Shown piece by piece: positions 1-64,000 of a stretch of 64,000 nucleotides of DNA. A program made the translations under genes and the position numbers. The DNA lies in the NCBI GenBank assembly GCA_963766295.1, contig CAVXYW010000001.1:196364-260363 (forward strand). Direction: 5' to 3'. This DNA is from an uncultured Actinomycetes bacterium. Its GTDB lineage: Bacteria > Actinomycetota > JAICYB01. Every line of letters starts with the position of its first letter. The first letter of the stretch is position 1. Below the pieces are notes generated by a model. That model was not told where the DNA came from, did not search any database, and was given only the letters and a program-made list of their open reading frames with translations.

Positions 1-1003
1 CGCTCAGCTGCACCGTGCTATTCGCGACGACGATGAACAGGAAACCGGCGGTTCCAACGAGGAACAAGCCGAAGTATGCCGAGGTTAGGCTGGGAGCGAA
101 CGAAGCGAGCAACTCCAAAGCGCCGAAGGCGATCGCTGATCCGACGAGCATTCTGCGCGTGGGCTTCTTCCGAGTCGCCGCATACATGGCCCCGATCAAG
201 GATCCGATCGCCATCACCGCCGTCAGGTTTCCGAATGTCGTTGCGTCGCCATTGAACGTGAAACGGGCCAACAACGGCAGGACGATCTGGAAGTTCAGAC
301 CGAGCGTCGATACAACTCCCATGAGCACGATCGGCAGCAAGACGTCGGGCTCGGACCTCACGTAACTGAACCCGGCCCGGATCTGGCCCTTCTCTTTTCC
401 GACCGGCTTCGTCCGACGGAGCTCGCTTTCCCTCATGAGCCACAGAGCGATTAGCACGCCGACGAAACTGATGGAGTTGACGAAGAAGCAGGCGGCGATG
501 GACACCGTCGCGATAACTACGCCGGCTGCCGCCGAGCCAATTGTTCGCGCGAGGTTGAATACGGCGCTGTTCAGACTCACCGCGTTCATGACGTCGTCTT
601 CGGGAACCATCTCGGACACGAAAGCCTGTCGTGCAGGCACGTCGATCACCTGGATGAGTCCGTATATCAATGCGAATCCATAGACCATCCACAGCTCGAT
701 ATGTCCGGAAGCTGTCAACGTTGCGAGAGCTAACGCTTCAATCAGGAAGAGGCTTTGAGTGAGCATCAGGATGCGCCGCTTGTTCAGGCGATCGGCGAGG
801 AGACCGCCCCACACACCGAACAACAATGTCGGTCCGAACTGCAAAGCAGTCGCCAGCCCGACCGCGACGCCGCTGTTGCTCAGCTTCAGGACCAGCCAGG
901 ACTGCCCGATGATCTGCATCCACGTGCCAAACAGCGAGATCAGCTGGCCGCCGAAGAACAACCTGTAGTTGCGCGTCCTGAGCGCGCGGAAGGCGTTCTT
1001 CAT
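1..1003 (-). CDS. MFS transporter (EntS/DUF894-like), C-terminal part beyond the window edge
   Basis: Absent from the ORF track because it has no stop in the window. Reverse translation from the ATG at 1003..1001 gives MKNAFRALRTRNYRLFFGGQLISLFGTWMQIIGQSWLVLKLS..LADRLNKRRIL.. with successive hydrophobic helices. ATGA overlap with the marR stop. Confidence 0.8.
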   Translation of the reverse strand, partial: MKNAFRALRTRNYRLFFGGQLISLFGTWMQIIGQSWLVLKLSNSGVAVGLATALQFGPTLLFGVWGGLLADRLNKRRILMLTQSLFLIEALALATLTASGHIELWMVYGFALIYGLIQVIDVPARQAFVSEMVPEDDVMNAVSLNSAVFNLARTIGSAAAGVVIATVSIAACFFVNSISFVGVLIALWLMRESELRRTKPVGKEKGQIRAGFSYVRSEPDVLLPIVLMGVVSTLGLNFQIVLPLLARFTFNGDATTFGNLTAVMAIGSLIGAMYAATRKKPTRRMLVGSAIAFGALELLASFAPSLTSAYFGLFLVGTAGFLFIVVANSTVQLS

Positions 1004-1428
1004 CGCTCACCAAGCCGATCGAGGATCTCGACCGCCTCGGTCAAGACGGCGCGCTCCTCTGGGGTCATTTCGGCCAACCGGTGGTTGAGCCAGGCCTCGC
1101 GGCGTTTCTGGTACTCCTCGTGCTCCGCCCGGCCCTTGGCCGTCGCCTCGACGTGCACCACTCGGGCGTCTTCCTTCGATGCCTCGCGCCGGACCAGGCC
1201 ACGCTCCACAAGGGCCGCCACGATCTTCGTCATCGACGGCGGTCTGACGCGCTCGGCCTCGGCAAGGGCGCCGAGGGTCATCGGCCCGACCCTATAAAGG
1301 GTGGCCAGTGTCGTGAGCTGGGACGGGGTCGCGTCTTCCCGGCTCCCTTCCTGGCGAAGGCGGCGCGCCAGCCGAGCAACGGAAACGCGCAGCCTTGAGG
1401 CCAGTTGGCTCTTGGTCAGGGTCGCCAT
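1000..1428 (-). CDS. MarR-family transcriptional regulator
   Basis: Tail of ORF 1000..1557. Real start is probably the ATG at 1428 (MATLTKSQLASRLRVSVARLARRLRQE..PSQLTTLATLYRVGPMTLGALAEAERVRPPSMTKIVAALVERGLV), a winged-HTH MarR pattern. Coupled to the MFS gene. Confidence 0.85.
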   Translation of the reverse strand: MATLTKSQLASRLRVSVARLARRLRQEGSREDATPSQLTTLATLYRVGPMTLGALAEAERVRPPSMTKIVAALVERGLVRREASKEDARVVHVEATAKGRAEHEEYQKRREAWLNHRLAEMTPEERAVLTEAVEILDRLGER

Positions 1429-1465
1429 ATCGTTAGCATAGCAAACATTTAGCTCTGCTAACGAT
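1429..1465. promoter_or_regulatory. Perfect 10-bp inverted repeat ATCGTTAGCA-N17-TGCTAACGAT, candidate MarR operator
   Basis: Read directly from the DNA. Sits immediately upstream of the marR start codon and fills the 37-bp gap to the cyclase stop codon. Confidence 0.6.
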
Positions 1466-3016
1466 CTAGAGCGCCTCCGGTTCGTAGACCAGGGTGGGTT
1501 GGCGACGGCCCCGCAGCGAGAGCTCGTCGCACGCCAACCAGCCGCCTGCGGCGTCACCGGCGGAGATGATCGTCGTCGCGCTCACGAGGACTCGTCCCTC
1601 GCGGTTCTTGGCTTCGTCCACCAAACGCGAGGCCTCGTTGGCGGCGTCACCGATGACCGTGTACTCGCTGCGGTTCTCGGTTCCCACATCGCCGGCAACG
1701 ACTCGTCCAGACGACACACCGATCGCGGCGTCAAACCCGGGATAGGCATTGCCAAGGGACTCGATCTTGGCTCTCAGGGCTGTAGTTGCTCGCAATGCTC
1801 GTTCGGCGTGATCGGACATCTCCACTGGAGCACCGAACACGCAGAGCGCGCCGTCGCCCTGGAACTGATTCACGAGCCCTCCGTGCTCCCCGACGACCAG
1901 AACCACTTCAGCAAACAAGGAGTTGAGCATCGCAACGACCGCCTCCGGAGGACGCTCGGCGGCGAGCGTGGTCGACCCAATCACATCGACGAACATGACG
2001 CTCACATCGAGCTGCGTGCCGCCGAACGTCGCAGCAGCTACCGCACGTTGGGCGACCTCGTCGCCGACATGACGGCTGAAGAGTTGTTGAAGGCGATCTC
2101 TTTCGCGCAACCCGCCGACCATGCGGTTGAAGCCGGACTGGAGCTGGCCTACCTCTCCGGTGTCGTCGACGTCGACGGAAGCCTCGAGGTCTCCCTTCTC
2201 AACGCGCGCGATGGCGTGACGAAGGCCTTCCAGGGGTCTGGATACGGATCGAGCGCCGTTGAGCTGAAGGGTCAAGCTGACCGCAAGACCGAACGCGCAA
2301 CCAAGGACGACGTAAGCGCCCAACCTGTCTTCGGGCGCCCATCCGACGATCATCCCGACCGTCACGAAATAAGAAGCCGTTCCTATGACCCAGATGGACA
2401 ACAGTCGCGCCAGCACGCCGGCGCCTCTCGGTTTGGCCACTTCCGGCGTCATCACAGCGGCGAACAAGGGCCTCATGGCGTCTTCGGCGACCAGAAAGCA
2501 CAACATGCACGCGACAGTGATGGCCGCCCCGTCGATGACGATCAAACGTATGTAGTGGACTCCCAACGGCTCGAAAACAATCGCGATACCGACGGCCATC
2601 ACGACGGCGGCGTAGATCCAGCACTTGAGCGATATGAGCGTGAGACGGCGCGGGTGGTCGATCGTGTACTCCCTTTCCCCGGCGTCCGGCTGGCGGTTCG
2701 CGACGATCCAGGCCGCTATGGGCTGAAAGGTGCGATGCGCTTCTCGTTTGCTCCAGAAGTAAGCCGGCATGTAGACGGCGACGATCGACACCGGACCCAT
2801 CCATGCCGGAAAAGCAAAGCGCGCCTCGATGAAGTCCCACCCGAGGACCAGGAAGACACTTATCGGTACGACGCCTACGAGATTGGCAAGCCAGATGCGA
2901 ACCCAGATCTTCTTCTCCAGGCGCGCGGCAAACTCAGGGCCCATCCCGTCCATGCCCGAAATCGTAGCGGTCGCGGCGCCATCGGACCGGACCTGACGCT
3001 CCGTCAGGTCTGACAT
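1466..3016 (-). CDS. Membrane-bound class III adenylate/guanylate cyclase with HAMP domain
   Basis: 516 aa with an N-terminal multi-TM region, a HAMP-like linker (ARVEKGDLEASVDVDDTGEVGQLQSGFNRMVGGL) and a cyclase core (VSVMFVDVIGSTTLAAE..VNQFQGDGALCVFGAP..GDAANEASRL). Confidence 0.9.
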   Translation of the reverse strand: MSDLTERQVRSDGAATATISGMDGMGPEFAARLEKKIWVRIWLANLVGVVPISVFLVLGWDFIEARFAFPAWMGPVSIVAVYMPAYFWSKREAHRTFQPIAAWIVANRQPDAGEREYTIDHPRRLTLISLKCWIYAAVVMAVGIAIVFEPLGVHYIRLIVIDGAAITVACMLCFLVAEDAMRPLFAAVMTPEVAKPRGAGVLARLLSIWVIGTASYFVTVGMIVGWAPEDRLGAYVVLGCAFGLAVSLTLQLNGARSVSRPLEGLRHAIARVEKGDLEASVDVDDTGEVGQLQSGFNRMVGGLRERDRLQQLFSRHVGDEVAQRAVAAATFGGTQLDVSVMFVDVIGSTTLAAERPPEAVVAMLNSLFAEVVLVVGEHGGLVNQFQGDGALCVFGAPVEMSDHAERALRATTALRAKIESLGNAYPGFDAAIGVSSGRVVAGDVGTENRSEYTVIGDAANEASRLVDEAKNREGRVLVSATTIISAGDAAGGWLACDELSLRGRRQPTLVYEPEAL

Positions 3017-3030
3017 ACTGTCCAGCGCTC

Positions 3031-4152
3031 ATGCCTGATTTCGCGTTCAACGAGGAGCAGGACGCGCTGCGCGCGACCGTTCGTCGCTTCTGCGACGAAC
3101 GGTCTGGATCATCCGAAGTCCGGCGTCTCATGGAAACGTCGGAGGGCTTCGACCCCGACGTGTGGAAGCAGCTAGCGAACGAGCTCGGGCTCACCGGCAT
3201 CCACATCGCCGAGGAAGAGGGTGGTCAGGGCTTCACGTTCGTCGAGCTCACGATCGTTCTCGAGGAGATGGGAAGAGCCCTTTTGTGCGCGCCGTTCTTC
3301 TCGAGCATCTGCTTGGCCGCGAATGCCATCGCTAACGCTGGGACGGAATCCGAGCGCCGTTCACTGCTGCCGCAGATCGCGTCCGGCGATGTGCGCGCCG
3401 CCTTCGCCTTCACCGAACCAAGCGGAGATTGGAGCGCCCAAGGCATCACCGTTCAAGCCGATGGCAACGTGCTTAGCGGCACCAAGACTTACGTGATCGA
3501 CGGTCACACGGCCGACCTCATCGTCGTCACGGCTCGGGAGCCGGGAGGCTCTGGCGTCGACGGGATCTCCTTCTTCACGGTCCCGGCCGAGACAAAAGGA
3601 CTAACTCGAACCCCGTTGGAAACGCTGGACATGACGCGCAAGCAGGCCGAGCTCGTCTTCGACGGTGTCGAAGCAACTCCGCTCGGCGCCGCGGGCGAAG
3701 GGTGGCCTGCGCTGCGCAAAACCCTCAACCAAGCCGCGGTTTGCCTCGCGGCGGAAAGTGTCGGCGGTTCGGAGAAGACGATGGTCATGGCCGTCCAATA
3801 CGCGAAGGATCGCTTCCAGTTCGGACGTCCGATCGGATCGTTCCAAGCGATCAAGCACAAGTGCGCAGACATGCTGCTGCGACTCGAGTCAGCGAAGTCG
3901 GCTGCGTACTACGCGGCGTGGGCCGCGGCCGAGGACAACGAAGAGCTAACCGTCGCCTCGAGCCTCGCGAAGTCGTTCTGCACCGAGTCCTACTTCGCGA
4001 ACTCTCGCGAGAACATCCAGATCCACGGCGGCATCGGCTTCACCTACGAGCACGATTGCCACCTTTACTACCGCCGAGCGAAGTCATCCGAACTCTTCCT
4101 CGGCGATCCCACCTACCACCGAGAGCTGATCGCCGACCGGCTCGGCATCTGA
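3031..4152 (+). CDS. Acyl-CoA dehydrogenase
   Basis: 373 aa with ACAD-like sequence throughout (..FTEPSGDWSAQG.., ..QYAKDRFQFGRPIGSFQAIKHKCADM.., ..IQIHGGIGFTYEHD..). Confidence 0.9.
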   Translation: MPDFAFNEEQDALRATVRRFCDERSGSSEVRRLMETSEGFDPDVWKQLANELGLTGIHIAEEEGGQGFTFVELTIVLEEMGRALLCAPFFSSICLAANAIANAGTESERRSLLPQIASGDVRAAFAFTEPSGDWSAQGITVQADGNVLSGTKTYVIDGHTADLIVVTAREPGGSGVDGISFFTVPAETKGLTRTPLETLDMTRKQAELVFDGVEATPLGAAGEGWPALRKTLNQAAVCLAAESVGGSEKTMVMAVQYAKDRFQFGRPIGSFQAIKHKCADMLLRLESAKSAAYYAAWAAAEDNEELTVASSLAKSFCTESYFANSRENIQIHGGIGFTYEHDCHLYYRRAKSSELFLGDPTYHRELIADRLGI

Positions 4153-4159
4153 CACCTCA

Positions 4160-4594
4160 ATGACGGAACCGCTCGTCGCACAGCACGTGCTGGAGTTCGG
4201 TTACACCCGAAGTCTGGGTCCGACGCTGACGAAGTTCTTCACGGGCCTTCGCGACAAGAAGGTCTTCGGCGCCAAGACGGCCGGCGGAAAGGTCGTCGTT
4301 CCGCCTACGCCACACGACCCGGAAACGGGCGAGGAGGTGAGCGAGCTCGTCGAGGTCGGTACGGCCGGCGTCGTTACGACGTGGGCTTGGGTGGCACATC
4401 CGCGGCCCAAACACCCGCTCGACAAGCCGTTCGCATGGGCCCTCGTCCAACTCGACGGCGCCGACACGGCGATGCTTCACGCCGTCGACGCCGGAGACGA
4501 ATCGAAGATGGCGACCGGCATGCGCGTGCGCGTGCGATGGGCGAACGCAACCGTTGGCTACATAACCGACATCGAGTGCTTCGAGCCTGAATGA
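4160..4594 (+). CDS. DUF35/OB-fold acyl-CoA-associated protein, lacks the Cys4 zinc ribbon
   Basis: 144 aa with a DUF35-like OB region (GVVTTWAWV..FAWALVQLDGADTAMLHAV..GMRVRVRW). No CxxC pairs. ATGA overlap with the next gene. Confidence 0.7.
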   Translation: MTEPLVAQHVLEFGYTRSLGPTLTKFFTGLRDKKVFGAKTAGGKVVVPPTPHDPETGEEVSELVEVGTAGVVTTWAWVAHPRPKHPLDKPFAWALVQLDGADTAMLHAVDAGDESKMATGMRVRVRWANATVGYITDIECFEPE

Positions 4595-5079
4595 CAAACC
4601 AAGAAGACAACACCAACACCTCCTCCGGGGAAGTTACGAGCATCGTCGTCCCCATCCAGCTGGAGTACGACTACACCCCCGGAACCGCCGCGTCGCGTTA
4701 CTTGCGCAAAGTCGCCGAGGGAGAGCTTTCGGGCCAGCGCTGTCCAAAGTGCAAGAAGGTTTACGTGCCGCCGCGTGGTTCATGTCCGACGTGCGGGGTT
4801 CCGACTGAAGAGGAGATAACGCTCGAACAGAAGGGGACGATCACCGGTTTCTGCATAGTGAACATCCCCTTCATGGGCCAAGCCGTCGAGGTCCCATACG
4901 TCAACGCGACGATCAAGCTGGACGGCGCCGACATCGGCTTCTACCACCTGATCCAGGAAGTCCCCTACGACGAAGTGCACATCGGCATGCGCGTCGAGCC
5001 GGTCTGGAAGCCGCGCGAGGAGTGGGGGCCTACTACCGAGTCGATCGCGTATTTCCGCCCGATCAAGGACGGCGAGTGA
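4591..5079 (+). CDS. DUF35/OB-fold protein with rubredoxin-like zinc ribbon
   Basis: 162 aa with CPKCKKVYVPPRGSCPTCG followed by an OB-fold segment (GTITGFCIVNIPF..VNATIKLDGADIGFYHLI). TGATG overlap with the downstream thiolase-like gene. Confidence 0.85.
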   Translation: MTNQEDNTNTSSGEVTSIVVPIQLEYDYTPGTAASRYLRKVAEGELSGQRCPKCKKVYVPPRGSCPTCGVPTEEEITLEQKGTITGFCIVNIPFMGQAVEVPYVNATIKLDGADIGFYHLIQEVPYDEVHIGMRVEPVWKPREEWGPTTESIAYFRPIKDGE

Positions 5080-6134
5080 TGCGTGATGTAGCCGTCGTCG
5101 CCTTCGCGCAATCGCCGAGCATCCGGCGCGAACCGGAGCGCAACGAGGTCGAGATCCTCATGCCTGTGGTCAAAGAGGTGCTCGACTCCGTGGGATTGAC
5201 GAAGGACGACATCGGATTCACATGCTCGGGTACATCGGACTTCCTCGCCGGGCAACCGTTCTCTTTCGTCTCGGCCCTCGATGCGGTCGGCGCGTGGCCC
5301 CCGATCGTCGAGTCGCACGTCGAGATGGACGGCGCTTGGGCCCTCTACGAAGCGTGGGTCAGGCTTCAGCACGGCGATGTCGACACCGCGCTCGTGTACG
5401 CAGTCGGCAAGTCGTCGATGGGCGATCTGCTCGACGTCCTCTGCTTGCAACTAGATCCTTACGTCCTCACACCGCTGTGGCCGGATTCGATAAGCCTTGC
5501 TGCGCTGCAGGCCCGCGCATACTTGGAGAAGACCGGCAAAAGCGAGCGTGATCTCGCCGAGGTTGCCGCACGTAGTCGCGCAAACGCCAAGGACAATCCA
5601 TCTGCGCAGGTCTCGGGTGACTTCGACGCTGCCGCGTTATTGGACGAGCCGTACATCGCATCGCCACTGCGCAAGCACGACTGTCCGCCCATCTCCGACG
5701 GAGCATCTGCAGTCGTTCTGGCCGTCGGAGATCGCGCAAAAGAACTGCGCGGACGTCCGGCATGGATACGAGGGATCGATCATCGCATCGAAGCGCATTC
5801 GTTGGGCGCACGAGACCTAACACACTCCGCCTCCACGAAACTCGCGGGGGAAAGGGCCGGCGTAAATGAAACGCCGGTCGATCTCGCCGAACTGCACGCA
5901 CCCTTCACCCATCAGGAGCTGATACTTCGGTCGGCCCTCGGTCTCGGTGACGACGTCCTTGTGAATCCATCCGGTGGCGCTCTCTCGGCGAATCCCGTGA
6001 TGGTCGCCGGCCTGACGCGGATCGGAGAGGCGGCCCAACGCGTGATCTCCGGAGACGCTAAGCGCGCAGTGGCGCACGCGACGTCCGGACCGTGTCTCCA
6101 GCAGAACCTCGTTTGCGTGCTGGAGGGCGACTGA
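5079..6134 (+). CDS. Thiolase-like protein (SCP-x/lipid-transfer-protein type)
   Basis: Start taken at MRDVAVVAFAQSP (ATG 5079) inside ORF 5022..6134. Thiolase-fold C-terminus (..AELHAPFTHQELILRSALGL..NPSGGALSANPVMVAGL..). Confidence 0.85.
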   Translation: MRDVAVVAFAQSPSIRREPERNEVEILMPVVKEVLDSVGLTKDDIGFTCSGTSDFLAGQPFSFVSALDAVGAWPPIVESHVEMDGAWALYEAWVRLQHGDVDTALVYAVGKSSMGDLLDVLCLQLDPYVLTPLWPDSISLAALQARAYLEKTGKSERDLAEVAARSRANAKDNPSAQVSGDFDAAALLDEPYIASPLRKHDCPPISDGASAVVLAVGDRAKELRGRPAWIRGIDHRIEAHSLGARDLTHSASTKLAGERAGVNETPVDLAELHAPFTHQELILRSALGLGDDVLVNPSGGALSANPVMVAGLTRIGEAAQRVISGDAKRAVAHATSGPCLQQNLVCVLEGD

Positions 6135-7288
6135 TGGCGAATCCCTGTGCCGTCATCGGCATCGGACAAACCAAGCACGACACCAAGCGCGAAGACTGCT
6201 CTCAGATCGACCTCGTGAGAGAGGCAGCCGTGCGGGCACTCCAGGACGCCGACCTCACGTGGAAGGACATCGACGCCGTCGTCATCGGTAAAGCTCCGGA
6301 CACCTTCGAGGGCGTGATGATGCCCGAGCTGTTCCTCGCCGATGCGCTTGGTGCAGTGGGCAAGCCGATGATGCGCGTGCACACGGCCGGAAGCGTCGGC
6401 GGATCGACGGCGTTGGTCGCGGCAAGCCTCATCCAAGCCGGCGTGCACGATCGAGTTCTAACAGTCGCTTACGAAAAGCAATCCGAATCGGACGCGATGT
6501 GGGCGCTGTCTATGCGCATCCCCTTCTCTCCGCCGCTTGTCGCCGGCGCCGGCGGATACTTCGCTCCGCACATCCGTGAATACATCCGGCGCTCTAAAGC
6601 ACCGGATGACATCGGCATAAAGGTGGCGGTGAAGGACCGTCTCAACGGCGTGAAGAATCCGTACGCCCACCTCCACCTGCCCGACATCACCTACGAAGAG
6701 GTCCGCGACTCGCTGATGCTGTGGGCCCCGATTCGCTACCTCGAGACCTGCCCCTCGTCGGACGGAGCCTGCGCACTGGTTCTTGCGAGTGAGTCGGCAG
6801 CGAAAGCACCGGCTCCTCCCGCCTGGGTGCACGGCACAGCGATGCGTTCGGAACCGACGATGTTCGCCGGCCGCGACGAAGTGAACCCTGTCGCCGGACA
6901 GGAGTGCGCGCGCGACGTCTATTCGCAGGCGGGGATCACGGATCCGCGCAAAGAGATCGACGCCGCCGAGATCTACGTCCCGTTCAGCTGGTTCGAAGCG
7001 ATGTGGATGGAGAACCTGCACTTCGCACCGGAAGGTGAGGGCTGGAAGATGACCGACACCGGCGCAACCGCGATGGACGGCGACATGCCGATCAATCCGT
7101 CCGGTGGCGTCATGTGCTCGAACCCCATCGGGGCATCGGGGATGCTTCGCTTCGCCGAGGCGGCCATGCAGGTGCGCGGTCAGGGCGGCGAGCACCAGAT
7201 CGACGGAGCGAGAATCGCGATGGGCCACGCGTACGGCGGCGGCTCGCAGTACTACGCGATGTGGATCGTTGGAGCCGCCAAGCCCTAA
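6134..7288 (+). CDS. Thiolase-like protein (SCP-x/lipid-transfer-protein type)
   Basis: Start at MANPCAVIGIGQTKH (ATG 6134, TGATG overlap). Motifs SSDGACALVLASE and NPSGGVMCSNPIGASGM. Confidence 0.85.
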   Translation: MANPCAVIGIGQTKHDTKREDCSQIDLVREAAVRALQDADLTWKDIDAVVIGKAPDTFEGVMMPELFLADALGAVGKPMMRVHTAGSVGGSTALVAASLIQAGVHDRVLTVAYEKQSESDAMWALSMRIPFSPPLVAGAGGYFAPHIREYIRRSKAPDDIGIKVAVKDRLNGVKNPYAHLHLPDITYEEVRDSLMLWAPIRYLETCPSSDGACALVLASESAAKAPAPPAWVHGTAMRSEPTMFAGRDEVNPVAGQECARDVYSQAGITDPRKEIDAAEIYVPFSWFEAMWMENLHFAPEGEGWKMTDTGATAMDGDMPINPSGGVMCSNPIGASGMLRFAEAAMQVRGQGGEHQIDGARIAMGHAYGGGSQYYAMWIVGAAKP

Positions 7289-8109
7289 CCGCCGGTCGTC
7301 ACCACAGTCGTAGAGCCGCGCTTGACGACGGCGACCACAGCGAAGAACGCGGCGCAGACCAGAACGATTGTCCCGCCGGGAGCCAAGGCCCAGACCCGTG
7401 CGGCGGCGAGGCCGACGATCACCGACGCCATGCCGATGACGACAGACCAGCGCAGTGTGTTCCTGAAGGAATTGGACAAGAGCTGAGCCGAAGCCACCGG
7501 CAGAACCATCAGTGCGGCAACGAGAAGCAGCCCGACGATGCGCATGGAAGCGACGATGGTTACCGCCGTAAGGACGGCCAGCATCATGTTGAGCAAACGG
7601 GCGGGAACGCCGGCGACGCCGGCCCACTCCTCGTCCATCACCAACCCGAACAAGGCGCGACGGGACAGGCTGATCGCACAGACGACGACCGCTCCAAGGA
7701 TCGCGATCGTCAACAGTTCGCCGGGATCGACCGTCAGGACCGACCCGAACAAGTAGGAGAAAAGGCCAGCGTTGAGAGATTTGTCGAGACCTGCCAGGAC
7801 TACGCCACCGGCGATGCCGGTGTAGAAGAACAACGCAAGCGCAACGTCACCACTGGCTTGAGCGCGACTTCGCAACCTCTCCATCGCTACCGCGGCTAGG
7901 ACGGAAAGGATGAGAGCCGTCCAGACGGGCCAGATGTTGGCCAGTAGCCCGCCCGCGACGCCGGCGAAAGCTACGTGACCAATGCCGTCTCCCATCAAAG
8001 CCATGCGGCGCTGAACCAGGAAGGTCCCGATCAGCGGAGCCGTAGCGCCGACAATTACACCGGCCGCTAGAGCGAGCTGCATGTACTCGCGATCAAAGGG
8101 CCACGGCAT
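7285..8109 (-). CDS. znuB: Metal (zinc-type) ABC transporter permease
   Basis: 274 aa, multi-TM, ABC-3 family pattern (..MALMGDGIGHVAFAGVAGG..). In an operon with ATPase and lipoprotein genes, next to zur. Confidence 0.85.
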   Translation of the reverse strand: MPWPFDREYMQLALAAGVIVGATAPLIGTFLVQRRMALMGDGIGHVAFAGVAGGLLANIWPVWTALILSVLAAVAMERLRSRAQASGDVALALFFYTGIAGGVVLAGLDKSLNAGLFSYLFGSVLTVDPGELLTIAILGAVVVCAISLSRRALFGLVMDEEWAGVAGVPARLLNMMLAVLTAVTIVASMRIVGLLLVAALMVLPVASAQLLSNSFRNTLRWSVVIGMASVIVGLAAARVWALAPGGTIVLVCAAFFAVVAVVKRGSTTVVTTGG

Positions 8110-8111
8110 GT

Positions 8112-8876
8112 CTACCGAAGCTCCTCGAGCCAGGCCGGCAGGTCTTCGGCATGAACACCGAGACTCACACCGGACTCGATGAGTTGCTGCGGCGTACCGT
8201 CGAAGCGGACGCGATTGCGCAGAACGATCACACGATCGAGGTCTCCTGCGACAGAGCTGAGCTCATGCGATACGAGCAGCACTGAACCATCGTGTGCAAG
8301 AACGTGGTGGACGAGGGCGTCGCGAAATCGGGCCTGGGCTTCGGAATCGACGCCGGCGATGGGTTCGTCCAACACGAGCAGCTCTGGTTCGCTGGCCAGA
8401 GCTCGGGCGATGAACGCCCGCTGTTGCTGACCACCGGAGAGTTCGCTTACTCGCTTATCGCGCAATGACTCGAGCTCAACGATCTCGAGGGCGTGGGCGA
8501 TCGCTCCGCGATCCTTGGCTCCCACTCTTCGCCACCACCGACCCCGCGCGAGCCGGCCGGTTGTGACGATCTCCTCAACGGTCGCGGGAAGACTGGCTGC
8601 CAGTTGCGGACGCTGGGGAACGTAGCCAAGCCTCCACCTGTCGCGGAAGCGTTGTGGATCCTCGCCGAAGAGCATGGCTCGCCCAGCACTTGGTCGGAGC
8701 AAACCCAGAATCAGCCTCACAAGCGTCGTTTTGCCCGATCCGTTGGGGCCGACGAGGGCAACGAATTCGCGTCGCCCAACACCGATCGACACATCCTCGA
8801 CGACGGACTGACCGTTGTAGGCAAAGGAAATGCCATCGGTTTGGAGGATCGCCCCGTTTTCGGGAGTCACCGGCAA
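8112..8876 (-). CDS. znuC: Metal ABC transporter ATP-binding protein
   Basis: Walker A GPNGSGKTT, signature LSGGQQQR, Walker B LLVLDEP. The start may instead be the GTG at 8870, which forms a GTGA overlap with the znuA stop. Confidence 0.9.
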   Translation of the reverse strand: MPVTPENGAILQTDGISFAYNGQSVVEDVSIGVGRREFVALVGPNGSGKTTLVRLILGLLRPSAGRAMLFGEDPQRFRDRWRLGYVPQRPQLAASLPATVEEIVTTGRLARGRWWRRVGAKDRGAIAHALEIVELESLRDKRVSELSGGQQQRAFIARALASEPELLVLDEPIAGVDSEAQARFRDALVHHVLAHDGSVLLVSHELSSVAGDLDRVIVLRNRVRFDGTPQQLIESGVSLGVHAEDLPAWLEELR

Positions 8877-9784
8877 CCGAGACCTGAGCGCAGAGCTTCG
8901 AGGTTCTCTCGCATGACGCTCGCGTAGTCTTCGCCGTTTCCGATCTGCTCGGACGTAAGTCCTTCGATGGGATCAAGAACGCCGACTTCCGCCCCCGTCT
9001 CTCTTGCAAGGGTTTTCGCCACATCGGCGGTAACGAGCGTCTCGTAATAGATGGTCGTGACGTCATGCTCTTCGACGAAATCCGCGAGCTCTGCAAGTCG
9101 CTCCGCGTCCGGCTCGGCCTCTGGAGAAAGGCCGGCGATGGAATTCTGACCCAGGCCAAAACGGTCGGCGAGATACCCGAACGACGCGTGGCTCGTGACG
9201 AAGATGTGGCGGTCGCAAACGCTTAGCCCTTCCTCGAATTCTTCGTCGAGCTCTTCGAGAGCGTCGGTGTACACACCAGCGCCGTTCCTATAGTTGCCGG
9301 CATTGTCGGGGTCGGCCTTCGTCAGGACGCGAGCTATCCGTTCGGCCGCGGCGGCCCACTGCGCTGGATCTAACCAGATGTGCGGGTCGGCTGGTCCCGT
9401 CCCCGAGTGATCGGCTTCTCCGTCATCATCGTCATCGATCGCCCGGACCGGCGCATCATCGAGGACGTCGAGGACCACTCCTGTCGCGCGGTCGAGAGCT
9501 TCTTCGAGCGCGGGCTGGAATCCGCCGCCGACATGAAGGACTACGTCGGCATCGATGACATCGTCGAACTGATCCGTGGTGAGTTCGATGTCGTGAGGCT
9601 CGGCCCCCGGAGGCGTGAGGTTCTTCACCTCGACGCGATTACCGCCGATCTGTTTGGCGGCTTCCTCAAGGGGATAGAAAGCGGCGACAACTTTGAGACG
9701 GCCCTCGCTTCGCTCCGGTGAGTCCTGCGCGCAGCCGACAAGAACCAGGCCCGAGAGAGCCAAGCCGACGGCCAACACCCGCAT
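8867..9784 (-). CDS. znuA: Metal ABC transporter substrate-binding lipoprotein with acidic/His loop
   Basis: Lipobox signal MRVLAVGLALSGLVLVGC. ZnuA-type fold with loop AIDDDDDGEADHSGTGPADPH. Confidence 0.85.
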   Translation of the reverse strand: MRVLAVGLALSGLVLVGCAQDSPERSEGRLKVVAAFYPLEEAAKQIGGNRVEVKNLTPPGAEPHDIELTTDQFDDVIDADVVLHVGGGFQPALEEALDRATGVVLDVLDDAPVRAIDDDDDGEADHSGTGPADPHIWLDPAQWAAAAERIARVLTKADPDNAGNYRNGAGVYTDALEELDEEFEEGLSVCDRHIFVTSHASFGYLADRFGLGQNSIAGLSPEAEPDAERLAELADFVEEHDVTTIYYETLVTADVAKTLARETGAEVGVLDPIEGLTSEQIGNGEDYASVMRENLEALRSGLGCR

Positions 9785-9801
9785 CGCTGCTCTCCGTTGA
9801 T

Positions 9802-9817
9802 TGAGAATGATTATCGA
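9802..9817. promoter_or_regulatory. Zur-box-like imperfect palindrome TGAGAATGATTATCGA
   Basis: AT-rich near-palindrome in the short znuA/zur divergent region. Resembles the actinobacterial Zur operator pattern TGAnAAT-n-ATTnTCA. Confidence 0.6.
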
Positions 9818-9871
9818 TATAGACTACCAGGCGTGCCTTCCAAGTCCGCCAACCGCCAAGAAGCGCGTGAA

Positions 9872-10261
9872 ATGCTCGAACGGGCAGGGCTTCGGCCCAC
9901 TCGTCAGCGTGTGGCCGTGATCGATGCCCTGCGCGCGCGACCTGAGGCCGTTACCGCACAAGATCTGCACCACGAGCTGCGACGAACGTCCGGAGCCCCC
10001 GGGCTGGCAACGATCTACAGGACGTTGACCGCGCTAAGCACAGCGGGATATCTCGATACGTTCACGCACGAAGGAGAGCAGGGGTTCCGGCTGTGCGGTC
10101 CGGATCACCACCACCACCTCGTGTGCCGATCATGTGGATCGGTAGAGGAAGTCGGCGCGGAAGCCGTCGAGAGCTGGGTCAAGCGGGTGGCGCGTCAGCG
10201 ACGATTCAAGGTGCTGGGTCACACCGTCGACGTTTACGGACTATGCGCCGCTTGCGGCTAA
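9872..10261 (+). CDS. zur: Fur-family zinc uptake regulator
   Basis: MLERAGLRPTRQRVAVIDAL..HHHLVCRSCGSVEEV..YGLCAACG, with both CxxC pairs present. Start is uncertain: ATG 9872 or GTG 9833. The TTG at 9797 in the ORF track would overlap the operator. Confidence 0.85.
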   Translation: MLERAGLRPTRQRVAVIDALRARPEAVTAQDLHHELRRTSGAPGLATIYRTLTALSTAGYLDTFTHEGEQGFRLCGPDHHHHLVCRSCGSVEEVGAEAVESWVKRVARQRRFKVLGHTVDVYGLCAACG

Positions 10262-12369
10262 CTCAGCGCCTTTAGCGCATCCTCCAGCGTGCTGACACCG
10301 ACCACGTCCAGACCTGAAGTTCTCGCGTCTCGGACTTCGTCCTCAGGCACGAGGAAGAGATCGGCTCCCGCGCGCGTGGCCGAGATCGCCTTTTCCTCGA
10401 GACCTCCGACGGGACCGACGCGTCCATCGAGATCGATGGTGCCGGTGGTTGCCACATCGCGACCGTCGGCGACGTTGGCACCTTCGATCAAGTCGTATAT
10501 CGCCAGCGCATAAGCGAGGCCTGCAGACGGACCCCCGATCTCCCGCTCACGGAACGTGATGTCGAAGGGCAACTCGACATCGAAGTCACGGGTCTCGAGC
10601 AGCACGCCGATCCCGGGCGCGCCTTCGACGACCCCTTCGCGGCTCGTGAGCTCAAACGTCCTTTCGCGATCGTCGCGTTCGACCGTGATCTCGAAACGGG
10701 TACCACGCGGCCTCGATCGGATCGGACGTCCGACGTCGTCGGCGAGAAGAACGGGCTGTCCGTCCACCTCCGTTATCACGTCGCCTTCTTCGAGAACCCG
10801 CGCAGCGGGAGCGCCGGGGATCACCGCGGAAACGATGGCTCCCGTTCCCTTTATGTCGACCTCCATGCCGGCAGCTTTGGCAGCAGCGGCCGCAGCGATC
10901 CGTTGCGTCTGCTCGAACAAAGTCCGTTGCTCCTCGAAGAACTCGTCGGCATCTACACCGCGCGGCACGAGGTTAGAGATTGGCGCGGTTTCCTTTCCTT
11001 GCACCACCGCGAGAAGGAACCCGAAACCGGTCGGCTGCTGAACCGACACAGAGGTCAGTAAGAAGCCGCCGTCCACGGGATCGGTGTCGGCTCCGCGGAT
11101 GCTGATGTCGTCGGATACATCGAAGGACGTTCCTGGCCCGAACACCACGACGGGTGGTTGGTAGAAAATGCCTATCGCAAAGACAACAACAACGCCACCG
11201 AGGATCCACAGCAGCGGGCCGCTACGCCTGCGTGTCGGGACAACCGGATCGGGCTCCCTGATGCGCTGAAGCTCTACGGCACGAGCGATGTCGGACGGAG
11301 AAAGGATCCCAACGATGCGACCGTCGTCCATAACTGCAGCGCGGCCGGGGCCCTTCTGCAAGGCGATGGCGGCTTCCGTCAGGTCTGTGTCGGGACGCAG
11401 GGCCGGAATCTCTTCGGCTGTGACCATCACGTCGCGAACAGTCGTCGCAGCACGCTCCTCCTGCGGCACTCGTCCGGCCCGCCGCAACGAGATCAGACCG
11501 AGCAGCTGTCCTTCGTCGACGACCGGATATGTGGAATGCCCGCGGATGTGGGCGACGTCCTCGATGAACGACGCGATGGGCAAGTCGGGAGCAACTACTT
11601 CGGGGTTGGCCGTCATGAGATCGCGGACGCGGCGATCACCGAGTGTGTGCCGGAACTGCGCGTAAGCGACTTCAGACTGGGCGGCCTGAAGAAGGAACCA
11701 GCCGATGAAGACGAACCAGATCCCGCCGGTGTTGGCGCCGGTAACGAACTGAAGGATCCCAACGGCCATCAAACCGATCGCAAGCACTCGGGCAAGCCGG
11801 GCAGCGCTCACCGTTGCCGCTTCGTAGCTTCCGCTTCTGTTCCAGAGATAGGCGCGAAGCACTCGCCCGCCGTCGAGCGGCAGCGCGGGGATCATGTTGA
11901 AGGCAAGAAGGACGAGGTTGATACGGGCGAGGTAGTCGGCGACACCGATCACGGGATCGGGAAGTCCGGCCGCGTCGAACGCGCCACGTATCGCAAGGAA
12001 GACTCCCCAAAGCACTGCGGTTACGGCGGGACCGGCGATCGCGATGCGGAACTCGGCTCCCGCAGACGGAAAGTCGCCCTTGAATTTCGCAACACCGCCG
12101 AAGACCCAAAGCGAGATGCTCTCGATCTCCATCCCCTCGCGTTGAGCACGAAAGGCGTGTCCGAGCTCGTGAAGGATGATGCAACCGAAGAACAGGACGG
12201 CAGTGATGATCCCCATCGCCCAGTACGTGGTCGACTCGAGGTCCTGGTACGTGCGCGGGAAGTAGCCGGTCGCGAAGGACCACGCGAAGAGCGCGAAGAC
12301 GAGCAACCAGGACCAGTTGGCGCCGATCCGGATCCCGCGGACGCGGAACAGCGTGAAGGAGGACTCCAT
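10258..12369 (-). CDS. Fusion protein: M50 site-2 metalloprotease, CBS pair, TM helix, PDZ and Lon-type (S16) serine protease domain
   Basis: 703 aa. N-terminal HELGH plus FNMIPALPLDGG (M50), then two CBS-like repeats, TM LLWILGGVVVVFAIGIFY and a PDZ-like segment (GAIVSAVIPGAPAARVLEEGDVITEVDG). Lon_C motifs are EIGGPSAGLAYALAIYDL and VGGLEEKAISATRAGADLFLVP. Confidence 0.85.
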   Translation of the reverse strand: MESSFTLFRVRGIRIGANWSWLLVFALFAWSFATGYFPRTYQDLESTTYWAMGIITAVLFFGCIILHELGHAFRAQREGMEIESISLWVFGGVAKFKGDFPSAGAEFRIAIAGPAVTAVLWGVFLAIRGAFDAAGLPDPVIGVADYLARINLVLLAFNMIPALPLDGGRVLRAYLWNRSGSYEAATVSAARLARVLAIGLMAVGILQFVTGANTGGIWFVFIGWFLLQAAQSEVAYAQFRHTLGDRRVRDLMTANPEVVAPDLPIASFIEDVAHIRGHSTYPVVDEGQLLGLISLRRAGRVPQEERAATTVRDVMVTAEEIPALRPDTDLTEAAIALQKGPGRAAVMDDGRIVGILSPSDIARAVELQRIREPDPVVPTRRRSGPLLWILGGVVVVFAIGIFYQPPVVVFGPGTSFDVSDDISIRGADTDPVDGGFLLTSVSVQQPTGFGFLLAVVQGKETAPISNLVPRGVDADEFFEEQRTLFEQTQRIAAAAAAKAAGMEVDIKGTGAIVSAVIPGAPAARVLEEGDVITEVDGQPVLLADDVGRPIRSRPRGTRFEITVERDDRERTFELTSREGVVEGAPGIGVLLETRDFDVELPFDITFREREIGGPSAGLAYALAIYDLIEGANVADGRDVATTGTIDLDGRVGPVGGLEEKAISATRAGADLFLVPEDEVRDARTSGLDVVGVSTLEDALKALS

Positions 12370-12406
12370 CTCGTTTCCTTATACACGTACAGACGCTGGA
12401 CCGCGC

Positions 12407-12838
12407 TCAGTCGTCCGGTTCTACGCGCCTTTCACGCTTGCGCCGCGAGCGAAGTCGCTTCTCCTTCAAGCGGCGCTCCTTAGCCGCCTTGCTCGGCCTG
12501 GACGGCCGTCGCTTCGGAGGCGGCGGTTTCAGGGCCTCCGCCATGAGTCGCCTGAACCGCTCGATCGCCGCTTCTCGATTCGCTCCCTGCGTGCGTGATT
12601 CGGATGAAACGATGTGGAGCTTGCCGTCGGAGTCGAGACGGGAAGCCAAGCGCTGCAGCGCACGAGTTCGCTGTACGGGACCAAGCGAGGAAGAACCCGC
12701 AACATCGAAGACCAACTCGACTTGAGTTTCACGACGATTGACGTTCTGTCCGCCCGGACCTCCGGAACGAGAGAACCTGAAATGGATCTCACGTCCGGGG
12801 ACAACGCACGAGCGACTGATGCGGACGTCGTCTGTCAC
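12407..12838 (-). CDS. arfB: Alternative ribosome-rescue factor / peptidyl-tRNA hydrolase ArfB
   Basis: GTG 12838 (GTGA overlap with the sdpI stop). GGQ motif SRSGGPGGQNVNRRETQV and a long basic C-terminal tail (KPPPPKRRPSRPSKAAKERRLKEKRLRSRRKRERR). Confidence 0.85.
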   Translation of the reverse strand: MTDDVRISRSCVVPGREIHFRFSRSGGPGGQNVNRRETQVELVFDVAGSSSLGPVQRTRALQRLASRLDSDGKLHIVSSESRTQGANREAAIERFRRLMAEALKPPPPKRRPSRPSKAAKERRLKEKRLRSRRKRERRVEPDD

Positions 12839-13494
12839 GTTCGCACTTCTCTCCTTGGTCGTCCGAGCCGAACCCAGAGAACGTAGGAATACGTGATAGG
12901 GATCGCCGCGATGATTGCGATCGCCATTACCCAGGACACTGATCGGATCCACTCGATCGGTTGGAGCCCTCCGACGGCCAGCAGAACTCCGCCGCCGATC
13001 ATCGCCCAAGCTCCGACCCTATGCGTGGCTTGCCAGACGCGATCGGAACTGAGCGTCCACGGAGTGCGGATCCCCACCAACCAGTTCGGACGCACGCGCG
13101 GCATGAGGTTGCCGATGCCTACAAAGAGCGCGCCGGCAAGGATCGGAAACGCACGAGCGGAATCGATCGGCCAGCCCAATGCTAGGCCGAGCATCAAAAC
13201 ATGCAGCGCTCCAAGCATCACCACTAAGAGGTTGATCACGGCCCAAAGCGTGTCCCGGTGCTTCTCGTGACTCTCTCGGCGTGGATCGGTGCGGACGGCA
13301 ACGGCAACGAGTACTGGGATGGCGATCATCAGCAGCGGCAATACCCCAGCCGCGGCAAGCCTGGATGCGTAGCCGTTCGGCTCGAACTCGATGTTCCAGT
13401 GGATCGCCACTCGTTCGGGTAGGCGCGAATAAACCGCCAACGAGAAGGCGATTGCTCCTGCCGTAGCGATCCAACCCACCCAAGGCCTACGCAT
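12835..13494 (-). CDS. SdpI/YhfL-family membrane protein (DUF1648 plus SdpI domains)
   Basis: 219 aa, multi-TM. N-terminus LPERVAIHWNIEFEPNGYASR is typical of DUF1648. Overlaps the upstream ArsR gene by 8 nt. Confidence 0.75.
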   Translation of the reverse strand: MRRPWVGWIATAGAIAFSLAVYSRLPERVAIHWNIEFEPNGYASRLAAAGVLPLLMIAIPVLVAVAVRTDPRRESHEKHRDTLWAVINLLVVMLGALHVLMLGLALGWPIDSARAFPILAGALFVGIGNLMPRVRPNWLVGIRTPWTLSSDRVWQATHRVGAWAMIGGGVLLAVGGLQPIEWIRSVSWVMAIAIIAAIPITYSYVLWVRLGRPRREVRT

Positions 13495-13765
13495 TCCTCG
13501 TCCTCCTCCTTCTTCCGCCGAGCTCCATCAAATTCGCGACCACCTCCTGGAGGACGGTCGTGTTGAGCGAGTAAAGGATGTTCTGTCCATCGCGTTCGGC
13601 CAGGACCAGGTCTGCGTTCTTCAAGACGTTGAGGTGGTGCGATACCGACGCCCACGCCATTTCGAATTCCCCCGCAATCTCCCCCGCCGTGAGGTCACCG
13701 TCCCTCAACATCTCCAGGATCCTTCGGCGCGTGGGGTCCGCAAGCGCCTTGTAGGAACCGTCCAT
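13487..13765 (-). CDS. ArsR/SdpR-family transcriptional repressor
   Basis: 92 aa, KALADPTRRRILEMLRDGDLTAGEIAGEFEMAWASVSHHLNVLKNADLV, an ArsR-type HTH. Confidence 0.9.
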   Translation of the reverse strand: MDGSYKALADPTRRRILEMLRDGDLTAGEIAGEFEMAWASVSHHLNVLKNADLVLAERDGQNILYSLNTTVLQEVVANLMELGGRRRRTRNA

Positions 13766-13766
13766 A

Positions 13767-13792
13767 GATATTTAGCCTATCATCTAAATAAC
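13767..13792. promoter_or_regulatory. AT-rich inverted repeat GATATTTAG-N8-CTAAATAAC, candidate ArsR/SdpR operator and promoter
   Basis: Seen 2 nt upstream of the ArsR start codon. 8 of 9 positions are complementary. A strongly AT-rich island in GC-rich DNA. Confidence 0.55.
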
Positions 13793-13833
13793 TCGTTGCA
13801 GATGAACCCTGATCAATGTCGTCGGATGAGCCT

Positions 13834-15930
13834 TCAGGCCGAACTGAGTCGCTTCAAGGCGACGGCTATGTCCGCCGACTGTGGAAGGATCGCGTCCTCG
13901 AGCGTAGGTTCGTAGGCCACCCACGAGTGCTTGGCGCCCACGCGCATCACCGGCGCATCGAGATCCCAGAAGCAGTGCTCGGTCACCCAAGCCGAGATCT
14001 CGGCTCCCATACCGAACTCGAGGATGTCCTCGTGAACCACGAGCAGCCGTGAGGTCTTCGCGACCGATGCAGCAACCGTTTCCTGATCCCAGGGCCACAG
14101 TGACCGCAGATCGATGACCTCGACCGACAGACCCTGCGACTTCTCCAGCTCACGTGCTGCTTGCATCGACCGCTGGACCGTCGCGCCGTACGTGACCAGC
14201 GTGACGTCGTCGCCGCGGGTGACGTACGCCGCCTTACCGAGCGGGATCTTGTAGTCGTCCGGCGGGAAAGGGTCGCGGTTGTACATCTGCCGGTAAAGGT
14301 GCTTGTGCTCGAGGAAGAGGATCGGGTCCTCGCAGTCGAAGGCCGTGCGCAGGAGGCCCGCGGCGTCTCGTGCACGCGACGGCATGACCACGAAGAGCCC
14401 TGGTGTGTGCGTGAAGATCGACTCCCCCGATTGCGAGTGCCAGATGGAGCCACCCTGCAGGTAACCGCCGATCGGAACTCGCAGCACCATCGGCACCTTA
14501 AAACCTCCGTTGGACCGCCACCGCGTCGTTGCCGCCTCGGTACGGAGCTGCTGCATGGCCGTCCAGATGTAGTCGAAGAATTGGATCTCCGGACAGGGCC
14601 GTAATCCTCTTATTCCCTGCCCGACAGCGCGGCCTACGATGTTCGCCTCGGCGAGCGGAGTATTGAAGCAGCGAGCGATTCCGAATTCTCGTGTAAGTCC
14701 GTGGGTGATCCCAAACACCCCGCCCTTGCCGGGCACGTGTTCCAGCACTTCGATCGACGCCGCATCGGCAACGTCCTCGCCGAACACGCGCACGCGTTCG
14801 TCCCGTTCCATCACTTCCTGCAACGTGAGGCGGATCGACTCTCCGAACGTCACCACATCACCGGCGCCGGCATCGTCGGGCTCGACCACATCGGGCAACG
14901 GACCCGTGACGTTCTCGAGCACGGTTGCCGGATCGGGACGCCGCGCGGCGAGCGCTTCATTGGCCGCTTGCACGACGTGAGCCTTGGCTTCGTCCCTGAT
15001 CTGCTTGGCTTCGTCCGCCGAAAGAAAGCCGGCTTCCAAAAGTTCACGCTCGAGCTGATCGATGGGGTCGTACTCCTGCTCCTCGGCAAGCTCTTCGGGT
15101 GTGCGGTACTTGCGCTGATCGTCGGAGAGCGAATGTGAGTACGGCCTCGTCACGATCGCGTGGATCAAACCCGGACCCTCACCCGCTCGCACGCGCTCGA
15201 TAGCCTTCTTTCCCTTGGCGCGCACCTCGAAGTAATCGCGTCCGTCCAATTTGTGGATCGCCAGTCCGCGGAACCCACGTACGAGCTCGGAGACGGGAGC
15301 CGGGTGCTGTTCGTCCGAAGGAACAGATATCGCGTATCCGTTGTCGGCAACGACGAACAAGACTGGAAGGTGCAACGTACAAGCCGTATTCAGCGCTTCC
15401 CAGAACTCGCCTTCCGAGCACGCACCTTCGCCAAGAGAAACGTAGGTGAGCTCATCACCGTGAGCGGTGCAACCCGGAAGGTCGCGTCTAACGATGTAGC
15501 GGGACGCCTCGGCGCAGCCGACGGCAGGGAGGCACTGGCTTCCGGTTGCCGACGACTGGGTAACGACGTTCAGCTCGGGGAAGCTCCAATGGCACGGCAT
15601 CTGCCGGCCGCCCGATGCCGGATCCTCCGCCGATCCGACCGCTTGCAGCAGAAGCGTCTTCGCGTCGACACCCATGCCGAGCATGAGCGCGCCGTCACGG
15701 TAATACGGAAAGAACCAGTCGTAAGAAGGCCGGAGGTACCGCATGAGCCCGAGGTACAGAGCCTCGTGACCGGCCCCCGAGATCTGGAAGAAGACCTTCG
15801 ATTGCTGACGAAGGACGATCTCGCGGTCGTCGATAGCTCGCGAGATGCAGGCGAGACGGAAATCTTCGACGGCTTCGTCCGCGGAGACTCCGCGGTGCTT
15901 TCGGGCGGCCCGGACTTGAGCCTTAGCCAT
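13834..15930 (-). CDS. Thiamine-diphosphate-dependent 2-oxoacid dehydrogenase E1, fused alpha/beta subunits
   Basis: 698 aa. N-terminal half is E1-alpha-like (GAGHEALY..GEGACSEGEFWEALN) and the C-terminal half is E1-beta/transketolase-like (FNTPLAEANIVGRAVG..). No E2 or E3 gene nearby. Confidence 0.85.
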   Translation of the reverse strand: MAKAQVRAARKHRGVSADEAVEDFRLACISRAIDDREIVLRQQSKVFFQISGAGHEALYLGLMRYLRPSYDWFFPYYRDGALMLGMGVDAKTLLLQAVGSAEDPASGGRQMPCHWSFPELNVVTQSSATGSQCLPAVGCAEASRYIVRRDLPGCTAHGDELTYVSLGEGACSEGEFWEALNTACTLHLPVLFVVADNGYAISVPSDEQHPAPVSELVRGFRGLAIHKLDGRDYFEVRAKGKKAIERVRAGEGPGLIHAIVTRPYSHSLSDDQRKYRTPEELAEEQEYDPIDQLERELLEAGFLSADEAKQIRDEAKAHVVQAANEALAARRPDPATVLENVTGPLPDVVEPDDAGAGDVVTFGESIRLTLQEVMERDERVRVFGEDVADAASIEVLEHVPGKGGVFGITHGLTREFGIARCFNTPLAEANIVGRAVGQGIRGLRPCPEIQFFDYIWTAMQQLRTEAATTRWRSNGGFKVPMVLRVPIGGYLQGGSIWHSQSGESIFTHTPGLFVVMPSRARDAAGLLRTAFDCEDPILFLEHKHLYRQMYNRDPFPPDDYKIPLGKAAYVTRGDDVTLVTYGATVQRSMQAARELEKSQGLSVEVIDLRSLWPWDQETVAASVAKTSRLLVVHEDILEFGMGAEISAWVTEHCFWDLDAPVMRVGAKHSWVAYEPTLEDAILPQSADIAVALKRLSSA

Positions 15931-15956
15931 CGACTAGAGATTACTCTGGGGTTTGG

Positions 15957-17024
15957 TTACTTCGGCAGCAACTCCAGGGCGTCGTTGTCCTCCATTGCCT
16001 GGACCGAGCGATCGAACATCTGTTGGACCAGCGCTCTATGGCGTTCGTTGGTGATCTCGATCTGACCAGTCGCTACGACGGGGTAGATGAAGCACCACGC
16101 CACCGTCCGCCGGTAGTCGCTGTCGAAGGCGTCTTCCGGGTAGTCGATACCTCGTTTCGCCATGCCTTCGAGGTACCTGTCCCGCAGCGCGGACTCGTGC
16201 TTGCGGCGATCTTCCGTCGAAAGACTCTGACTCACGAAATAACCCAAGTCGTACCCGCCACGCGCGCGGCAGCAGATCTGCCAGTCGACGAGTGTGACTT
16301 CGGCCTGGTCGCCGCCCCGCGCGAAAAACATGTTGTCCAGCCGGTAGTCGCCGTGGTTCAAAGTGACGGGTGGCTCGGCCCCCAATGTGAGATTCCACTC
16401 GATCAGATCGGGAAACCGGTCGCCGTAGTCGCGGTAAGCGCTCTGCAATTGGCTGCCAACGACCTCGAGAGCGCGAGGCCATGCCTGCTTGTACATACCC
16501 GCCAGCACCTGGGGGTAGGGCACGTCTGAATAGGCCGGGATCCACGGGAACTTCTCGAAGCGATCGCTCGCCCACCAAGTGGAGTGAAGGACGACCATCG
16601 CATCGATGGCTACCTCCGCTTCCTTTATCGCGCAGCCAACGTTCTGGTCGCACATCAGGCGTTCGCTGAGATCCTCGAGAAGTAAGGCGAAGTCTCCGGA
16701 TTCGGGATCGTGCTCGGCGAAGTAAGCCTTCGGCGTGGAGATCGGTGTGTCCTTGGCTGCTTCGCTGTAGAACCGTACTTCCTTCTGATAGAAGTTCAGC
16801 GGCTCGACAACGTTCATGCGGGCACCTTCGTCAAGGGTTGGGAACTTAGCTATGACGCTGGCCGGAACTCCCTCCCCTTGAAGCGACACGCGGAACAGAC
16901 GGCCGAGCAGTCCGACACCGACGCCGATCTGCTCGACGTCGAAACCTGAAACCTGTCCACCGACGGCATCGCCGAGCCAATCATTGCTCAGCTGCGATGG
17001 ATCAACCGGAAAAGCTGCGCCCAT
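15957..17024 (-). CDS. APH/choline-kinase-like phosphotransferase
   Basis: Real start taken at MGAAFPVDPSQL (ATG 17024). The upstream 138 codons of ORF 15957..17438 are Arg-rich shadow. Catalytic loop HGDYRLDN and VDWQIC. Confidence 0.8.
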   Translation of the reverse strand: MGAAFPVDPSQLSNDWLGDAVGGQVSGFDVEQIGVGVGLLGRLFRVSLQGEGVPASVIAKFPTLDEGARMNVVEPLNFYQKEVRFYSEAAKDTPISTPKAYFAEHDPESGDFALLLEDLSERLMCDQNVGCAIKEAEVAIDAMVVLHSTWWASDRFEKFPWIPAYSDVPYPQVLAGMYKQAWPRALEVVGSQLQSAYRDYGDRFPDLIEWNLTLGAEPPVTLNHGDYRLDNMFFARGGDQAEVTLVDWQICCRARGGYDLGYFVSQSLSTEDRRKHESALRDRYLEGMAKRGIDYPEDAFDSDYRRTVAWCFIYPVVATGQIEITNERHRALVQQMFDRSVQAMEDNDALELLPK

Positions 17025-17062
17025 GACACCCCCCGTTGCTGATGACCTGCCTATCCTGACCC

Positions 17063-17653
17063 ATGGCCATCCTGACATGGCTGGGAATACCCGGGCCTGC
17101 CGATGCATGGACCGAGCTCGGCTTCTCCGTCGACGACGGGCGTTTCCAAGTCGGACAGGTTTGCTGCGAAACGGGCATGGATCCGGCCTGGGGATTCGAC
17201 GAGCTTGTCGACGAAAGCTCCCGTCTTGGAATGCCGACGAAGGTCGTCGACTCAACGCGAAAAGCGGAGCAACAACCCAACGGCATCGAAATCGTCGATC
17301 ACATCGTTTACACCGTCCCGGATCTCGACACAGCGGTCGAGTCATTGACCAAATCGCTCGGTACGCCCCCGCGGCGAAGGTTCCATCCCCGCGGACCCGA
17401 TGGACCGGAGATGGCCTTCTATCGGGTGGGCGAAGCATTCATAGAAGTTGTTTCATCCGGACAACCGCCCGCATTGATCGGTGTCGCCTTCAGCGCAACC
17501 GATCTCGACGCAACGGTCGAAGCGATCCGAGCGGCCGGCGGACCGATCGGCGACCCGAAGCCCGCAGTTCAGGGCGGACGCATCGCCAGCGTCTGGAGCG
17601 GCCACGTCGGCTGGGGCGTGGCGATCATGGAGCCCCCGGCGCGTAAGGACTAA
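17063..17653 (+). CDS. VOC/glyoxalase-family protein
   Basis: 196 aa. IVDHIVYTVPDLDTAVESL..FIEVV..IGVAFSATDLDATVEAIRAAG resembles paired beta-alpha-beta-beta-beta modules. Confidence 0.6.
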   Translation: MAILTWLGIPGPADAWTELGFSVDDGRFQVGQVCCETGMDPAWGFDELVDESSRLGMPTKVVDSTRKAEQQPNGIEIVDHIVYTVPDLDTAVESLTKSLGTPPRRRFHPRGPDGPEMAFYRVGEAFIEVVSSGQPPALIGVAFSATDLDATVEAIRAAGGPIGDPKPAVQGGRIASVWSGHVGWGVAIMEPPARKD

Positions 17654-17706
17654 CGGCGTCTGGTTAGGCTGTGCCCTCGTCATCCGGGGACGAAGGGGAG
17701 ACATCG

Positions 17707-19113
17707 ATGAGCGACGCAGAACTCGCGTTTACACCGGCCACGGAGCTGGCCGAGATGATCCGCTTGAAGAAGATCTCGCCGGTCGAGCTCGTCGACCTTT
17801 ACGCATCGCGTATCGAAGAGCTCAACCCGAAGCTGAACGCGTATCTGACCACGACCATCGACCAAGCGCGCGAACAGGCCGGGGCTGCCGAAGCCCAGGT
17901 CAACGGCGACGACCTTCCTGCGTTCCATGGCGTGCCGATCTCGATCAAGGACCTCAACGACACGGCCGGCGTTAGGACGACCCACGGAACGGCCGCGTTT
18001 CACGACCGCATCCCCGATCAGGACGAAGAGGTCGTTGCTCGAATCAAGAAGGCCGGGTTCATCATGCTCGGGAAGACGAACACCCCCGAGTTCGGAACGA
18101 CGCCGTGGACGGAACCGATCGCTTACGGTCCGGCGCGCAATCCCTGGGACACCGAGAGAACACCCGGTGGTTCGTCGGGAGGAGCGGCGGCCGCACTGGC
18201 GGCAGGGCTGTGTCCCATATCTCAGGGTTCCGACGGCGGAGGATCGATACGCATCCCGTCCTCGGTGTGCGGATTATTTGGCATCAAACCATCACGTGGC
18301 CGAGTCTCAGCAGCACCCGGCCCCCAGTCGTTCCTTTCGCAGGACGGGCCGATCGCGCACACCGTCGCCGACGCAGCGGGATTGCTCGACGCGATCGCCG
18401 GTTATGCGACGGGAGATGCGTGGCACGCGCCTCCGCCCGAGCGTCCATTCGCTGAAGAAGTCGGAAAGCCTCCCGGGAAACTGCGCATCGCATGGTCGAC
18501 GCGCGCCGAGATGGACGCCGTCGTTGCACCGGGAAACAAGCAAGCCGTGGAAGACACAGCCAAGCTCCTGGCCGAGCTCGGCCACGAGATCGTCGATTCT
18601 TCACCACCGACGTGGCCGCCCGACCTGATCGAGGCGTTCCTCATCACGTGGTGCGTGCGCTCGGACTGCTACCAGCCGATGCCACCGTTCGAGACGCTCG
18701 AGCCACTGAACCGTGCGTTGATCGAAGTCGGGCGCGGCTACTCGGCTCCCCAATTCGAACGCGCTCAACGATCGATCCAAGCCGAGGCCCGCAAGCTCGT
18801 CGCGTTCTTCGACGATGTCGACGTCGTGATGACACCAACCGTCGCCATCCCTCCGCCGAAGGTCGGGACGTACCACGACCCGGACAATCCGCTGATGGAG
18901 TTCCTCGCGGCCGGAAACTTCGTCCCGTTCACTCCGGCATGGAACACGACAGGACAGCCCGCCGTTTCGATCCCCATGCACTGGGACGAGCATGGACTGC
19001 CCGTCGGTGTTCAGCTGGTTGGGCGTCCGGGAGGCGAGGCAACGCTGATCAGGTTGTCGGCGCAGCTCGAAGAAGCTCGTCCGTGGGCTGACCGTCGTCC
19101 CGCGGTTTCTTAA
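17707..19113 (+). CDS. Amidase (amidase-signature family)
   Basis: Start at MSDAELAFTPA. Signature GGSSGGAAAALAAGLCPISQGSDGGGSIRIPS. Confidence 0.9.
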   Translation: MSDAELAFTPATELAEMIRLKKISPVELVDLYASRIEELNPKLNAYLTTTIDQAREQAGAAEAQVNGDDLPAFHGVPISIKDLNDTAGVRTTHGTAAFHDRIPDQDEEVVARIKKAGFIMLGKTNTPEFGTTPWTEPIAYGPARNPWDTERTPGGSSGGAAAALAAGLCPISQGSDGGGSIRIPSSVCGLFGIKPSRGRVSAAPGPQSFLSQDGPIAHTVADAAGLLDAIAGYATGDAWHAPPPERPFAEEVGKPPGKLRIAWSTRAEMDAVVAPGNKQAVEDTAKLLAELGHEIVDSSPPTWPPDLIEAFLITWCVRSDCYQPMPPFETLEPLNRALIEVGRGYSAPQFERAQRSIQAEARKLVAFFDDVDVVMTPTVAIPPPKVGTYHDPDNPLMEFLAAGNFVPFTPAWNTTGQPAVSIPMHWDEHGLPVGVQLVGRPGGEATLIRLSAQLEEARPWADRRPAVS

Positions 19114-19434
19114 TCAGCGACGACGGCCGAGCTGCGCACGCAGGCGGGCGAGTCGTTCGTCCCACTGCGCACCCACTTGCGTCATCCAACCCATCGCGTC
19201 GGCGAAGGGCTCCGGCGTGAGGTGAAAGACCAAAACGCGACCGTCTCGTTTAGACGAGACGAGTCCGGCCGACGCCAGCAATGCAAGGTGTTTGCTTACC
19301 GCCTGTCGCGTTATCGGTAGTCGCTCGGACAGCTGGGTCGGAGTTGCTCCACCCAAAGCTGAGAGCTCGGCCACAACCCTTCGTCTGGTCGGGTCGCCGA
19401 GCGCATCGAAGACCGCGCCCGCGTCACCTCTCAT
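19114..19434 (-). CDS. ArsR/SmtB-family transcriptional regulator
   Basis: FDALGDPTRRRVVAELSALGGATPTQLSERLPITRQAVSKHLALLASAGLV. Confidence 0.9.
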   Translation of the reverse strand: MRGDAGAVFDALGDPTRRRVVAELSALGGATPTQLSERLPITRQAVSKHLALLASAGLVSSKRDGRVLVFHLTPEPFADAMGWMTQVGAQWDERLARLRAQLGRRR

Positions 19435-19793
19435 ACAGAAGCGCGTGCGAGAGGCCTGAAACCGATCTGCGGGGACGGAGTTACTGCAGATTCGACCTGC
19501 CGCTCGACGACGCGAACGATCGCGCCGTCCGGAACTTCGTCGATCTCGATCGTCACACGGGATGGATCGTCGCCGAGCCAGCGAAAGATCAGTCGCCGAG
19601 GCGGGTCGAAGTCCTCGACGACAGCACGGCGCTGCGAACCGTCCGGAAAGCTGAAGGTCGCTACCTCACCCTTCTCGAGATCGCCTTCCACGTCGGCGCC
19701 GAACCAGTCGCCGAGCTCGTCGGGTTCTGCGATCGCCGACCACACTTCGTCGGAGTCGGCGGGCACGAACACCTCTTTATGGACGTCGCTCAC
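19431..19793 (-). CDS. SRPBCC/AHSA1-domain protein
   Basis: Only the last 120 codons of ORF 19431..20549 look real (GTG 19793: VSDVHKEVFVPADSDEVWSAIAEPDELGDWFG..). ATGA-type overlap with the ArsR gene, a common ArsR plus SRPBCC pairing. Confidence 0.75.
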   Translation of the reverse strand: MSDVHKEVFVPADSDEVWSAIAEPDELGDWFGADVEGDLEKGEVATFSFPDGSQRRAVVEDFDPPRRLIFRWLGDDPSRVTIEIDEVPDGAIVRVVERQVESAVTPSPQIGFRPLARASV

Positions 19794-19805
19794 CGGCCCA
19801 CTATA

Positions 19806-19864
19806 GCGCAACCTTCCAGTTGCGCATCCCCGGATCTTGAGTAGACTCGCAACCGTAGGGTTGC
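19806..19864. promoter_or_regulatory. Two hairpins/inverted repeats sharing a GCAAC half-site (GCGCAAC-N6-GTTGCGC; GCAACC-N4-GGTTGC)
   Basis: Read in the divergent region between the SRPBCC/ArsR operon and clpP. Function unknown (operator or 5' leader structure). Confidence 0.35.
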
Positions 19865-19892
19865 ACGTCAGACCATGACCAAGGAGGTTGCG

Positions 19893-20552
19893 ATGGGCGA
19901 GCTGCTGATCCCGATGGTCGTCGAGCAGGCAGGCAACGTCGAGCGCTCCTTCGACATCTATTCCCGTTTGCTGCGCGACCGCATCGTCTTCCTCGGCACC
20001 CCGCTGGACGACAACGTCGCGAACCTCATCAACGCCCAGCTGCTGATGCTGGAGCACGAGGACTCGGAACGGGACATCTCGCTTTACATCAACTCTCCGG
20101 GCGGTTCGTCCACTGCGCTGTTCGCGGTCTATGACGTGATGCAGTACATCCGTCCGGACGTCCAGACCATCTGCATGGGTTTCGCCGCATCGGCCGCCGC
20201 GGTGCTGCTCGCAGCCGGTTCGGACGGCAAGCGGTCGGCACTTCCCAACAGTCGCATCCTCATCCATCAGCCACACGGCGAGACCGGTCACGGACAGGTG
20301 AGCGATATCCAGATCCGCGCGAAAGAGATGCTCGAGCAGCGCCAGATGATGAACGAGATCCTCGCCCGACACACGGGCCAAGACGTCGAAACCATCGCCC
20401 GGGACACCGACCGCGACAACATCATGTCGCCGACGGAAGCTCTGACTTACGGTCTCCTCGACAAGGTGATCGAGCCGCGCAGTCTCGACCGCATGGGAGC
20501 GTTCGTGCCATCGGTCCCGGCCGAGAAGGAAGGCAACGGCGCCAAGCACTGA
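19893..20552 (+). CDS. clpP: ATP-dependent Clp protease proteolytic subunit
   Basis: AAGGAGG lies 6 nt before ATG 19893. Sequence runs [56 protein letters not shown], so the Ser-His-Asp context is present. Confidence 0.92.
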
Positions 20553-20577
20553 CTCCCGTCGGGGCTATCCTCCGTGG

Positions 20578-21351
20578 ATGGCCGGACAACCCGTCGGTGC
20601 ACACGTCGCTCCCGACCAACCGCTGAAGATCGCGGAGTCGCTGGACGCCGATTGCGTGCAGATCTTCCTGTCCGATCCTCAGAGCTTCAAGAAACCTCCG
20701 ACACGACCAGACGCGGATGAGCTTCGCGACTCCGACATCGCCGTTTACATCCACGCCCCGTATCTGATCAACGTCTGCTCACCGAAGAACAACATCCGGT
20801 TCGGCTCCCGGAAGATCCTCCAGGAAACCTGCGACGCAGCCGCTGCGGTGGGTGCCGCTGCAGTGATCGTCCACGGAGGACACGCCGACGACGATGTGAA
20901 GGAAGGTTTCGGACGGTGGGTGCGAAGCCTCGAGATGCTGAAGTCGGAAGTGCCGCTGTTCATCGAGAACACTCCCGGCGGCAAGAACGCAGTAGCGAAA
21001 CGCTTCGAGGATCTGGCGAAGTTATGGGAGGCGATCCACAAGAAGCCTCCGGACTACCCGATCGGACTCTGCTTCGACACGTGCCACGCGCACGCCGCGG
21101 GTGAAGAACTAACGGACGCCGTCGAGCGCGTGCTGGCGATCACAGGAAAGATCGATCTCGTTCACGCCAACGACTCGAAAGACGAAGCAGGAAAGGGACG
21201 CGACCGTCACACAAATCTGGGCGCGGGCAACATCGATCCCGATGTCATGCGGCACATGATCGCTGCGGCGAAATCTCCGGTTATCTGCGAGACGCCGGGG
21301 ACCGTCGACGACGTCGCCGAAGACATCGCCTTCGTCCGTGCGGCTCTTTAG
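20578..21351 (+). CDS. nfo: Deoxyribonuclease IV / AP endonuclease family 2
   Basis: 257 aa TIM-barrel pattern HAPYLINVCSP..VIVHGG..ENTPG..CFDTCHAHAAG..HANDSKD..RDRHTNLGAG. Confidence 0.85.
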   Translation: MAGQPVGAHVAPDQPLKIAESLDADCVQIFLSDPQSFKKPPTRPDADELRDSDIAVYIHAPYLINVCSPKNNIRFGSRKILQETCDAAAAVGAAAVIVHGGHADDDVKEGFGRWVRSLEMLKSEVPLFIENTPGGKNAVAKRFEDLAKLWEAIHKKPPDYPIGLCFDTCHAHAAGEELTDAVERVLAITGKIDLVHANDSKDEAGKGRDRHTNLGAGNIDPDVMRHMIAAAKSPVICETPGTVDDVAEDIAFVRAAL

Positions 21352-22098
21352 ATGAGAGGTCTGTCGAAGAAGGACGACGCATACGGCCAGGAGATCCTCT
21401 CCGTCCTTAAAGGACAGGAAGCTCCCGAAATAATCGAACGGGACGACGGCTACATCGAGTCCTACGGAGGGCACTACCTATTCGCGCCTTACGCCAAGTG
21501 GGACGCCAACGAACGCAAGGCCATCCGGCTAGCTCGAGGGCGCGTGCTGGACGTAGGCGCCGGTGGGGGTCGTGTGAGCTTGTATCTCCAAGCCAAGGGA
21601 TTGGATGTACTTGCGATCGACATCTCACCGCTCGCGATCGATGTCTGCAAGAGGCGCGGCGTGAAGAACGCGCGAGTCCTCGACTTCGCGAAGATCGATC
21701 AGAGGCTGGGAAGCTTCGACACGATCGTTCTGTACGGGAACAATTTCGGCTTGTTCGGTTCCCCAACGCGGGCGAAGCGGCTGCTGCGCCGCCTGCACCG
21801 GATGACTTCGCCGCAGGCCCGCATCCTCGGCGAGACGGTCGATCCGCACCAAACCACAAACCTCGATCACCTCGCGTACCACCGCTTCAACCGCAAGCGC
21901 GGCAGGATGGCCGGTCAACTGCGCATCCGTGCGCGCTCCCGCGCGCTCAAGACTCCGTGGTTCGACTACCTGTTCGTCTCCCGTACGGAGATGCGCACGA
22001 TCGTCGAACAAACGGGCTGGCGTGTCGTCCGCACCTATCCACAGCGCGGCCCCCAGTACATAGCGCTGCTTGAGAAGGAGAACCCCAAGGGTCGTTAG
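21352..22098 (+). CDS. Class I SAM-dependent methyltransferase
   Basis: Motif I VLDVGAGGGRVSLYL. Abuts the nfo stop codon. Confidence 0.8.
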   Translation: MRGLSKKDDAYGQEILSVLKGQEAPEIIERDDGYIESYGGHYLFAPYAKWDANERKAIRLARGRVLDVGAGGGRVSLYLQAKGLDVLAIDISPLAIDVCKRRGVKNARVLDFAKIDQRLGSFDTIVLYGNNFGLFGSPTRAKRLLRRLHRMTSPQARILGETVDPHQTTNLDHLAYHRFNRKRGRMAGQLRIRARSRALKTPWFDYLFVSRTEMRTIVEQTGWRVVRTYPQRGPQYIALLEKENPKGR

Positions 22099-23207
22099 GA
22101 CTCTTCGTGGTCGCCCGACTCGCCATCCGTCCAGTCGTAGACGTAAGTCCCAGGACGGGTGAATTCGGTTCCCTCCGGTTCCTTCGGGGTGCGGTCGACG
22201 GGCCGTTTGGTCGGGATGGTCATCCCTTCCACACGTCCACCCATCCATTGGCTCGGTGTCGCGACGATTCGCTCGGCGAGTGCCAGAACATTCGACTCGT
22301 AGTTCACCCGCCATCCGCGAAAGTCGGCCCAAGCTTCCTCGGCGGTGCGCTCAAGGGGAAACCCGATTTCCTCCAGGTGTTTCACACCCATTCGGAATTC
22401 GTCATACGAGACGACGATCGGATCGTCGGGATGCGGGTCGGCGTTGTAGGGAATGTACAGCGTGTCCGCGAGCGTGCGAAGCGCAGTGAATCCCATCCGT
22501 AGGCAAAGACGAGCTTGAGAAGGTGCCGTTTGTGGACACAGGGCAGTGTGGAGCGCGGCAGCATCCAGTACCGCCAGCAGTCCCGTGAGCCACGAGCGCA
22601 ACGGATCGGGCGAACGGAAAAAGAGGAGTATCGGGTAAGTCGAGTGCGACTCGGCCACGTCCGCGCACCATTCCTCCCAGTTCTCGTAAAACTTGGGAAG
22701 GCTGTCGGTGATACCAATGCGCTGATGGCGCCAAAGAATCTCGGGACCCCACGCAGGCGCGCCGGCTCTTGCCTCCAGGAGCGTCACGGCGTTCTCCCGT
22801 CGGTTGAAAGCTCCATACAGAGTGGGCAGGTAACCGATGAGCAATCCCCCGACGGCAAGACCCGACGCCGCGGCGATGATGTCCGTCACTGTTGCGCCCG
22901 GCGTCCGCGTAGTTGCGAAACCCAGGGTCAGCAATGAGGACCCCGACTCTCGGAAGGCATCAGTGATCGTGAGTGGTGAGTTCGCCCACAAGATCAAAGC
23001 GAAACCGCTGAGAAGCATCCCAAGCCAAGTCACGAATAGGACGATGAGGAACCATGGCGCTTGGAACGCGAGAATCTTGTCTTTCGCCTCGTAGGTGCTG
23101 AACGGCTTCACGAGGACACGGAAGACGGACCGTATGAATGCGGCAACGTACGCGGCAATGCGTGACGGCGTGTCGCGTGGAACGATGAGCGTCGCCACGA
23201 CGCTCAC
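22095..23207 (-). CDS. Two-TM pore-loop (K+-channel-like) membrane protein with a roughly 220-aa cytoplasmic domain
   Basis: TM1 is FLIVLFVTWLGMLLSGFALILW. A pore-helix-like segment with degenerate filter follows (LTITDAFRESGSSLLTLGFATTRTPG), then TM2 IIAAASGLAVGGLLIGYL. A possible 17-codon upstream extension is discussed in the findings. Confidence 0.55.
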   Translation of the reverse strand: MSVVATLIVPRDTPSRIAAYVAAFIRSVFRVLVKPFSTYEAKDKILAFQAPWFLIVLFVTWLGMLLSGFALILWANSPLTITDAFRESGSSLLTLGFATTRTPGATVTDIIAAASGLAVGGLLIGYLPTLYGAFNRRENAVTLLEARAGAPAWGPEILWRHQRIGITDSLPKFYENWEEWCADVAESHSTYPILLFFRSPDPLRSWLTGLLAVLDAAALHTALCPQTAPSQARLCLRMGFTALRTLADTLYIPYNADPHPDDPIVVSYDEFRMGVKHLEEIGFPLERTAEEAWADFRGWRVNYESNVLALAERIVATPSQWMGGRVEGMTIPTKRPVDRTPKEPEGTEFTRPGTYVYDWTDGESGDHEES

Positions 23208-23300
23208 ATAAGTAGCGATAACGACTGATAGCCCGGCGGCTAGCGCGACGTACTTCAGGTGAGTGTCTCTCCCGGTTTCACCGTTAATACCTCGACGCCA

Positions 23301-23959
23301 TCACCGACGAGCTCGGCTAACTCGTCCGGGCGTGCCGGTCAGGACGGGGAACGTCCCGTAATGCATCGGGACGACGACCTTCGCCTCGAGAAGATCGACG
23401 GCATACGCGGCTTCCTTCGGCGACATCGTGTAGAAGTCGCCGATCGGCAGGAAGCAAACGTCGGGCTGATATAGCTCGCCGATGATCTCCATGTCGCCGA
23501 AGACCGTCGTGTCCCCCGCGTAGTAGATCCGAAGACCGCCGGGAAATTCGATGATGTAGCCGGCGGCAACGCCTCCGTACAGGATCTGGTCGCCGTCACT
23601 TATGCCGCACGAGTGGGCGGCCTGAGTCATCGTGAAGCGGACGCCTTCGGACTCCGCGGTGCCGCCGAGGTTCATGCCGGTCACGTTCGGGACGTCCTTC
23701 GCACCGAGCCACATCGCGGTCTCGAAGATCGCAAATGTTTGCGGCTCGTGCTTCTTGCAGATCTCGAGGGCGTCGCCGATGTGGTCGAAGTGCGCGTGGG
23801 TGATCAGGACGAGATCGAGCTGATCGAGTTCCTTCTTGTCATCGGGACACCCAGGATTGTTCATAACCCAGGGATCGACGAGGACGACTTTCCCTTCGGT
23901 CGTCTTGAACTTGTAAGTGCCGTGTCCGAGCCACGTCGCTTCGTCCCCTTAAGGTCCAT
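23301..23959 (-). pseudogene. UPF0173-type metal-dependent hydrolase (MBL fold) with an apparent frameshift near codon 5
   Basis: AGGAGG plus ATG at 23959 opens a frame that stops after 32 codons. Shifting -1 at the GGGG run (23945-23948) gives MDLKG/DEATWLGHGTYKFKTTEGKVVLVDPWVMNNPGCPDD.., continuous with ORF 23301..23864 (LITHAHFDHIGD). Confidence 0.7.
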
Positions 23960-23968
23960 GCGTTCCTC

Positions 23969-24706
23969 CTATCTGATGCGGTACCCACCGTCGACTGGGA
24001 TCGTCATCCCGGTGACGAAATCCGACGCCGATGAAGCCAGGAACACGGCCGCTCCCGCGTGGTCCTCCGGTTGGCCCCAGCGGCCCATCGGTGTGCGCAG
24101 CAAGACCTCGTCGTTCATCTCGGGAAAGTTCTGAACGGGCTCGGTCATCGGCGTCGCGATCCAGCCGGGTTGTATCGCATTCACCTGGAAATTCGGCGCC
24201 AAGTCGATGGCCATCGTCTTGGTCAAGCCTTCCAAACCATGTTTGGAGGCCGAATATGAAACGAGGTTGGGTCCGCCGAACGTCGCGTACTCGCTGACGA
24301 TGTTGATGATCTTTCCGCGTTCGGCTCGCTGCGCGAAGCACTGCGATGCAACCAGAGCCGAGGTGAGGTTCACGTCGAGCACGCGCCGCCAGCCATCCAA
24401 AGGATGGTTGGGGACCGGTCCCCACACTGCCATCCCGGCGTTGTTCACCAGGACGTCGAGGGAGCCGAAGTCGTCGAAGGCACGTTCGACGACTGCGGTT
24501 ACGGCATCGGCGTCGCCCACATCGAGCACGTAGGCGCGATGTTGGTCGCCGAGCTCGGCAACGGTCTTTTCGTTGCGTTCCTCGTTTCGGGCAGCGATCG
24601 CTATGCGCGCGCCGTGGTCCGCGAGCGCGATCGCGATCGCCCGTCCGATCCCCGAGTTACCCCCGGTGACCAGCGCGACCTTTCCGTCCAATCCGAAGTC
24701 CGGCAC
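23969..24706 (-). CDS. SDR-family oxidoreductase (FabG-like)
   Basis: TGGNSGIGRAIA..NNAG..YSASKHGLEGLTK; 245 aa. Confidence 0.9.
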   Translation of the reverse strand: MPDFGLDGKVALVTGGNSGIGRAIAIALADHGARIAIAARNEERNEKTVAELGDQHRAYVLDVGDADAVTAVVERAFDDFGSLDVLVNNAGMAVWGPVPNHPLDGWRRVLDVNLTSALVASQCFAQRAERGKIINIVSEYATFGGPNLVSYSASKHGLEGLTKTMAIDLAPNFQVNAIQPGWIATPMTEPVQNFPEMNDEVLLRTPMGRWGQPEDHAGAAVFLASSASDFVTGMTIPVDGGYRIR

Positions 24707-24789
24707 GAGTGAGAGCTTGCAACCCCGGGAGTCGCCGGGGCCAGTCGAAGGCTCGGAGCGATACCCCGTACGTGCGACGATTGCGCTCG

Positions 24790-25686
24790 ATGGACCTCGA
24801 GGTCATCCGCGAGATCGACGACGCGCAGCTTTCAGCGCTTAGATCGCTATTCGACGCCGCTCGCGAAAGCGACCACCACGAACCGCTCGGGGAACACAAG
24901 TGGCTCGATCTGGTTCACGGCGGACGCCGAGCGTTCGCCGGAGTCGTCGGGCGAGAAGGTGAGGACGCTGTGGGCTACGCCCACCTATCCCGCCACCACA
25001 AACCGAGCGGCGCGGAGTGGGGCCTCGAGGTTGTCGTCCACCCCGATCATCGAGGCAAAGGCGCAGAGGAGGTCTTGCTCCGGCGCGCGCTCGATGTCGT
25101 CGTCGAAGAAGGAGGCGGCCATCTTCATTGGTGGGTCTTCCAGCCGGACGATGCGCACGACCAGGCTTCCGCAAATCTGGGCTTCAAGAAGGGACGAGAC
25201 TTGCTGCACATGAAGGTGCTGCTGCCGCTGAGCTTCGACGTGCACCTGCCGGAAGGAGTTCGGCTCCGTAGCTTTGATGTGGGTCGCGATGAAGAAGCCT
25301 GGATCCAAGTAAACAACCGCGCGTTCGCCCAGCATCCCGAACAAGGATCGTGGGACCGCGACACGCTCGATCGGCGCATGGCCGAGGACTGGTTCGATCC
25401 CGAAGGCTTCCTGCTCGCCGAGGACGATTCAGGACTGGCAGGTTTTTGCTGGACGAAGATCAACCCAAGCTGCGGCGAGATCTATGTGATCGGCGTCGAT
25501 CCGTCCCGGCACGGATCGGGACTCGGCAAGTCGCTTGCCGTCGCAGGCCTGCAGTACTTAGCCGACAGGGGCGTCATGATGGGATGCCTTTATGTGGACT
25601 CGGGCGAGAAGGCGCCGGTCGAGCTGTACCGTAAGCTCGGCTTCGAGGTCGATCACTTCGACCGGGCCTACGTGAAGGACGTCTAA
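24790..25686 (+). CDS. mshD: Mycothiol synthase (tandem GNAT acetyltransferase)
   Basis: Start at MDLEVIREIDD. Two GNAT halves (..VVVHPDHRGKGAEEVLL.. and ..IGVDPSRHGSGLGKSLAVAG..) with the typical MshD length and layout. Confidence 0.8.
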   Translation: MDLEVIREIDDAQLSALRSLFDAARESDHHEPLGEHKWLDLVHGGRRAFAGVVGREGEDAVGYAHLSRHHKPSGAEWGLEVVVHPDHRGKGAEEVLLRRALDVVVEEGGGHLHWWVFQPDDAHDQASANLGFKKGRDLLHMKVLLPLSFDVHLPEGVRLRSFDVGRDEEAWIQVNNRAFAQHPEQGSWDRDTLDRRMAEDWFDPEGFLLAEDDSGLAGFCWTKINPSCGEIYVIGVDPSRHGSGLGKSLAVAGLQYLADRGVMMGCLYVDSGEKAPVELYRKLGFEVDHFDRAYVKDV

Positions 25687-25753
25687 CGACGCCGCAAGTA
25701 GTCCTTATCGCGACCAGGTTGCAGAAGCAAGCAGGACCCGGTATCAACGAGGG

Positions 25754-26626
25754 ATGGAAACCTCGGCCACCGGCTTCGGCCTTGCCCTGCTCTTCTCGTC
25801 CTTCGCCTTCGGGTTCCGGCACGGCATCGATTGGGACCACATCGCCGCGATCACCGACATAACGTCCTCGCAGCGTTCTGTTCGCATCGGACTGAAGTTC
25901 GCAACGCTTTATGCCGCAGGCCACGCCGTTGTCGTCTTCGTGATCGGCGTCGTCGCCATCGCTGTAGGCAAGAATCTGCCGGATTCCATCGACTCCGCCA
26001 TGGGCCGCGTGGTTGGGGCGACCTTAGTCATCCTCGGCATTTACGTGCTCTATGCGCTCATCCGCTATCGAGAAGATTTCCGCTTGCGCAGCCGCTGGAT
26101 GCTGCTCTTCGACGGCGTCCGGCGTGCTTATCGGTGGGTACGACGCCGTGGGCAAGCGTCTTCGATCGAACACGAACATGTTCACTTCTCTAACGATGGC
26201 TTCGAGCACCACGATCACGACGGCGGGCTTGTGAGCGAAGGCGCTGCGTCCGTCGCCACGCGAACTCACACGCACAGCCATACGCACACGGACCCATTCA
26301 TGAACTACGGGACAGGGACGTCTCTCGCCGTTGGAATGCTGCACGGCGTGGGGGCCGAGACTCCCACGCAGGTGCTCATATTCCTCACGGCTGCAAAAGC
26401 AGGCGGCGTCGGTGCCGGGATCATCGTTCTGGCCGTCTTCCTGCTCGGCCTCTTCGCGGCGAACACCGCGCTTGCATTCGCCTCCGCCTCAGGGTTCCTG
26501 GCGGCTTCTAAGCGATTCCCGATTTATGCAGGAGTGTCGATAGTCACTGCGGTTGCAAGCTTGGTTTTGGGAGTGGCCTTCCTCCTGGGCCAGGACTCCT
26601 GGCTGCCGGTGTTCTTTGGCGGCTAG
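25754..26626 (+). CDS. NicO/NiCoT-family nickel/cobalt transporter with His-rich loop
   Basis: FGFRHGIDWDHIAAITDI matches the HX4DH NiCoT signature. Central loop is HEHVHFSNDGFEHHDHDGG..THTHSHTHTD. About 6 TM helices. Confidence 0.75.
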   Translation: METSATGFGLALLFSSFAFGFRHGIDWDHIAAITDITSSQRSVRIGLKFATLYAAGHAVVVFVIGVVAIAVGKNLPDSIDSAMGRVVGATLVILGIYVLYALIRYREDFRLRSRWMLLFDGVRRAYRWVRRRGQASSIEHEHVHFSNDGFEHHDHDGGLVSEGAASVATRTHTHSHTHTDPFMNYGTGTSLAVGMLHGVGAETPTQVLIFLTAAKAGGVGAGIIVLAVFLLGLFAANTALAFASASGFLAASKRFPIYAGVSIVTAVASLVLGVAFLLGQDSWLPVFFGG

Positions 26627-27053
26627 CTCGCCCGGCATTTCGAACACAAACCGACGATCGCGAAATGGCGGCGATCAACCTCGAACCCGTGATCCTTATC
26701 GATCGACCTTAGGAACGGCCGGAGCTTCGCCGACGGGAGCTCGATCGACGCTCTTCGCACCTTTCGCAAACCAGGTGCTGATGCTCCTCGTCGGCCAAGT
26801 GATAGATCGCACGTCCATGCCCGAGGTGCACATGGTCGACGATGCCCAACTCTTCCAAGGTCTCGAGCGTGCGGTAGATCGTCGAGATGTTCACCGAAGG
26901 GAACTTGCGCTGCACCCGTGAGGCAAGCTCCTCGGCGGTCAGGTGGTCGCGCGCGTCGAGCAAAGTCTCGACGATCACCTGTCTCGCGGCCGTGCGCCTT
27001 CCACCGGCTGCGGACAGGGCTTCAAGGATCTCTTCGGTCCGTGTTGCGGCCAT
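26623..27053 (-). pseudogene. Fur-family (Nur-like?) metalloregulator with an apparent 1-nt deletion after CERC
   Basis: ORF 26709..27065 ends in an Arg/Ser-rich tail straight after HLVCERC. Restoring one G at about 26756 gives ..CERCGRASIELPSAKLRPFLRSIDKDHGFEVDRRHFAIVGLCSKCRAS*, which recovers the second CxxC and a length of about 143 aa. The stop then overlaps the NicO stop in the palindrome GCTAGC. Confidence 0.7.
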
Positions 27054-27059
27054 GAGCAG

Positions 27060-27094
27060 TTGCAAGGTTATTGCAGTAAGGCTATTGCAGTAAG
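27060..27094. promoter_or_regulatory. TTGCAA-N5-TTGCAG-N8-TTGCAG; tandem TATTGCAGTAAG x2; candidate Nur/Fur-type operator
   Basis: Read directly. Lies 7 nt upstream of the fur-like ATG (27053) and just upstream of a TAGAAT -10-like hexamer (27113-27118) preceding the riboswitch. Confidence 0.5.
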
Positions 27095-27126
27095 CCCGGT
27101 CGAGCAGCTGTATAGAATCCGATCAA

Positions 27127-27300
27127 GCAGCGCGGTGGGTGCCCCAGCGGCCCGGATGCCCTGGGGGCGTGAGAACGCAGCGAAGCCGGTGAGAGTCCGG
27201 CGCTGACCCGCAACTGTAAGTGGGAGGCGACTCCCACGAGCCAGGACGACTCGTCCGCCGCGGTGCTCCGGTCTCCTTCGAGGAACGAGGAGGTGGAGCT
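27127..27300 (+). promoter_or_regulatory. Cobalamin (B12) riboswitch with SD-sequestering expression platform
   Basis: Core GAAGCCGGTGAGAGTCCGGCGCTGACCCGCAACTGTAAG (27182-27220) and B12-box-like GAGCCAGGACGAC (27238-27250). P1 is GCAGCGCGG/CCGCGGTGC. TCTCCTTC (27272-27279) is complementary to the SD GAGGAGG (27287-27293). Confidence 0.8.
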
Positions 27301-27302
27301 TC

Positions 27303-28526
27303 ATGAGTGGCTCACGTGCCACGACCTACCGGGCGAAGCGACGCTTGGTCGCCGTCGGTTGCTTCTTGGTCATCGCGCTCGGAGTTGTCGCGAGTGCGTC
27401 TGCATCACCAGCTTCACGCGCAGCATCGGCTGCGGCGGCGGCCCAGTGGATGGCGGATCAGCAGACCGCCAGCGGCGCGTTTTTTGCCGAAGATCTCCGC
27501 GTAGACCTGCACGCCGAGGCGCTTGCAGCAGCCGTAGCCGGCGGTATCGACGAGTCAACCCTCGAAGCAGCGTTGGAATACATCGAGGAAAACGGCGAAG
27601 CCGGTGCGACGGAAGGTGCACGTACCGGCCGGCTAGTCGCCGGCATCTTCGCCGGCGGTGAAGATCCGACCGACTTCGGCGACGCGGACTACGCGACGAT
27701 CCTTGCTTCGCAGTTCGACGAAACGACAGGCTCCTACGAGGACGGGACGGGAACACCTTACGGTGACAATCTCTTCGGCAATCTCATCGCTGCCAACGGT
27801 CAGATAGCAGCCACCGGTTCACTGCCGGATGAGGCGGTTGACTGGATCATCTCGCAGCAGTGCACGATTGGCGCAGATGCCGGTGGGTTCGGGTTCGCGA
27901 GGTGTCAATTCGGATCGGATGTCGACACCACAGCATTGGCCATCAATGCTCTCGCCAACTCCGGGACAAGCGGAGCCGGGGTCGACAACGCCCTAACGAC
28001 CGCGCGCACTTACCTTTTGAATGCACAGAACACCGACGGCGGCTACACCTTCTGCTGCGCAGGGACAACTTCCAGCGACTCGACCGGTCTCGCGCTTACG
28101 GCGGTATCCGCCCTCGGTGAGGACGCAGAGGCAACACCATGGGTCGACGGGGAGGGTGACGATCCCGTCGAGGCGTTGGAAAACCTCCAGCACGCCGACG
28201 GCTATTTCCGGTTCACCGAAGCAGACCCCGGCACCATCAACCTGTCGACCGTTAACGCACTGCCCGGTATGGCCGGTGAGTCCTACCCAGTGCAGCCTGC
28301 CGCCGTCGCACCCGATCCGACACCAACACCCGACGATCCACCGGACGATGACGACGCGGAGGACGACGAAACAACGACGCTCGACTCAGATTCCGCCGAA
28401 CCGCGGATTACCTTGCCCGACACCGGCACCGATCCCAGTAATGGACGGCCGGTGTGGCCTGTCTCGCTTGTTGCCATCGTCGGCGTCGCGCTGATGGGCT
28501 TGGCCAGAAACAAAAGAGCTCGGTGA
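27303..28526 (+). CDS. Secreted alpha/alpha-barrel (prenyltransferase/terpene-cyclase-repeat) protein with LPXTG cell-wall anchor
   Basis: Signal peptide is followed by repeated QW-like motifs (QWMADQQTASGAF, DWIISQQC..AGGFGF, LLNAQNTDGGYTF, NLQHADGYFRF). A PT/D-rich linker then leads to LPDTG, a TM helix and KRAR. Confidence 0.75.
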   Translation: MSGSRATTYRAKRRLVAVGCFLVIALGVVASASASPASRAASAAAAAQWMADQQTASGAFFAEDLRVDLHAEALAAAVAGGIDESTLEAALEYIEENGEAGATEGARTGRLVAGIFAGGEDPTDFGDADYATILASQFDETTGSYEDGTGTPYGDNLFGNLIAANGQIAATGSLPDEAVDWIISQQCTIGADAGGFGFARCQFGSDVDTTALAINALANSGTSGAGVDNALTTARTYLLNAQNTDGGYTFCCAGTTSSDSTGLALTAVSALGEDAEATPWVDGEGDDPVEALENLQHADGYFRFTEADPGTINLSTVNALPGMAGESYPVQPAAVAPDPTPTPDDPPDDDDAEDDETTTLDSDSAEPRITLPDTGTDPSNGRPVWPVSLVAIVGVALMGLARNKRAR

Positions 28527-29368
28527 AACTCTCCTTTCGTCGCGTGGCAGTCCTGGTCCTTGTTCTGTCCGCTGCGCTGGGAACGGTCGTGCTGCCATCC
28601 CCGAGGGCCGGTGGAGGAGGCTCCAATCGCGCGGGCGTGGTTGTGCGACAGAGCGATGGAACCGTTCGCGACATGTGCGTCTTCTTCGATGAAGAAGAGA
28701 TCTCCGGGTACGAGCTGCTCGTTCGTTCAGGCTTCGACTTCGAGGACGAAAACTTCGGTTACGGACATGCCATATGCAAGATCGGCCCGGACGGATGCGA
28801 CACATCCCAAGGCCAGGATTGCTTCTGCGACAAGTCCAAGTCGTGGAACTACCTCACCCGCAACAAAGGTGACCCGACCTGGGATCTGTCTCCGGTTGGC
28901 GCCGACTCGCGTGATGTCCGGGACGGCGATCTCGACGGTTGGTCTTGGGGCCCGAACGGTTCGCCTCCCAAGCCACCGGCAATGCCGTTCTCGGATGTTT
29001 GTCCGGCAGCTGCGGCTGCAACAAGCACGCCCCGGACGGTCCCGCCTTCGGGAGGAAAGAGCGGCGGCGGCGGCGACAGTCCTCCTTCCTCGGCCGGCAG
29101 ATCCGATCCGGACGGCGGTTCGGATCCAGCAGCGGGCAGGACGGAAACAGCCAGGCTCGAGCTCGAAGACGGCATCTCGCCCGAGCCTTCGGCCGGGAGC
29201 TCGCCAAAGTCAACGAACGGCGAACGCACCACTGCGCAGGAGTCCACGGACTCTGACGACACCGAGCCGGCCAGCTACCTGATGTTTGGAGGTTTCGCGC
29301 TCGGTTTCGCAGTGCTGGCTACGGCGCTCTACTTCATGCGGAGACGAAGAGCCCAGTCAGATACATAA
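28523..29368 (+). CDS. DUF4430 (transcobalamin beta-domain-like) protein, signal peptide plus C-terminal TM anchor
   Basis: GTG 28523 (GTGA overlap). SWNYLTRNKGDPTWDLSPVGADSRDVRDGDLDGWSWG fits the DUF4430 C-terminal pattern. Long S/G/P/D-rich linker, then YLMFGGFALGFAVLATALYFMRRRR. Confidence 0.7.
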   Translation: MKLSFRRVAVLVLVLSAALGTVVLPSPRAGGGGSNRAGVVVRQSDGTVRDMCVFFDEEEISGYELLVRSGFDFEDENFGYGHAICKIGPDGCDTSQGQDCFCDKSKSWNYLTRNKGDPTWDLSPVGADSRDVRDGDLDGWSWGPNGSPPKPPAMPFSDVCPAAAAATSTPRTVPPSGGKSGGGGDSPPSSAGRSDPDGGSDPAAGRTETARLELEDGISPEPSAGSSPKSTNGERTTAQESTDSDDTEPASYLMFGGFALGFAVLATALYFMRRRRAQSDT

Positions 29369-30527
29369 CGAGCACCCCTGCCGTGAAGCCGAGTGCGTTC
29401 AGCGGTGACGTTATTCCTTTGCCCTGCTTGGCGAGGAGCTTCCCGACCTCCCAAATGACCTGGACGATCGCACCCGCACCGATCGCGAGGAATAGAACAG
29501 CGAGTACCGGCGAGTAAGCCAGGCCGCCGAACCACGTCCCGAAGATCGTGGGTACGCCGGCAACAACACCGAGAAGGATGAGTTGTCTGATGCTCGGGCG
29601 TGCACGAGCCAACGGAGTGACGATGCCGAGTCCCTCCGTGATGTTGTGCAGCGTGAATCCGAGTATCAAGAACGTCGTCAGCCCGACCTCTCCGAGTGAG
29701 TAAGCAGCACCGATCGCGAGTCCTTCGCCGAGGTTGTGGAGTCCGATACCGATCGCGATGAGAGCAGCGACGTAGGACGCGGTCATCTCGGTTCGGCGCT
29801 GGCGCAGCCAGCCGTCGACTCCCCACAGCACCGCGAGCGCGGCGATGAACCCGAGGACGATCAGCCCGACACCCTGGAATGCGCCGGCTACTCCTCCGGA
29901 GATCTCCAGAGCTTCGTCGATTGCATCGACGGCGAGGAAGACCAACAATCCGGCGGTCAGTGCAAGGAAGAAGCCAACCCATTGCTCGGGAAGGCGACGC
30001 ACGAAGGGCAGCCAGCACAGGCCGAGGAAAACCGGAATAACTCCGACGAAGATGCCGACGAGCGTGAACGTCCAAAGTGCACTGGCGTCGACTTCGGGGG
30101 TCTCGACGGCGACGGCGATCTCGTGTTCGAACTTCACGCCTGAGGAAGACACGAGCACAAGGTGGTGGGTCTCACCGTCAACCCAGGGGTAAGGCACGTG
30201 AAGTGTGGCCGTGCCGAGCCGGCCCACTTCGGCGTCCGGAGATACCGTGAACTGCCAATACGCGTCGTCGACGAGAACTTGGGCGATCTTCACGGGGTCT
30301 GGGCCTCCGTTGCGAACCTTCACGACGATGTCTTGCGGATCGCTCTTCAGAGTCACGCGCTCGAAGGTGAGCTCCTCGACGGGCGGGAAGGCTTCACGCA
30401 CTCCCTCGAGAGGATCGGTGCGCACGAACGCGAAGATCACGAGCCCGAGTGCGATCAATGGAAGAAGACCGAAAACTACTACGCGAGATGTCGTCCTGCT
30501 TTCCGGCTTCTTCTCGCTAACGCTCAT
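29334..30527 (-). CDS. ZIP-family metal transporter with N-terminal TM helix and a roughly 120-aa extracytoplasmic domain
   Basis: C-terminal ZIP motifs GLHNLGEGLAIGAAY and FTLHNITEGLGIV. The N-terminal anchor and soluble domain are uncharacterised. Confidence 0.8.
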   Translation of the reverse strand: MSVSEKKPESRTTSRVVVFGLLPLIALGLVIFAFVRTDPLEGVREAFPPVEELTFERVTLKSDPQDIVVKVRNGGPDPVKIAQVLVDDAYWQFTVSPDAEVGRLGTATLHVPYPWVDGETHHLVLVSSSGVKFEHEIAVAVETPEVDASALWTFTLVGIFVGVIPVFLGLCWLPFVRRLPEQWVGFFLALTAGLLVFLAVDAIDEALEISGGVAGAFQGVGLIVLGFIAALAVLWGVDGWLRQRRTEMTASYVAALIAIGIGLHNLGEGLAIGAAYSLGEVGLTTFLILGFTLHNITEGLGIVTPLARARPSIRQLILLGVVAGVPTIFGTWFGGLAYSPVLAVLFLAIGAGAIVQVIWEVGKLLAKQGKGITSPLNALGFTAGVLVMYLTGLFVSA

Positions 30528-31623
30528 GAGCGGCCCTCAACGACATCGAAGAACCCCATCCAGCCGAGTTCGACGAACTCCGACTGATGGGCATGGAACA
30601 TGTGCATCCCGGGTTCGAAGTCGTGGAAGTGGAACTCGAGGATCCCCCTCTGCGCCTGAGCCTGCATGATCATGTCGGTGAACACGGTCGGGGTCGAGCG
30701 ACGTGCCCGTGTCGTAGTAGTTGAAGAAGTTCCCGTGCAAGTGGAACGAGTTGATCGGATCGAACTCCGTGAGGTTGACGAGGTAAAGCCGAACCTCTTC
30801 GTCGGTACCGACTCGGATAGGTGCGTTCTGATAGGCGAACGCGACGGTGTTAACGGCGTAGACCTCGTTCTCCGCGTCGAAGTCGGTGTCGAATGCGTTC
30901 ATGACCATGACCATCTCTTTGATGCCGGCGTCACGCGCACCTTCAAAGGTTCGCCTCGTTGCTGCTTCGACTTGGTCACCGTGCTTGGCAGGGTCCGGAT
31001 CGATGATGAATGCGCCGTACAGACCTTTGTGGATGTGACGCTTCAAGGGAGCCGAGTGGCAGTGGTAAAGGTGGCAGCCGAATGGGCCCGGCGTCGAACT
31101 CGTAGACCGTTCTGTCGTTGGGCTGGACGTCGCCGGCACCGATCCCGGGCACACCGTCCATGCGGGCCGAGTGGAAGCCGTGGAAGTGGATCGTGTGCGG
31201 GTGTGAGCTGCCGTTGATGAACTCGATACGCAGCCGGTCTCCTTCGGTGGCTCGAAGGGTCGGTCCTGGCACGCGGCCGTTGTACGTCCACGCCGGGAAG
31301 AACAAGCCCGGCGCGATCTCGATCTCTCGATCCTGCGCAACGACCGTGTACTCGCGAACGGTCTGACCGTTGGCTGCACGCGATACTTCACCGAAGTCCC
31401 AGTCGTAGAGGATCTCGGAAGGGTCGAAGCCGTTCTTCTTGTGGTCGACCGTCCCGACGGTTCCCATCGCTCCATGACCCGTGTGCACCGCTTCGTCCGA
31501 ACCTTGCTGTGCGTGCGAATGGGTTTGGGCATTGACCATTCGTCCCAGCAGTCCTCCGGACACCGCCGTCGCTGCGCCGATCCCACCGGCGCGCCGCAAA
31601 AGATCACGTCGCGAGATCTTCAT
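30524..31623 (-). pseudogene. Tat-exported two-domain multicopper oxidase, interrupted by two apparent 1-nt insertions
   Basis: Three frames join to give MKISRRDLLRRAGG..HTIHFHGFH..YEFDAGP|FGCHLYHCHSAPLKRHIHKGLYGAFIIDP..NSFHLHGNFF..SLDP|TVFTDMIMQAQAQRGILEFHF..MFHAHQSEFVELGWMGFFDVVEGRS*. Shifts are at about 31084-31091 (GGGCCCGG) and 30690-30693 (GGGG). The restored stop forms an ATGA overlap with the ZIP start. Confidence 0.75.
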
Positions 31624-32297
31624 GCCGCTCCCTCTCCGGGTGCCGCCGCTACTTGGACGGCTTCAGCCGCGTCCGATCCGACGACGATGTCGCTTCCGTC
31701 GACTTCGACACGGATGCCACCCCTGAAACGGGATTACCTCCGTTACACGGATCAGCGCGCCCGGACGCAACCCCAGTTCGGCGAGATGACGCAGAAGATC
31801 GGGGTCTCGGTCGCTCACGCGACGAACAACGAAACTCTCACCCGGACTCGACGCGTGCCGAGCGTTGGATACACGTCTTCGTCCAGCTCCAGACCCGCGG
31901 TCGGTATCGGATGTCCGTGCGGATCCTCCGTCGGGTAGCCGAGCAGCTCATCGAGACGCGACTCGAGTTCCTCCGAGATGTGGTGCTCAAGCGCGTCGGC
32001 CTCGGCGTGCACCTTGTCCCACGGCATCCCGACGACCTCGGCGAGATAGAGCTCGAGAAGGCGGTGGTGGCGGATCATCTCGACGGCTTCGCGTGTTCCG
32101 CGCTTCGTAAGTCGCACACCGCGATAAGGGCGATGGCTGGCGTAACCCATCTCGTCGAGCCGGCGAAGCATCCCTGAAACGGACGGAGCCTTCACGCCTA
32201 GGCGATCGGCGAGCGCCGACGTCGGTACCTCACTTCTGCTCCCGCCCAACTGATAGATGGCCTTCAGATAGTCCTGGACGGCGGTAGTCTCGGCCAT
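31620..32297 (-). pseudogene. DtxR/IdeR/MntR-family metalloregulator, interrupted by two apparent frameshifts
   Basis: ORF 31815..32297 encodes the HTH and dimerisation domains (..PSVSGMLRRLDEMGY..RHHRLLELYL..DPHGHPIP). The SH3-like C-terminus continues in two other frames (..PGESFVVRRVSDRDPDLLRHLAELGLRPGALIRVTEVIPFQ|GGIRVEVDGSDIVVGSDAAEAVQV..). Shifts are at about 31846-31860 and at the CCCC run 31720-31723. The restored stop forms an ATGA overlap with the oxidase start. Confidence 0.7.
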
Positions 32298-32299
32298 AT

Positions 32300-32327
32300 T
32301 TAGCCGAGCCTAACTCATTTCTTAGGC
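32300..32327. promoter_or_regulatory. Iron-box-like sequence TTAGCCGAGCCTAACTCAT and inverted repeat GCCTAA-N8-TTAGGC
   Basis: Immediately upstream of the DtxR-family start. By hand alignment, 12 of 19 positions match the IdeR/DtxR consensus TTAGGTTAGGCTAACCTAA. Confidence 0.35.
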
Positions 32328-32930
32328 GAAACGCACGGCAGACAGAAGCTCGCTTGCGTCAAAAGCACCGACGATCCCGGGCCGGCCGCTCAGGTAATCG
32401 GCGATCTGAAAGTCCGACATGTGATGCGACTCGCGTAACCCCTGAGCGACATGACGCAGGTATTCGGGAGAGGGTTTGCGGTGCTCGGCGATTCGATCCG
32501 TCACCGTCAGAACGTCGCGTCCTTCGTGCTCCCCAACGCATACGACCAACGGATAGAAGCCCGACTTCAAGTCAAAAGATTCTCCAGGTGAAATCTCGGG
32601 CAACCTGACATCCCCCGCCGGGACGTGGTTCTCCTGCGCTGTGATGTCCTCGAACTGTTCGCGCGTTACGAGATATATCCGGCTTCGCGCTCTCTCCTTT
32701 CTTGACAGATCGAGGAAGGCAACACCGTGTCCCGTCCAGGCACGGGACTCCTTTCCGAAGACGAGTGCTCCATCGAGTCTCCAGGGCAGCGTCGTTTCTG
32801 GATCTGTGCGATCACGACACCCGGGGTAGTCGTGCAGAGCACCTTCCGGTCGTCCACCTTTGATGTAGCAGTCGAATCTTGCGCGACTCAGATTCGATCC
32901 GTACGCGGCGTACCAGACGAAGTCGGTCAA
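32322..32930 (-). CDS. Gamma-glutamylcyclotransferase-like (GGCT/AIG2 fold) protein
   Basis: N-terminus FVWYAAYGSNLSRARF resembles the GGCT YGSNL motif. 202 aa. Overlaps the upstream GTPase gene by 4 nt. Confidence 0.5.
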   Translation of the reverse strand: MTDFVWYAAYGSNLSRARFDCYIKGGRPEGALHDYPGCRDRTDPETTLPWRLDGALVFGKESRAWTGHGVAFLDLSRKERARSRIYLVTREQFEDITAQENHVPAGDVRLPEISPGESFDLKSGFYPLVVCVGEHEGRDVLTVTDRIAEHRKPSPEYLRHVAQGLRESHHMSDFQIADYLSGRPGIVGAFDASELLSAVRFA

Positions 32931-33895
32931 GAGTGCAGAATCGCGAGGTAGTCGCCGTCGTTGACGACGTAATCCTTGCCTTCCACGCGAACGAGCCCCT
33001 TCTCGCGCGCGGATTCGTACGAGCCGGCCGCGACCAGATCATCGAAGGAGAGCCGCTCCGCCCTAATGAAGCCCTTTTCGAGATCGGTGTGGATCGCGCC
33101 GGCCGCTTGAGGAGCTTTCGAACCTCGTGGGATGTCCCACGACCTGGCTTCTTCGGCGTTGCCGGTCAGGAAAGTTATGAGATCCATCGTTTCGAAAGCT
33201 GCGCGTAGAAACCGCTCCTGAGCCGGGGACGTGATGCCGTATTCACGAAGCAGCTCGGCGGCATCTTCTTCCGGTAGGTCGCGTGCTTCCGACTCTACGG
33301 CGCCGAGCAGTGAAACAGACGGAGCGCCGGCAGGTGCATCAACGAGTTCGTGATCGGCGTTGATAACGAGCATGTAGGGCTTGAGTGTGAGCGGCGTCCA
33401 GAGGGATGCTGTTTGCAGCTGCTCCGGGGTCCAATCCACCTCAGACAACCAATGCCCGTCCGATAACGCCGCTTCTGCCTTTTCGGCGACTTCGAGCTCC
33501 AGCGGTGAACCGGCCTTGGCCTGCTTGGCTGCCCGGTCACGAACCTTCTCCATCGTCGACAGGTCGGCGACCGCAAGCTCAGCGCGAAACGAGGAAAGAT
33601 CTCGCGCGACGTCGACGTCGTCGCCAAAGGACCTGAGAACGATGGCCAGCGCATCAGTCGCGCGCGCAGCGCCGAGCGAGTGCGGATCGAGACCGGCAAC
33701 ATCGACGATCTCCAGCTGCGCATATGTCGTCTTCTTCGATCGGTAGATCTCGGCCAGCTTGTCGGTGCGAGCGTCCGGCACCGAAACAACGGCGACCGGA
33801 GCGTTGGATCCGCGCTGAGGAACATGTCCGGACACGGCGGTGAACACCGTCGACTTTCCAGACGTGGGCAGACCCACAAGGGCAACGTCACGCAT
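32927..33895 (-). CDS. YchF/Obg-like GTPase/ATPase paralogue with divergent G motifs
   Basis: G1 GLPTSGKST, G3 DVAGL, and a C-terminal TGS/DUF933-like region (ITFLT..SWDIPRGSKAPQAAGAIHTDLEKGFIRAE..GKDYVVNDGDYLAILH). 322 aa, shorter than canonical YchF. Confidence 0.75.
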   Translation of the reverse strand: MRDVALVGLPTSGKSTVFTAVSGHVPQRGSNAPVAVVSVPDARTDKLAEIYRSKKTTYAQLEIVDVAGLDPHSLGAARATDALAIVLRSFGDDVDVARDLSSFRAELAVADLSTMEKVRDRAAKQAKAGSPLELEVAEKAEAALSDGHWLSEVDWTPEQLQTASLWTPLTLKPYMLVINADHELVDAPAGAPSVSLLGAVESEARDLPEEDAAELLREYGITSPAQERFLRAAFETMDLITFLTGNAEEARSWDIPRGSKAPQAAGAIHTDLEKGFIRAERLSFDDLVAAGSYESAREKGLVRVEGKDYVVNDGDYLAILHS

Positions 33896-33912
33896 CCTGC
33901 GACTATACGGAC

Positions 33913-34827
33913 GTGAGGAACGTCAAAACGCGTCCGTACACACCTACGGGACTGCTGGCGATGACCAGCGGCGTGACCGTTTGGGGCATCGGCGTCATCG
34001 TTATCAAGCTCACGGTCTCCCCGTTCATGGTCGTTTCCGTCTACCGTCACGCATTTTCGATCCCGATCCTTTTCGTGGCGTGGATGTTCCACTCGGACAG
34101 AAGCTTGCCGTGGCGCGCAGCCAGCTTCGGAGGAGTTCTCTTCGCTCTGCACCAGATCGCACATCTCAGTTCGCTTCGCTATTCGACCGCTGCGGTGGTA
34201 ACGATCCTTTTCTCACTTCAACCGATCTTGGTCGGGACCTTCGGCGGACGCATCACAGGAGACAAGGCGACAAAGGCCTTCTTCGGATGGTCGGCGGTGG
34301 CCATCTGCGGCTGTGTCGTCCTCGTCGCCGCGTCATTCGGGCAGGCAGAGGCCACACCGCTGGGCACACTGCTCGCGACCTTGAATCTTGTGGCGTGGTC
34401 TGCCTATTACCTGGCAACCAAGCGCGCACGAGCGGCCACAGGAACGATCTCGTGGCTGCTGGTGATGACGATCGTCTCCGGCTTGATCGTCACTGCGATC
34501 GCGCTGATCGCGAACGAACCGTTCTTCGATGCGGACGCTGAAGAGTGGATCAAGCTCATCGCCATCGCTCTGGGCCCGGCGACGTTGGGCCATTTCCTGG
34601 TTACGTGGGCGCAGCCTAGGATCCACGTCGCGGCGTCCTCGAGCCTCAACCTGCTGGTGCCGATCGTTGCTTCCTTGGGGGCCGCTCTATTCCTCGACGA
34701 AGCGTTCGGTCCCTTACACGCGCTCGGTGCGGCCATCGCCCTGGGCGGTACGGCCGTCGCGATGCGAAGGCTGCCGCCACCCGTTGTCGAGGAGGCCACC
34801 GAGCGCTTCGGGGAGGTCGCGACCTAA
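33913..34827 (+). CDS. EamA/DMT-family transporter
   Basis: About 10 hydrophobic helices in two similar halves. The start could be ATG 33961 instead of GTG 33913. Confidence 0.8.
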   Translation: MRNVKTRPYTPTGLLAMTSGVTVWGIGVIVIKLTVSPFMVVSVYRHAFSIPILFVAWMFHSDRSLPWRAASFGGVLFALHQIAHLSSLRYSTAAVVTILFSLQPILVGTFGGRITGDKATKAFFGWSAVAICGCVVLVAASFGQAEATPLGTLLATLNLVAWSAYYLATKRARAATGTISWLLVMTIVSGLIVTAIALIANEPFFDADAEEWIKLIAIALGPATLGHFLVTWAQPRIHVAASSSLNLLVPIVASLGAALFLDEAFGPLHALGAAIALGGTAVAMRRLPPPVVEEATERFGEVAT

Positions 34828-34871
34828 GTCCATGCGCCTGCGGTTTGGCCGATGGTAATTAGGAGGAAGAG

Positions 34872-35912
34872 ATGAACATGTTCGAGGCCAACGATCACGA
34901 GCAGGTCGTGTTCTGCCAGGACCGCGCGACCGGGTTGCGCTCGATCATCGCCATCCACTCGACGCGACTCGGCCCGTCCTTGGGCGGCACACGCTTCTAT
35001 CCCTTCGAAACCGAAGCCGATGCCCTGGCCGACGTTCTTCGACTCTCACGCGCCATGACGTACAAGTCCGCCGCCGCAGGCTTGGACCTCGGTGGCGGAA
35101 AGGCGGTTGTGATCGGAGATCCGAAGAGTGACAAGACACAAGCCCTACTCACTTCGTACGCGAAGTACGTCGATTCACTCGGAGGTCGCTACATAACGAC
35201 AGAAGACGTAGGCACAACCGTCGCCGACATGAACGTCATCCGCACTCAAACGAACCGCGTCGCTGGATTCGCGGTACAAGATGGAGGCTCCGGCGACCCA
35301 TCGGAGGCGACGGGATGGGGTGCTTTCTCCGCGATCCGATCGCTTGCAAAACGATTGTGGGGGTCGGAGTCTTTGGACGGACGTCACGTCGCGATCCAAG
35401 GGGTTGGCAAGGTCGGCTCTTATCTGGCCGGGCATCTGGCCGGCGCCGGAGCGCGGCTGACGATCGCCGACGTGACGCCGGAGGCATCCGAAAGGATCAA
35501 GGCCGCGCACGGAGCGGAAGTGGTGGCCCCCGACGAGATCCACAAGGTCGAGTGCGACATCTTCGCGCCGTGCGCATTGGGCGGTGCATTGAATCCGGCA
35601 ACGATCTCAGAGTTGTCCTGTACGGCCGTTGCCGGTTGCGCCAACAATCAGCTGGCCACTCCCGAGTCGGCGCAGATACTCGCCGATCGTTCGATCGTTT
35701 ACGCCCCCGACTACATCGTCAACGCGGGCGGGGTGATCAACATCTCTTACGAGCTTGCACCGGGTGGATACAACCGTGATGAGGCCTTCGCGCACTGCGC
35801 CCGGATCGGCGAGACGCTCGAGCGCGTTCTCGACACGGCCGCGGAACTGAAGATCACTACAGCCGCGGCCGCCGATCGGCTCGCGGAGTCGCGCTTCAAG
35901 GCTGGCAGATAG
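34872..35912 (+). CDS. Leucine/valine dehydrogenase (Glu/Leu/Phe/Val dehydrogenase family)
   Basis: AGGAGG precedes the ATG. IAIHSTRLGPSLGGTRFYPF..GGGKAV..GVGKVGSYLAGHL. Confidence 0.85.
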   Translation: MNMFEANDHEQVVFCQDRATGLRSIIAIHSTRLGPSLGGTRFYPFETEADALADVLRLSRAMTYKSAAAGLDLGGGKAVVIGDPKSDKTQALLTSYAKYVDSLGGRYITTEDVGTTVADMNVIRTQTNRVAGFAVQDGGSGDPSEATGWGAFSAIRSLAKRLWGSESLDGRHVAIQGVGKVGSYLAGHLAGAGARLTIADVTPEASERIKAAHGAEVVAPDEIHKVECDIFAPCALGGALNPATISELSCTAVAGCANNQLATPESAQILADRSIVYAPDYIVNAGGVINISYELAPGGYNRDEAFAHCARIGETLERVLDTAAELKITTAAAADRLAESRFKAGR

Positions 35913-35924
35913 TAGGAAGGTTCC

Positions 35925-37010
35925 ATGCCGGCCGAGGTACAAGGTGTCATCTCGCGCTCGAGGGGTGAACCCGTGACGCTCGAAACCGTATTGGTACCGG
36001 AGCCGGGGCCAGGCGAGGTTCGCGTGAAGGTGCAAGCGTGCGGTGTGTGCCACACCGACCTTCATTACCGGGAAGGTGCGATCAACGACGACTTCCCTTT
36101 CTTGCTCGGACATGAAGCAGCCGGCGTGATCGACTCGACCGGCGAAGGTGTGGACAACGTCGCCGTCGGAGATTTCGTGATCATCGCCTGGCGTGCTCCT
36201 TGCGGCACGTGCCGGTCGTGTCGTCGCGGGCGGCCGTGGTACTGCTTCGAAAGCCAGAACGCATCACAGCCGATGACGCTTGCCGACGGCACGAAGCTAA
36301 GTCCGGCGCTGGGCATCGGCGCTTTCGCCGAGCTGACGCTGGTAGCTGCCGGTCAGGCCGTGCGCGTCGACCCGGCTGCTAAGCCCGAAGCTGCGGGCCT
36401 CATCGGTTGCGGCGTGATGGCCGGGCTCGGCGCAGCCATGTACACGGGCGGCGTCTCGCATGGCGATTCTGTCGCCGTTTTCGGATGCGGTGGAGTCGGA
36501 GACTCTGCGATCCTCGGCTCCCAACTCGCGGGTGCCGGCAAGATCATCGCCGTCGACGTCGACGCAAAAAAGCTCGAATGGGCCAAGGGATTCGGCGCAA
36601 CCGACACCGTCGACGCGAGCAAGACCGACCCCGTCGAAGCGATCAAGGAGCTGACCGAGGGGTTTGGTGTGGACGTCGCTATCGAAGCCGTCGGACGTCC
36701 GGAAACGATGGTTCAAGCCTTCTATTCGCGCGATCTTGCGGGCACACTCGTTCAGGTGGGCGTGCCCGACCCGGCGATGAAAGTCGAGCTGCCGATGATC
36801 GAGTTCTTCGGACGAGGCGGCGCGCTCAAGCCCTCTTGGTACGGCGACTGCCTACCCTCCCGGGACTTTCCCATGCTCATCGACCTGCACCTCCAGGGGC
36901 GCATAGACCTGGGCAAGTTCGTGAGCGAGACCATCGCCATCGACGAGGTCGAGCAGGCCTTCGAGAAGATGCAGCGCGGCGAAGTGCTGCGTTCGGTCGT
37001 CCTTATCTAG
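35925..37010 (+). CDS. mscR: Class III zinc alcohol dehydrogenase, S-(hydroxymethyl)mycothiol dehydrogenase-like
   Basis: [42 protein letters not shown]. Confidence 0.75.
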
Positions 37011-37013
37011 AGC

Positions 37014-38063
37014 TCATACGCCGACCGATGATTCGCCGGAGATCAACTGCAGCGATCGCTGCGCGAGCATGGGAACCACCGCATCCAACGCAGAGAACAT
37101 CGAGTCGTCCGCCTGTCCCTGCTTGAAGCGGTGGTTGGACCCTTCCATGATGATCGCGATCTTCCAGCCCGCGAACGCGCAATAGAACCGAAGATCGTCC
37201 AGCCCCCGACCGGTTCTGGACGCGTACCTCTTGGCCATGTCGGCTCTGGTCGGAAAACCCTCATGCGCACCCTGATCGATCGGTGTCGCACCGGCCGAAC
37301 TCGACTCCGGAGAGAAATAGAGCATCCAGCCAAGGTCGACGAGCGGGTCCCCGATGGTAGAGATCTCCCAATCCACGACCGCGGCGATGCGCGGCGGTGC
37401 ATCCGGCGCGTACATGACATTGTCGAGCTTGTAGTCCCCGTGTGTAAGTGACACATCTTTCTGTTTCGGAGTGTTTGCACGGAGCCAGTTGCCGACTTCG
37501 TCTATCTCGGGGACCTCGCGATGACGAACTCCGTGGTACAGCTGCTGCATGCGCTGGAGATTTCGCGAAAGGAACTCTTCCGGCTTCTTGGCCATCTCTT
37601 CCAGGCCCAGCGCGCGCCAATCGACGCCGTGGATGTCGGCGAGCTTGTCGCACAGCTCGAAGCCGACCCCTCGCCGGTGTTCGTCCGACGAGAACACATC
37701 CGGTACCGCCCCACGGATCACGATCCCTTCCACGTATTCCATGAGATAGAACGGCGCACCGATGTAGCTCTCGTCTTGGCAAAGATCAACGGGAGGCGGG
37801 ACCGGTACCGGCATCCCCGCATCCGCGAGCGCTTTCGTTACCCCGTACTCACGATGCATCTCGTGCGTTCCGGCCTGGATATTGCCGCGCGGCGGACGGC
37901 GGAGCACCCAGCGCTCCTCGCCACGGCGGATCGAGAAGTTCAGGTTCGAGTGGCCGTCACCCAAGCGCTCGACCGACAGCTCCGCTTCCGAGGGCCCGAA
38001 CCGGGAGTCGAGATAGGAACGAAGCCCGGCGGCCGGAATTAGATGCTCGAAATCCTCACTCAC
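37014..38063 (-). CDS. APH-like phosphotransferase
   Basis: GTG 38063 (GTGA overlap with the DUF2236 stop). HGDYKLDNVMY and VDWEISTIGDP. Confidence 0.8.
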   Translation of the reverse strand: MSEDFEHLIPAAGLRSYLDSRFGPSEAELSVERLGDGHSNLNFSIRRGEERWVLRRPPRGNIQAGTHEMHREYGVTKALADAGMPVPVPPPVDLCQDESYIGAPFYLMEYVEGIVIRGAVPDVFSSDEHRRGVGFELCDKLADIHGVDWRALGLEEMAKKPEEFLSRNLQRMQQLYHGVRHREVPEIDEVGNWLRANTPKQKDVSLTHGDYKLDNVMYAPDAPPRIAAVVDWEISTIGDPLVDLGWMLYFSPESSSAGATPIDQGAHEGFPTRADMAKRYASRTGRGLDDLRFYCAFAGWKIAIIMEGSNHRFKQGQADDSMFSALDAVVPMLAQRSLQLISGESSVGV

Positions 38064-38890
38064 GCCCCTCCCCCTCGAAACTTTTGTTCGGCGCGCCGTG
38101 CCTGCGGCATCTCGCGGAGCGCCGACGGCGTTAAGGGAAGCATCGCACGCACGAGTTTGTGCGACCACCCGGCGATCTGACGCCCGACGAGATTCTGTCC
38201 GAGCCCGTACTCACTTCTGACCTTGGGGGGCAGGAGGGAAGCGGTCACCGCGACCGTCGGCCATAGGACCGGCTTGGGCACGAAACGGAGATTCGGATAG
38301 AGGATGTCTCGTATCAGAGCCCGCTGGAATGGCGCGATCGCGATCGCGTCCGAAGAGATCATGTCGTCGAAGTACTCACGGAAGGCCGCGACGTCTCGGG
38401 GGAGAACATCGGCCGGAACCCGGAGCAACTCGGCCGCGACCTTCGATTCTTCGTACGCCTGCTCGAGCTCGGCCTCCGACAGGGGACGGACATAACGGCC
38501 GAACACTTTGAAGGTCGTGTCAACGAGAGTGGCGTGCACCCAGAGCAGCAACTCGGGATCCGTCGCGTAGTAGGGAGTCCCGGCAGCGAAACGGCCGGCC
38601 GATTCCGGCAGCGTCCCGTGCACGCGTTCGTGTACTGAGTTGATCTTTGCCGCAGCTGCCTCAGCTTCGGCTTTGGTCCCGTAAACCATCGCAAGCGTGG
38701 CATCCAGAGTTCGCCGTAGCCGCGCGAAAGGGTCGGAAGCGAAGTTGGAGTAGTCCGCGACCCCCGCCGCCACCAAAGGGTGTGCCAGCTGAAGCAGCAA
38801 TGCGCGCGGTCCGCCGACCAGCAAAACGCGCTCGCGCGTTAACTGCCATGTCAAGGTGGTCGGCCCGTAAAACCCCTGGTCATCGCCCAT
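38060..38890 (-). CDS. DUF2236/MpaB-family oxygenase-like protein
   Basis: RALLLQLAHPLVAAGVADYSNFASDPFARLRRTLDA is typical of DUF2236. Start is ATG 38890 or GTG 38950. Confidence 0.7.
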   Translation of the reverse strand: MGDDQGFYGPTTLTWQLTRERVLLVGGPRALLLQLAHPLVAAGVADYSNFASDPFARLRRTLDATLAMVYGTKAEAEAAAAKINSVHERVHGTLPESAGRFAAGTPYYATDPELLLWVHATLVDTTFKVFGRYVRPLSEAELEQAYEESKVAAELLRVPADVLPRDVAAFREYFDDMISSDAIAIAPFQRALIRDILYPNLRFVPKPVLWPTVAVTASLLPPKVRSEYGLGQNLVGRQIAGWSHKLVRAMLPLTPSALREMPQARRAEQKFRGGGA

Positions 38891-38949
38891 ATAACCCGTC
38901 TGCGGATCTTGAGGAAGTGTAGTCCATCGACTGCGTTTACCAGTGTTCA

Positions 38950-38961
38950 CTAGTGCACTAG
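38950..38961. promoter_or_regulatory. Perfect 12-bp palindrome CTAGTGCACTAG, followed by TTGACA at 38970
   Basis: Read in the divergent region between the DUF2236 gene and the NlpC/P60 gene. Candidate operator. Confidence 0.35.
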
Positions 38962-39081
38962 CGGCATCGTTGACACTTCGGTAAGGTCTGGAAAACTTCC
39001 CGGAGCCCCAACTGCTGGGGACTCAGGCCAGAGCCAATCTCAGAATCGCCGGGCAGGCGATCCCAAGGGAGACAAGAGCTG

Positions 39082-39756
39082 ATGCTGCACGACGACTTGC
39101 GGGCTTACGCGATCGTGGCCGTCCTTGCCATCGCGACTGTTCTAACCGGATGGCCCAAGGCCGACGGTGCCGACAAACCAAGTGCCGCCGTCACTGAGTC
39201 GGCAACCGGCAAGGCAACCAAGAAGACCAAGCGCAAGGCAGTAACCACCGCTCTCAAGCAGAAGGACTCGCCGGAGATCCTCCTCTGGCCCGGAAACATG
39301 TTCTGGGGTCGCCCAAATGAAACCAAGCGCGTGGTGATCCATCCTCTGAAAGCTGTGGCCGCTAAGCCCCAGGAAGTGCTCAAGGCGGAGTTCCCGAGGG
39401 TCAAGACTCCCTCGACCATCATCAAGAAGGTGATGGAGGTAGCTCGCGAGCAGCTCGGCGATCCCTACCGCTACGGAGCCGCCGGCCCCGACCGTTTCGA
39501 CTGCTCGGGCTTCACGCAATTCGTTTGGAAGCACGTCGGCGTCGGTCTGCCCCACAGCTCACGAGGGCAATTCAACATGTTCCCGCGCGTCGCCCTAGCC
39601 GATCTGAAGCCGGGAGATCTCGTTTACTCCCCCGGGCACATCGGGATGTACGTCGGGGAGGGCAAGATGATCCACTCGCCCCAGACAGGTGGGCATGTGG
39701 AGATCGTTCCGCTGCACGGCAACGCCGTTGGTGGGGCCCGTCCCATCGCCAATTAG
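39082..39756 (+). CDS. NlpC/P60 (C40) peptidoglycan endopeptidase
   Basis: Signal/TM segment followed by DPYRYGAAGPDRFDCSGFTQFVW..GHIGMYVGEGKMIHSP. Confidence 0.9.
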   Translation: MLHDDLRAYAIVAVLAIATVLTGWPKADGADKPSAAVTESATGKATKKTKRKAVTTALKQKDSPEILLWPGNMFWGRPNETKRVVIHPLKAVAAKPQEVLKAEFPRVKTPSTIIKKVMEVAREQLGDPYRYGAAGPDRFDCSGFTQFVWKHVGVGLPHSSRGQFNMFPRVALADLKPGDLVYSPGHIGMYVGEGKMIHSPQTGGHVEIVPLHGNAVGGARPIAN

Positions 39757-39808
39757 GCTTTCGTCCCGCCGAGCGCGGGCCGTCCAAGATGTCCTAGCGT
39801 TGGCACCC

Positions 39809-41407
39809 ATGCTGCGGGGCCTCCTGTTGTTCATCGCCGTACTTCTCGTCGCCGCTTCGGTTCCGCATCCGGCGCATGCACAGGTGGTGAGCGATGCGAC
39901 ACCTGTGGTCATCAAGGGACACGGAGCCGCTCACGGCTTCGGACTGGCGATGGACGGCGTCGAAGGACAAGCCCGCGCCGGGTGGGACCACGACAAGATC
40001 CTGTCGCTCTTCTATCCGGGGACGGAGAACAGCACCAGGTCGGGGACGATCCGCGTCGGTCTGGGCGATGGTGGCGGCCAGCGACTGACGCTTCCTTCGG
40101 GAGGAGAGATCTCCGACCGGCCTTTCGGTTCTGGGTCGGGGGACGGCTATCCCATCCGAATAAGTCCGGGCGGTGCGGTCGAGATCGGCGAGAGCAGTGG
40201 TGGGCTGACGTTGCGAACCGTTGGTGCGGCATCGGGAGCCCAAGCAGCCGGCGGAGGCGAACGTGGATCGCGCTACGCGCAGATCGGGCAAGAGGAAGAG
40301 CCGATACTTTCTCCCCTCCCATCGCTCGCGCCCACTCCGACACCCGCTTCCAAGAAACCACCGGTCGCGGAACCAACACCTCGTCCGGCTCCTCCGAAGG
40401 TAAGCGCGTTCTGGATCAGAGGATCCGGTAACCCTGCACTCGTCGGAGTCGACCGGACCGGCCGGCGGTATCGCGGCGTGATGGAAGTCCGTCGCATCGG
40501 CGGCGGCTCAACTCGCGTCGTGAACCACGTGGACCTGGAGACCTACGTCGCCGGCATCGCCGAAGAAAAAGGACAGGGCTGGCCGCTCGAGGGCTTGAAG
40601 GTGCTCGCCGTGGCCGCGCGCACGCTCGGCGTCGCGACTATGACTTGGCTCGGTAAGCATCGCGACAAGGGCTACGACATATGCCCCTCCGGCAATTGCC
40701 AGGTCTACCTCGGCTACGACGGCGAAGAACCTGCGATGCGTCGCGCAGTGGCCGAGACGGCCGGGAAGATAAGGACGCACAACGGCCGTGCGCTGATGGC
40801 GATGTACCACGGCAACGGCGGCGGCCAGACGGAGACCTATGCCACTGCGACCGAAGGTCGAAGCCTGACGCACCCGTATCTGAAGTCCGTTAAATACCCG
40901 CACGCCGATCCGAGCACCTGGGAGAAGCGGACGAACATGTCCGAGATAGCCGGCGCCTTGCGCGCGCAAGGAGTTGACGTCCCGCATCCACTCCAGCTCG
41001 TGGCCGTCACCGAAAGGGGCGATTCCCCGCGCGTTCTGCGGCTTCGAGTAGCCGGAGGACGCGACGATCAAACCATCGTGCGCGGCGCAACCTTCAAGAC
41101 GGCACTGAGACTCCGGTCTGCATGGTTCGACATCGAGATTCCCCGCGATCCCGTCACGGCGGTGCTCGGACGAGCCGTTGCGACGGTTGGGGCACCGGCG
41201 AAGTTGCCGGCGCGTCAAGACGCTGCGGCAACATCGTCCGGCTTCCCGTGGTTACCTACCGGTGCCGCGTCGGCAGCGACGATCCTCGTCGCGGCCGCCG
41301 CGTTACTGGTCGCTCAGGGAGCCGGGACTAAGCGTCTGGCGGTGGCGGACCGGTGGCGCGGTCTCGCGCGGCGAGCCCGGCGATCAACCGCTTGGCGAGA
41401 GCCGTAA
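39809..41407 (+). CDS. SpoIID/LytB-domain protein
   Basis: Start at MLRGLLLFIAVLLVAASVPHPAHA (signal peptide). SpoIID core YRGVMEVRR..LETYVAGIAEEKGQGWPLEGLKVLAVAART..DICPSGNCQVYLG. C-terminal TM helix. Confidence 0.85.
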   Translation: MLRGLLLFIAVLLVAASVPHPAHAQVVSDATPVVIKGHGAAHGFGLAMDGVEGQARAGWDHDKILSLFYPGTENSTRSGTIRVGLGDGGGQRLTLPSGGEISDRPFGSGSGDGYPIRISPGGAVEIGESSGGLTLRTVGAASGAQAAGGGERGSRYAQIGQEEEPILSPLPSLAPTPTPASKKPPVAEPTPRPAPPKVSAFWIRGSGNPALVGVDRTGRRYRGVMEVRRIGGGSTRVVNHVDLETYVAGIAEEKGQGWPLEGLKVLAVAARTLGVATMTWLGKHRDKGYDICPSGNCQVYLGYDGEEPAMRRAVAETAGKIRTHNGRALMAMYHGNGGGQTETYATATEGRSLTHPYLKSVKYPHADPSTWEKRTNMSEIAGALRAQGVDVPHPLQLVAVTERGDSPRVLRLRVAGGRDDQTIVRGATFKTALRLRSAWFDIEIPRDPVTAVLGRAVATVGAPAKLPARQDAAATSSGFPWLPTGAASAATILVAAAALLVAQGAGTKRLAVADRWRGLARRARRSTAWREP

Positions 41408-42191
41408 CGCCGAAAACCTTCATCACCCGCGGGGCGATGTCGGGAAACATCTGCTCCGCGACGATCACCGGCCGCATGGGTGTCGGATTAACTATGAGCT
41501 CTGCGGAATTCCGTTTGATCGCTTTCACGACGGCTTCTGCAACCTTCTCCGGCTTGGAAACTCCGAGCAGCCGCGAAGCCTGGACGCCCGTGTCTCGCTG
41601 CATGTCCGCATACATGCCCTCGTCGGCAACAAAACCGGGACAAACCGCAGAGCATCCGACATCGGTGTCCGCGAGCTCAGCGCGTAGTACGTGCGTGAGC
41701 ATGATCAGCGCAGCCTTCGTGGCCGCGTATGGAGCCTCGCAGGGAAATCCGCCTTTGCCTGCAAGCGACGCGAGCTGCACGATGTGCCCACGGTTGCGTT
41801 CGATCATCTGAGGCAGGACGAGACGGGTGAGCAGCATCGGCGCTGTCAGGTTCACCTGGATCAGCTGCTCGATCTCCTCCGGCGGATAAGACTGATAAGG
41901 ATGCGCGGTCAAGATGCCCGCGTTGTTTACCAGGATGTCGATAGGGCCAAGCTCGGCTTCGCTGCTGGTTACAAGCGCCTCGAGCTGCGCACGATCGGTC
42001 ACATCGGTAGGGATGCTCACCACTGTTACTCCCTTGGCTGCGATGTCCCCGCGCACCTTCTCCAGACCCTCGGCTGACCGTGCAGCGAGTACGAGGTTGA
42101 CGCCTTCATCGGCAAGTGCATCCGCGATGACCACGCCGAGTCCGCGCGACGCGCCGGTAACGATCGCGTTCGCTCCTCTCAAGTCCTTCAT
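41328..42191 (-). CDS. SDR-family oxidoreductase
   Basis: VTGASRGLG..NNAG..YAATKAALIMLT. The 3' end overlaps the convergent SpoIID gene by 80 nt. Confidence 0.88.
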   Translation of the reverse strand: MKDLRGANAIVTGASRGLGVVIADALADEGVNLVLAARSAEGLEKVRGDIAAKGVTVVSIPTDVTDRAQLEALVTSSEAELGPIDILVNNAGILTAHPYQSYPPEEIEQLIQVNLTAPMLLTRLVLPQMIERNRGHIVQLASLAGKGGFPCEAPYAATKAALIMLTHVLRAELADTDVGCSAVCPGFVADEGMYADMQRDTGVQASRLLGVSKPEKVAEAVVKAIKRNSAELIVNPTPMRPVIVAEQMFPDIAPRVMKVFGVTALAKRLIAGLAARDRATGPPPPDA

Positions 42192-42973
42192 CCGACTCCC
42201 CTTTCAACCAAGCCTCGGTGTTCGTTCAAGAAGTCGACGATGTGCTGGTGGAACTGTGGGTTGTTGACGACGTTCAGGTGAGTCCCACCCACCGCTTCCG
42301 CCCTGGCTCCCGGGATCTTGTCGGCGAGGACCTGCACGTCACCGGCCAACGGATCGTTGTCGGAACCAAGCACTAGGACCGGTACGTTTATCGCCTCGAG
42401 ATCGTCCATCGGTGAGCGACTGGCGCTTTGCAACGCAGCGAGAGCCTTCCGGTCGGCGCGCGTAAGGTCCGCAAAATCACGGAACGACTTCGCGATCGGG
42501 TTCGTGATCGTTGACTTGTCCTCCGCGGTCATGGCGTCGGCGAGAAAGTTGCCGCCCTCGGCCCGGACCATGATCGTGTGCGAACCGACACCGCCCAGCA
42601 CGGCCGCCTTCACGCGATCGTCCGCCTTGATCAGACCGACGGTGTTGATCGATCCCATCGAAAACCCCACGACCAGCGCACTGGAGATCGACAGGTGCTC
42701 GAACATCGCTTGTGCGTCGCGAACCATCGTGTCCCCGGCGTACGCCTCGGGTTCATGCGGCTTGTCCGACAGGCCGTGCCCTCGTTGGTCGAGTGCGATG
42801 GCCTTAAATCCGGCGCGCACTAGTGCATCCACGACCCCTGGTCGCACCCAGTTGATGAACGAGTCGGAAGCAAACCCGTGCAGTAGAAGGACGGGCACCC
42901 CGTCACCATCCACCTCATAGGCGAGCGCTACTTGGTCGAACGACTCAAAGCGCGGCATGAGGGTTAGCATCAT
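42188..42973 (-). CDS. Alpha/beta hydrolase
   Basis: VLLLHGF..GFSMGS nucleophile elbow; 261 aa. Confidence 0.85.
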   Translation of the reverse strand: MMLTLMPRFESFDQVALAYEVDGDGVPVLLLHGFASDSFINWVRPGVVDALVRAGFKAIALDQRGHGLSDKPHEPEAYAGDTMVRDAQAMFEHLSISSALVVGFSMGSINTVGLIKADDRVKAAVLGGVGSHTIMVRAEGGNFLADAMTAEDKSTITNPIAKSFRDFADLTRADRKALAALQSASRSPMDDLEAINVPVLVLGSDNDPLAGDVQVLADKIPGARAEAVGGTHLNVVNNPQFHQHIVDFLNEHRGLVERGVG

Positions 42974-42978
42974 CGGAG

Positions 42979-43836
42979 ATGACCTCGCTCGTCTACCTGT
43001 CGCGCCCCGAGTTGCGTCGCCCTTTCCTGATCGCCGGGTTCGAGGGGTGGAGCGACGCCGGCGATGCGGCTACATCTGCCGTGGGATATCTAAGTGGAAC
43101 CTGGGACGCCAAACCACTCGCCTCGATCGATCCCGAGGAGTTCTTCGATTTCCAGGCACATCGTCCGTTGGTCCGCGTGAACGAGGAAGGGATACGCGAG
43201 ATCACGTGGCCGGCGACCGAGTTCAAGCACGCCAGTGTTCCCGGTGTCGAACGCGATGTCGTCCTGCTTCAGGGCATCGAGCCATCGATGCGCTGGCCCA
43301 CATTCACCAAACACGTCCTCGACGTGGCTCGCGAATCGGGAGCCGAGCTCGTTGTAGGTCTCGGCGCGTTGCTGGCCGGCCGGCCTCACACTAGGCCGAT
43401 CCGAGTTTCGGGAACCGCGTCGACGCCGGAGCTCTCGTCGCGCTTCGGACTGGCCAACCCGCGCTATGAGGGACCGACGGGCATCCTCGGCGTCCTTATG
43501 GACGCATGCCGCCGAGAGGACATACCGGCGGTGACTCTGTGGGGCTGGGTTCCCCATTACCTGCAAGGGAGTCCTTCGCCACCTGCAGCGCTGGCCGTCC
43601 TGCAAAGGCTGTCGGCGTTACTCGAGGTACCGATCGATCTCACGGAGCTTGAAGAGCGGTCACGTTCTCACGAGGCCCGAGTCGATGAAGCCGTGCGATC
43701 GGATCCCGACATCACGGCAACCGTCGAAGAGCTCGAGCGTCAAGCCGACGCCGAGGACATGAACGAGATCCCGTCCGGCGAAGAACTCGCCGCGGAAGTC
43801 GAGCGCTACTTGAAGGACCAGCGCGGCGAGCGGTGA
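42979..43836 (+). CDS. PAC2-family protein
   Basis: RPFLIAGFEGWSDAGDAATSAV..YEGPTGILGVL fits the PAC2 pattern. Confidence 0.7.
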   Translation: MTSLVYLSRPELRRPFLIAGFEGWSDAGDAATSAVGYLSGTWDAKPLASIDPEEFFDFQAHRPLVRVNEEGIREITWPATEFKHASVPGVERDVVLLQGIEPSMRWPTFTKHVLDVARESGAELVVGLGALLAGRPHTRPIRVSGTASTPELSSRFGLANPRYEGPTGILGVLMDACRREDIPAVTLWGWVPHYLQGSPSPPAALAVLQRLSALLEVPIDLTELEERSRSHEARVDEAVRSDPDITATVEELERQADAEDMNEIPSGEELAAEVERYLKDQRGER

Positions 43837-44999
43837 ACCTCGTAGATCTTGGCATCATCCTCGTTCTCGGACTGGCCGCGGCGCACGGAGTAACACAAGG
43901 AGCGGCGCTTCAGGTCCTCTCGTTCGGCGGTTTCTGGATCGGATTGCTGCTAGGCGCCACGCTGGCGCCGGTCACGTCGAGCATCGCCGACTCCGACTTC
44001 GCGAACGTATTCGTCTCGCTTATCACTTTTCTGGGCTTGGCGCTCTTGGGCGGGGCGATCGGTCGGTACGTGGGCACTCACGCGTGGGGCGCACTGCGGC
44101 GGAGGAACCTCGGTGCTCCGGACGCCGTCCTCGGCTCAGTAGTCGCCGTGATCGCGGCATTGGCCGCTGTGTGGTTGCTGGCGATCCTTTTGACCGCCGG
44201 TCCGACACGCAACGTTGCGCGCGCGGTGAATCAGTCGGTAATCGTTCGAACGCTGGTGGATCGCCTACCGCCGGCCCCGAGCGTGTTCGCAAGACTCCAG
44301 CAGTTCATCGCCACAACGCCTTTCCCTCGCGTCTTCGAGGGAATCGAGCCGATCCCGGCCGGCCCCATCCAGGTGCCGGACAACGCATTGGTGCAAGCGG
44401 CGGTCAACGCCGCCCAACGATCGACGGTTCGCATCACGGGGGTAGGTTGCGGCGGGATACAAACGGGCTCGGGCTTCGTGGCTGGAGACGGACTCGTAGT
44501 GACGAATGCTCACGTCGTGGCCGGAATCACGGCTCCCCAAATCGAGGACTCGAACGGAACGCACCGATCGACACCCGTCCTTTTCGATCCGGCCCTTGAC
44601 GTTGCGGTCCTGAGAACGAGTACAAGCCTGGCGGGCTCGGCTCTACCCGTCCTCAACGCCGAGGTGCAGCGCGGACAGGGAGGTGCGGTGCTCGGCTATC
44701 CCGGCGGTGGAGCCTTCCAGGCGGGGCCGGGAGCTGTACTTCGGAAATTCGTTGCGACCGGACGAGACATTTACGGCCGCAACCTGACCAGACGGGACGT
44801 GTACCAGGTGCAGGCCCAGATCAAGCAGGGCAATTCGGGCGGGCCCTTCGTCCGACAGGACGGAACAGTGGTTGGCGTTATCTTCGCGGCGTCGACATCC
44901 GAGGCCAATGTGGGCTACGCGCTGACTTCTCAAGAGATCGTTCCGCGAGTTCAACAAGCGCGCGGATCGGGTGAGGTAGACACGGGACCCTGCGCGTAG
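43833..44999 (+). CDS. MarP-type membrane serine protease (CvpA domain plus trypsin-like S1 domain)
   Basis: Four N-terminal TM helices, then TNAHVV..DVAVL..GNSGGPF (His-Asp-Ser contexts). Confidence 0.85.
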   Translation: MNLVDLGIILVLGLAAAHGVTQGAALQVLSFGGFWIGLLLGATLAPVTSSIADSDFANVFVSLITFLGLALLGGAIGRYVGTHAWGALRRRNLGAPDAVLGSVVAVIAALAAVWLLAILLTAGPTRNVARAVNQSVIVRTLVDRLPPAPSVFARLQQFIATTPFPRVFEGIEPIPAGPIQVPDNALVQAAVNAAQRSTVRITGVGCGGIQTGSGFVAGDGLVVTNAHVVAGITAPQIEDSNGTHRSTPVLFDPALDVAVLRTSTSLAGSALPVLNAEVQRGQGGAVLGYPGGGAFQAGPGAVLRKFVATGRDIYGRNLTRRDVYQVQAQIKQGNSGGPFVRQDGTVVGVIFAASTSEANVGYALTSQEIVPRVQQARGSGEVDTGPCA

Positions 45000-45025
45000 C
45001 GGGCGCAGCCGTTAGCAGTGCACTT

Positions 45026-45040
45026 GTCATTGGCAATGAC
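45026..45040. promoter_or_regulatory. Palindrome GTCATTG-G-CAATGAC, candidate operator upstream of the GH38 gene
   Basis: Perfect 7-bp arms, 13 nt before ATG 45053. Confidence 0.35.
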
Positions 45041-45052
45041 TGGTGACGCATC

Positions 45053-47602
45053 ATGCATGCGATGGAAGTCATCCTCGTCCCGACCACCCATTGGGACCGC
45101 GAGTGGTATCGCACGTTCCAGGCCTTCCGGTCCCGGCTGGTCGACACGGTCGATTTCGTTCTCGGCCTAATCGATAGCGATCCCGGCTACACCTTCCTGC
45201 TGGACGGGCAAACCATCGTTTGCGAGGACTACGCCGAGATAAGACCACAACGGCGAGCCGACCTTGAGCGGCACATCCGTGAAGGCCGAGTCGAGATCGG
45301 TCCCTGGTACGTGCAGCCGGACTCCCTGATCCCCGGCGGCGAAGCTCACGTGCGCAACCTGCTCGAGGGCCGCCGCGCGGGTGAGGAGTTCGGACCGGTT
45401 TCCCGTGTCGCCTACACACCGGACTCCTTCGGCCACCCAGCTCAGTTCCCGCAGATGTTCGCCGGATTCGGTATGCAGCACTTCGTGTACTGGCGCGGCA
45501 ACTCCGACGAGATCGCCGAGCTCCCCGCCGAGTACGCATGGGTCGCTCCAGACGGCACCGCGATCGTGGCCTGTCACCTGTGGCGAGGTTACGGCGCAGC
45601 TGCCGGGCTGCCGCGCGATGTCGATCACGCCGTTGGCCGGCTTAGGAAGGCCGTTGAGGACCTGGCGGCTCGCACGAAAACCGATCGCGTTCTGCTTCTT
45701 GCCGGCACGGACCATCAGCCTCCGGACCCGCACACTCGAGAGGTGTGCGAAGCGCTGGCATCAGAAACGGGATGGACGGTGCAACGCGGAGTCTTGAGGG
45801 ACTTCGTCGATGGACTGACGTTCGACGGAAGGACCGAATTCCGAGGAGAGCTCCTGGGCGGACGGATCGCGAACCTCCTGCCGTCGGTGTGGTCGACCCG
45901 CACCTACTTGAAGATCGAGAACCGGACATGCGAGACCGCTTTGGACGGCTGGGCCGAACCATGGGTGGCTCTGGGACGAGCACTTGGGTGTGAGGATGAG
46001 AGCCCGTCGATCCGTCTTGCTTGGCGCCAGCTGCTGCAGAACCAAGCGCACGACTCGATCTGCGGCTGCTCACAGGACGCCGTCCACGAACAGATGCTTG
46101 CACGCTACGACGCGGCGCGCGAGATCGCGCGCGAGACAACCGCACGCGTTTGCGAACGACTCGCAGGCCTCGGCCCCCAACGACGAGTCGACTGGACTAC
46201 CGACATCGACATCGCGGTTTTCAATCCATCGCCGCATGCGCGTACCGATGTCGTGCGCTTCCCGCTGCAAGGCTTTCCGCCCTTCGACAACGCCGAACGA
46301 CACGGGATCCATCCGATCAACTGGTCGAACATGAGACCGATCGGATACGAGATCGACGGGAAGCCCGCACGGCTGGTTCCCGTCGAGACACACGATCGCG
46401 TTCGCATCATCAACGAGCAGCAGGATTGGGACCTCGAGTTCGTTGCGCCGGACGTTCCGGCTTTCGGCTATCGCAAGTTCACGATGAAGCGAAGCGAAAC
46501 CGAAAGCCCGGACGCGGTCGATGACGGGCGCTCGATCGAAGCCGGATCGGTTTTTGTCGAAGCGAACGACGACGGAACGATCGACGTCTCGTTCGCCGAT
46601 AAGAAGTTCACCGGCCTCTTCGATCTCGAGAACATCGGCGACCGCGGCGATACCTACGACTTCGATCCGGTACCTGGTGAGTGGAAGATCGGCGATGTCC
46701 GCACAGAGCGGGTCATCAACCCGAATGGAATCCAGCTATTGCGCACGAAGCGCTTCTTCGGCGTACCGCGGCTGGACGAAAGCAGAACGCAGCGCTCTGA
46801 AATCAACAAGTACTTGGAGCTTGAGACAGAGATACGCATCGCGCCTGGAGTCGATCGCGTCGACGTCCGGGTCGTCGTCAGGAATGAAGCGACCGATCAC
46901 CGGCTGCGGATGTTGTTTCCCACGGGTGCACCCGTCGACAGGTTCAAGACGGCGACGACGTTCGACGTCGCGACGCGATCAACCGAGGTGCGCGACGGAT
47001 CGCTGTGGCTGCACCCGGCTCCCGCGACCTTCCCCCATCAGGGCTGGGTGAGCGCGAACGGGCTTACGGTCGTCGCGCCCGGACTGACCGAGGGCGAAGT
47101 GACAGCCGACGGCATAGTCGCGATCACATTGCTGCGTTCCGTCGGCTGGCTCTCACGTATGGATCTGAAGACACGTCCGAGCCACGCGGGTCCGGCTTTG
47201 CCGACACCGGGCGCCCAGTGCGTCCGGACTTTCGAGGCACGTGTGTGTCTACTTCCGGGAGAAGATGCCAGCGCTGCGCGCGACGCCGAGCTCGGATTGC
47301 TTGCCACGGCCGCGGGAGCCGAGCCGATGCTCGAACCGCTCATCTCGCTCGTAACCATCGAGCCCTCCCAACTCCAGCTGAGCGCGTTGAAGCCTGCCGA
47401 AAGTGGAAAGGGATTCGTCGTCCGGGTGCTCAACCCAACCAACGAACCGATCGATGCGCGGATCGCCCTCGGTCTCGATGCGTCCATCGCGGAGATCGTT
47501 CGCCTGGACGAAACCCCGACGGACGGTGAAGTCAAACTCGACGGACGGTCATTGCTCTTCGCGGCTGCGCCGCACGCGCTGGTGTCCGTACTGATCGACT
47601 AG
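45053..47602 (+). CDS. Glycoside hydrolase family 38 (alpha-mannosidase / mannosylglycerate hydrolase-like)
   Basis: 849 aa. N-terminus VPTTHWDREWY..YVQPD..PDSFGHP..AGTDHQPP is typical of bacterial GH38. Confidence 0.85.
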   Translation: MHAMEVILVPTTHWDREWYRTFQAFRSRLVDTVDFVLGLIDSDPGYTFLLDGQTIVCEDYAEIRPQRRADLERHIREGRVEIGPWYVQPDSLIPGGEAHVRNLLEGRRAGEEFGPVSRVAYTPDSFGHPAQFPQMFAGFGMQHFVYWRGNSDEIAELPAEYAWVAPDGTAIVACHLWRGYGAAAGLPRDVDHAVGRLRKAVEDLAARTKTDRVLLLAGTDHQPPDPHTREVCEALASETGWTVQRGVLRDFVDGLTFDGRTEFRGELLGGRIANLLPSVWSTRTYLKIENRTCETALDGWAEPWVALGRALGCEDESPSIRLAWRQLLQNQAHDSICGCSQDAVHEQMLARYDAAREIARETTARVCERLAGLGPQRRVDWTTDIDIAVFNPSPHARTDVVRFPLQGFPPFDNAERHGIHPINWSNMRPIGYEIDGKPARLVPVETHDRVRIINEQQDWDLEFVAPDVPAFGYRKFTMKRSETESPDAVDDGRSIEAGSVFVEANDDGTIDVSFADKKFTGLFDLENIGDRGDTYDFDPVPGEWKIGDVRTERVINPNGIQLLRTKRFFGVPRLDESRTQRSEINKYLELETEIRIAPGVDRVDVRVVVRNEATDHRLRMLFPTGAPVDRFKTATTFDVATRSTEVRDGSLWLHPAPATFPHQGWVSANGLTVVAPGLTEGEVTADGIVAITLLRSVGWLSRMDLKTRPSHAGPALPTPGAQCVRTFEARVCLLPGEDASAARDAELGLLATAAGAEPMLEPLISLVTIEPSQLQLSALKPAESGKGFVVRVLNPTNEPIDARIALGLDASIAEIVRLDETPTDGEVKLDGRSLLFAAAPHALVSVLID

Positions 47603-47605
47603 GCG

Positions 47606-48385
47606 TCAGCGGTAGTCGCGACGCCGGCTGAGCCAGCTGCCCACCGCAACACCACCGCCGAATATCGCTACGGCGGCGAACGCGGACGGGATGCCGAAAA
47701 GCAAGAGCGGGCGGCGCGTCCGCAACTCGAAAACGGGCCACCCGCATTCTCTTGCTGCTCGTTTCAGATCGGCATCCGGATTGACCGCGATTGGGTGGCC
47801 AACGAGCTCGAGCAACGGCAGGTCGTTGATCGAGTCCGAGTATGCGTAGGACTCTTCGAGGTCGATGTCCATGCGCGATGCGAGGTCGGCCACAGCCGCC
47901 GCCTTACTTTCACCGTGCAGCACACCTTCCGGTGTAAGCCGGCCCGTGTAACGACCGTTCTCGACTTCGGCCGTTGTTCCCAAAGCTCCGGTCATCTCGA
48001 GGCTCTCGGCGATCAGATCGGCCAACTCAACGGGGGATGCCGTACAGAGGTAAGTCAGATCTCCGACGTCCCGGTGGTGCTCGATGACGCGAGCGAGTCC
48101 CTCGTAGACGCGAGGAAGGATGCGTTCCTCGGCGATCTCCCTCCCCATCTCCTGCAATTCGCGCACGGCGCGTCCGGCCACGAATTCGAGGGTCGACTCG
48201 CGAGATGAATCGACGCCTTTCTCCGATTCGCCCGACACCCGGAACATCAGTTGCTGCCAGCCGAACCGAGCGATGTCGCGCACACGGTAGTAGTCACGGG
48301 CGTACATGCCCCGTGCCAGCAGGAATAGCGATGACCCGGGGATCAGGGTTTTGTCGAGGTCGAAGAAAGCGGCGCGTTGGCCCAT
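47606..48385 (-). CDS. HAD-IB hydrolase (SerB-like) with C-terminal TM anchor
   Basis: AAFFDLDKTLI..YSDSINDLPLL; hydrophobic tail LLLFGIPSAFAAVAIFGGGVAVGSWL. Confidence 0.8.
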   Translation of the reverse strand: MGQRAAFFDLDKTLIPGSSLFLLARGMYARDYYRVRDIARFGWQQLMFRVSGESEKGVDSSRESTLEFVAGRAVRELQEMGREIAEERILPRVYEGLARVIEHHRDVGDLTYLCTASPVELADLIAESLEMTGALGTTAEVENGRYTGRLTPEGVLHGESKAAAVADLASRMDIDLEESYAYSDSINDLPLLELVGHPIAVNPDADLKRAARECGWPVFELRTRRPLLLFGIPSAFAAVAIFGGGVAVGSWLSRRRDYR

Positions 48386-48427
48386 AGTTCAATGGTAGCC
48401 CTGGTTGAACGCGTGAAGGAGAGACGT

Positions 48428-48838
48428 ATGGATATGGATAAGGCGCTCAAGTTCATAAATGAGAATCCCCGGGCCGTTCTCGTTACGACTCGCGAGAACG
48501 GAAGGCCTCAGACCTCGCCGATCCTCGCTGCGATCGACGACGAAGGCCGACTGATCATCTCCACTCGCGAAACGGCGTACAAGGTGCGCAACCTGCGGCG
48601 CAATCCGCGAGCGTCGCTCTGCTTTCTGACAAACGAGTTCTTCGGAGGCCATGTCCAGATCGACGGAACCGCAGAGATCATCTCTCTCCCTGAAGCGATG
48701 GACTTGCTCGTCGACTACTACCGGCGCTTGTCGGGCGAGCACGACGACTGGAATGACTACCGCTCGGTCATGGAGCGCGACAAGCGAGTGATCGTTCGCG
48801 TGAACATCGAGAACGCCGGGCCCGACCGCAGCGGCTAG
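48428..48838 (+). CDS. PPOX-class (pyridoxamine-5'-phosphate-oxidase-like, probable F420-dependent) protein
   Basis: GAAGGAG precedes ATG 48428. AVLVTTRENGRPQTSPILAAIDDEGRLIISTRETAYKVRNLRRNPRASL. Confidence 0.75.
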   Translation: MDMDKALKFINENPRAVLVTTRENGRPQTSPILAAIDDEGRLIISTRETAYKVRNLRRNPRASLCFLTNEFFGGHVQIDGTAEIISLPEAMDLLVDYYRRLSGEHDDWNDYRSVMERDKRVIVRVNIENAGPDRSG

Positions 48839-49089
48839 GCGTTACGCAGCACCCGGACGAGCAATAGAAGGACGATCGCTCCGACCGTCGCGCTGATCAC
48901 CTGTGCGACCTCGTGCAGCCCGAGGGCGCGAAAGATGTATCCGCCGATGACGGCTCCCATGATTCCGATAACGAGATAAGCCAAACAGCCCCGCAACCGG
49001 GTCCGTCCTCTTACGAGGATGCTGGCTATCCAGCCCGCCACGAAACCGACGAGCAGGAACCGGATCAACTCGCGCATGATGCTCAGCAT
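48835..49089 (-). CDS. GlsB/YeaQ/YmgE-family small membrane protein
   Basis: LLVGFVAGWIASILVRG..LVIGIMGAVIGGYIF. Start is uncertain (49089, 49110 or 49116). Confidence 0.7.
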   Translation of the reverse strand: MLSIMRELIRFLLVGFVAGWIASILVRGRTRLRGCLAYLVIGIMGAVIGGYIFRALGLHEVAQVISATVGAIVLLLLVRVLRNA

Positions 49090-49771
49090 GCCCGAGATGG
49101 GTGCCCTCATCGCCAAGGGCCGCGCAGCCGACGTTTACGAATACGGAGAGGGACGGGTGCTGCGCCGATACCGCACCGACTACGACTGCGCGTACGAAGC
49201 CAAGGTGATGCGCCACGTGCACGAACACTCCTACCCCATCCCCGAGGTGTACGAAGCCGAGGGCCGGGACATCGTTATGGAGCGGTTGGACGGACAGACG
49301 ATGCTCGCGGATTTCTCGCGAAGGCCCTGGTTGCTTTACAAACATGGCGCCACACTCGCCCGTCTCCTGAAGCAGCTCCATGAGATTCCGGCTCCCGATT
49401 GGCTGAACCCCAAGCACGCTGGAGAAGGGACCACGCTCGTCCATCTGGATCTGCATCCCGACAACGTGATGCTCACGCCGAATGGGCCGGTCGTGATCGA
49501 CTGGTCCAACGCGGGGTGCGGAGTACCCGAAGCCGAGGTCGCCGACCTTTGGCTGATCATGTCGTGCGCCAATCCGGACGTTGGTCGGCTCGAGCGGTTC
49601 CTTATCAAGGTCGGCCGCGGACTGTTCGCTCGAAGCGTCATCAGGCACTTCGACCGAGATGCGATACGCCGTCGCTTGGAACTGGCCGCCGACTACCGCC
49701 TCCGCGATCGCAACATGACCGAGGTGGAGCGGGAGAGGATCCGAAGCTTCGTCAAGGAGTGGAAGCTCTAG
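49088..49771 (+). CDS. APH-like phosphotransferase (short)
   Basis: LVHLDLHPDNVMLTPNGPVVIDWSNAG. Start is ATG 49088 or 49097. Confidence 0.75.
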   Translation: MPEMGALIAKGRAADVYEYGEGRVLRRYRTDYDCAYEAKVMRHVHEHSYPIPEVYEAEGRDIVMERLDGQTMLADFSRRPWLLYKHGATLARLLKQLHEIPAPDWLNPKHAGEGTTLVHLDLHPDNVMLTPNGPVVIDWSNAGCGVPEAEVADLWLIMSCANPDVGRLERFLIKVGRGLFARSVIRHFDRDAIRRRLELAADYRLRDRNMTEVERERIRSFVKEWKL

Positions 49772-49781
49772 GGAAACTTTG

Positions 49782-50690
49782 CTACTTCAGGACGATCTCC
49801 ATGCCTTCGTGCGCGAGCTCCGGCGCGTCGTTGGCAGAGCCCCACAGCTCCTTCGCTCGCTTCAGGTGCACGTCCAGTTCTTCATCCGAGTGCGCAGGGT
49901 CGTGGTGGAAGAGCACGAGGTTTCGGACTTTGGTCATCAGCCCAAATGAAACGGTGTGGGCGATGCTCGAATGCCCCCAGGCTCGATGGTTCGGGTACTC
50001 GTCCTCCGTGTACTGGGAGTCGTGGAACAAAAGATCGGCTCCGTGGGCGACGGAGAAGCCCGAAACCCATTCCGGTTCCACCGTTTCGAGGTCCTGTCCC
50101 AGCGCCGGCTCGTGGTCCGGGATGTAGGCGAAGGAGCGTCCGTTCTCCTCGATCCTGAACGCGACGGTGGAGCCGCGGTGCGCCACGGGTTGCACAAGGA
50201 TTCGCGCGCTTCCGATCTGCAGCTCCTCTTCGGGAACGTCGTGGTAGATCGGACGACACGGCACGTCGGCAAGATGCACCGGGAAGAGCGGTGGCGACAT
50301 CAACGTCGCGATCCGGTCTTGGAGTGAGCGAAGTGGCGATGGAGGGCCCCATACATGCAGCTCGACGTCCGGGTTCCAAAGAGCGGAGAAGAATCCGATC
50401 CCTTCGACGTGATCTAGATGAAGGTGACTCAGGAAGAGATTGATCTTCTTGATCGGTTCGACCGGAGCCAGCCGGCCGTCATGGGTGGGGTGAGGGTCCG
50501 GCTGGGCCTTGCCCGTGCTCATTCCGGCGATGTGCCGTCCGAGGTCGCGGATCCCCGTACCGGCGTCGAGGATGATCAGCTCGCCGTCCTCTAGCCGAAC
50601 TTCGACGCTCGAGGTGTTGCCGCCGTACTTGACCGTGCTCGGGCCGGGTGAGGCGAGCGATCCGCGGCAACCCCAGATTCGGATTCGCAC
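49782..50690 (-). CDS. MBL-fold metallo-hydrolase
   Basis: RIRIWGCRGS..LDAGTG..LFLSHLHLDHVEG; 302 aa. Confidence 0.8.
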   Translation of the reverse strand: MRIRIWGCRGSLASPGPSTVKYGGNTSSVEVRLEDGELIILDAGTGIRDLGRHIAGMSTGKAQPDPHPTHDGRLAPVEPIKKINLFLSHLHLDHVEGIGFFSALWNPDVELHVWGPPSPLRSLQDRIATLMSPPLFPVHLADVPCRPIYHDVPEEELQIGSARILVQPVAHRGSTVAFRIEENGRSFAYIPDHEPALGQDLETVEPEWVSGFSVAHGADLLFHDSQYTEDEYPNHRAWGHSSIAHTVSFGLMTKVRNLVLFHHDPAHSDEELDVHLKRAKELWGSANDAPELAHEGMEIVLK

Positions 50691-50691
50691 G

Positions 50692-51120
50692 CTATCCGTT
50701 GTCCTCCAACTGCCAGAAGACGGAAACGGCGCCGCAGAACTCTCCGCCGCGTCCTATCAACGGATAAGCCGTGACGGCGATCTTGCGCTTAACACCGTCC
50801 AACCCGGTGATCCGAAGTTCACGATGCGCGGGGATGTGTTTGGTCAACGCGATGGCCGAGGGCAGCTCGGATACATCGACAGGGCTCCCGTCGAGATCAC
50901 AGGGCGCGAACTGAGGGAGCTCGGCGAGCCTGCCCACGCCGATCTCGCGCTCAGGACTTCCGACGATGGCTTGAACGTGTTCGTTGTAATAGACGAGCTC
51001 CCCCTCCTCGTCCCAAATCCACATGGGCGTCGCGACGTTAACCGCGAGCTCCCTTGCAAGAATCAGCGCGACATTCCGTTGTCGCACCGCACCCATAACG
51101 GGTGAGCCTACTCCCATCAA
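50692..51120 (-). CDS. Stand-alone PAS-like domain protein
   Basis: About 130-142 aa, WIWDEEGELVYYNEHVQAIVG..RKIAVTAYPLIGRGGEFCGAVSVFWQ. Its stop is 1 nt from the MBL start. Confidence 0.55.
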   Translation of the reverse strand: MMGVGSPVMGAVRQRNVALILARELAVNVATPMWIWDEEGELVYYNEHVQAIVGSPEREIGVGRLAELPQFAPCDLDGSPVDVSELPSAIALTKHIPAHRELRITGLDGVKRKIAVTAYPLIGRGGEFCGAVSVFWQLEDNG

Positions 51121-51258
51121 GACGCACTTTGGAGTGGTCCCAATGTGAACTTGGTCACACCAACCAGGACGCTCGCTCCAGCAAGCAGCGCCTCAAAGCG
51201 GAGTAGCCGCCTCGGGACGCATGCGGCTCGGGAAGTATCTGGTAAACACTTCCCAGCC

Positions 51259-52065
51259 ATGTCGAGCCGATCGGAGAAGCGTGCCAGGCAGAAGGAGCGC
51301 CGGCATGCCCGCCAAGCCGAGGTGCAGTCCTATCTACGGCGGCGCCGCCGCCAAAGATTGGGGATCCTGCTCGGATCCCTCGCCGCCGTAGCCGCGATAG
51401 TTCTTGCGGTTCTCTACGTCATGCGTACCCCCTCAACACCGGAGGCCACCCCGGGTCCCAGCGGTGAAGACGGCCTCATAACCGTCCCGATTCAGCGCAA
51501 CGTCGCCTGCGGCGCGGAAGTACCGGAGACGGCAGGATCGAAGAAGAAGCAGTACGGCAGCGCCGAAGACCAGAAGCTCGATCCGGACAAGAGCTACACG
51601 CTAAAGCTGGAAACGTCCTGCGGAGACATCGAGGTCGATCTCGATGTCGAGCGGGCCCCGCTCACCTCAAACTCTGTGGCTTTCCTTGTCCGAGAGAAGT
51701 TCTACGACGGAACCTTCTTCCATCGTTTGGCCCCCGAGTTCGTCATTCAGGGCGGCGACCTCACCGGCCAAGGCTCGGGAGGCTCGGGTTATAAGGTTCA
51801 AGAGGACCCGCCCGAAGACCTCACTTACGACGAGGGCGTCGTGGCCATGGCGAAGGGAGGCATCGAGGTCCCCGGTACTTCCGGATCGCAATTCTTCATC
51901 GTTTCCGGACCTAAGGGACAGAATCTGCAGCCCGACTACGCAGTACTCGGAAAAGTCACGAAGGGCATGGACGTGGTCGCCAAGATCATGCAAACCGCTA
52001 TTGCGGACATGCAGCCACCCAGCGCCTACACCTACGTCGAACGCGCAACGATCGTCGAGGAATAG
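51259..52065 (+). CDS. Membrane-anchored cyclophilin-type peptidyl-prolyl isomerase
   Basis: Basic N-terminus and a TM helix (LGILLGSLAAVAAIVLAVLYV), then FYDGTFFHRLAPEFVIQGGD..GSQFFI. Confidence 0.85.
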   Translation: MSSRSEKRARQKERRHARQAEVQSYLRRRRRQRLGILLGSLAAVAAIVLAVLYVMRTPSTPEATPGPSGEDGLITVPIQRNVACGAEVPETAGSKKKQYGSAEDQKLDPDKSYTLKLETSCGDIEVDLDVERAPLTSNSVAFLVREKFYDGTFFHRLAPEFVIQGGDLTGQGSGGSGYKVQEDPPEDLTYDEGVVAMAKGGIEVPGTSGSQFFIVSGPKGQNLQPDYAVLGKVTKGMDVVAKIMQTAIADMQPPSAYTYVERATIVEE

Positions 52066-52069
52066 CTCG

Positions 52070-52903
52070 TTGCCCACTGCGAACGCGAATGGGGTTCGCA
52101 TCCAGATACACCATCTTGGCGGGACCGGGCCTCCACTCGTATGCGTACATGCGACCGGTTTCCACGGACGAGTTTGGGAACCATTCGTACCGAGGCTGCG
52201 AGAACACTTTTCGATCGTCTCGTTCGATCAGCGAGGACACGGCGATTCGGACAAGCCGGCCGACGGATACGAGTGGCCGAAGTTCGGGGACGACGTCCTT
52301 GCCGTGATCGAAGAGCTGGAGCTCCAACGACCGGTTGGTATCGGACATTCAGCGGGGGCAGCCGCGCTCGTTCTGGCCGAAACCAAGCGTCCAGGCTCTT
52401 TCTCGAAGCTCGTGCTCATGGATCCGGTAACACCGGAGCCCGACATCGGCGCGTTCATGGCATCCGGTGAGAACCCGATGTCGGATCAAGCGCGCCGGCG
52501 TCGAGCCATCTGGGACTCGGCCGACGAGATGGTTCGGCGTCTAAAGCAAGGCAGTCCACTCGCCTCTTGGAAAGAGGAGTTCCTTCGCGCTTACGTCACC
52601 TATGGAACGCAACCGCGCGAGGACGGAACCGTCGAGCTCAAGTGCCCGCCCGATGTCGAGGCGCAGATCTATCAGATGGGAGGCCGACACGACGGGTGGG
52701 ACCGGCTGGCCGACATCGATCCTCCGACACTGCTGCTCACCGGAGACGACTCCCCCATGTGGTTCGGTGAGCGCTCCTCGCAGGCATCGGAGCGATTGCG
52801 CAACGGACACGGCGAAGTAGTGCACGGCGGACACTTCTTCCCGATGGAGAATCCGGACGAAACACTCGACCGCATTTTGGCCTTCCTGACAACAACGACT
52901 TAG
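52070..52903 (+). CDS. Alpha/beta hydrolase
   Basis: Real part of ORF 51644..52903. Candidate TTG start at 52070. VCVHATGFHG..GIGHSAGAAA. Confidence 0.75.
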   Translation: MPTANANGVRIQIHHLGGTGPPLVCVHATGFHGRVWEPFVPRLREHFSIVSFDQRGHGDSDKPADGYEWPKFGDDVLAVIEELELQRPVGIGHSAGAAALVLAETKRPGSFSKLVLMDPVTPEPDIGAFMASGENPMSDQARRRRAIWDSADEMVRRLKQGSPLASWKEEFLRAYVTYGTQPREDGTVELKCPPDVEAQIYQMGGRHDGWDRLADIDPPTLLLTGDDSPMWFGERSSQASERLRNGHGEVVHGGHFFPMENPDETLDRILAFLTTTT

Positions 52904-52936
52904 CCTGGCGCCGTCAGTCGATCCAGGAGGTATCCG

Positions 52937-54133
52937 GTGAAGGTTGTTTGCGTTCTATACGACGATCCCGTCGACGGTTACCCGCCGCAATATGCGCGGG
53001 ACGACATACCAAGGATCGAGGGTTACCACGGAGGCCAGACGGCCCCGACCCCTGCATCGCTCGACTTCAATCCCGGCGAACTCCTTGGGTGCGTCTCCGG
53101 TGCGCTCGGACTGCGCAAGTTCCTCGAGGAGCTTGGCCATACCCTCGTCGTGACATCGGACAAGGACGGAGACGACTCCGAACTCGATCGCAACCTTCCC
53201 GACGCCGACGTCGTGATCTCTCAGCCCTTCTGGCCGGCATACATGACGGCCGAACGCTTCGCCAAGGCGCCGAACCTGAAACTGGTGATTACTGCTGGCA
53301 TCGGATCCGACCACACCGACCTTCAGGCGGCCATCGAACGGGGTGTCACGGTGGCGGAGGTGACGTACTCGAACTCGATAAGCGTTTCCGAACACGTCGT
53401 GATGATGATCCTCGGGTTGGTGCGTAACTACCTACCGCAGCATCAGATCGCGCGGGACGGCGGCTGGAATATCGCCGATGCTGTGACACGTTCCTACGAC
53501 CTCGAAGGTATGCAGGTCGGCACAGTTGCCGCAGGACGGATCGGCTCAGCCGTTCTTCGTCGCCTCAAGCCGTTCGAAGTCGGACTGCACTACACAGACC
53601 GTCATCGCCTTCCAAAAGATGTCGAGGACGAGCTCGGCGTGACCTTCCACGACAACGTCGAATCTTTAGTGAGTGTGTGCGACGTCATAACGATCAACGC
53701 CCCGTTGCACCCCGAGACCGAACACATGTTCAACGACGAGTTGATCGGGAAGATGAAGCGCGGCACGTACATCGTGAACACGGCCCGCGGGAAGATCTGC
53801 GACCGCGACGCCATCGCCCGGGCCCTGCAGAGCGGACAGCTCGCCGGATACGCCGGGGATGTTTGGTTCCCACAACCTGCGCCCAAGGACCATCCATGGC
53901 GAACGATGCCGCATCACGGGATGACCACCCATACGTCGGGCACCTCGCTATCGGCGCAGACGCGTTATTCGGCTGGTACGCGAGAGATCCTCGAGTGTTT
54001 CTTCGACAACAAGCCCATCCGCGAGGAGTACCTGATCGTTCAGGGCGGACATCTGGCGGGCGCCGGCGCGCACTCCTACAGCGAGGGCGATGCGACGGGG
54101 GGTTCGGAGGAAGCCGCGAAGTTCGGGAAATAG
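52937..54133 (+). CDS. fdh: NAD-dependent formate dehydrogenase
   Basis: AGGAGG precedes GTG 52937. KVVCVLYDDPVDGYP..TAGIGSDHTDL..GTVAAGRIGSAV..PQPAPKDHPWRTMP. Confidence 0.85.
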   Translation: MKVVCVLYDDPVDGYPPQYARDDIPRIEGYHGGQTAPTPASLDFNPGELLGCVSGALGLRKFLEELGHTLVVTSDKDGDDSELDRNLPDADVVISQPFWPAYMTAERFAKAPNLKLVITAGIGSDHTDLQAAIERGVTVAEVTYSNSISVSEHVVMMILGLVRNYLPQHQIARDGGWNIADAVTRSYDLEGMQVGTVAAGRIGSAVLRRLKPFEVGLHYTDRHRLPKDVEDELGVTFHDNVESLVSVCDVITINAPLHPETEHMFNDELIGKMKRGTYIVNTARGKICDRDAIARALQSGQLAGYAGDVWFPQPAPKDHPWRTMPHHGMTTHTSGTSLSAQTRYSAGTREILECFFDNKPIREEYLIVQGGHLAGAGAHSYSEGDATGGSEEAAKFGK

Positions 54134-54136
54134 TTC

Positions 54137-55726
54137 TTAGAGAGTGGATTCGGGCTTGTAGGTGCCCCACTCTTCACGAAGAACACCGCACACCTCGCCG
54201 AGCGTGGCCATGCGACGGAAGGCTTCTTTCATCACTGGAAGCAGATTGTCTTTTCCTCTTGCTGTAGCTCGTACGTCCTCGAGGGCTTCCTTGACCGCCG
54301 CGTTGTCGCGTTCGGACCGAATGCGGTCGAGCTTGGCTACTTGTCGTTTGCCAATCGTCGGATCCAGCTTGAGGACCTCCGTCGGCTCTTCTTCAGCAAC
54401 GACGAAATCGTTTACGCCCACAACGACTTGCTCTGACGCCTCGATGCTCTTCACCTCGCGATAAGCGGCCTCTTCGATCTCGCGCTTCATCCAAGTGATC
54501 GACTCGACGGCACCTCCGCGATCAAGCACCTTTTCGAGAAGGTCCTTGGCTCGCTCCTCCACTTCGGCCGTGAGTTTTTCGATGTAGTACGACCCGGCCA
54601 AGGGGTCCACCGTGTCCGGGACACCTGTCTCGTGAGCCAAGATCTGCTGCGTCCGAAGGGCCAGGCGCGCTGAGGTGTCCGTGGGGAGACCGAGCGCCTC
54701 GTCCATGGAGTTCGTGTGAAGTGACTGCGTGCCCCCGAGAACGGCGGCCATCGCCTGGTAGGCCACTCGAACGACGTTGTTCTCGGGCTGTTGAGCCGTC
54801 AGCGTTGCGCCGTCGGTTTGTGTATGGAAGCGGAGCTTCAAAGCATTCGGAGAAGACGCCCCAAATCGATTGGCCATGATTTCGGCCCAGAGGCGGCGGG
54901 CGGCGCGAAACTTCGCAATCTCCTCGAAGAAGTTGTTGTGGCATCCCCAGAAGAACGAGAGCCGAGGTGCAAACTCCTCCACATCGAGACCTGCCGCAAG
55001 CGCGGCCTCGACGTACGCCACACCGTCGGCAAAAGTGAATGCGATCTCCTGAACGGCCGTGCAGCCCGCTTCCCGCATGTGATAGCCGGAGATCGAGATC
55101 GTGTTCCATCTCGGAATGTTCTTGGCGCAGTAAGCGAAGGTGTCGGTGATGAGCCTGAGCGCCGGCTTGGGCGGATAGATGAACGTGCCGCGCGCGATGT
55201 ACTCCTTGAGCACATCGTTCTGGATAGTTCCACCGAGCTTGGACGTGTCGGCGCCCTGACCCTCGGCAGCCAGCTCGTAGAGCAGCAGGAGCATCGCCGC
55301 AGGCGCATTGATGGTCATGGATGTCGTTACCTGCTCCATCGGGATCTGATCAAAGAGCGTCTTCATGTCCTCGACGGTGTCGATGGCCACGCCGACCTTG
55401 CCAACCTCAGTGGCGGCCATCGGATCGTCAGAATCGAAGCCCATCTGCGTCGGAAGATCGAAGGCCACCGACAGCCCCGTTTGGCCGTGGTCGAGCAGAT
55501 AACGGAAGCGCTTGTTGGTTTCCTCGGCTGTTCCGAAGCCGGCGTACTGACGCATGGTCCACAGACGGCCCCGGTACATCGTCGGCTGCACGCCGCGCAT
55601 GAATGGGAAGACCCCGGGCTCGCCTAGGCGCGACGGAAGATCGAGGCCTGCTACGTCCTCCTCGCTGTAAACGGGTTGGATCTCGATGTCCGAGGACGTC
55701 AGGCGAGGCTTTTCATCAGCTGCCAT
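54137..55726 (-). CDS. Methylmalonyl-CoA mutase-family catalytic (large, B12-domain-less) subunit
   Basis: Start at [60 protein letters not shown]. No cobalamin-binding domain in this polypeptide. Confidence 0.88.
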
Positions 55727-55759
55727 GCTTCGATGGTAGAGCTTTATAGGGGAGGCGGA

Positions 55760-56137
55760 ATGGCCAGACGAGTACGACCGCGCGACCGGAGGGTGCAGCA
55801 GGGCGAGCACCCGGGACTTTCGCGTGAGATTGCAATCAGCAATCCAACCGTCGGAAGCGAAGGGATCTATGCGTCGGTCTTGGTCACTCCTCCCGGAGGA
55901 TCAACTCGCATGCATCACCACGGCGAATGCGAGACGTCGATCTACATCGTTTCAGGCCGCGCCAAGTTCACGTGGGGACCTACCGGCACAGAACACGAGC
56001 TGATAGCCGATCCCGGGGATTTCGTCTACATCCCCGCAGGCGAGGTGCACACGGAGTCGAACGTCTCGCTAACTGAGCCGCTCGAAGTAGTTGTAACCAG
56101 GAACTGTCCGGACTCGGTGACAATCGTCGTCGACTGA
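55760..56137 (+). CDS. Cupin-domain protein
   Basis: GGAGG precedes ATG 55760. [32 protein letters not shown]. Confidence 0.8.
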
Positions 56138-56162
56138 CGGGCGGGCATGCGTTCCGCCTGAT

Positions 56163-57128
56163 TTGGGTACACCTCCCAGAGTGACGTTCGAGCGCGGCCT
56201 CACACGGGTCGGGGACCGCACTTACGCCTTCCTTCAGCCGGACGGCGGGTGGGGATGGTCCAACGCCGGTCTCATCGTCGGCGACGACGAAGCCGTCCTC
56301 GTCGATACCTTCATGGATCTCCCAAAGACCAAGGAACTCCTAGACGCGATCCGCACAGTTACCGACCGGCCGATACGAACCTTGGTCAACACCCATCACA
56401 ACGGCGACCACACCTGGGGGAACCAGCTCGTTGAAGGCGCGAAGATCGTGGGCCACCACCGTTGCCGGACGGAGATCATCACGGGAACGCAGCCGTCGAT
56501 GCTGGCTGCGCTGCAGTCGGCCGAAGGCGGCAACGGCGCCGTCGGATACATGAAGAAAGCGTTCAGCTCATTCGACTTCAACGGGATCACCGCCGTCCCA
56601 CCGACCGTAACCTTCGAAGACCGGCTCTGGCTTCATCCCGGTGGAGTTGGTGTCCGGCTCGAGTACTTCGGCCCGTGTCACACGCTCGGCGACATCGTTG
56701 CATTCGTTCCGGACGATCGCGTCCTGTTCGCGGGTGATCTCGCCTTCATCGGCTCGACGCCGCTCGTGTGGGAGGGGTCGCTCCTAAATTGGATCGACAC
56801 CGTTGATCGGATGCTCGCGCTGAAACCGAACGTGATCGTCCCAGGACACGGTCCGGTCACCGACGGAGAAGGGCTGAGGGCGATGCAGGGGTATCTCAGT
56901 CACCTTGTAACTCACGGTGCAGCCCTTAAAGACAAAGGTCTGTCGCCGATCGAGGCAGCCCGAGAGATTGACATCGGGAATTACTCGGAGTGGAAGGATC
57001 CTGAGCGGCTGGTCTTGAACCTTATGCGCTTGTGGCTCGAACTGGACGGGAAGCGGGCGACCGAGCGCATCAACGGTATGCAGGCCTTCGAGCAGATGGC
57101 TACGTTTGCCGGTGAACTGAACGCTTAG
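56163..57128 (+). CDS. MBL-fold metallo-hydrolase
   Basis: NAGLIVGDDEAVLVDT..VNTHHNGDHTWGN..PGHGP. Confidence 0.85.
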   Translation: MGTPPRVTFERGLTRVGDRTYAFLQPDGGWGWSNAGLIVGDDEAVLVDTFMDLPKTKELLDAIRTVTDRPIRTLVNTHHNGDHTWGNQLVEGAKIVGHHRCRTEIITGTQPSMLAALQSAEGGNGAVGYMKKAFSSFDFNGITAVPPTVTFEDRLWLHPGGVGVRLEYFGPCHTLGDIVAFVPDDRVLFAGDLAFIGSTPLVWEGSLLNWIDTVDRMLALKPNVIVPGHGPVTDGEGLRAMQGYLSHLVTHGAALKDKGLSPIEAAREIDIGNYSEWKDPERLVLNLMRLWLELDGKRATERINGMQAFEQMATFAGELNA

Positions 57129-57463
57129 GCGCCGTTGGCAGACGGATCGCGCACAGCGCGGCCCAAGAGGAGCTCGAGAGTTCGTGACTCGCCGCGCCAG
57201 TGCTCGCTGAGGATCGGCTCGGGAACGCGTCGCAGGAGCGTCCTCACTCCCACCGTCAGAACGAAGACGTCGTCGACCTGCCCGAGCAGGGGTATCCAGT
57301 CCGGAACGACGTCGAAGGGGACGGCGAGGTAGCCAGCGATCGCTATAAGACCACCGCGCACGAGGCGCGGAACACGATCGTCCCGGACGACCCGCCACAA
57401 CAAACGCAGGATGTCCGGAAGCGCGAAAACGAGATCGCGTGTTGATGCCTCTTTGGATGGCAC
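57125..57463 (-). CDS. DUF1232 (YkvA-family) membrane protein
   Basis: IAIAGYLAVPFDVVPDWIPLLGQVDDVFVL is typical of DUF1232. Confidence 0.75.
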   Translation of the reverse strand: MPSKEASTRDLVFALPDILRLLWRVVRDDRVPRLVRGGLIAIAGYLAVPFDVVPDWIPLLGQVDDVFVLTVGVRTLLRRVPEPILSEHWRGESRTLELLLGRAVRDPSANGA

Positions 57464-57480
57464 CTCGGGATATTACCCGG

Positions 57481-58440
57481 TCAACCCGGGGACCATGTCT
57501 CGAAGGACTGACGGACTCGTTGGATCCACCAATCGAGATCGGCACGTTCTTGCTCGCGTATCTCCGGAGCCGGGTTCTCGACGATGTCGATCGCCTTGTT
57601 CCAGCCCAGCCACATAAGCGCTCCGATGCACGCGAGATCCCAAGCCCTGGAGTCGAAGCGGTCTGCGGCGATCTCCCGGTAGTCGTCGACCACCTGCTCT
57701 CGAGTCGCATCGATGCGCGAGGCGGAGATGATCAGGTACCACGCTATATCGACGCTCGGCGGAGCGTTTCCAACGATCTCCCAATCGATGGCGACAACCT
57801 TCTCGTCGTTCAGTCCGAGGTTGTGCAGCCGGTAGTCCCCGTGGATGAGCGTCATAGGGTGCTTCTTCATCTCTTCGACCATCGGTGTGGGGTCGTCCAA
57901 CAGTCGACGCAGCACATCTGTGACATCGGATGGTGCGACGTCCCCGAACATCTCCCAGCCGCGCCGTTGAAGAGCCGGGATAGGAGAGACGTGGTCCGCG
58001 ACCGCAGTTCCTTTCGGAGTCATAACGACGTAGTGCTCCTGCAGGGAAAGACCCGGCACGTGCTCGCCCCAAAACTCAGCATGGAGCGCGTCAACGGCCG
58101 CGATCAGCCGGCGGCTCTGGTCGCGGCTTAGAACGCAGCCTTCCTCGAGCATCGAAACCGACTCGTCCCGCATCACACATATCCACTCGTCGCCCTGCTC
58201 CTCCATCGCGAGCATCGTGTGATCGATCTGGTCCGGGACGCGATCGAAAACTCCGCTTTGCCACGCATCGAATAGGTGAGACTTTCCACCGGCTGCGGCG
58301 ATCAGCCAATCGTTTGGAGTTATGTGCTTGATAACGACCGACGTTCCATCCGCGAGAACACCTCGCTCGAACTTAGCGCCTGTCCTGCCCCACTCACCGG
58401 CGAAGGGCTCTCGATCCTTGATGCCGTCCAGGATCGACAT
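57481..58440 (-). CDS. APH-like phosphotransferase
   Basis: LIHGDYRLHNLGL..VVAIDWEIVG; 319 aa. Confidence 0.8.
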   Translation of the reverse strand: MSILDGIKDREPFAGEWGRTGAKFERGVLADGTSVVIKHITPNDWLIAAAGGKSHLFDAWQSGVFDRVPDQIDHTMLAMEEQGDEWICVMRDESVSMLEEGCVLSRDQSRRLIAAVDALHAEFWGEHVPGLSLQEHYVVMTPKGTAVADHVSPIPALQRRGWEMFGDVAPSDVTDVLRRLLDDPTPMVEEMKKHPMTLIHGDYRLHNLGLNDEKVVAIDWEIVGNAPPSVDIAWYLIISASRIDATREQVVDDYREIAADRFDSRAWDLACIGALMWLGWNKAIDIVENPAPEIREQERADLDWWIQRVRQSFETWSPG

Positions 58441-58443
58441 CGG

Positions 58444-58560
58444 CTATGGACGAAACATTGGAGCTTCGCGAGCCTGACGCTCGCGCGCCTCGTTCGTCTC
58501 GCCGGTTTCGCAGAAGTGGACGAATCGCTTGGCGATCTTCTTCGCGTCTTCGAGATCCAT
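58444..58560 (-). CDS. Hypothetical 38-aa protein (MDLEDAKKIAKRFVHFCETGETNEARERQAREAPMFRP)
   Basis: Not in the ORF track because it is below the size cutoff. ATG lies 8 nt after the FAD-oxidase stop and is preceded by GGAGCGAG. Its TAG is 3 nt before the kinase ATG. Confidence 0.35.
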   Translation of the reverse strand: MDLEDAKKIAKRFVHFCETGETNEARERQAREAPMFRP

Positions 58561-58568
58561 CTCGCTCC

Positions 58569-59942
58569 CTATAGCGGCTTGATGTTCTGATTCAGGGTGA
58601 AAACGTTATCCGGGTCAAAGGACGTCTTCACCGCTTGGAGACGCTTGTAGTTCTCGGCACCGTAGCCGGCCACGATCCGTTCGTTGCCCTCATCTCCGAT
58701 GAAGTTCAGGTACACGTTGCCGCTGGCCCAGGGCTTCACTGCTTCACGAACGTCGTGTGCAAACTTTCGTGCGCGTTCGTCGTCCGATGGGTCGGCCCAC
58801 AGGCAGAAGGGGTGCACAACCCACGGCGCTTTCCGCCACGGGATCGGGTAGTCGGTGGTTGCTCGCGCCACCGCACCCCCCGCCGGAAAGACCACGTGCT
58901 GCGAAGGCGACGGCACGATGAGGTCGTCGGCGCACGCACAGAAGGCGTCGATCGCCTCGTCCGGCAGCGCGTCTAGGAACTCGGCCGACCAGTAGTTCCT
59001 GAACCCTGGAGGATCATCAATCGCCGAGTTGAGGTCCGCGTACGGCATCTCCGCGATCATGTGTCCCTCGGGGCGCAATGCGATTATCTGGTCCATCGAT
59101 GCTTTCGCATCGGCCTCTCCGCCGGCAAACGTGACGACTACGGCCGAGACCATCTGGTTGTAGAGACGTTCGACGTTGGGTTCCTCTTCAGGTCCCGTGA
59201 AGTAGAAGAAGCCTCCGTTGACTTCATCCGGCGCATGTTCGATGAAGTCGCGGTACGCGCGCAGAGTCTCGGCTCCCCTGTCCGCATCCCAGATGAAGAT
59301 CCCGAGCGTCGCGGTTGGCAGCTCGTACAGCTTGAAAGTGAACGACGTAGCGATACCGAAGTTGCCACCACCACCGTGAAGGGCCCAGAAGAGCTCGGGG
59401 TTGGAGTCATCACTCGCGCGCACGACGTTGCCGTCGGCCGTAACGAGCTCGACAGAGATCAGGTTGTCGCATGCGAGGCCGAACTTCCGGTCGAGCCACC
59501 CCGAGCCACCGCCCAGAGTGAAGCCTCCGACACCGGTGGTTGAGACCCGGCCCCCGGTGGTTGCCAGTCCGTGGGGCTCGCACGCGCGGTCGAGATCGCT
59601 CATCGTCGCGCCGCCGCCGACAACCGCGGTCCTGGCAACTGGGTCGACGGTCACTGAGTTCATCCGTCGCAGATCGATCACGATCCCGCCGTCGGTCAAA
59701 GACTTGCCGGCAACGCTGTGGCCGCCGCCGCGGACCGCGATCTCGAGAGAGCTATCCCGGCCGAAGCGGATCGCCTTTTGAACGTCGGCGACCGTCGCAC
59801 ACTGCGCTATCACGCTCGGTCGTCGATCGATCATCGTGTTGAACAACGTTCGAGCCTCGTCATAACCCGCGACGCCGGGCTCGATCACGGCGCCGGCAAA
59901 TCCATCCAGTAAGGAATCTATGGCCCCTCGATCGATATCCAT
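58569..59942 (-). CDS. FAD-linked oxidase (PCMH/BBE-like)
   Basis: AVRGGGHSVAG..FALHGGGGNFG..and a C-terminal BBE-like region (YLNF..YKRLQAVKTSFDPDNVF). Confidence 0.88.
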   Translation of the reverse strand: MDIDRGAIDSLLDGFAGAVIEPGVAGYDEARTLFNTMIDRRPSVIAQCATVADVQKAIRFGRDSSLEIAVRGGGHSVAGKSLTDGGIVIDLRRMNSVTVDPVARTAVVGGGATMSDLDRACEPHGLATTGGRVSTTGVGGFTLGGGSGWLDRKFGLACDNLISVELVTADGNVVRASDDSNPELFWALHGGGGNFGIATSFTFKLYELPTATLGIFIWDADRGAETLRAYRDFIEHAPDEVNGGFFYFTGPEEEPNVERLYNQMVSAVVVTFAGGEADAKASMDQIIALRPEGHMIAEMPYADLNSAIDDPPGFRNYWSAEFLDALPDEAIDAFCACADDLIVPSPSQHVVFPAGGAVARATTDYPIPWRKAPWVVHPFCLWADPSDDERARKFAHDVREAVKPWASGNVYLNFIGDEGNERIVAGYGAENYKRLQAVKTSFDPDNVFTLNQNIKPL

Positions 59943-59989
59943 CGCTCTCCCCTGTTAGTAGAAAACAGTCGGATTATCGACCCTTTGAT

Positions 59990-60841
59990 ATGTCGCGGGT
60001 GTCATGTAGGCGACTCGGGGCGGAGCGTCGGTATGCTTCGGTCGTGCTCACCGAATCAGACCGAAACCGCATACAAACGAAGGCCCGCGCGGCCATCGAC
60101 CAGATAACACTGCGGAGCGACCCGTGGTGGGGCTACCCGTTGTCCATCGCTACCTTCTTGACCGTGATGCTCGTCTACTCCACATGGGCCGGCCTGCAAA
60201 CGTCCGGCTACTTCGCGGAGCCGTACATCTCGCCGATCTTCTCGCCTTGCCTGGCCGCCAACTGCGAACACGCGACGTTCCGACTCATCGGTTCCTGGTG
60301 GATGGTTTCTCCGGCCCTCATCGTCATGCTGCTGCCGATCGGCTTCAGGCTGACCTGCTACTACTACCGGAAGGCTTACTACCGAGGAATGTTCTTCTCC
60401 CCGGCAGCGTGCGCCGTCCGAGAGCCCCCGATCGCGCTGGGCAAGCACGGCGAGACGAAGTTCCCGTTCATCCTTCAGAACCTCCACCGCTATTTCTTCT
60501 ATCTGATGATCGTGAACCTGGGCTTCCTTTATTACGACACTGTGAAAGCCTTCATGTTCCCCGACGGTTTCGGTATCGGTGTGGGGAGCTTGATATTCGT
60601 AGTGATGATCGCGACGATGACGCTGTACATAGCGTCGTGTCACTCATGCCGCCACGCCGTCGGCGGCCACACCGATCTGTTCTCGCGCTCACCGACGCGT
60701 TACAGGCTCTGGAAATTGGTTAGCCGGCTGAACCTCAATCACGGGCCGTACGCACTCGCGAGCCTTCTTTGGATCCCGGTCACCGATCTTTACGTTCGGC
60801 TTGTCGCCAATGGGACGATCACCGACTTCAGGATCCTTTAG
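59990..60841 (+). CDS. sdhC: Succinate dehydrogenase/fumarate reductase membrane anchor (Sdh1-type)
   Basis: Multi-TM protein immediately upstream of the flavoprotein and Fe-S subunits, the same order as the mycobacterial Sdh1 operon. Start is uncertain (59990 or GTG 60044). Confidence 0.65.
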   Translation: MSRVSCRRLGAERRYASVVLTESDRNRIQTKARAAIDQITLRSDPWWGYPLSIATFLTVMLVYSTWAGLQTSGYFAEPYISPIFSPCLAANCEHATFRLIGSWWMVSPALIVMLLPIGFRLTCYYYRKAYYRGMFFSPAACAVREPPIALGKHGETKFPFILQNLHRYFFYLMIVNLGFLYYDTVKAFMFPDGFGIGVGSLIFVVMIATMTLYIASCHSCRHAVGGHTDLFSRSPTRYRLWKLVSRLNLNHGPYALASLLWIPVTDLYVRLVANGTITDFRIL

Positions 60842-62650
60842 ATGCCGTCGTTCGAGACGCACAACTACGACGTCGTAGTCATCGGTGCCGGTGGAGCGGG
60901 GCTCCGTGCCGCTATCGAAGCGTCGGCGGCCGGCGTCAAGACCGCACTTGTTTGCAAGTCATTGTTGGGTAAGGCCCACACGGTTATGGCCGAGGGCGGA
61001 GTGGCCGCCGCTCTCGGCAACGTCTACCCCGAAGACAACTGGAAGGTGCACTTCCGCGACACGATGCGCGGAGGAAAGTTCCTCAACAACTGGCGCATGG
61101 CGCAGATCCATGCACAGGAAGCGCCCGATCGTGTTTGGGAGCTCGAGGAGTGGGGTGCGCTGTTCGACCGCACTCCCGACGGTCGCATCTTGCAGCGAGA
61201 CTTCGGCGGGCACCGCTACGCGCGGCTCGCCCACGTCGGCGACCGAACCGGCCTGGAGATGATCCGCACGCTCCAGCAGAACGCCGTCGGCACGGGACAG
61301 ATCGACGTGTTCATGGAGTGCACGATCACGCGGCTGCTCAACGATTCGAGCGGGCGCGTCTCGGGTGCCTTCGGCTACTGGAGGCCGTCCGGAGAATTCA
61401 TCGCTTTCAAGGCGAAGGCCGTAGTTCTCGCCACAGGCGGAATCGGGAAGGCGTGGAAGGTCACGTCCAACTCCTGGGAGTACACCGGAGACGGACATGC
61501 GATGGCGATGTGGGCGGGCGCGGACCTAATAGACATGGAGTTCGTCCAGTTCCACCCCACCGGAATGGTCTGGCCGCCGTCCGTGCGCGGGATCTTGGTT
61601 ACCGAAGGTGTGCGTGGTGACGGCGGCGTGCTTCGCAACTCCGTCGGTGATCGCTTCATGTTCAACTACATCCCCGATCTGTTCCGCAAGGAGACGGCGG
61701 AGACCGAGGAAGAGGCCGACCGCTGGCTCGCGAAGGATCGCGAGAACGCCCGCCGCACGCCCGATCTCTTGCCACGCGATGAGGTAGCGCGCGCTATCAA
61801 CTCCGAAGTTAGAGCCGGACGCGGCAGCCCGCACGGAGGCGTGTTCCTCGACATCGCCAGTCGACTCGACTCCGCAACGATTCAACGACGGCTGCCCTCG
61901 ATGTATCACCAGTTCAAAGAGCTCGCCGACGTCGACATAACCGCTGAGCCGATGGAGGTAGGTCCGACGTGCCACTACGTGATGGGAGGCATCAGGGTGG
62001 ACGCCGATACGACCGCCGCGACAGTGCCCGGACTGTTCTCTTCCGGAGAGTCCGCGGCCGGACTGCATGGCGCTAACCGCCTTGGTGGCAACTCACTTTC
62101 GGACCTTCTTGTCTTCGGCAAGAGATCCGGCGAGTACGCCGCTCAATATGCGCATGGACGCGAAGGCGATCCACAGATAGACGAAAGTCAGCTCGTGGAC
62201 CTCGAGCGCGAAGCCTTGGCGCCGTTCACTCACGTCGATGGGGAGAACCCATTCGAGGTCCATCACGACCTGCAGGAAACGATGCAGACCCTGGTCGGGA
62301 TCATCCGCACCGAGAGCGATCTGGCCAAAGCCATGGATGAGCTCACAACGCTCAGAGATAGAGCGTCCAAGGTGCGCATCACCGGCTCCCGTACCTACAA
62401 CCCCGGATGGCACATGGCGCTCGATCTCCAAGCGATGCTCACGGTGTCCGAGTGCTGCGCGCGCGCGGCCTTCGAACGCAAGGAGAGCCGCGGCGGCCAT
62501 ACCCGGGACGACTACCCGGCTCCCGACAGCGCCTTCGCGAAGGTGAACATCGCTTGCCGCATCGGACCGGACGGGATGACCACAGCACAAGAGCCTCTGC
62601 CCGAAGTGCCAGACGAACTGCAAAAGATCCTCGACGAGGAGCCGACGTAA
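60842..62650 (+). CDS. sdhA: Succinate dehydrogenase/fumarate reductase flavoprotein subunit
   Basis: VVVIGAGGAGLRAA..AHTVMAEGG..FHPTG..HYVMGG..RLGGNSL..ESRGGHTR. Confidence 0.93.
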   Translation: MPSFETHNYDVVVIGAGGAGLRAAIEASAAGVKTALVCKSLLGKAHTVMAEGGVAAALGNVYPEDNWKVHFRDTMRGGKFLNNWRMAQIHAQEAPDRVWELEEWGALFDRTPDGRILQRDFGGHRYARLAHVGDRTGLEMIRTLQQNAVGTGQIDVFMECTITRLLNDSSGRVSGAFGYWRPSGEFIAFKAKAVVLATGGIGKAWKVTSNSWEYTGDGHAMAMWAGADLIDMEFVQFHPTGMVWPPSVRGILVTEGVRGDGGVLRNSVGDRFMFNYIPDLFRKETAETEEEADRWLAKDRENARRTPDLLPRDEVARAINSEVRAGRGSPHGGVFLDIASRLDSATIQRRLPSMYHQFKELADVDITAEPMEVGPTCHYVMGGIRVDADTTAATVPGLFSSGESAAGLHGANRLGGNSLSDLLVFGKRSGEYAAQYAHGREGDPQIDESQLVDLEREALAPFTHVDGENPFEVHHDLQETMQTLVGIIRTESDLAKAMDELTTLRDRASKVRITGSRTYNPGWHMALDLQAMLTVSECCARAAFERKESRGGHTRDDYPAPDSAFAKVNIACRIGPDGMTTAQEPLPEVPDELQKILDEEPT

Positions 62651-63459
62651 TGGCGATGACGCGACCGCGCGGACTCGAGCAGTGGGCCGACGAGCACACT
62701 GTCACCGGCACACAGGTCGCGAGGTTGCGCGTGTGGCGCGGCGACGAACGGGGCGGATCCATCGAGGAGTTCGATGTTCCCTACGAAGAGGGCGAGGTCG
62801 TTCTCGACGTCCTACACCGGCTGCAGGCGACGCAGACTCCCGACTTGGCCGTCCGGTGGAACTGCAAAGCCGGTAAGTGCGGATCTTGCTCGGCCGAGAT
62901 CAACGGGAAACCGCGGCTCACGTGCATGACGCGGATGAACCTCTTCGACGTAGGTGAGCCGATAACCGTCACGCCGATGCGGACGTTCCCGATCATCAAG
63001 GACCTCGTCACCGACGTTTCTTTCAACTACGAGGTCGCCAAGCAGATCCCGCCGCTCAGGCCGAAGGCTCCGGAGGGTGAGGACGGCCACCACCGGATGT
63101 TCCAGCAGGACATCGACCGCGGACAGGAGTTCCGCAAATGCATCGAATGCTTCCTGTGCCAGAACGTCTGCCACGTGATCCGAGACCACGACGAGAACAA
63201 GACGTACTTCGCCGGGCCGCGGTTCTTCATCCGATTGGCCGAGTTGGAGATGCACCCCTTGGACACGATGGACCGACGGGACATCTCCCAGGATCAGTTC
63301 GGCCTTGGTTATTGCAACATCACGAAGTGCTGCACCGAGGTCTGTCCGGAGCACATCAAGATCACCGACAACGGGATCATTCCGTTGAAGGAACGCGTGG
63401 CCGATGCGAAGTACGATCCGATCGCGTTCTTGATCAGGAAGATCCGCCGAAAGCGCTGA
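62650..63459 (+). CDS. sdhB: Succinate dehydrogenase/fumarate reductase iron-sulfur subunit
   Basis: TAATG overlap with sdhA. CKAGKCGSCSAEINGKPRLTC, CIECFLCQNVC, CNITKCCTEVCP. Confidence 0.9.
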   Translation: MAMTRPRGLEQWADEHTVTGTQVARLRVWRGDERGGSIEEFDVPYEEGEVVLDVLHRLQATQTPDLAVRWNCKAGKCGSCSAEINGKPRLTCMTRMNLFDVGEPITVTPMRTFPIIKDLVTDVSFNYEVAKQIPPLRPKAPEGEDGHHRMFQQDIDRGQEFRKCIECFLCQNVCHVIRDHDENKTYFAGPRFFIRLAELEMHPLDTMDRRDISQDQFGLGYCNITKCCTEVCPEHIKITDNGIIPLKERVADAKYDPIAFLIRKIRRKR

Positions 63460-64000
63460 CGTCCCCAGCGCTCGCCGAAAACGCATCGGCCGCCGTCATT
63501 GACGGCTTCGCGTCCAAGTAACGCTTCGCCGTCCGGAAGCCGAGCGTATATCCGGTCCAGTTCGCGAAATCGCTGGCGCCGAAGAACCAGCGGGCGTGGT
63601 CCTCGACGTCGTAGGACTGGTCAAGCACCGGTCGAGCTTTGTTCCACGCGTCCCGTTCTTGCTCGACTGAGATCGCGTCAGTCCACGGAGCTTTGACGTC
63701 CGGATAGACCTCAGACGCATACGCGTCCGCCAAACCTTCGCTCACGAGTGCATGACGCAGGGTCCTCCCGTAACCCGGCCCGCTTCGGATCCGCTTGCTG
63801 TGGTGGAGCTCATGGGCAAGCTGAGCCGGCAGCCAGTGGGTGAGGCTTTGTTTCAAGCCGATCGAGGTGGCGGGATCGACCGTCATGTCGATGTCGCCGG
63901 ACGCGGGGTCGGTGAACCCCACCAGTCCGGCTTGAGGGATGACCATCCGTCCGACCTTGAAAGCGATCGTCGCCGGCTCCGGATCGAGCGTCGACTCGAT
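63434..64000 (-). CDS. DUF2268-like predicted zinc protease (HExxH), N-terminus probably beyond the window
   Basis: LAHELHH motif. The reading frame stays open upstream of ATG 63946 to the window end. Confidence 0.55.
   Translation of the reverse strand: MESTLDPEPATIAFKVGRMVIPQAGLVGFTDPASGDIDMTVDPATSIGLKQSLTHWLPAQLAHELHHSKRIRSGPGYGRTLRHALVSEGLADAYASEVYPDVKAPWTDAISVEQERDAWNKARPVLDQSYDVEDHARWFFGASDFANWTGYTLGFRTAKRYLDAKPSMTAADAFSASAGDVSAFGGSS

Follow-up and report, generated by a model that had tools for sequence, protein, structure and literature searches.

Bacterial surface proteins that combine an alpha/alpha toroid with a transcobalamin-like SLBB domain were predicted by Burroughs, Balaji, Iyer and Aravind in 2007 to scavenge B12 or its precursors (PMC1796856). 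These systems, which are mostly found in Firmicutes and are of the DUF4430 type, resemble the locus that is reported here in having a toroid and a transcobalamin-like beta-domain; they occur as fusions and as operons with paralogous SLBB proteins, and they are encoded beside CbiQ and a CbiO-type ATPase (PMC1796856). In 2019, a transcobalamin-like pair that is split into two secreted polypeptides was reported from Lactobacillus sakei: Lsa1839 (beta-like) and Lsa1840 (alpha-like), encoded in the ECF operon lsa1836-1840, are proposed to sandwich a tetrapyrrole and then to pass it to an ECF S-component (bioRxiv 10.1101/864751). Given the prediction of 2007 and the L. sakei pair, a split bacterial B12 scavenger is not novel as an idea.

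Two further groups of proteins are relevant to the comparison. The eukaryotic carriers transcobalamin, intrinsic factor and haptocorrin combine an alpha6/alpha6 barrel with a small beta-grasp domain, as does the pair that is introduced below, but they are single soluble polypeptides, whereas our proteins are predicted to be anchored and are encoded by two genes; the similarity is found at the level of the fold only, with no detectable similarity in sequence. In Bacteroides, the surface proteins BtuG and BtuH capture corrinoids with high affinity, feed a membrane transporter and are under the control of a B12 riboswitch; they share with our pair the functional idea of surface corrinoid capture and the riboswitch control, but their folds are unrelated, they are outer-membrane lipoproteins of Gram-negative bacteria, and their partner is the TonB-dependent BtuB. 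To our knowledge, the capture of trace levels of B12 by bacteria that lack an outer membrane is still poorly understood, and we know of no extracellular binder for the characterised importers ECF-CbrT, BtuM and BacA.

Here, we have analysed a two-gene operon in a 64-kb stretch of DNA, which we refer to as “the window”, and we consider it probable (roughly 70%) that this operon is a cell-surface capture module for corrinoids (vitamin B12) that is switched off by B12. The split transcobalamin-like architecture, which had been proposed from the letters of the DNA, is supported by the folds of the two proteins, by the riboswitch and the genomic context, by the conservation of the pair and by natural fusions. 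Compared with the systems of Burroughs et al., the window has two separate genes, a beta-domain of a divergent, cysteine-rich family (PF28005/SCO2322-like) and no linked CbiO or CbiQ. The L. sakei pair has been linked by experiment with the uptake of heme, it shares its operon with the ECF genes and it is anchored in a different way; in the accessible part of the source, no riboswitch is reported. A further counterpart is of the Streptomyces SCO2321/SCO2322 type (locus L086): homologous barrel and beta genes occur in the same order, with RF00174 upstream, but the Streptomyces operon continues into CbiQ, a double ABC ATPase and an ECF S-component, which are missing from the operon of the window. 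The putative capture device is of a widespread kind, the existence of which had been predicted in 2007; the window is unusual only in missing the usual transporter genes, and no new principle is involved. The features of the locus are collected in Table 1.

Table 1. Features of the operon and of the mutase gene, in positions of the window.
Feature	Position	Strand	Basis or remark
Cobalamin riboswitch aptamer (RF00174)	27120..27272	+	conserved core ~27184-27219, B12-box region ~27239-27260
Expression-platform hairpin	27265..27299	+	minimum-free-energy (MFE) folds; gene 1 start codon 27303
Gene 1, alpha subunit, 407 aa	27303..28526	+	AF2, Foldseek, family profile
LPDTG sortase-type motif of gene 1 (residues 371-375)	28413..28427	+	invariant in P0015-P0023
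Gene 2, beta subunit, 281 aa	28523..29368	+	GTG start within GTGA overlapping gene 1 stop
Gene 2 globular beta-domain (residues 36-166)	28628..29020	+	AF2 model, pLDDT 94.6; SCO2322/PF28005-type family
Gene 2 TM anchor (~residues 252-272), then RRRRAQSDT	29276..29338	+	sequence; kept in close homologues
Methylmalonyl-CoA mutase catalytic subunit	54137..55810	-	Pfam MM_CoA_mutase, E 1.9e-222, 739.8 bits; outside operon

The leader of the operon carries a class-I cobalamin riboswitch: it matches the full length of RF00174 (model positions 1-189) with 46.9 bits (E 1.3e-8, cmscan), the gathering score being 31.5 bits, and this is the sole Rfam match within the window. The core that the original prediction had placed at 27182-27220 falls within this match, and the element has been re-detected at 137 bits by a covariance model of our own. 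The same prediction had proposed an anti-SD segment able to sequester the SD of gene 1, and the pairing is indeed present in the MFE folds, where the SD sequence GAGGAGG (27287-27293) is base-paired by CUCCUUC (27273-27279); a search of the leader for a terminator-like site has found none. Over a stretch of 57 nt (27255-27311), the window and the related loci L006 and L007 are 100% identical, even though the gene 1 proteins of the three are only 55-60% identical.

Gene 1 encodes a signal peptide (residues ~1-35), an alpha/alpha toroid (residues ~37-334, nt 27411-28304) and an acidic Pro/Thr linker, followed by the LPDTG sorting signal, a hydrophobic segment and a basic tail. The four expected QW-like repeats have all been located, starting at residues 49, 181, 238 and 292. 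As a single sequence, the protein matches the Pfam families Prenyltrans and SQHop_cyclase only below threshold, while its family profile matches squalene-hopene cyclase with E 6.6e-28. The AF2 model (pLDDT 93.4, pTM 0.92) has as its best Foldseek matches the class II terpene cyclases 8pak and 8paj (E 2e-8, TM-score 0.70-0.72, query-length normalised); the transcobalamin alpha-domain follows at rank 17 (E 4.8e-5, TM-score 0.60, with the same normalisation). Family profile, model and structure search all agree on the alpha/alpha barrel that had been proposed for gene 1, which is, judging from the model, a member of the alpha/alpha toroid (prenyltransferase/terpene cyclase) superfamily, with a predicted barrel that is structurally nearer to the single-domain class II terpene cyclases than to the transcobalamin alpha-domain. 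Gene 1 does not match Pfam PF01122 (Cobalamin_bind). Its score against NCBIfam NF053823 (SCO2321 family membrane protein, equivalog) is 63.6 bits (E 1.5e-17), far under the cutoff of 300 bits, so it is homologous to this family but is no equivalog. We have also considered gene 1 as a class II terpene cyclase and have rejected this assignment, with the DxDD(TA) catalytic motif being incomplete and the location extracytoplasmic: residues 206-211 (DVDTTA) are aligned to DVDDTA of squalene-hopene cyclase, and the third aspartate is absent.

As to the anchoring of gene 1, the linker that had been described is present, and the segment PRITLPDTG.DP, the hydrophobic stretch and the basic tail are unchanged in the nine closest homologues; more distant homologues are without LPDTG and have a TM anchor only. 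The Gram_pos_anchor and TIGR01167 HMMs do not match gene 1, and no sortase has been seen among the ORFs of the window that were scanned.

The GTG start of gene 2 has been confirmed over the stop codon of gene 1, an overlap that suggests translational coupling, and it is supported by P0002, P0003 and P0007, which begin at the equivalent Met. The signal-peptide-like N-terminus, the long, low-complexity stalk and the C-terminal TM segment are all seen in the sequence as had been expected; RRRR follows the TM segment, the stalk would be flexible, and the globular domain occupies residues ~36-166. Six cysteines of this domain, which would be rich in disulfides, are invariant (52, 85, 92, 100, 102 and 160). 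The elements of the model (E3-10, E16-23, H30-37, the hairpin E41-46/E49-55, E74-81 and E105-112) follow a beta-beta-alpha-hairpin-beta-beta topology, and the modelled domain has the five strands, the single helix and the hairpin directly after the helix by which Burroughs et al. 2007 define the transcobalamin-like clade of SLBB beta-grasp domains. The best 18 Foldseek matches from the PDB, all with probability 1.00, are either 3u7z (a DUF4430 protein) or the beta-domains of transcobalamin, haptocorrin and intrinsic factor, and the scores fall steeply after them; superposed on the isolated human beta-domain, the model has a TM-score of 0.65 (target-length normalised; probability 1.00).

The sequence of gene 2 matches no Pfam family at E<=1, PF14478 (DUF4430) and Cobalamin_bind included, and no PDB sequence, either as a single sequence or as a family profile. 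The DUF4430-type domain of the original prediction therefore holds for the fold, by way of 3u7z, but not for the sequence, and the resemblance is structural only. Against NCBIfam NF040672 gene 2 scores 13.9 bits (cutoff 85), and PF28005 (SCO2322) has no precomputed match on its closest relatives (P0001-P0008) but is present on homologues at E 1e-39 to 1e-52; we thus treat gene 2 as a homologue of the PF28005/NF040672 family. As far as we have seen, no function is attached to the database entries NF053823, NF040672 and PF28005, and the results reported here tie SCO2322, an uncharacterised Pfam/NCBIfam family, to the fold of the transcobalamin beta-domain.

The conservation of the pair has been explored in 80 genomic loci, found with the profile of a closer beta-domain subgroup. 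In at least 60 of 64 loci the gene for the beta-domain comes immediately after that for the barrel, and a cobalamin riboswitch is located 5' of the pair in 64 of 66, so that the expected enrichment of homologous pairs behind such riboswitches is evident and this mode of control is almost universal among the related loci. The end of the riboswitch lies 46-469 nt upstream of the barrel homology in 59 loci, with a single match per locus, and the covariance model has no matches elsewhere over ~1 Mb. At its gathering threshold, Rfam has independently confirmed the element in 6 of 10 loci and in the Streptomyces locus; it has missed the other four, of which at least one (L022) is a sister-family AdoCbl element just under threshold. 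An ECF importer (CbiQ T-component and A-A' double ATPase) is encoded downstream in 57 of 64 loci, the ECF S-component of related operons being PF12822; the S-component of one related locus has no match among PDB sequences. Natural fusions, in which the barrel precedes the beta-domain as in transcobalamin, are rare (P0034, P0036, L008). A PduO-type adenosyltransferase gene is part of the operon in L004 and 5 loci, and in L002 the pair is directly upstream of CobC-like, CobT and CobS genes. The family comprises ~3,800 representative clusters, which come for the most part from Chloroflexota and Actinomycetota; with its Streptomyces SCO2321-SCO2325-like operon, it is a candidate for the first step of trace B12 capture, and it bears on the proposal of a bacterial origin of animal transcobalamin.

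The window, L006 and L007 are without the ECF module, and in the five other ECF-less loci no common alternative transporter has been found. As had been noted for the window, no transporter is present in the operon, and the ORFs examined across the 64 kb include neither ECF genes nor genes of the Btu type. NicO-like and Fur genes flank the pair at one end, while ZIP, DtxR-type and multicopper oxidase genes are found at the other end, a synteny that is retained in L006 and L007. The clade of the window is a minority form in which no transporter is linked to the pair, the alpha subunit is predicted to be anchored by a sortase and the neighbouring genes are those of metal homeostasis; it belongs to the minority of lineages that retain the binder without a linked transporter.

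In the mechanism that we propose, scarcity of B12 would leave the ribosome-binding site open, and the two proteins would be produced at similar levels; the barrel, linked to the wall, and the beta-domain, tethered to the membrane, would then enclose one corrinoid, in the manner of the two domains of transcobalamin, and the captured corrinoid would be passed to an importer, which in most relatives would be the ECF transporter encoded immediately downstream, while in the clade of the window its genes would have to lie at another locus. At high levels of B12, the ligand would stabilise the sequestering structure and translation would be turned off. The hand-off step is without a linked partner, since no importer adjoins the pair in this clade. 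It is conceivable, if doubtful, that the pair of this clade has become uncoupled from any dedicated importer and acts on its own, either as a relay from the wall to the membrane or as a means of hoarding: B12 could drive the heterodimerisation of the peptidoglycan-linked alpha-barrel with the beta-domain on its ~85-residue membrane stalk, and the vitamin could be pulled through the wall to an unrelated transporter (e.g. a BacA-type ABC protein) or be withheld from competitors. Our searches of the literature (SCO2321/2322/2323, DUF4430, riboswitch with prenyltransferase, CbrT with transcobalamin) have returned no biochemical study of the pair.

The capture of B12 has to be weighed against other ligands and roles. 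That the pair serves in salvage, with incomplete corrinoids (cobinamide) or other precursors of cobamides as its ligands instead of complete B12, is unlikely, although the genes that follow it in L002 are those of lower-ligand attachment and the wording of Burroughs et al. leaves B12 or its precursors open (PMC1796856): at most loci the ECF importer alone accompanies the pair, and no sequence feature separates the ligands. This explanation would refine that of B12 capture and does not replace it. Heme or another tetrapyrrole, the ligand proposed for Lsa1839/Lsa1840, is quite unlikely here; deletion of the L. sakei ECF operon with its split pair lowers heme uptake, and heme can be docked at the modelled alpha/beta interface, but the evidence at this interface is docking and no binding measurement, and the proteins are of the DUF4430 type, i.e. 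of another sequence family than our pair (bioRxiv 10.1101/864751). The riboswitch found upstream of nearly all related operons (64/66) and the cobalamin adenosyltransferase or CobT/CobS genes found in some of them also argue against heme.

With the ECF module missing from three loci and present in 57 of 64 relatives, the operon of this clade could be a decaying remnant that has lost its function along with the ECF genes; this is very improbable, as neither ORF is disrupted in any of the three genomes (window, L006 and L007), the proteins of which have diverged to 52-66% identity, every family-invariant residue is retained, the six cysteines included, and the fully conserved leader and the clade-specific, invariant LPDTG point the same way. 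Cobalt transporters are often under the control of a B12 riboswitch, and the syntenic metal genes that flank the pair would suit a role in the handling of cobalt or another metal instead of a corrinoid; such a role is nevertheless extremely unlikely, with neither fold being a known metal-ion binder, the riboswitch facing the pair only, and the neighbours beyond this clade being ECF vitamin-type importers and no metal genes. It is hardly credible that gene 1 is an extracytoplasmic enzyme that modifies terpenoid or prenyl groups of envelope lipids and is linked with B12 through regulation only: class II terpene cyclases and prenyltransferases are its best matches in sequence and structure, and its DVDTT segment aligns to a catalytic motif, but this motif is incomplete, the protein is predicted to be secreted and wall-anchored, remote from isoprenoid diphosphate substrates, and its invariable partner, to which it is fused in some cases, is a beta-domain of the transcobalamin type, after which a vitamin-type ECF importer follows.

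Lastly, the mutase subunit that had been assigned to 54137-55726 is present in the window, but its actual ORF extends to position 55810; belonging to a B12-dependent enzyme family, it suggests that the organism uses B12.

The two overlapping genes that follow the cobalamin riboswitch, gene 1 (alpha subunit, the barrel) and gene 2 (beta subunit), probably encode a corrinoid-capture module, a reading to which we assign a probability of about 0.7. The window itself contributes the riboswitch, an in-silico pairing of the Shine-Dalgarno (SD) sequence, the overlapping genes, two modelled folds and anchoring motifs, while related loci contribute a near-universal linkage of the pair to the riboswitch and to an ECF importer.

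Coordinates of the features discussed in the text
Feature	Position	Strand	Remarks
ZnuABC-type transporter	7285-9784	-	Only ABC system among the ORFs examined in the window
Fur-family gene	26709-27065	-	Divergently transcribed from the operon
Cobalamin riboswitch RF00174	27120-27272	+	Rfam, 46.9 bits; gathering score 31.5; E 1.3e-8
Gene 1	27303-28526	+	407 aa
Gene 2	28523-29368	+	281 aa
ZIP-family gene	29334-30527	-	Convergent; 35-nt overlap with the 3' end of gene 2
Methylmalonyl-CoA mutase catalytic subunit	54137-55810	-	MM_CoA_mutase match

The cobalamin riboswitch of the original prediction is recovered above the Rfam gathering score, as the sole Rfam match in a scan of the entire window, and is flanked by the Fur-family gene and the 407-codon ORF of gene 1. 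The proposed sequestration of the gene 1 SD is also present in minimum-free-energy folds, where GAGGAGG (27287-27293) is paired with CUCCUUC (27273-27279) in a hairpin (27265-27299); as no terminator-like site was found in the leader, these predicted folds make translation the likely level of control. The 57 nucleotides at 27255-27311 do not differ between the window and two syntenic genomes, L006 (5577-5633) and L007 (5613-5669), despite gene 1 proteins that are only 55-60% identical to that of the window, a contrast that suggests selection acting on the RNA. This identical expression platform takes in the first three codons, an unusually strong conservation for a leader.

With gene 1 alone, the Pfam matches (Prenyltrans, squalene-hopene cyclase) stay below threshold; when 23 homologues are combined into a profile, squalene-hopene cyclase chains are matched at E 6.6e-28. 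Four QW-like repeats begin at residues 49, 181, 238 and 292. The model of its ectodomain (residues 37-334; pLDDT 93.4, pTM 0.92) is all-helical, with about 12 helices; its best Foldseek matches in the PDB are the single-domain squalene-hopene-cyclase-like structures 8pak and 8paj (E ~2e-8), followed by drimenyl diphosphate synthase, with transcobalamin at rank 17-18 (7qbe_C, E 4.8e-5, probability 1.00, TM-score 0.60 normalised by query length). By these matches the modelled protein is an alpha/alpha toroid, in agreement with the barrel originally proposed, and the transcobalamin alpha-domain is a significant structural match of the model, yet not the nearest one. In the alignment, gene 1 reads DVDTTA where the cyclase catalytic motif has DVDDTA; this difference, together with secretion, speaks against cyclase activity. 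At its C-terminus, LPDTG precedes a hydrophobic stretch and a basic tail; this putative sortase signal is invariant as a whole in the nine nearest homologues and specific to the clade of the window, while more distant homologues have a plain transmembrane anchor instead.

The GTG start codon of gene 2 at 28523 forms a GTGA overlap with the stop codon of gene 1, and homologues start at the equivalent residue; both support this start (281 aa) rather than Met51, where the deposited protein P0001 begins. P0001 (231 aa, MCVFFDEE...) thus lacks both the signal peptide and the domain's first beta-strand. Gene 2 has no match in Pfam and no sequence match in the PDB, family profile included, and the “SCO2322 family” of NCBIfam is matched only faintly; homologues are matched by Pfam PF28005, named SCO2322 in contig annotations. 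The globular part (residues 36-166) contains six invariant cysteines and a DGW.WG motif, and its model (pLDDT 94.6) has the topology beta-beta-alpha-hairpin-beta-beta. The best 18 Foldseek matches in the PDB, all of probability 1.00, are the DUF4430 protein 3u7z (E 6e-5, TM-score 0.82 normalised by target length) and the beta-domains of transcobalamin, haptocorrin and intrinsic factor, after which the probability drops to 0.66 or less. Since the transcobalamin-like clade is defined by a beta-grasp whose helix is followed by a hairpin (Burroughs et al. 2007, PMC1796856), the predicted DUF4430-type domain holds for the fold and, given the lack of a Pfam match, fails for the sequence family. The cysteine-rich beta-domain suggests Sec export; the proteins of the pair may be exported folded, possibly ligand-loaded. 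Twin arginines precede the hydrophobic core of both signal peptides (AKRRLVAV, 27303-27410; SFRRVAVL, 28523-28620), in a loosely Tat-like manner.

A degenerate-pattern scan, with one genome per species, has yielded 80 loci, mostly from Chloroflexota and few from Actinomycetota; the patterns were derived from the beta-domain, so these loci sample only genomes that have it. The barrel gene lies directly 5' of the beta-domain gene in at least 60 of the 64 loci with enough upstream sequence, and, as had been expected of homologous pairs, a riboswitch precedes the pair in 64 of 66 such loci, ending 46-469 nt before the barrel homology in 59 of those 64. The riboswitch counts come from our own covariance model, built from seven Rfam-verified riboswitches (its E-values are rough, owing to a shortened calibration), which has a single match per locus, on the operon strand in every case, and none elsewhere in ~1 Mb; Rfam itself verifies the riboswitch in 6 of 10 loci and in a Streptomyces locus. 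Several Chloroflexota operons (L022; also L016, L020 and L034) have cobalamin-clan riboswitches just under the gathering scores, which would escape standard annotation; the L022 element (5123-5264), from a locus missed by Rfam, scores 47.3 bits for the sister AdoCbl family RF01482 (gathering score 50). The ECF T-component (CbiQ) and a double ABC ATPase follow on the same strand in 57 of the 64 loci whose downstream sequence reaches 3 kb or more, and at least 18-24 loci carry a recognisable S-component (PF12822). In some operons there is also a PduO-type adenosyltransferase gene, or CobC-like, CobT and CobS genes; the Streptomyces locus is complete (RF00174, barrel, PF28005, CbiQ, ABC-ABC, S-component).

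An exhaustive HMM search places 3,847 representative clusters in the beta-domain family (677 at E<=1e-30). Among the best 150, the beta-domain nearly always comes right after the signal peptide, with only about four having it at residue 350-390; judged from these sequences, split genes are the rule and fusions, barrel then beta-domain (a true fusion in L008; proteins P0034 and P0036), the exception. Tandem beta-domain genes, or tandem complete pairs, occur in L018 (two copies), L046, L051 and L077, reminiscent of the single operons with paralogous SLBB proteins described by Burroughs et al. (PMC1796856).

The same authors described bacterial secreted or wall-anchored proteins with an alpha/alpha toroid and a transcobalamin-like SLBB domain, usually encoded with CbiO and CbiQ and proposed to scavenge B12 or its precursors (PMC1796856). 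In L. sakei, according to a preprint (bioRxiv 10.1101/864751), an ECF operon encodes the beta-like (Lsa1839) and alpha-like (Lsa1840) subunits of a transcobalamin as separate proteins. The SCO2321 and SCO2322 families are already in NCBIfam and Pfam, with no stated function visible there. The operon of the window thus belongs to an already known, computationally predicted kind, of which it is a variant in three traits: its beta-domain comes from a divergent, cysteine-rich family, the pair has no linked transporter, and the alpha subunit has a putative sortase anchor. The literature searched contains no biochemical demonstration of B12 binding by any bacterial member, though one may exist.

The main alternatives concern the ligand: it could be a different tetrapyrrole, heme being implicated for the L. 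sakei pair in the same preprint, or the pair could prefer incomplete corrinoids. If B12 is captured, both ectodomains would close around one corrinoid, like the two domains of transcobalamin, concentrating B12 locally for uptake by an importer, which in the clade of the window would be encoded elsewhere; B12 would repress the synthesis of both proteins.

The prediction of an operon without a transporter agrees with the window, where no ECF or Btu-type genes were found among the ORFs examined in 64 kb; a linked ECF module is absent from ~11% of sampled loci, and the other loci without such a module share no substitute transporter. The predicted mutase is present and, as a member of a B12-dependent enzyme family, suggests that the organism uses B12; its ORF has no B12-binding domain match at E<=0.001, only the catalytic domain, so a separate gene may encode the cobalamin-binding subunit.

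The window, L006 and L007 share the order NicO-like gene, Fur, riboswitch, pair and convergent ZIP gene. Metal-homeostasis genes are dense around the operon, with the ZnuABC-type system and, at 25754-32297, NicO-like, Fur-family, DtxR-family, ZIP and multicopper-oxidase genes, an arrangement kept in both loci; the NicO-like permease scores 26.2 bits, just below the Pfam cutoff of 27.7. The ZIP-family protein is unusually long (397 aa), its Zip domain occupying only residues 249-356, behind an extensive N-terminal region that matches no family. The multicopper-oxidase gene, with a Tat signal (30537-31623, minus strand), is seemingly split over two overlapping reading frames, either as a frameshift pseudogene or through an assembly error: the ORF at 30976-31623 carries the N-terminus and Cu-oxidase_3, and the ORF at 30537-31607, in another frame, the HCH copper-site segment.
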